10,610 nt of DNA from an uncultured Alcaligenaceae bacterium (lineage in GTDB: Bacteria; Planctomycetota; Planctomycetia; Gemmatales; Gemmataceae), in the NCBI GenBank assembly GCA_964588185.1, contig CAZPPD010000123.1, positions 1 through 10,610 of the forward strand, in the 5' to 3' direction. The translations under genes were made by a program, and so were the position numbers. The notes under the pieces were generated by a model. That model did not search any database and was not told the DNA's origin. It worked only from the letters and a program-made list of their open reading frames with translations. How positions within the stretch are numbered: the stretch's first letter is position 1; the number at the start of each line of letters is the position of its first letter. Positions 1 to 10,610 of the stretch are shown one piece after another.

Positions 1-567
1 ATAAAAAGTGGTTGTATTGCTGTCAAACGTCCAGTAGGGAATATATATTCCTTGCAACTTGGTGTTCTCGGCACGGGCATATTTCTTGAGTCCCGACGGA
101 GCGAACCACAGTCCCTTTAACCATTCCCGGAAAGCTTGGAAGGCCCTATCCCTGGGAATCAAAAACGGCAGCAGACTCTTGGGTTGAATCCGCACCTCGT
201 CTCGAGGCTCATCCACCAAGGCACTTCCGCAAAATGGGCATTCACTTGCTGTCACATGGGAATCCACTGTAGTTTCTGCCGCACAAGATTTGCACTTCAT
301 TACCTTCGGTTCAACTTTGGGCTCTTTTTCCGCCAGTTCTCCCAGATAACTTCGGTAATCCAGTTCTTTAATATCTTTTTCGGACTGAGGGATAGGGTTG
401 TTATGGCCACAGTAAGGGCAAGTGATGGATTGCACCGCCGGGTCGAAAACCATTTTCGCCCCGCATTGGTGACAGGGAAATTGCTTCTGGCTGGGAGGAG
501 GTGCATGGAAAGGTTCGATCGGTTCCACAGCAGGGGGAAGTTCCGGAGGCATCCCGTTTGGATCCAT
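1..567 (-). CDS. Double zinc-ribbon protein (YdjG-like), N-terminal 189 aa only; C-terminus lies beyond window start
   Basis: I translated the minus strand from ATG at 567..565. It reads MDPNGMPPELPPAVEPIEPFHAPPPSQKQFPCHQCGAKMVFDPAVQSITCPYCGHNNPIPQSEKDIKELDYRSYLGELAEKEPKVEPKVMKCKSCAAETTVDSHVTASECPFCGSALVDEPRDEVRIQPKSLLPFLIPRDRAFQAFREWLKGLWFAPSGLKKYARAENTKLQGIYIPYWTFDSNTTTFY... with no stop through position 1. There are two CxxC-(17)-CxxC zinc-ribbon motifs. A GAGGA Shine-Dalgarno-like motif sits about 10 nt upstream. The gene is missing from the ORF track because it has no stop in the window. The plus-strand ORF 136..591 and the minus ORF 300..584 are frame shadows of this gene. Confidence 0.6.
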   Translation of the reverse strand, partial: MDPNGMPPELPPAVEPIEPFHAPPPSQKQFPCHQCGAKMVFDPAVQSITCPYCGHNNPIPQSEKDIKELDYRSYLGELAEKEPKVEPKVMKCKSCAAETTVDSHVTASECPFCGSALVDEPRDEVRIQPKSLLPFLIPRDRAFQAFREWLKGLWFAPSGLKKYARAENTKLQGIYIPYWTFDSNTTTFY

Positions 568-599
568 AACAAAATCATCCTCAATGTCTAATCAAGTAG

Positions 600-631
600 G
601 ACAGAACTCCGGTTAACTCCAGTTCCGTCCG
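600..631 (-). other. Imperfect hairpin (9-bp stem with 1 mismatch, 12-nt loop) in the 97-nt spacer between the SPFH gene and the zinc-ribbon gene
   Basis: ggacAgaact (600-609) and agttcCgtcc (622-631) are inverted complements apart from one position. The loop ccggttaactcc contains the palindrome GGTTAACC. No U-tract follows it on either strand. Confidence 0.25.
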
Positions 632-666
632 AAAACCGAAAGAGCTTACATCCAGTAGAGAGTTCA

Positions 667-1785
667 CTATCCCTGAGGAGGAACCGGAGGGGGAGTTGGC
701 GGCGCGGGGGGAAAGATTCCCGCCAGTTCGGGGACTTGTCCGGCTGCCGTCCATTGCACCATACCCTGCCTCCATACCAGGGAGTCCGCTTTAAGTTGTC
801 CGGCTGCAGCTTGTTGCCGAAGCATATCAACCGGATAGGGACCGGTTTGTTTTCCATTGACCACAACGAAGAATGACACCGCCTGGGGAATCGGCGGCGG
901 AGCTTGGGGGCTTGACTGCTGTTGCGGTTGGAAAGCATTTCCCATTTGATTGGCCAATCCAAACCCCATGCCCATGCCCATTCCCCCGGCAGCTAAACCT
1001 CCCGCTCCAGGATTTTTAGCGACATCTGGAATAGCATTGGCCGCCTGATACCGAGTGAAGGTGTTCATGTCACCGATAATTCCCATGGAAGACCTGGTGT
1101 CCAGAGCTTTTTCCACTTCCGGGGGCAACGAAATGTTTTCGACCAGCAGCTTGGTCAGCTCTATGCCGTAGCCGGAAAATTCGGGAGCAATCTGTTTGGT
1201 AACAAACTCGCTGATCTCGTTGTAGTTGCTGGCCAAATCCAATACGGGAATCTTGCTCTCGCCGAGAGCATCGGCAAAACGGGTAACCACCAAATTGCGA
1301 AGTTGGTCCGTTATCTCGTCGGTGGTGAAATGGCTGTCGGTGCCGACTATTTCCTTGACAAACTTGCCGGCATCTTCGACCCGGACGGCGTAGGTCCCAA
1401 AGGCGCGCAAACGAACCGGGCCAAACTCCGGATCCCGCAGCATAAGGGGATTCTTGGTGCCCCATTTCAGGTCGGTGAAATGCCGCATGGAAACGAAGTA
1501 AACGTCGACTTTGAAAGGGCTATTGAATCCATATTTCCATCCATTCAAAGTGGACAAGATCGGCATGTTACTCGTTTCCAACGTGTACATACCCGGCGAG
1601 AAGACATCGGCCAGTTGTCCTTCGTTTATGAAGACCGCCTTTTGGGATTCGCGGACAGTCAGTTTGGCTCCATATTTTATCTCGTTTTGAAAACGCTCAA
1701 ACTTCCAAACCATGGTGTCTGGGGAGTCGTCTGTCCACTCGATAATATCGATGAACTCGCCGCCAAGCTTATCCCAAAATCCCAT
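667..1785 (-). CDS. SPFH/Band-7 family protein (Band_7_1, YdjI-like) with a Gly/Met- and Gln/Pro-rich linker and a C-terminal DUF4339 (GYF-like) domain
   Basis: The track ORF is 667..1863 and starts on TTG. I prefer the internal ATG at 1785, which has an AAGGA Shine-Dalgarno motif 8 nt upstream. That start gives MGFWDKLGGEFIDIIEWTDDSPDTMVWKFERFQNEIKYGAKLTVRESQ..., the typical N-terminus of Band_7_1 / virion-core-protein-like SPFH proteins. The C-terminus NGKQTGPYPVDMLRQQAAAGQLKADSLVWRQGMVQWTAAGQVPEL matches the DUF4339 consensus (G-P..........G.....DTLVW..GM..W..A..V.EL). Stop is TAG at 667-669. Confidence 0.78.
   Translation of the reverse strand: MGFWDKLGGEFIDIIEWTDDSPDTMVWKFERFQNEIKYGAKLTVRESQKAVFINEGQLADVFSPGMYTLETSNMPILSTLNGWKYGFNSPFKVDVYFVSMRHFTDLKWGTKNPLMLRDPEFGPVRLRAFGTYAVRVEDAGKFVKEIVGTDSHFTTDEITDQLRNLVVTRFADALGESKIPVLDLASNYNEISEFVTKQIAPEFSGYGIELTKLLVENISLPPEVEKALDTRSSMGIIGDMNTFTRYQAANAIPDVAKNPGAGGLAAGGMGMGMGFGLANQMGNAFQPQQQSSPQAPPPIPQAVSFFVVVNGKQTGPYPVDMLRQQAAAGQLKADSLVWRQGMVQWTAAGQVPELAGIFPPAPPTPPPVPPQG
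721..879 (-). other. DUF4339/GYF-like small domain at the C-terminus of the SPFH protein
   Basis: Track residues about 329-381: FFVVVNGKQTGPYPVDMLRQQAAAGQLKADSLVWRQGMVQWTAAGQVPEL. It is preceded by a GAGGLAAGGMGMGMGFG / QPQQQSSPQAPPPIPQ low-complexity linker and followed by a PPAPPTPPPVPP tail. Confidence 0.6.
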
Positions 1786-1901
1786 CTGAGATTTCCTTTC
1801 GTTGACAAAATATCTGATAGGCTCACTTGGGGCCAGTTTAGCCCATGGAGCCACATATTTCAAAAAAGGTTTCCCAATCTGCTTACTGAGTTAATTCGCG
1901 G

Positions 1902-1945
1902 CTGGCAGAAAAATATTTTCTTTTCCCCCCGGATCTTTCTGCCGG
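1902..1945. promoter_or_regulatory. Imperfect inverted repeat (8-10 bp arms, 24-nt spacer) immediately 3' of the response-regulator stop and upstream of the SPFH gene; candidate terminator hairpin or operator
   Basis: ctGGCAGAAA (1902-1911) pairs with TTTCTGCCgg (1936-1945). The core ggcagaaa/tttctgcc is a perfect 8-bp complement. The loop contains the run ttttcccccc. The response-regulator stop TAA is at 1946-1948. Confidence 0.3.
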
Positions 1946-2854
1946 TTATTCCTTCCCCCGCCGCTTTACCAAAGTAACTTCATTTCCTTGATCATTAAAG
2001 GAAACCTCATCCAAAAAAGTCCGCATCAACATGATACCTCTGCCGAAAGGCCTGAGCAGATTCTCTGGGTCCGTGGGATCGGGAAGGGTTGAAACATCAA
2101 ACCCCGGCCCTTCGTCGCGGATAATAAACTCTGCCTCAGAGGGAGTGAAGGTGGCCGTGACTTTGACCCGCCGGTCACAGAAAGGAGGTTTTTTGACGCG
2201 TTCCTTCCCTAAACGCCGGTAGGCGTTGTCTTCGGATTCCCGGAGTCGCGAATCCAACTCCAGGTTGCCGTGATCAATGGCGTTAGCGATCGCTTCCGTT
2301 AAGGCGGTCGTTAATTGCAGTAGAGATCCTTGACCACAGAAATTCAAGCGGTTTAAGCCGTCCCGAAGATAGCTGATTAATGCTTGAGATCCCCCCGGTT
2401 CATACCCCAAAATGAATCGCGACTTACTTTCCACGAGAAACTCTCGGACTTGGTCCCGCTGTTGGGCAGCTTCGAGTGCAGCTTGGACTGTCTGGAGTGC
2501 TTCCCCAAGGTCCTGTTTGAGATTCTTCTTGGGAACATAGCTGGCAGCTCCCGCTTGCAACGCTTCCACTGCTACTTCTTCACTTCCGAAAGCCGTCATC
2601 AAAATTACCGGCATCTCCGGATAGTCGCGGCGAAGCTGATGGACCAATTCCAGCCCGTCCATTTCCGGCATCTTCAAATCCGTTAAAACGACCTCAGGAC
2701 ACTCGTTTTCAATCTTTTCAAGTGCTTCCTGACCATTGGATGCGAGGGCAAAATCCAGTCCTTCCTGTCGAACACAGGCACCGGCAATCTGCTGATCTAA
2801 GACGGAATCATCGACTATAAGAACTTTTGTCATAAGTTTGACCTTTTCTGACAT
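1946..2854 (-). CDS. Response regulator: N-terminal receiver (REC) domain fused to a C-terminal RsbW/SpoIIAB-like GHKL serine-kinase (HATPase_c_2) domain
   Basis: The REC motifs are present: KVLIVDDSVLD acidic pocket, VLTDLKMPEMDG phospho-acceptor Asp (track residue 59), ILMTA, and YVPKK. The C-terminal GHKL boxes are present: N-box TEAIANAIDHG, G1 IRDEGPGFD, G2 GRGIMLMRTF. Start is ATG at 2854 with no obvious Shine-Dalgarno motif. An alternative start is ATG at 2833 (MTKVLIVDD), which has AAAGG 9 nt upstream. Confidence 0.82.
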   Translation of the reverse strand: MSEKVKLMTKVLIVDDSVLDQQIAGACVRQEGLDFALASNGQEALEKIENECPEVVLTDLKMPEMDGLELVHQLRRDYPEMPVILMTAFGSEEVAVEALQAGAASYVPKKNLKQDLGEALQTVQAALEAAQQRDQVREFLVESKSRFILGYEPGGSQALISYLRDGLNRLNFCGQGSLLQLTTALTEAIANAIDHGNLELDSRLRESEDNAYRRLGKERVKKPPFCDRRVKVTATFTPSEAEFIIRDEGPGFDVSTLPDPTDPENLLRPFGRGIMLMRTFLDEVSFNDQGNEVTLVKRRGKE

Positions 2855-3000
2855 GAGGTCTTATTTGCTTGAACGAATGTGAGAATGAGATAATACGACG
2901 GGTTGGATTACAAGTATAATATTAAAATTCCGGCCCTTTATCAATCCAACTGGTTGCGCTTGAGAACCTTTCCTTCGCGAAATTAGGGCGTGCTGTTGAA

Positions 3001-6000
3001 CTAGGGATCAGATCCCAAAGCCAAATTCATTGCTTGATGAAGAAGCTTGATTTCATTGTCCAGCTCGGGCAAGATCATTTCCGCCTCGGAGAAGTCGGCA
3101 TCTCTGCCGAATTGTTCCAGTTTCCGAGCGGTGGCAACTAATCCTTTCGCATCGAAAACATCAGCCGCACCCTTTATGGTGTGAGCTCCTCGTTGAACTT
3201 TTTTGGCGTCCTTTTCTGCTAATCCGGCCCAAATCTCATCAAGCTGTTTCTTACATTCCTGCATTAGGGTCGGAACCAATTGTTTCACCGCCTCCATACC
3301 TCCAGGAACCCTTTGCAATGCTGCCTCAAAACTAAATCTGACCTTTGGCAACTCGGCCTCGGGCTGGGAATAGTCTGTTGCACTCGTGTTAGAAACCTCA
3401 GCTTTGATGCCATCTTCGGCGGTATCATCTTTGAATTTGCCACCGAATTGGCCCAGGGTGGCAAACAACTCCTCCTTGTCAAATGGCTTGGCCACATACC
3501 CGTCCATTCCTTTCTGCAAACAATGCTCCCGGTCACCTTTCATGGCGTTGGCAGTCATGGCAATGATGGGAATGTGGTCTCCTGTTTGTTTTTCCCGTTT
3601 CCGGATGGCGGCAGTCGTTTCAAAACCATCCATTTCCGGCATTTGCACGTCCATGAGAATCAGGTCGAATGAATCTCTTTCCAAAGCGATTAATGCCTCC
3701 TTACCATCTTCCACTACAGTCACCTGATGGCCCCGCATTTTCAATATACCTGAAGCCACCTGCTGGTTGACGATGCCATCTTCGGCGAGCAAAATCTTGA
3801 GCGGCTGATCTGAGGTCTGCTTGTCAATTTCGGGCTGGCTGCTGGTTGTTAAACGATTCTGTTCTTTTCCGGAAATACTCAACAGCACATTCAGCAATTC
3901 GGATTGGACCACCGGTTTGGTAAGGCAACGAATAATGCCGAGCTTTTTGCAATGTTCGGCGTGACCTGCCAGGGGGGCTGAGGAGACAAGAACGATAGGG
4001 GTATGGCACATTTTAGGATCTGATCGAACGCGTTCTGTAAAACCAAATCCATCCATTCCCGGCATCATGTGATCCAACAGAATCAAATGGAATGCGTTTT
4101 CACCTTCAATAGCTTTGGCCAACTCCTCCAAACCGCTAACAGGATTGTCCGCGGAAACGGAAAGAATGTGCCAGCTTCTCAGCATCTCCTCGAAGATGCG
4201 CCGGTTGGTGTGGTTGTCGTCGACAATCAGGACCCGCATTCCGGATAACGAAGAGGTATCTGCTCGTTCTTTTTTTCTGTCGTCTGAGAGTACGCCAAAC
4301 TCAGCCGTAAAGTGAAAGGTGGTTCCTTTATCGACTTCGCTTTCGACCCAAATCCGGCCGTTCATCATATGCACCAATTGAGAAGAGATGGCCAGACCTA
4401 ATCCCGTACCTCCGAAACGGCGCGTCGTCGAGGCGTCTGCCTGACCAAAAGCCTCGAAGATCTTTTGTTGTTTGTCGCGGGGAATTCCGATGCCGGTATC
4501 TCTCACGGAGAAATGCAACCGCATTCTATTCCGGTCCAGGGATTCGCGGCAAACATTGATTTCCACCTCGCCTTCGTGGGTAAACTTGATAGCGTTTCCC
4601 ACCAAGTTCACAATTATTTGCCGCAACCTCCCGGGATCACCCAGCAGCGAATCGGGGAGCTCGGGATCGATCCGGCAAGCCATTTCCAGATTCTTTTCCG
4701 CGGCTCGAATCGACAATGTCTGGCCGGTTCTACCCACACAATCGCGAAGGCTGAACTCGATCTCTTCCATTTCCAGTTTACCCGCTTCGATTTTCGACAG
4801 GTCGAGGATGTCATTCAGAAGCTGCAACAAGGAATCTGCCGACTGCTGAATCATCTGCAGATAATCGGATTGCTCACTGGATAGATCAGTGTGAGCCAGC
4901 AATTGGGCCATGCCGATGATGCCGTTCATCGGAGTGCGAATTTCGTGACTCATATTGGCCAAGAAATCACTCTTCGTGCGATTGGCCGACTCGGCAGCTT
5001 CTTTGGCACGCAGAACTTCTCGCTGAGCTTCAACCAACTGTTGGTTGCGCTCTTGCAACTCCCGGGTCCGTTCTGCGACCCGGCCCTCCAAATTGGCATA
5101 GGTGGTTCGCAGCTCTTTAGTCATCTGATTAAATGCCGCCGCCAAGGTGCCAACTTCGTCGTCGCTATTTTCCGGAACGTGGACCTGCAACTGTCCACCA
5201 GCAACGGTTGTTGCCGCTTCGGCCAACTGCCGGATAGGGCTCATCATCCGCCGTACCAGGAAGTACGAAGCGACCAACCCGACAGTAAGGAAACCTGCCT
5301 GGAGAAAAAACATCGTGTTTTGCAGGTGAACTACGGGAGCATAGGCTTCGGCAACATCCATCTTTGCCACCAACCCCCATTTCCGGTATTCAGGTGGATG
5401 ATATTCAACCGGCAGGTAGCGAATGAGGACTTCTTCCCCCATAAAATCGCCGATGTCAAATCCGTCTTTTCCCTGGATGGCCTTTTCGAGGTGGGAAACA
5501 TCTCCAGCAACGAAATCACCCGCCCGGGTAGGGAGCAGAAACTTCACTCCGCCTTTGGCATAAGGGGTGCCGACTATTACCTCTCCTGTTTTTCCCAAGC
5601 CGGTCCGGTCCGAGAGCAGGTCCACTAACGGTTTCATATCCGCAAGCACCATCACCACGCCTAGGGGATTGCCTTCCGCAGAAATTGCCGGAGCCTCCAG
5701 ATAAGCCTGGTAACCGTCCTCAAAGGCTTCCGGAATGCCGAGATGCTCCCGCTTCCTATCTGGATCTACTGCAAATTTCTGTCCAATGTATTCGGGATTG
5801 GTTGCGGCGATGACTTGGTTGTTGAGATCCACAAACCAGATATCCAAAAAACCCTGCGTGCTCTTTTTGGCATCGTTTAAGATGCGTTGTGTCCTTTCCA
5901 AAAAATCCTGTTTGGGAATCTTTCCCATCTTGCGGAGTTCGATCAATTCGCGAAAGCGAGTCCTACTTGCGACCAAGGCAACTCGCTCATGCTCCTGGCG

Positions 6001-6243
6001 AACGAAGGTGAGTAGCCGTGCTTTTCGTTCCATGGCTACTGAGTCGAGGTGATGATTGACTCGCTCCCGCAGGGCATTGCGGGCAAAATAGAAACCGACC
6101 CAACTCAGGGCTTGGGTGATAACCAAGATCACTATGGCTACAAACAACGCTTGTTTGGTAACCAGAGACCTATACCAGGGAGTTTGACCTACCGTAAATT
6201 TGGAGTCATTTGTGGAGGTTGAGGATTGCTCGCGTTGAGTCAT
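3001..6243 (-). CDS. Hybrid sensor histidine kinase: TM1, periplasmic Cache-like sensor (~255 aa), TM2, HAMP, coiled coil, HisKA, HATPase_c, REC, REC, HPt
   Basis: The protein is 1080 aa. TM1 is [23 protein letters not shown] and TM2 is [20 protein letters not shown]. The H-box is [21 protein letters not shown] (His at residue 433). HATPase_c motifs are present: [18 protein letters not shown], and [13 protein letters not shown]1 runs [10 protein letters not shown]...[11 protein letters not shown]...LTKP and REC2 runs KILLAEDG...[13 protein letters not shown]...AMTANA...AKP. The HPt motif is [17 protein letters not shown]. Start is ATG at 6243 with a GGAGGGG Shine-Dalgarno motif 6 nt upstream. 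Stop is TAG at 3001-3003. Confidence 0.92.
3019..3321 (-). other. C-terminal HPt (histidine phosphotransfer) domain of the hybrid kinase
   Basis: Residues about 975-1075 contain the canonical HxxKG motif ([12 protein letters not shown]). It follows two receiver domains, the arrangement of ArcB/BarA/GacS-type unorthodox kinases. Confidence 0.75.
5314..6081 (-). other. Periplasmic sensor domain of the hybrid kinase (between the two TM helices), Cache-like, ligand unknown
   Basis: Residues about 55-310 lie between the two hydrophobic helices. They have mixed alpha/beta character (…[26 protein letters not shown]…[17 protein letters not shown]…[19 protein letters not shown]…) typical of Cache/PDC-type extracytoplasmic sensors. 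Confidence 0.5.
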
Positions 6244-6403
6244 TCAGCACCCCTCCACCGAGATTTCGGTCGAAGTCCGAGAGAAATACGAGTTTTGTCA
6301 CAAATGAATTTTCGGGTAAAAGGGTCAGGAAAATTTAATGCCTTGCACTTTTCGGACATTCAATTGTGACAGAACACCCGTGAGGTGAAACAAAGAACCC
6401 GGC

Positions 6404-8947
6404 TCACTTTTTAGGGTCAGGATCTTTTTTTAACATGGGTTCCGCTTTGCTATCCGGCTGGACTACCGGACCCCACTCATCCAAATTCATTTCTTTGGGA
6501 GCAGGTCCTTTGATGGTACACATTGCCTGGAAGATTTCGTCCGGAATATCAGCCTTGAGGAAACGGACAGATCCATCGGCCATGATTACATACGCTCCTT
6601 TCTTGCCGCCATAGTCTCCGACAAAGGGCTTAATGCTATCCTTCTCGGGAACTCCGCGAACCGTGGCCCCGCCGCCGGCAATCCAAGGAGTCATTCCCAC
6701 CGGATTATCCTGGGGAACTTGAATCATGAAAGCTGTGTTGGCAAGACCCCGGCCTTTGCTGATTTCTTCCAGGCTTACCGGCCGGTCGTAACCAAAGATC
6801 CCTCGCTTGCCTACGGCAGCCGGGTCGTCCAAGCGAAAATCTGCAGCATTGAGACCAACGCCGGCAATGCCGACAAAATGAGTCGCCGCAACATCGGTCG
6901 GCAATCCCGGATAGGATACCCGGCGTGAACTGCTGGGATACCTTGGATCCAGAAACTGCGGAACAATGGTCCGAGCAACCAGCCAATTTTCCTGATCCCG
7001 CCAGGATTTCTTGAAATTAATGCGTTGGTACAAGGTCCGCTGGTCCAGGAAAGGCAATAAGCTTGCCATCCAACTTACCCGATGAATCGGTTCCTTGGCG
7101 AAACGAGAGCCCGCCCCGATGCGCGGAAACGCGGCCTGTGGGAAATGTTTTTCCTCTAACGCCACCGTCCGATTAAACGGCAGTCGTTTGGTGCCAAGAT
7201 CTACCACAGCTTTACCAAGCTGGTGCCGGTGATTTTCCTTGGCGGCAATGGCGAGTTGATTGCGAACGTTGGCGATTAGCAATCTTGTCGCCCGAAGTAA
7301 ATCGCCGTCGCGGTTTTCGTCCAGAATTAAATCAAATGTAAAGGTGACGGTGTTCTCTTGTTGGTCCACTTTAATGCGGGATTTTTTGGGATCGTTGTCG
7401 TCAACCGGATTGGTCTCGGGGAATCCTTCTCCCCCTATCCTGCCGCCGGGAAGAAATGGTGCATTCGGGTCGTTCGGATCCACTTTGGTCTTCTTTTCCG
7501 AAACCACCTCTACTTTGTGGTTAAATGCCTTGTCAAAAAACTCAGCTACATCCGGGGCAACTTCAACTTCCAGGTCTTCCTCGAGCACCCGGGCATTTTG
7601 GTTGGCAAGACCGCCGGAGCAAGCAATTTCGTTGACGTAACGGTATTTTCCCGGTTCCCGTTGGCGAAACGAGGTCCCTAAGATGTCGATGGTGGCAACA
7701 TTCTGTTTCAGGACGTTGGTAACATCCCAAATCCTTCGCAATTGAAATACCGCGTAATCTCCGGCGAAGGGATTGTTTACTTTCAGTCGTGCTTTATCCA
7801 AGTCGGTGGCGGTGCTAAATAGGATGTGGGTCGTTTCTTTCTTTCCGGTTTCCACCTCCTCGAGTTTATCCAGCATCTTTTTCAAGTCCGGATGGATAGT
7901 ACTGTAAAAGGTGGTGCGGGCATCAGGGGCAAGGCGTTTAAATTTGCCTTTGACCTCTAAGAACATGGCCATTGGTTTCTTGTGAGCCACAATCAAAGTT
8001 TGCCGATCATGTAGGCGCAGGAACAAGGGTTCCTTGGGTTGCCGCTGTTGTCCGTATTTCAGATTGGAACGAGCGGCCATGGAGAGTTGGGAAAACTGTT
8101 CCAGCCAGAGGTTATCCTCCGGGATTTGGAAATAGTTTTGGTCGTGAATCTTCTCCTTTACCTCAATCAATCCTAATGCCTTGGCTAACTTATCCTCCTT
8201 AAAAGCGACCGTTGAATGAATGGCATTAAACGCCCACATTGAGTCCTGCCCATACCATTCACCGTGGAGAATTTCGTCAATCGCTTTCAAGGAAAATCCC
8301 AAGCGTTCCCGGAATACATTGTCATCCAAACCGGGTGAGCGAAAGGCGGTTAAGCCCAAATCGCTGGACAGGATATCCTTGAGGTGCAGATGAGCGACGT
8401 GGTGGACGTCGTTTGGAAGTAAATTGGTAAAGGCCTCGAGGTCGGCCTTGCCGAGAACTCGTTCCACAATCTTTTGCTTGCCATTTTCTTGGCCATTGCC
8501 GTTGGTTTGCTTCGTGGTACCGTTGCCGTTGTTTTCCGTGTTATCATTCTGGCCGTAAAGGTTTGGGTTCGTTTTTGGTTTCTTTTTGTTTCCGCCGGAC
8601 ATCATAAAGAAAGCAGCGACGGCCAAAACCACCAAACCGACAGCGCCCAAGCCGATCCCCAGCACCATTTGATTGGACTTTTTGCCTTTTTTCTTCTTGC
8701 CTTTTTTCTTTTTCTTGCCGGAATCCTCATCCTCGAAATCATCCTCATCATCCGGAACCGGTTTTTTCCGTTTTTTGGATTTTGGGGACTCATCCTCGGG
8801 CTTACTATCCGCAGGGTCATCGACAACAAATCGAAACTTGCAGGTCGGGCATTCGACTTTTTTGCCGATCAGTTTGGGATTTTTGATGACGACGCCGGAT
8901 TCGCAACTGGGACAAGATATTTTGAAGCTGTGCCCGGGAATGGCCAT
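6404..8947 (-). CDS. Bitopic membrane protein: N-terminal MJ0042-type zinc ribbon, Lys/Asp/Glu-rich linker, single TM helix, Asn/Gly/Thr-rich linker, ~390-aa unrecognised domain, C-terminal DUF1559 (divergent H-X9-DG) domain
   Basis: The track ORF is 6404..8962 and starts on GTG. I prefer ATG at 8947, which has GGAG 9 nt upstream. The N-terminus MAIPGHSFKISCPSCESGVVIKNPKLIGKKVECPTCKFRFVV fits the MJ0042-family CxxC-(17)-CxxC ribbon. The linker is KKRKKPVPDDEDDFEDEDSGKKKKKGKKKKGKK. The TM helix is MVLGIGLGAVGLVVLAVAAFFMM. The C-terminal ~260 aa match DUF1559 landmarks: SWMASLLPFLDQRTLYQRINFKKSWRDQENW, then YPGLPTDVAATHFVGIAGVG, then GAYVIMADGSVRFLKADIPDEIFQAMCTIKG. In the H-X9-DG motif the conserved His is replaced by Gly, giving G-X9-DG. 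Stop is TGA at 6404-6406. Confidence 0.78.
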   Translation of the reverse strand: MAIPGHSFKISCPSCESGVVIKNPKLIGKKVECPTCKFRFVVDDPADSKPEDESPKSKKRKKPVPDDEDDFEDEDSGKKKKKGKKKKGKKSNQMVLGIGLGAVGLVVLAVAAFFMMSGGNKKKPKTNPNLYGQNDNTENNGNGTTKQTNGNGQENGKQKIVERVLGKADLEAFTNLLPNDVHHVAHLHLKDILSSDLGLTAFRSPGLDDNVFRERLGFSLKAIDEILHGEWYGQDSMWAFNAIHSTVAFKEDKLAKALGLIEVKEKIHDQNYFQIPEDNLWLEQFSQLSMAARSNLKYGQQRQPKEPLFLRLHDRQTLIVAHKKPMAMFLEVKGKFKRLAPDARTTFYSTIHPDLKKMLDKLEEVETGKKETTHILFSTATDLDKARLKVNNPFAGDYAVFQLRRIWDVTNVLKQNVATIDILGTSFRQREPGKYRYVNEIACSGGLANQNARVLEEDLEVEVAPDVAEFFDKAFNHKVEVVSEKKTKVDPNDPNAPFLPGGRIGGEGFPETNPVDDNDPKKSRIKVDQQENTVTFTFDLILDENRDGDLLRATRLLIANVRNQLAIAAKENHRHQLGKAVVDLGTKRLPFNRTVALEEKHFPQAAFPRIGAGSRFAKEPIHRVSWMASLLPFLDQRTLYQRINFKKSWRDQENWLVARTIVPQFLDPRYPSSSRRVSYPGLPTDVAATHFVGIAGVGLNAADFRLDDPAAVGKRGIFGYDRPVSLEEISKGRGLANTAFMIQVPQDNPVGMTPWIAGGGATVRGVPEKDSIKPFVGDYGGKKGAYVIMADGSVRFLKADIPDEIFQAMCTIKGPAPKEMNLDEWGPVVQPDSKAEPMLKKDPDPKK
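6506..7294 (-). other. DUF1559 / H-X9-DG-like domain (Planctomycete pseudopilin-associated domain) without the usual prepilin N-terminus
   Basis: Track residues about 557-819; motifs as given for the CDS. There is no prepilin-type (G/FTLxE) methylation motif anywhere in the protein. Confidence 0.7.
8672..8803 (-). repeat. Low-complexity coding tract encoding a poly-Lys / acidic linker; CT-rich on the plus strand with several T5-T6 homopolymer runs
   Basis: The plus strand reads ...ctttttgccttttttcttcttgccttttttctttttcttgccggaatcctcatcctcgaaatcatcctcatcatccggaaccggttttttccgttttttgg.... It encodes SKPEDESPKSKKRKKPVPDDEDDFEDEDSGKKKKKGKKKKGKKS. Confidence 0.7.
8819..8947 (-). other. MJ0042-family zinc-ribbon (CxxC…CxxC) domain, predicted cytoplasmic
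   Basis: SCPSCESG-(17)-ECPTCKFRF. The second metal-binding knuckle is followed by F-R-F-V-V, as in TIGR02098-type ribbons. Confidence 0.65.
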
Positions 8948-9316
8948 GTAATTACTCTCCACGGAAAAGAAGGGAATCGCAAATGAGAATGAATTATGAT
9001 CCTTATCTTAAACGGGGGAAATAAGATCTGCAACGGGTAGTAATTTTGATTGGAAAAGTAATCAGCGGGAATGAGAAACGGGTATGCAGGATTTCCGTGA
9101 GATGTTTCGCCCTTTCAGGGCTTCTGGGGTGGAAAATGCCATATCCAGGGCGGAGTATCGCGACTATCGCCGCTCCGCTCTGCCCAGGGTATCTGGCCTG
9201 TCTTGTTGTTGGCCCTACCGGGGCGATAAATTCCACAGGTTTAATTTGAACCAGAAGTTCACCCGGGAAATGTTGATATCACTTGGAATTGAAACTGAAA
9301 ATTGGAACTACTGAAT

Positions 9317-10084
9317 TTACAATTCCCATTTCCATTCAATCATCCCTTCCAACATTTCTTTGTGCGTTAAATTAAACTGCAAAGGCGTGACGGTAATAAA
9401 ACGATCCGCCAACGCGGTTACGTCGGTATCCGGGTGAGGTTCCGGGCATCCATAATCCGGGTTATTCCAGAAATAGACCCGGCCGCGGGGGTCAATGCGG
9501 CGGTCGTAGGATTCTTCGTGCGGAGCCACGTTTTGCGGAACCACTTGGATGCCTTCGAGGGGCCCCTTTTCAAAGCTAGGGATATTAACATTAAAAAGGG
9601 ATCCTTGTTCGGGGTTGTGAGACATGATTTGCCGAATGACTGTCATAGAAAGCTCGGCTGCTTTGGGAAAATCCAGGGGTTTGGGTTTCGAGTATTCCAA
9701 AGAAATGGCGATGCTGGTTCGCTGGTAGAATGCCCCCTCTACGGCAGCGGCCACGGTTCCCGAATAAAGCACATTTATCCCTGCATTGGACCCGGCGTTG
9801 ATTCCACTGACAACTAAATCCGGCGGTTCGGCTAACAACTCCATCAAAGCCAGCTTCACACAATCCGCCGGACGCCCTTCCACTGCCCAGCCCATGGGCT
9901 CTTGATGGTCATCCACGACTTCTTGAACCAGTAACGGGGTCAGCAACGTGATGGAATGGCCAACCCCGCTTTGTTCTCCCGCTGGGGCAACAACCGTCAC
10001 CTCCCCCAATTTTTTCAGTTCCTCGCGCAGAGCCCGCAAACCCGGGGCATAAACACCATCATCATTGGTTAGCAGTATTCTCAC
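9317..10084 (-). CDS. surE: 5'/3'-nucleotidase SurE (stationary-phase survival protein)
   Basis: The N-terminus (V/M)RILLTNDDGVYAPGLRALREEL... is the SurE signature, including the DDG metal-binding motif. The 255-aa length is typical. Start is GTG at 10082-10084 with an AAGGA Shine-Dalgarno motif 8 nt upstream. Stop is TAA at 9317-9319. Confidence 0.9.
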   Translation of the reverse strand: MRILLTNDDGVYAPGLRALREELKKLGEVTVVAPAGEQSGVGHSITLLTPLLVQEVVDDHQEPMGWAVEGRPADCVKLALMELLAEPPDLVVSGINAGSNAGINVLYSGTVAAAVEGAFYQRTSIAISLEYSKPKPLDFPKAAELSMTVIRQIMSHNPEQGSLFNVNIPSFEKGPLEGIQVVPQNVAPHEESYDRRIDPRGRVYFWNNPDYGCPEPHPDTDVTALADRFITVTPLQFNLTHKEMLEGMIEWKWEL

Positions 10085-10527
10085 TTAACATTTCCTTTGT
10101 GATTTATTCCAGAAACATTATTCAGGTCAGTTTATTTATAGCTGGAAGATTTTCTCGGAAAGATGTCCGGGTCAGACCTTCGTTATGCATCTTTCTTATG
10201 GAGTCCAATTATAGTTTCATGCTTTCATTTCACACTTCCCACGAGCCCGGTCTGCTGCTCATTGGTGGGAACCAAGGGGGATATTCACGGCCATGGACCC
10301 GTCATTCATTCTATCAATCAATAAATCTTAACCTGCATTTCCAGACGGAGAGGAGGATTTGGTTACCCGCGCAAGGAATGGGGATATTACCGTTTTGAGG
10401 AAAACATCGGGATCTTTGCACTAAACGGGATTGCTTGATGCCGCTTCCGGCATCAGCTAAACTACAAAGGATACTGGTAATGGGTGCCCTGATTGTGGAC
10501 TCAAACAAGTTGGTGAAAAGGAGCTTT

Positions 10528-10610
10528 ATGCCCTCTGACAGGGATATGGGATCCTTGAGTACGAATCAGTGGGATCGGCTCCATGGTCTGGTAAACCAGT
10601 TCGAAGAAGC
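10528..10610 (+). CDS. Hypothetical protein, N-terminal fragment (continues beyond window end); divergent from surE
   Basis: ATG at 10528 is preceded by a strong AAAGGAG motif with 4-nt spacing. The open frame MPSDRDMGSLSTNQWDRLHGLVNQFEE... reaches the window edge. The same frame is open back to ATG 10438, following a TGA stop at 10396-10398, so the true start could be 10438. Confidence 0.35.
   Translation, partial: MPSDRDMGSLSTNQWDRLHGLVNQFEE

Follow-up and report, generated by a model that had tools for sequence, protein, structure and literature searches.

The only studied relative of the gene pair described here is the YdjG/YdjI (SamG/SamI) pair of Bacillus subtilis, which belongs to a membrane-stress module, is known from one phylum and always occurs together with PspA and the TPM protein YdjH (SamH). 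According to Ravi et al. (2024, PMC11237479), YdjG consists of two zinc ribbons, an uncharacterised central domain, described as related to YpeB/PepSY (NTF2-like), and a C-terminal transmembrane segment. Scholz et al. (2021, PMC8581546) found that YdjG and YdjH are required for bringing YdjI and PspA to the membrane, and in their two-hybrid analysis of the Bacillus system YdjI had YdjH, not YdjG, as its direct partner. More recently, SamI was reported to restrain SamGH signalling (Baur et al. 2026, preprint).

Other described systems share single elements with the pair. The RAGNYA fold paper of Balaji & Aravind (2007, PMC2034487) includes "SPFH/Band 7+GYF" among the architectures known from bacteria; it also noted proline-rich stretches beside bacterial GYF domains, proposed these flanking stretches as GYF ligands and pointed out conserved neighbourhoods with adjacent transmembrane proteins. 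In GltJ of Myxococcus xanthus, a ZnR-linker-GYF switch, zinc ribbon and GYF domain cooperate at the cytoplasmic face of the membrane, and the GYF domain has micromolar affinity for a proline-rich sequence (Attia et al. 2024, PMC11135422). Stomatin, HflK/C, prohibitin, flotillin and QmcA are cage-forming SPFH proteins, each with a membrane anchor of its own and a long wall of coiled coils.

Here, we describe a pair of genes from a planctomycetal contig that encodes a soluble SPFH-GYF protein followed by a YdjG-like double zinc-ribbon protein.

An SPFH-GYF protein without a membrane anchor

The window, i.e., the whole stretch of DNA analysed, is an entire contig of 10,610 nt. Both genes of the pair are located at its start on the minus strand. 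The following features were assigned to the first gene and the spacer behind it:

667..1785, minus strand: SPFH-GYF gene encoding a soluble YdjI/SamI-like protein (372 aa, ATG at 1785; from the open reading frame and its translation)
1078..1710, minus strand: Band_7_1 SPFH domain, residues 26-236 (Pfam PF13421, E 2e-104)
934..1011, minus strand: Gly/Met-rich low-complexity segment, residues ~259-284, PGAGGLAAGGMGMGMGFGLANQMGNA (from sequence)
886..900, minus strand: PPPIP motif, residues 296-300, directly upstream of the GYF domain (from conservation)
724..870, minus strand: GYF_2 (DUF4339) domain, residues 306-354 (Pfam PF14237, E 2e-19; pLDDT 90-96)
679..693, minus strand: C-terminal PPPVP motif, residues 365-369, 3 residues from the C-terminus (from conservation)
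568..666, minus strand: spacer of 99 nt between the SPFH-GYF and YdjG-like genes (from sequence)

The predicted protein is identical to the 372-aa NCBI gene call P0142 on the same contig, and the gene lies where an initial sequence-only reading of this DNA had placed it. Both Pfam domains proposed there were recovered far above their cut-offs, with 348.2 bits against 24 for Band_7_1, where the match covers profile positions 1-211 of 211, and 69.4 bits against 25.8 for GYF_2, making the protein a member of both families. The SPFH fold was predicted by AlphaFold2 with a mean pLDDT of 80 and values mostly between 85 and 97 in the SPFH core, and a Foldseek search with this model returned stomatin, HflK/C, prohibitin and flotillin chains with a probability of 1.00 and E values from 1e-11 to 1e-6. 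The fold is thus shared with the cage-forming SPFH proteins, QmcA included, but in place of a membrane anchor and a coiled-coil wall the window protein has no anchor and a disordered linker: no hydrophobic stretch of transmembrane level was found along its length (the maximum 19-residue Kyte-Doolittle mean is 1.04), and AlphaFold2 predicted the Gly/Met/Gln-rich linker following the SPFH region to be disordered.

The C-terminal anatomy proposed by the sequence-only reading, a Gly/Met-rich segment, a Gln/Pro-rich linker, a GYF domain and a proline tail (PPPVP), is present in full. The Gly/Met-rich segment, with a pLDDT below 50, is kept in all 65 linked homologs (see below) and nearly invariant in alignment A3; the Gln/Pro-rich linker behind it ends in PPPIP. 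The named closest SPFH relatives share 64-69% identity and come from Planctomycetota/Phycisphaerae; P0143 and P0145 are two of the closest homologs. We also noticed a database homolog of 646 aa (P0187) in which Band_7_1, GYF_2 and TerD (PF02342) are combined in a single protein.

A truncated, YdjG-like zinc-ribbon gene downstream

The 189-codon open frame downstream of the SPFH-GYF gene lies on the same strand and runs off the window, as the initial reading had it. Its features are as follows:

1..567, minus strand: 5' part of a YdjG/SamG-like gene that is truncated where the contig ends (189 codons, open frame without a stop)
484..567, minus strand: Pro-rich N-terminal extension, residues 1-28, MDPNGMPPELPPAVEPIEPFHAPPPSQK (from sequence)
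409..474, minus strand: zinc ribbon 1, C32/C35...C50/C53 (from cysteine conservation; Pfam ribbon matches below cut-offs)
229..294, minus strand: zinc ribbon 2, C92/C95...C110/C113 (from cysteine conservation; HypA- and Ribosomal_S27e-type matches at or below cut-offs)
1..192, minus strand: first part of the conserved central domain, residues 126-189, with LLPF, W149 and YIPYWTFD (from invariant alignment columns)

A single-sequence search with the 189-aa fragment yielded 21 matches, most of them partial, and a profile of full-length homologs taken from genome contigs was used instead. The YdjG-like family is very large, comprising 9,903 clusters at 50% identity (E <= 1e-3). The fragment shares 36-57% identity with full-length homologs of 360-400 aa, and all eight ribbon cysteines are invariant in both alignment A1 (13 sequences, consisting of the window fragment and 12 full-length homologs) and alignment A2 (50 homologs). 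In the AlphaFold2 model of a full-length homolog with 57% identity to the fragment, the two CxxC pairs of each block form a ribbon of four short strands (block pLDDT 72-89), in agreement with the ribbons proposed from the fragment. Of the expected Pfam matches, the Band_7_1 and DUF4339 assignments stood; the ribbon matches of the fragment in Pfam and NCBIfam stayed at or below the cut-offs, and a YdjG-family match was not obtained: neither Pfam nor NCBIfam holds a curated YdjG-family model, not even one matching B. subtilis YdjG itself. Pro-rich N-termini similar to that of the fragment occur in P0028, P0029 and P0050, and in just 18 of 334 family members. The contigs of P0029 and P0050 have the same lengths as those of the SPFH homologs P0143 and P0145.

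As the contig cannot be extended, the last ~170-200 aa of the partner, among them the C-terminal transmembrane helix, are missing from the window, and the helix is deduced from homologs. All complete homologs from the 80 loci considered below have one hydrophobic segment, located at the extreme C-terminus, and a helix was placed at 337-359 in the homolog model (pLDDT 90.5). The YdjG-like homologs are therefore predicted to be tail-anchored, cytoplasm-facing proteins with two N-terminal ribbons, a central domain of ~220 aa and one C-terminal helix. This central domain would be built from very long beta-hairpins of roughly 30 residues; for the main domain of the family there is neither a Pfam or NCBIfam model nor a solved structural relative. 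With regard to the window alone, the result is modest, as its YdjG-like gene is a typical, cut-off member of the family.

The pair is conserved across phyla

Neighbourhood conservation across phyla, which the sequence-only reading had anticipated, turned out to be strong and was seen starting from either gene. Of 80 YdjG-like loci, 65 have a full-length SPFH-GYF gene upstream in the same orientation, directly adjacent in 49 of them, and 13 of the 80 loci lack an SPFH gene within 6 kb despite sufficient upstream sequence. The linked loci span at least ten phyla and include Fermentibacteria, Desulfobacterota, Armatimonadota, Sumerlaeota, Bacteroidota, Kiritimatiellota, Acidobacteriota and others as well as Alpha-, Beta- and Gammaproteobacteria. 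Among the culturable carriers are Fulvivirga lutimaris, Zavarzinia sp. and Trichlorobacter/Geobacter strains. Viewed from the SPFH homologs, the next gene encodes a zinc-ribbon protein of 377-383 aa. The pairwise distances of the SPFH proteins and their partners are correlated (r = 0.87, Mantel p <= 0.001). The two-gene pair is thus real and widely conserved. Within the 99-nt spacer of the window no terminator-like site was predicted.

Beside the pair, no third conserved gene was detected in the 80 loci, only lineage-specific neighbours. The flanking genes are of housekeeping types, such as genes for NAD synthase, ABC transporters and sigma factors, purD and def. One candidate third partner, family "f7", was rejected because it consisted of artefactual antisense ORFs that overlap the SPFH gene. 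The genes upstream in the window, encoding a REC-HATPase_c_2 protein and a hybrid histidine kinase, are not conserved in related loci and were likewise dismissed as partners.

Two expectations raised by the sequence-only reading were not supported. The fusion of the SPFH protein to a GYF domain, regarded there as novel, is the rule: GYF_2 is present in all 65 linked SPFH genes and in each of the 120 best database matches, and the same domain combination had been catalogued in 2007. The example given by Balaji & Aravind, GI 32472385, is probably itself planctomycetal, as its number falls in the same range as that of the paper's Rhodopirellula GI. What that work describes is the architecture alone; it names neither the YdjG-like partner nor the two PPPxP motifs in particular, nor does it draw the relation to YdjGHI. 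The second expectation was that a Bacillus-type pair had been transplanted into a Planctomycete, but the closest relatives are themselves planctomycetal. As pairs of the GYF type are the usual form in many Gram-negative phyla, nothing points to an import from Bacillus.

Comparison with the Bacillus PspA-YdjGHI module

For the comparison, the ydjG-ydjH-ydjI locus (L081) was recovered from metagenome contigs via the 24-nt pattern of a published ydjG primer. The window fragment shares 31% identity with YdjG (BLASTP, E 1e-24) and the window SPFH protein 27% identity with YdjI (E 7e-35). These identities are low; when the profile of 50 full-length homologs was compared with YdjG, hhalign gave a probability of 99.95% and an E value of 1e-37, the 310 aligned columns beginning at the first ribbon and reaching as far as the transmembrane helix. 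When the 80 loci were searched by phmmer, B. subtilis YdjG matched the partner gene in all of them and YdjI matched the SPFH gene in 64. The suspected homology to YdjI and YdjG is thereby established for both genes.

The resemblance extends to the layout of the proteins. Both the window SPFH protein and YdjI are Band_7_1 proteins without a membrane anchor and carry a Gly/Met-rich segment after the SPFH domain (MAGMMMGMNMANQMM in YdjI). The partner family shares with YdjG the succession of ribbons, central domain and C-terminal transmembrane segment, the window gene itself being cut before its C-terminus, and the region LLPF...YIPYWTFD aligns to VIPF...GMYIPFWMFD of YdjG. The differences are equally clear. 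The gene order is reversed, with the SPFH gene preceding the YdjG-like gene here and the order G-H-I in Bacillus. The SPFH protein ends in a GYF_2 domain with flanking PPPxP motifs, whereas YdjI instead has a Zn_ribbon_3 domain (residues 302-322). The central domain of the partner has a longer beta-hairpin region, which aligns poorly with YdjG. Furthermore, no match to YdjH (TPM; TPM_phosphatase) was obtained by phmmer in any of the 80 loci and no such gene is present in the window; the same search with B. subtilis PspA found no PspA/ESCRT-III-like gene in the 80 loci, and there is none among the other genes of the window. A YdjI/YdjG-like module, as had been suggested, is therefore correct with respect to the homologous pair but not to the Bacillus module as a whole, given that neither YdjH nor PspA is present, the order is reversed and a GYF domain takes the place of the ribbon. 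The pair is a stripped-down relative of the YdjI/YdjG module and not new in kind.

The GYF domain and its proline-rich flanks

The nearest solved GYF structure is the bacterial-type GYF domain of GltJ/AgmX (7z3c, E 1.2e-8). GltJ combines ribbon and GYF domain in one gliding-motility polypeptide, whereas here the GYF domain resides on the SPFH protein and the ribbons on its partner, and the NCBIfam GltJ model scored 51.6 bits against the window SPFH-GYF protein, compared with a cut-off of 450.

The proline motifs on both sides of the domain are strongly conserved. In the alignment of 50 homologs, P296, P297 and P298 are invariant and P300 nearly so, while the C-terminal motif has P366 and P369 as invariant positions, with P365 and P367 almost as well conserved; both motifs are present in 46 of the 50, and the pre-GYF motif was found in essentially all 65 linked homologs. 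The C-terminal proline tail was modelled with a pLDDT of ~81 although it has no secondary structure. Judging from this conservation and the confidence of the tail, the GYF domain most likely binds the flanking PPPxP motifs, either in cis or between neighbouring subunits. PPP[LIM]P-like motifs also occur at the N-termini of some YdjG-like partner proteins, and in some lineages, this one included, the GYF domain may bind the Pro-rich N-terminus of the partner as well.

Discussion

We consider it probable that this operon-like pair is a minimal relative of YdjG/YdjI (SamG/SamI) operating without PspA and the TPM protein, in which the partner recruits the SPFH scaffold and contacts between GYF domain and prolines aid its assembly. 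By analogy with Bacillus, the tail-anchored YdjG-like protein would recruit SPFH oligomers and position them at the cytoplasmic membrane, on its inner face. Under envelope stress, the oligomers would there organise or stabilise regions of the membrane, or hold signalling in check. The GYF domain would stand in for the C-terminal zinc ribbon of the Bacillus protein, and GYF-proline contacts would assemble or gate the scaffold. Direct binding between the SPFH and YdjG-like proteins is an extrapolation, because YdjI binds YdjH in Bacillus and YdjH is absent here.

A functional connection to the TelA/XpaC/TerD ("Ter") stress network, with the scaffold working together with TelA-like proteins encoded nearby or elsewhere in place of a PspA-type function, appears unlikely, and it would be compatible with a YdjG/YdjI-like pair. 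It draws on 10 of the 80 loci (Methylococcales, Thiotrichales and Rhodobacterales), in which the SPFH gene is directly preceded, in the same orientation, by an XpaC-like gene (PF10112, E 9e-28) together with a TelA gene (PF05816, E 4e-112), and on P0187 with its TerD domain. The B. subtilis sigma-W regulon includes both xpaC-yaaN and pspA-ydjGHI. However, the linkage is restricted to these 10 loci and is seen neither in the window nor in the nearest planctomycetal loci, and P0187 is a single metagenomic gene call that is possibly an artefact.

The ribbons could also suggest a nucleic-acid-binding transcription regulator of the TFIIB/RpoP type that neighbours the SPFH gene for regulatory and not structural reasons, all the more so as Popp et al. 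described the YdjG ribbon as a potential DNA-binding domain. The ribbons weakly match those of TFIIB-type proteins, RNA polymerase subunit P and S27e, and the homolog profile of ribbon 2 has a weak match to the Rpo12/P ribbon of RNA polymerase (E 0.004), but none of the TFIIB/RpoP-type matches exceeds its curated cut-off, and they mirror the ribbon fold in general. With a tail anchor in all complete homologs, no helix-turn-helix or other DNA-binding domain in the YdjG-like protein and a Bacillus YdjG that acts as a membrane anchor (PMC8581546), we judge a transcription regulator very improbable. An anti-phage or abortive-infection module, made of a zinc-ribbon sensor and an SPFH membrane effector, is the least credible of the explanations considered, and it was rejected on the PADLOC result. 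Some defence contexts do contain SPFH/Band-7 proteins, and the ribbons of the window fragment have a weak match (E 1.6e-6) to PDC-S64, a candidate-system model of PADLOC; this match is limited to the generic ribbons, however, and the SPFH protein matched no PADLOC model. Moreover, the neighbours are lineage-variable housekeeping genes and not defence islands, and the mean column identity of 52-59% in the alignments of the pair across phyla is unlike that of fast-evolving defence genes.

Beyond the minimal YdjG/YdjI relative that we favour, a more far-reaching interpretation can be put forward only tentatively, and we regard it as rather doubtful. According to it, the pair would be an autonomous two-component membrane-surveillance machine that has no need for PspA or TPM proteins and is present in most Gram-negative phyla, the GYF-PPPxP contacts would polymerise or gate the scaffold, the central domain of the partner would have a new fold and serve to sense or shape the membrane, and SamGHI-PspA of Bacillus would be a derived elaboration of this ancestral core.

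The conserved core consists of just two genes and provides a testable hypothesis of assembly, namely that the GYF domain binds both invariant PPPxP motifs. If true, this would explain how SPFH proteins that lack an anchor are organised at bacterial membranes, and the work on Bacillus would reach far wider.

The SPFH-GYF gene and its truncated partner

The YdjI/SamI-like SPFH-GYF protein is encoded on the minus strand, upstream of the 5′ part of a YdjG/SamG-like double zinc-ribbon gene (hereafter the partner), which is cut by the contig end. The features of the window are:

667-1785, minus: SPFH-GYF gene, 372-aa product, N-terminus MGFWDKLGGEFIDIIEW
1-567, minus: partner 5′ fragment, ATG at 567, 189 codons open to the window edge
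484-567, minus: proline-rich N-terminus of the partner, MPPELPP...HAPPPS
1946-2854, minus: receiver plus HATPase_c_2 protein (REC-HATPase_c_2), anti-sigma-kinase-like
3001-6243, minus: hybrid histidine kinase, 1080 aa, HAMP-HisKA-HATPase-REC-REC-Hpt
6404-8962, minus: 852-aa protein whose DUF1559 region is C-terminal; it also has a CxxC...CxxC ribbon at the N-terminus, a hydrophobic segment and a stretch rich in Lys, Asp and Glu

The 372-aa protein is identical to P0142, the NCBI call on the same contig, and the window spans the complete contig, as 10,610 nt is recorded for the contig of P0142, the only one recorded for the identical protein. A longer ORF from a TTG at 1863 was set aside, since the homologs all begin at the equivalent Met and P0142 has 372 aa. 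Pfam assigned residues 26-236 to Band_7_1 (PF13421; 348 bits over the full-length profile) and residues 306-354 to GYF_2/DUF4339 (PF14237; 69 bits), as the sequence-only reading had proposed, and the Gly/Met-rich segment, Gln/Pro-rich linker, GYF domain and proline tail that it described are all present; its details on both genes were accurate throughout, including the zinc-ribbon frame that runs off the window edge.

A spacer of 99 nt, in which no terminator was predicted, separates the SPFH-GYF gene from the partner. In the partner fragment, two CxxC...CxxC units precede a conserved domain (LLPF, YIPYWTFD), of which the window covers only the beginning (1-192, minus). Complete homologs of 360-400 aa consist of the two zinc ribbons, a conserved region of ~220 aa (motifs YIPYWTFD, DIGGDxQR, FKHxLLPxW and YRFLxNGxTGEVxGExP) and one hydrophobic segment at the extreme C-terminus. 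Because the ribbons require a reducing cytoplasm and almost nothing extends beyond the transmembrane helix, we infer that the partner is tail-anchored with its bulk in the cytoplasm. An AlphaFold2 model of the full-length homolog P0045 (57% identical to the window fragment, 50 aligned sequences, pLDDT 90.5) displays both CxxC pairs as ribbons, as had been anticipated, followed by a long hairpin (148-216, two ~30-residue strands), a long helix, more long strands at 284-323 and, at the end, a helix spanning 337-359. The very long (~30-residue) beta-hairpins of the central domain are predicted at pLDDT >90. A search for a solved structural relative of this domain returned no convincing one, and models for it are absent from both Pfam and NCBIfam. 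At 50% identity the family forms 9,903 clusters with E <= 1e-3, 2,550 of them reaching E <= 1e-30.

The two genes are inherited together across phyla

Conserved neighbourhood across phyla, which had been put forward as a test, was found in a sample of 80 genome loci with relatives of the zinc-ribbon fragment (36-52% identity) from at least 10 phyla. In 65/80 loci the partner is preceded on its strand by a full-length SPFH homolog, directly adjacent in 49 of these 65 and with one to a few genes between in the other 16; an SPFH gene is absent from 13 loci with sufficient upstream sequence, and two were too short for judgement. Starting reciprocally from SPFH homologs, the next gene was again a zinc-ribbon protein (377-383 aa), and in two protein database searches many SPFH and partner matches were on contigs of equal nucleotide size. 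The two proteins' pairwise distances are strongly correlated (r = 0.87, Mantel p <= 0.001), showing that they are inherited as a unit; this alone does not demonstrate that they interact physically. Across the 80 loci, no further gene family generally accompanies the pair. In some Bacteroidota loci the YdjG-like gene is present as two tandem paralogs, preceded by a single SPFH-GYF gene in L029 (4730-7074) and L030 (4839-7083), and with no SPFH gene detected in L080 (4119-7065).

In the window, the REC-HATPase_c_2 and hybrid kinase genes precede the SPFH gene on the minus strand, at a distance of 160 nt from its start, and a SurE gene is also present. None of these, nor the DUF1559 gene, is conserved beside the pair in the 80 loci and the SPFH-homolog loci. 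DUF1559 is a planctomycete-typical family.

The domain fusion itself, which had been suggested to be novel, turned out not to be: GYF_2 is present in 65/65 linked SPFH genes, PF13421 and PF14237 occur together in all of the best 120 of at least 8,000 matches in a collection of 5.8 billion proteins, and 'SPFH/Band 7+GYF' has been listed among bacterial GYF architectures since 2007 (Balaji & Aravind, PMC2034487). Transplantation into a Planctomycete was likewise not upheld, the nearest named SPFH homologs among the matches listed being from Phycisphaerae/Planctomycetales MAGs (64-69% identity). These homologs and the DUF1559 protein fit a planctomycete origin of the window, from a lineage that lacks near relatives in the databases.

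Comparison with the Bacillus PspA-YdjGHI operon

A 24-nt segment of the forward primer published for ydjG led to the B. subtilis locus on two metagenome contigs. Its products (locus L081) are YdjG (341 aa), the TPM-domain protein YdjH (255 aa), and YdjI (323 aa), which combines Band_7_1 with a zinc ribbon. The partner fragment matches YdjG with 31% identity (E 1e-24), and a 50-sequence profile of its family aligns with YdjG over 310 columns from the first ribbon into the transmembrane helix (hhalign 99.95%, E 1e-37), while the window SPFH protein matches YdjI with 27% identity (E 7e-35). YdjI also has a Met/Gly-rich, Gln-rich linker after its SPFH domain, and the partner family shares the two ribbons and the transmembrane segment of the architecture published for YdjG, whose remaining domain is described there as YpeB-related (Ravi et al. 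2024, PMC11237479). Taken together, these sequence comparisons support well the homology of the pair to YdjI/YdjG that the sequence-only reading had assumed.

As queries across the 80 loci, B. subtilis YdjG matched 80 and YdjI 64, whereas YdjH and PspA matched none. Moreover, the SPFH gene here precedes the partner, the reverse of the Bacillus G-H-I order, and GYF_2 replaces the C-terminal zinc ribbon of YdjI. With these differences and other neighbours, the pair falls outside the PspA-YdjGHI operon system in its Bacillus definition; it is a variant of two genes, whose products are homologous to two of the system's four proteins.

Proline-rich motifs and the GYF domain

Conservation in the SPFH-GYF homologs covers the entire C-terminal extension and not the GYF domain alone. 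It consists, in order, of a GMGMGMGFAMANQMG-like segment, a Gln-rich spacer, a PPPxP motif a few residues before the GYF domain and, in the final ~10 residues, another PPPxP; both motifs are present in 46/50 homologs. AlphaFold2 predicts a disordered linker (pLDDT <50); the GYF domain reaches 90-96 and the C-terminal tail ~81, compatible with a tail that may pack on the GYF domain. The closest solved GYF domain is that of GltJ, which binds a proline-rich sequence via a conserved beta-sheet (Attia et al. 2024, PMC11135422). Proline-rich stretches flanking bacterial GYF domains and neighbouring transmembrane proteins were described previously (Balaji & Aravind 2007, PMC2034487).

Long proline-rich N-termini occur in 18/334 partner proteins, including the window protein, P0028, P0029, P0050, P0312, P0327, P0405, L006 and L071, often with PPP[LIM]P-like motifs resembling those flanking the GYF domain. 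As inferred from matching contig sizes, P0029 and P0050 are partnered with two SPFH homologs that rank among the closest. These N-termini suggest that, in some lineages, direct tethering of the partner may be a further role of the GYF domain.

Discussion

Beyond the homology and anatomy of the pair, which the comparisons establish, the best-supported reading is that the tail-anchored YdjG-like protein would recruit the SPFH protein, which has no anchor of its own, to the cytoplasmic face of the membrane, that GYF-proline contacts would aid assembly or gating, and that the pair would serve membrane maintenance or stress signalling. In Bacillus, YdjG and YdjH recruit YdjI to the membrane, with the caveat for the recruitment reading that the two-hybrid contact of YdjI is YdjH and not YdjG (Scholz et al. 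2021, PMC8581546).

A link to the TelA/XpaC/TerD (tellurite-type, Ter) stress network has some support and is compatible with the recruitment reading: in 10/80 loci the SPFH-GYF gene is immediately preceded, in the same orientation, by an XpaC-like (PF10112) and/or TelA (PF05816) gene, most of these loci having both (L022:2673-4830; also L010, L011, L015, L027, L032, L041, L052, L071 and L078), and P0187, one database protein of 646 aa combining Band_7_1, GYF_2 and TerD, hints at the same connection. Little speaks for a defence system, as the zinc ribbons (residues 29-116; window 1-567, minus) give a weak match (E 1.6e-6) to PDC-S64, a candidate model for phage defence in PADLOC, but the SPFH protein matches none of the PADLOC defence models. 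There is similarly little to support a zinc-ribbon partner acting as a transcription factor.

The window pair, rightly recognised as YdjI/YdjG-like, typifies a two-gene variant that is very widespread but uncharacterised, and is truncated here. This locus is of modest interest, while the family as a whole is a reasonable experimental target.

Follow-up and report, generated by a model that had tools for sequence, protein, structure and literature searches.

A DUF1559 pseudopilin head on a zinc-ribbon-anchored bitopic protein of a planctomycete family

DUF1559 proteins are among the largest paralogous families of Planctomycetes, and to our knowledge no function has been established for any of them. 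The canonical members combine N_methyl (PF07963), PF07596 and TIGR04294 and are GspG/PulG-like pseudopilins. Planctopirus limnophila carries 68 DUF1559 copies, two of which are essential (PMC10632474). The window (the whole 10,610-nt stretch of DNA analysed here) encodes a protein in which a DUF1559 domain stands behind a zinc ribbon and an internal membrane helix.

Reading frame, zinc ribbon and membrane anchor

The gene product is a bitopic inner-membrane protein of a conserved planctomycete family. Its parts follow one another in the order Cys4 zinc ribbon, Lys/acid-rich linker, transmembrane (TM) helix, Asn/Gly/Thr-rich spacer, central domain of ~380 aa and DUF1559 (Table 1), and an earlier note on this DNA, which had read it as a DUF1559 domain on a ribbon-anchored bitopic protein, is borne out by this layout and by the PF07596 match. 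The N-terminus that follows from the ATG at 8947, MAIPGHSFKISCPSC, agrees with the MAxxxSFKQxCPSC of the homologues in sequence comparison. If translation began instead with the GTG at 8962, the product would be five residues longer (6404..8962, minus strand, 852 aa), and inspection of the reading frame places an in-frame TAA 17 codons 5' of this GTG, so that an N-terminal extension with a prepilin leader is excluded.

Table 1. Positions in the window of the DUF1559-protein gene, its parts and the adjoining kinase gene
Feature	Residues	Position	Strand	Basis or remark
Whole CDS, from ATG 8947	847 aa	6404..8947	(-)	stop codon 6404-6406; ORF list
Four-Cys zinc ribbon CPSC-X17-CPTC, predicted cytoplasmic	9-41	8825..8923	(-)	CxxC pairs conserved
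Lys/Asp/Glu-rich charged linker with poly-Lys end, predicted cytoplasmic	45-93	8669..8815	(-)	read from sequence
Single transmembrane helix MVLGIGLGAVGLVVLAVAAFFMMS	94-117	8597..8668	(-)	Kyte-Doolittle
Asn/Gly/Thr/Lys-rich low-complexity spacer, predicted periplasmic	118-167	8447..8596	(-)	read from sequence
Central domain, TP0453-like alpha/beta/alpha sandwich (modelled), without Pfam family	168-543	7319..8446	(-)	
Pseudopilin-derived module	544-822	6482..7318	(-)	hhalign; AF2 pLDDT 92.3
PF07596 (DUF1559/SBP_bac_10) match	600-741	6725..7150	(-)	Pfam HMM
Degenerate H-X9-DG: G781 KKGAYVIMA D791 G792 SVRFLK	781-798	6554..6607	(-)	TIGR04294; hhalign
Pro/Lys-rich C-terminal tail	823-847	6407..6481	(-)	pLDDT ~60 over last 20 residues
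Hybrid histidine kinase HAMP-HisKA-HATPase-2xREC-Hpt		3001-6243	(-)	160 nt downstream of the DUF1559-protein gene

All four ribbon cysteines (CPSC, residues 12-15; CPTC, residues 33-36) are invariant among close homologues, and both CxxC pairs are kept in all full-length relatives. The profile matches are weaker: TIGR02098 scores 13 bits against a cutoff of 20.9, PF13717 (Zn_ribbon_4) 16.2 against 30.3 and PF13719 (Zn_ribbon_5) 10 against 29.3, and a LysW-type match is likewise sub-threshold. Among 18 homologues, TIGR02098 matches eight at E<=0.1 and LysW-type ribbons match 12. Because every ribbon HMM match lies below its cutoff, the designation 'MJ0042-type' is plausible, not established, for this predicted zinc binder; of the MJ0042-type ribbon predicted earlier, the two conserved CxxC pairs stand, whereas the expected TIGR02098 match stays sub-threshold. 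A zinc-binding anti-sigma factor (ZAS), defined by H-x3-C-x2-C and an adjoining ECF sigma gene, was also considered and rejected. The window protein reads H6-x5-C12-x2-C15, His6 is not conserved (the homologues read FKQxCPSC), and no sigma factor gene lies beside the gene in the window or at the homologue loci examined.

Residues 94-117 are the one segment of the protein that exceeds 1.6 on the Kyte-Doolittle scale, at a position shared by the relatives. The net charge is +9 over the 20 residues before the helix versus +3 on its C-terminal side, which favours an N-in orientation under the positive-inside rule. We infer that the ribbon and linker are cytoplasmic, that the chain crosses the membrane once and that the remainder is periplasmic, as the earlier reading of a charged linker and one N-in helix had it. 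The spacer that follows differs in length and composition between homologues.

Anchoring by ZnR, linker and TM helix is a modular arrangement already known from ZitP and GltJ, and related loci of the same genomes encode other ZnR-linker-TM proteins with unrelated ectodomains. ZitP of Caulobacter crescentus consists of a zinc_ribbon_5 (CXXC-X19-CXXC), a TM helix and a periplasmic DUF3426 domain, and this periplasmic domain controls pilus biogenesis (PMC5182063). The window protein resembles it in having an N-terminal, predicted cytoplasmic CXXC-Xn-CXXC ribbon, a linker, one TM helix and a putative periplasmic effector domain, but the ribbon spacing is 17 residues instead of 19, and a pilin-derived head forms part of a much larger periplasmic portion. 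The resemblance is one of layout only, and a Pfam search found no DUF3426 in the window protein or the first homologues. We know of no relationship of the window family to PopZ. GltJ of Myxococcus xanthus has the order ZnR, linker, GYF, TM and periplasmic domain, with the ZnR and linker acting as a cytosolic switch, and ZnR modules are reported to be common in planctomycetes (PMC11135422). An N-terminal ZnR, a flexible linker and a TM helix are common to GltJ, which connects the cytosol to the envelope (PMC11135422), and the window protein; the latter lacks GYF, however, and the ectodomains are unrelated. The NCBIfam GltJ model matches weakly, over the linker/TM region only (10.9 bits against a cutoff of 450).

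The pseudopilin-derived module

PF07596 matches the window protein with 50.1 bits (cutoff 23.3, E=5.2e-13), a partial match over profile positions 31-171 of 268, and also matches 16 of the 18 first homologues. An hhalign comparison of the family profile with three canonical proteins containing N_methyl, DUF1559 and H-X9-DG extends the relationship (98.85%, E=4e-17), pairing canonical residues 21-297 with residues 548-822 of the window protein. The alignment starts inside the pilin alpha1, and thus about two-thirds of the pilin spine helix, its C-terminal portion, are kept; of the canonical N-terminus, no more than the leader, the GFTLIE motif and the initial hydrophobic turns is lacking. The module is made up of an amphipathic spine helix (residues 544-568), which matches canonical alpha1 from around residue 21 onward, another helix (574-586) and the globular DUF1559 head. 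Judged by these alignments, the ~280 C-terminal residues descend from a DUF1559 pseudopilin of which the head and about two-thirds of alpha1 were kept. Shared motifs include the DGSVRF at the end and SW..LLP..(E/G)Q..LY. The window family differs from the canonical proteins in a PWIAGGGxTxRG loop and in ~540 extra residues (ZnR, TM helix and central domain) before the head, and it no longer has a leader peptide, a G|FxxxE processing site or a hydrophobic alpha1N.

The loss of the prepilin N-terminus is seen in several ways. In a canonical comparator (locus L069), N_methyl covers residues 1-26, DUF1559 31-280 and H-X9-DG 255-275, with GspG-like similarity over 5-67, and as a positive control this protein scored 36.4 bits with N_methyl and 38.6 bits with TIGR04294. 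In the window protein, an HMM search gave no N_methyl (PF07963) or TIGR02532 match at E<=1, and a regular expression for the prepilin motif G[FM..][TS]LxE found it neither there nor in 162 relatives. With leader and alpha1N missing, a prepilin-peptidase substrate is ruled out; both this and the absence of a prepilin module had been proposed earlier, and the upstream stop removes the escape of a reannotated start.

The H-X9-DG signature is degenerate. TIGR04294 reaches 16.6 bits, under its cutoff of 19, over profile positions 8-22 only. Gly781 lies at position -10 from D791-G792 and is paired by hhalign with the canonical His; across 98 family sequences, 63 have Gly in this column and not one has His, which confirms the His to Gly exchange first read from the single sequence. 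The DG and the SVRF after it are retained despite the lost His.

These features bear on whether the protein could still be built into a filament or secreted, some protease freeing the head, or helix and head together, for a pseudopilus or for export. The retained alpha1C-like helix and the head share ancestry with canonical pseudopilins, and disordered linkers border the folded domains. However, type IV pilins require the hydrophobic alpha1N, Gly-1, Phe+1 and Glu+5 for processing and filament packing, and all of these are missing here. The hydrophobic alpha1N is what allows pilins to exit the membrane and pack in the filament core, and the equivalent helix of the window protein is amphipathic and packs against the central domain in the model. 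A filament subunit or secreted product released in this way is therefore very improbable.

The central domain, its family and the gene neighbourhood

The central domain starts with a near-invariant TNLLPND motif. Structural comparison of its model with the PDB indicates that it is folded as a TP0453-like alpha/beta sandwich. Identity to TP0453 (Treponema pallidum, PDB 3k8g) is 8%, with no detectable sequence homology, and searches of PDB sequences that used the head or either domain profile as query gave nothing meaningful and no match to TP0453. The central stretch of ~390 aa in which no motif had been recognised indeed matches no sequence family, and the predicted fold is now added to its description. 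TP0453 is a stand-alone lipoprotein, whereas its counterpart in the window is a domain within a bitopic protein. The weakly modelled stretches include residues ~278-307 and ~487-516, and the long P/G-rich inserts of homologues occur at two fixed sites, after FK(x)L near residue 340 and at ~487-516. A periplasmic domain of ~380 aa with this fold and no annotation merits a family model of its own.

The TP0453-like domain may itself be the working part, in envelope lipid or glycolipid handling or in a tether from inner to outer membrane. It would then bind or insert into lipid, with the head and the variable P/G-rich loops merely reaching or anchoring across the periplasm. Lipid binding or insertion has reportedly been proposed for TP0453. 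This reading seems unlikely, given the distance in sequence from TP0453 and the Pirellulales-type relatives, which keep ZnR, TM helix and DUF1559 but wholly lack the central domain. Such relatives indicate that the anchored head, and not the TP0453-like domain, is the core that the wider group has conserved.

An exhaustive HMMER search with the central-domain profile recovers 569 clusters at 50% identity (E<=1e-3), 274 of them at E<=1e-30. The full architecture of ZnR, TM helix, central domain and DUF1559 is present in 136 of the 162 proteins retrieved, and most of the others look truncated. Genome loci were located by a degenerate DNA pattern for PWIAGGGxTxRG; 65 matched, with one motif match each, and no two come from genomes of the same name. 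All belong to Planctomycetota, mostly to Gemmataceae, and cultured members include Gemmata algarum, Gemmata sp. IIL30 and Tuwongella immobilis. The family is apparently single-copy per genome, in contrast to the dozens of paralogues of canonical DUF1559 proteins. The closest relatives of the window protein are at most 45% identical to it, and a tblastn search of plasmids with the DUF1559 head gave no match. The architecture that the earlier note did not recognise is not an isolated case, the family being large and conserved, and its anchor is of a known type. The family is real and unstudied. Some homologues have an additional domain at the C-terminal tail, either TIGR03067-like or PsbP-like.

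Among the relatives in databases are many fragments (200-500 aa), as might be expected of a mis-called or chimeric ORF or of a decaying pseudopilin gene. In the one fragment checked (locus L029, carrying P0179), however, the three domain matches fall on three overlapping ORFs, which identifies a frameshifted gene call, not a different gene. The window ORF is uninterrupted, and hundreds of clusters conserve it over its full length. An artefact or pseudogene is hardly credible and is refuted by this strong conservation.

The gene lies directly upstream of a hybrid sensor kinase gene on the same strand, as had been noted before, and a gene for a REC+HATPase_c_2 protein (a REC-RsbW-like kinase) comes next. 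The protein could accordingly be a periplasmic co-sensor or accessory of the hybrid kinase, in one signalling unit with the REC-RsbW-like kinase. However, gene content shows no kinase adjoining the homologous gene at any of six homologue loci, and ORF clustering over 70 related loci finds no neighbour family in common with the window and none in more than 10 loci. Adjacency that is not conserved offers no functional clue; it looks incidental, and a co-sensor is largely refuted and scarcely probable. Nor do the 70 loci contain a conserved neighbour that would suggest a connection with pilus or T2SS machinery.

A possible adaptor with a non-polymerisable pilin head

By analogy, the protein is tentatively read as a transmembrane adaptor of the ZitP/GltJ type that shows a non-polymerisable pilin head in the periplasm, a proposal that ranks first among the explanations but is somewhat less likely than not. 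The zinc ribbon and linker would bind a cytosolic organiser or switch protein. Beyond the TM helix, a disordered spacer would lead to the TP0453-like domain, the last helix of which would run on as a pilin-like spine bearing the DUF1559 head. That this spine forms a rigid link between the domains is something we infer, as the two domains were modelled separately. The head would be held in the periplasm with the N-in topology of an unassembled prepilin, and it cannot be cleaved, methylated or polymerised. The periplasmic ectodomain would bind partners, the likeliest being canonical DUF1559 pseudopilins or their assembly platform. Together with type IV pilins, the major pseudopilin of type II secretion (GspG/EpsG/PulG) is among the closest known systems. 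The protein might thus position, nucleate, cap or regulate a type-IV-filament-like structure without being part of the fibre. The lost His and the family-specific PWIAGGGxTxRG loop could also mean that the head has a role unrelated to filaments.

A more specific and rather doubtful version of the adaptor makes the protein a permanently anchored 'pseudo-subunit' at the base of a pseudopilus, where it would prime, terminate or fix assembly while the ZnR couples it to a cytoplasmic organiser. If true, this 'pseudo-subunit', as the sole conserved single-copy member among dozens of DUF1559 paralogues, would be the first genetic handle on the purpose of the DUF1559 expansion in Planctomycetes. The family shows that, at least once, a DUF1559 head was taken over for use away from polymerising pilins, on a zinc-ribbon anchor like that of ZitP and GltJ. 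The gene is conserved and apparently single-copy in Gemmataceae, with a simpler form in Pirellulales, and the cultured Gemmata and Tuwongella strains that carry it provide a tractable target for finding the binding partners of the head.

Gene model, anchor and domain models

The target protein joins a head of pilin origin to a ZitP/GltJ-type anchor and an unannotated TP0453-like central domain, and confidence in this architectural and evolutionary reading is very high. All elements described in the earlier note (reading frame, DUF1559, CPSC-X17-CPTC, transmembrane (TM) helix and a Gly at a conserved His) were recovered where it had placed them. Translation from the ATG at 8947 gives 847 residues, and the N-terminus (MAIPGHSFKISCPSC...) aligns with the MAxxxSFKQxCPSC start of all full-length homologues. 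With an in-frame TAA 17 codons 5' of the alternative GTG, a hidden prepilin leader would not fit. The ribbon had been called MJ0042-type; the cysteine motif is present, but all zinc-ribbon (ZnR) models fell under cutoff (TIGR02098, 13 vs 20.9 bits; PF13717, 16.2 vs 30.3) and the ribbon is not assignable to TIGR02098 at threshold. The one hydrophobic segment (residues 94-117) directly follows a poly-Lys tract. Its flanking net charge (+9 N-terminally, +3 C-terminally) favours an N-in protein; in the predicted topology, the ribbon and charged linker would be cytoplasmic and both folded domains periplasmic.

Features of the window and of two related loci
Feature	Position	Strand	Remarks
Target ORF	6404..8962	-	one long ORF
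CPSC-X17-CPTC	target residues 12-15 and 33-36	-	read from sequence
SurE (5'/3'-nucleotidase)	9317-10084	-	upstream of target, ~370 nt non-coding between
Hybrid histidine kinase, HAMP-HisKA-HATPase_c-2xREC-Hpt, 1080 aa	3001-6243	-	
REC+HATPase_c_2 (RsbW-like serine kinase) protein	1946-2854	-	146 nt downstream of hybrid kinase
SPFH/Band_7_1 (348 bits) + Pro-rich linker + C-terminal GYF_2 (69 bits)	667-1863	-	
Pirellulales-type relative	L043 1874-3638	+	ribbon(s)-TM-DUF1559, no central domain
Pirellulales-type relative	L044 6278-7601	+	ribbon(s)-TM-DUF1559, no central domain

The central region (168-565), modelled from an 18-sequence alignment, reached a pLDDT of 79.4 and a pTM of 0.82, with low-confidence stretches that include ~278-307 and ~487-516. 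Both models contain helix 544-568: it closes the central domain in one and opens the head in the other, so the two domains, modelled apart, may be joined by a continuous spine.

Pilin ancestry of the head

DUF1559 was expected from a profile search, and PF07596 (DUF1559/SBP_bac_10) is indeed the sole significant Pfam match (E=5.2e-13, 50.1 bits, cutoff 23.3), pairing residues 600-741 with profile positions 31-171 of 268; by the Pfam criterion, the protein belongs to PF07596. The predicted lack of a prepilin N-terminus was borne out, neither the Pfam N_methyl model nor TIGR02532 matching at E<=1. The His site of the H-X9-DG motif is Gly781, counted back from D791-G792, in agreement with the earlier reading, and hhalign pairs the canonical His with this same residue. 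TIGR04294 matches over profile positions 8-22 only (16.6 bits, cutoff 19). The target shows neither what defines a prepilin nor what defines TIGR04294. Among 98 family sequences, the His column holds Gly in 63 and His in none, and G784, M789, D791, G792 and R795 are near-invariant.

The canonical comparators were three canonical DUF1559 genes that chanced to fall in the fetched loci. The best, from locus L069, matches N_methyl (36.4 bits, 1-26), the full PF07596 profile (155.6 bits, 31-280) and TIGR04294 (38.6 bits), and its N-terminus also matches the GspG and ComGC models. In hhalign, the 98-sequence family profile scored 95.9% against this single protein and 98.85% (E=4e-17) against the three-sequence canonical alignment. 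Canonical 21-297 pairs with target 548-822, and the alignment therefore begins within alpha1, where the target reads GDLLRATRLLIANVRNQLAIAAKENHRHQLGKAVVDLGTK. Set against the canonical proteins, the missing part is exactly their leader, the G|FTLIE site for processing and methylation, and the hydrophobic turns that come first. Judged by sequence homology and not by fold, the head descends from pilins. It is no prepilin-peptidase substrate and has no hydrophobic alpha1N, which type IV pilins need for membrane extraction and filament packing. A prepilin motif occurs in none of 162 family proteins, and a role for this pilin descendant as a released subunit is highly improbable.

Family distribution and genomic neighbourhood

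A word-indexed search returned 17 relatives (26-45% identity), one of them from the isolate Tuwongella immobilis, with their parts in the same order as in the target. An exhaustive HMMER search with a profile limited to the central region, counted in clusters at the 50% identity level, gave 569 clusters at E<=1e-3, of which 467 also reach E<=1e-10 and 274 E<=1e-30. In these proteins, 800-1400 aa in length, 150-300 residues regularly precede the domain. When 162 proteins were scored with home-made HMMs for ribbon and head and a hydropathy scan, 136 had ribbon, TM, central domain and DUF1559, and the other 26 mostly look like truncated fragments. A scan for the loop PWIAGGGxTxRG, which is specific to the family, covered a single genome of each species and yielded 65 loci with one match each, every genome differently named. 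All 65 are Planctomycetota, mostly labelled Gemmataceae, Gemmata, Frigoriglobus or Gemmatales, and cultured sources include Gemmata algarum JC673, Gemmata sp. IIL30 and Gemmataceae CJuql4. Loci with the whole gene inside 8 kb have all three modules. The target is a conserved family member and no accident, and the chance of an artefact is very slight. Being apparently single-copy, the gene gives a way to approach the unexplained expansion of DUF1559.

A full family gene of Gemmataceae type also occurs in five metagenome-assembled genomes (L033, L027, L050, L056, L067) whose labels are Candidatus Kuenenia stuttgartiensis, Singulisphaera or Isosphaera, which may reflect mis-binning, mislabelling or a range wider than Gemmatales. 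Many short database entries of the family are suspected fragments. On the megabase contig L029, ribbon, central and head matches are spread over three ORFs that overlap; this accounts for P0179, a short 'protein' in the database, and suggests a frameshifted assembly. Similar splits are seen in L009, L011, L014, L031, L048, L055 and L068; the split gene of L029, and possibly those of the other loci, look like assembly indels, not real truncations.

Adjacency to a hybrid sensor kinase, stressed in the earlier note, holds in the window but is not kept in the related loci. When all ORFs of the window and 70 related loci were clustered, every neighbour family was limited to 10 loci or fewer, and the window shared none of them. 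The gene therefore appears to stand alone amid housekeeping genes and the kinase adjacency is without functional weight; a kinase co-sensor is barely credible. The hybrid kinase and the REC/HATPase_c_2 protein look like a phosphorelay feeding a partner-switching-type kinase. GYF domains are reported paired with ZnR modules in planctomycetes (PMC11135422); no link of the SPFH+GYF_2 protein to the target gene was found. Neighbours vary across six homologue loci: thrS (threonyl-tRNA synthetase) lies directly upstream in three (L002/L003, L006 and the contig of P0004) and two have genes for a TsaD-family protein and RNase H in the vicinity, a sub-clade synteny with housekeeping genes that is missing in the window.

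Comparison with known systems and architectural variants

The target is laid out like ZitP of Caulobacter crescentus and GltJ of Myxococcus xanthus, with a ribbon followed by a linker, a TM helix and a periplasmic effector. In ZitP, the ribbon binds PopZ; the periplasmic domain recruits CpaM, and this domain is needed for Cpa pilus biogenesis (PMC5182063). In GltJ, ribbon and linker act as a switch in the cytosol, and frequent ZnR modules are noted for planctomycetes (PMC11135422). Unlike ZitP, the target has no DUF3426, and membership of the ZitP family was rejected on that ground. The ribbon-linker-TM anchor is modular, because it bears unrelated ectodomains, beta-propeller-like or other, in further ORFs beside or near the family gene (L032, L036, L067, L068); in L067, one such ORF lies immediately upstream and overlaps it. 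Relatives are named only 'DUF1559 domain-containing protein' or 'hypothetical protein', and none of the four papers in the searchable literature that mention DUF1559 contains a description of the ribbon-TM-central-DUF1559 architecture, which would somewhat surprise pilus specialists.

Given the shared layout and the modular anchor, the favoured reading is that the target might be a transmembrane adaptor whose pilin head, unable to polymerise, would face partners in the periplasm, the likeliest being canonical DUF1559 pseudopilins or their platform. Such a function in filament systems is a tentative conjecture by analogy. The main alternative, in which the domain resembling Treponema pallidum TP0453 would be central to lipid handling or tethering in the envelope, is unlikely, and is weakened by relatives without that domain: L043, L044 and P0286 belong to the same PWIAGGG subfamily and have one or two ribbons and a TM helix, then a disordered linker of some length that leads to the DUF1559 head. 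These Pirellulales-type relatives suggest that the core with the anchored head came first and that the TP0453-like domain was inserted later, or was lost. In other homologues (P0002, P0004, P0007, P0010, P0174, P0184, P0258) the head is followed by an extra C-terminal domain, which JGI names as TIGR03067 family or which weakly matches PsbP; P0258 ends in a second 'MADGSVR' motif. Pro/Gly/Met-rich low-complexity inserts of up to a few hundred residues (P0002, P0008, P0010, P0016 and others) occupy two fixed sites of the central domain, near residue 340 behind an FK(x)L motif and at ~487-516 (window about 7400-7930). With short loops at both, the target's central domain is close to a minimal version.
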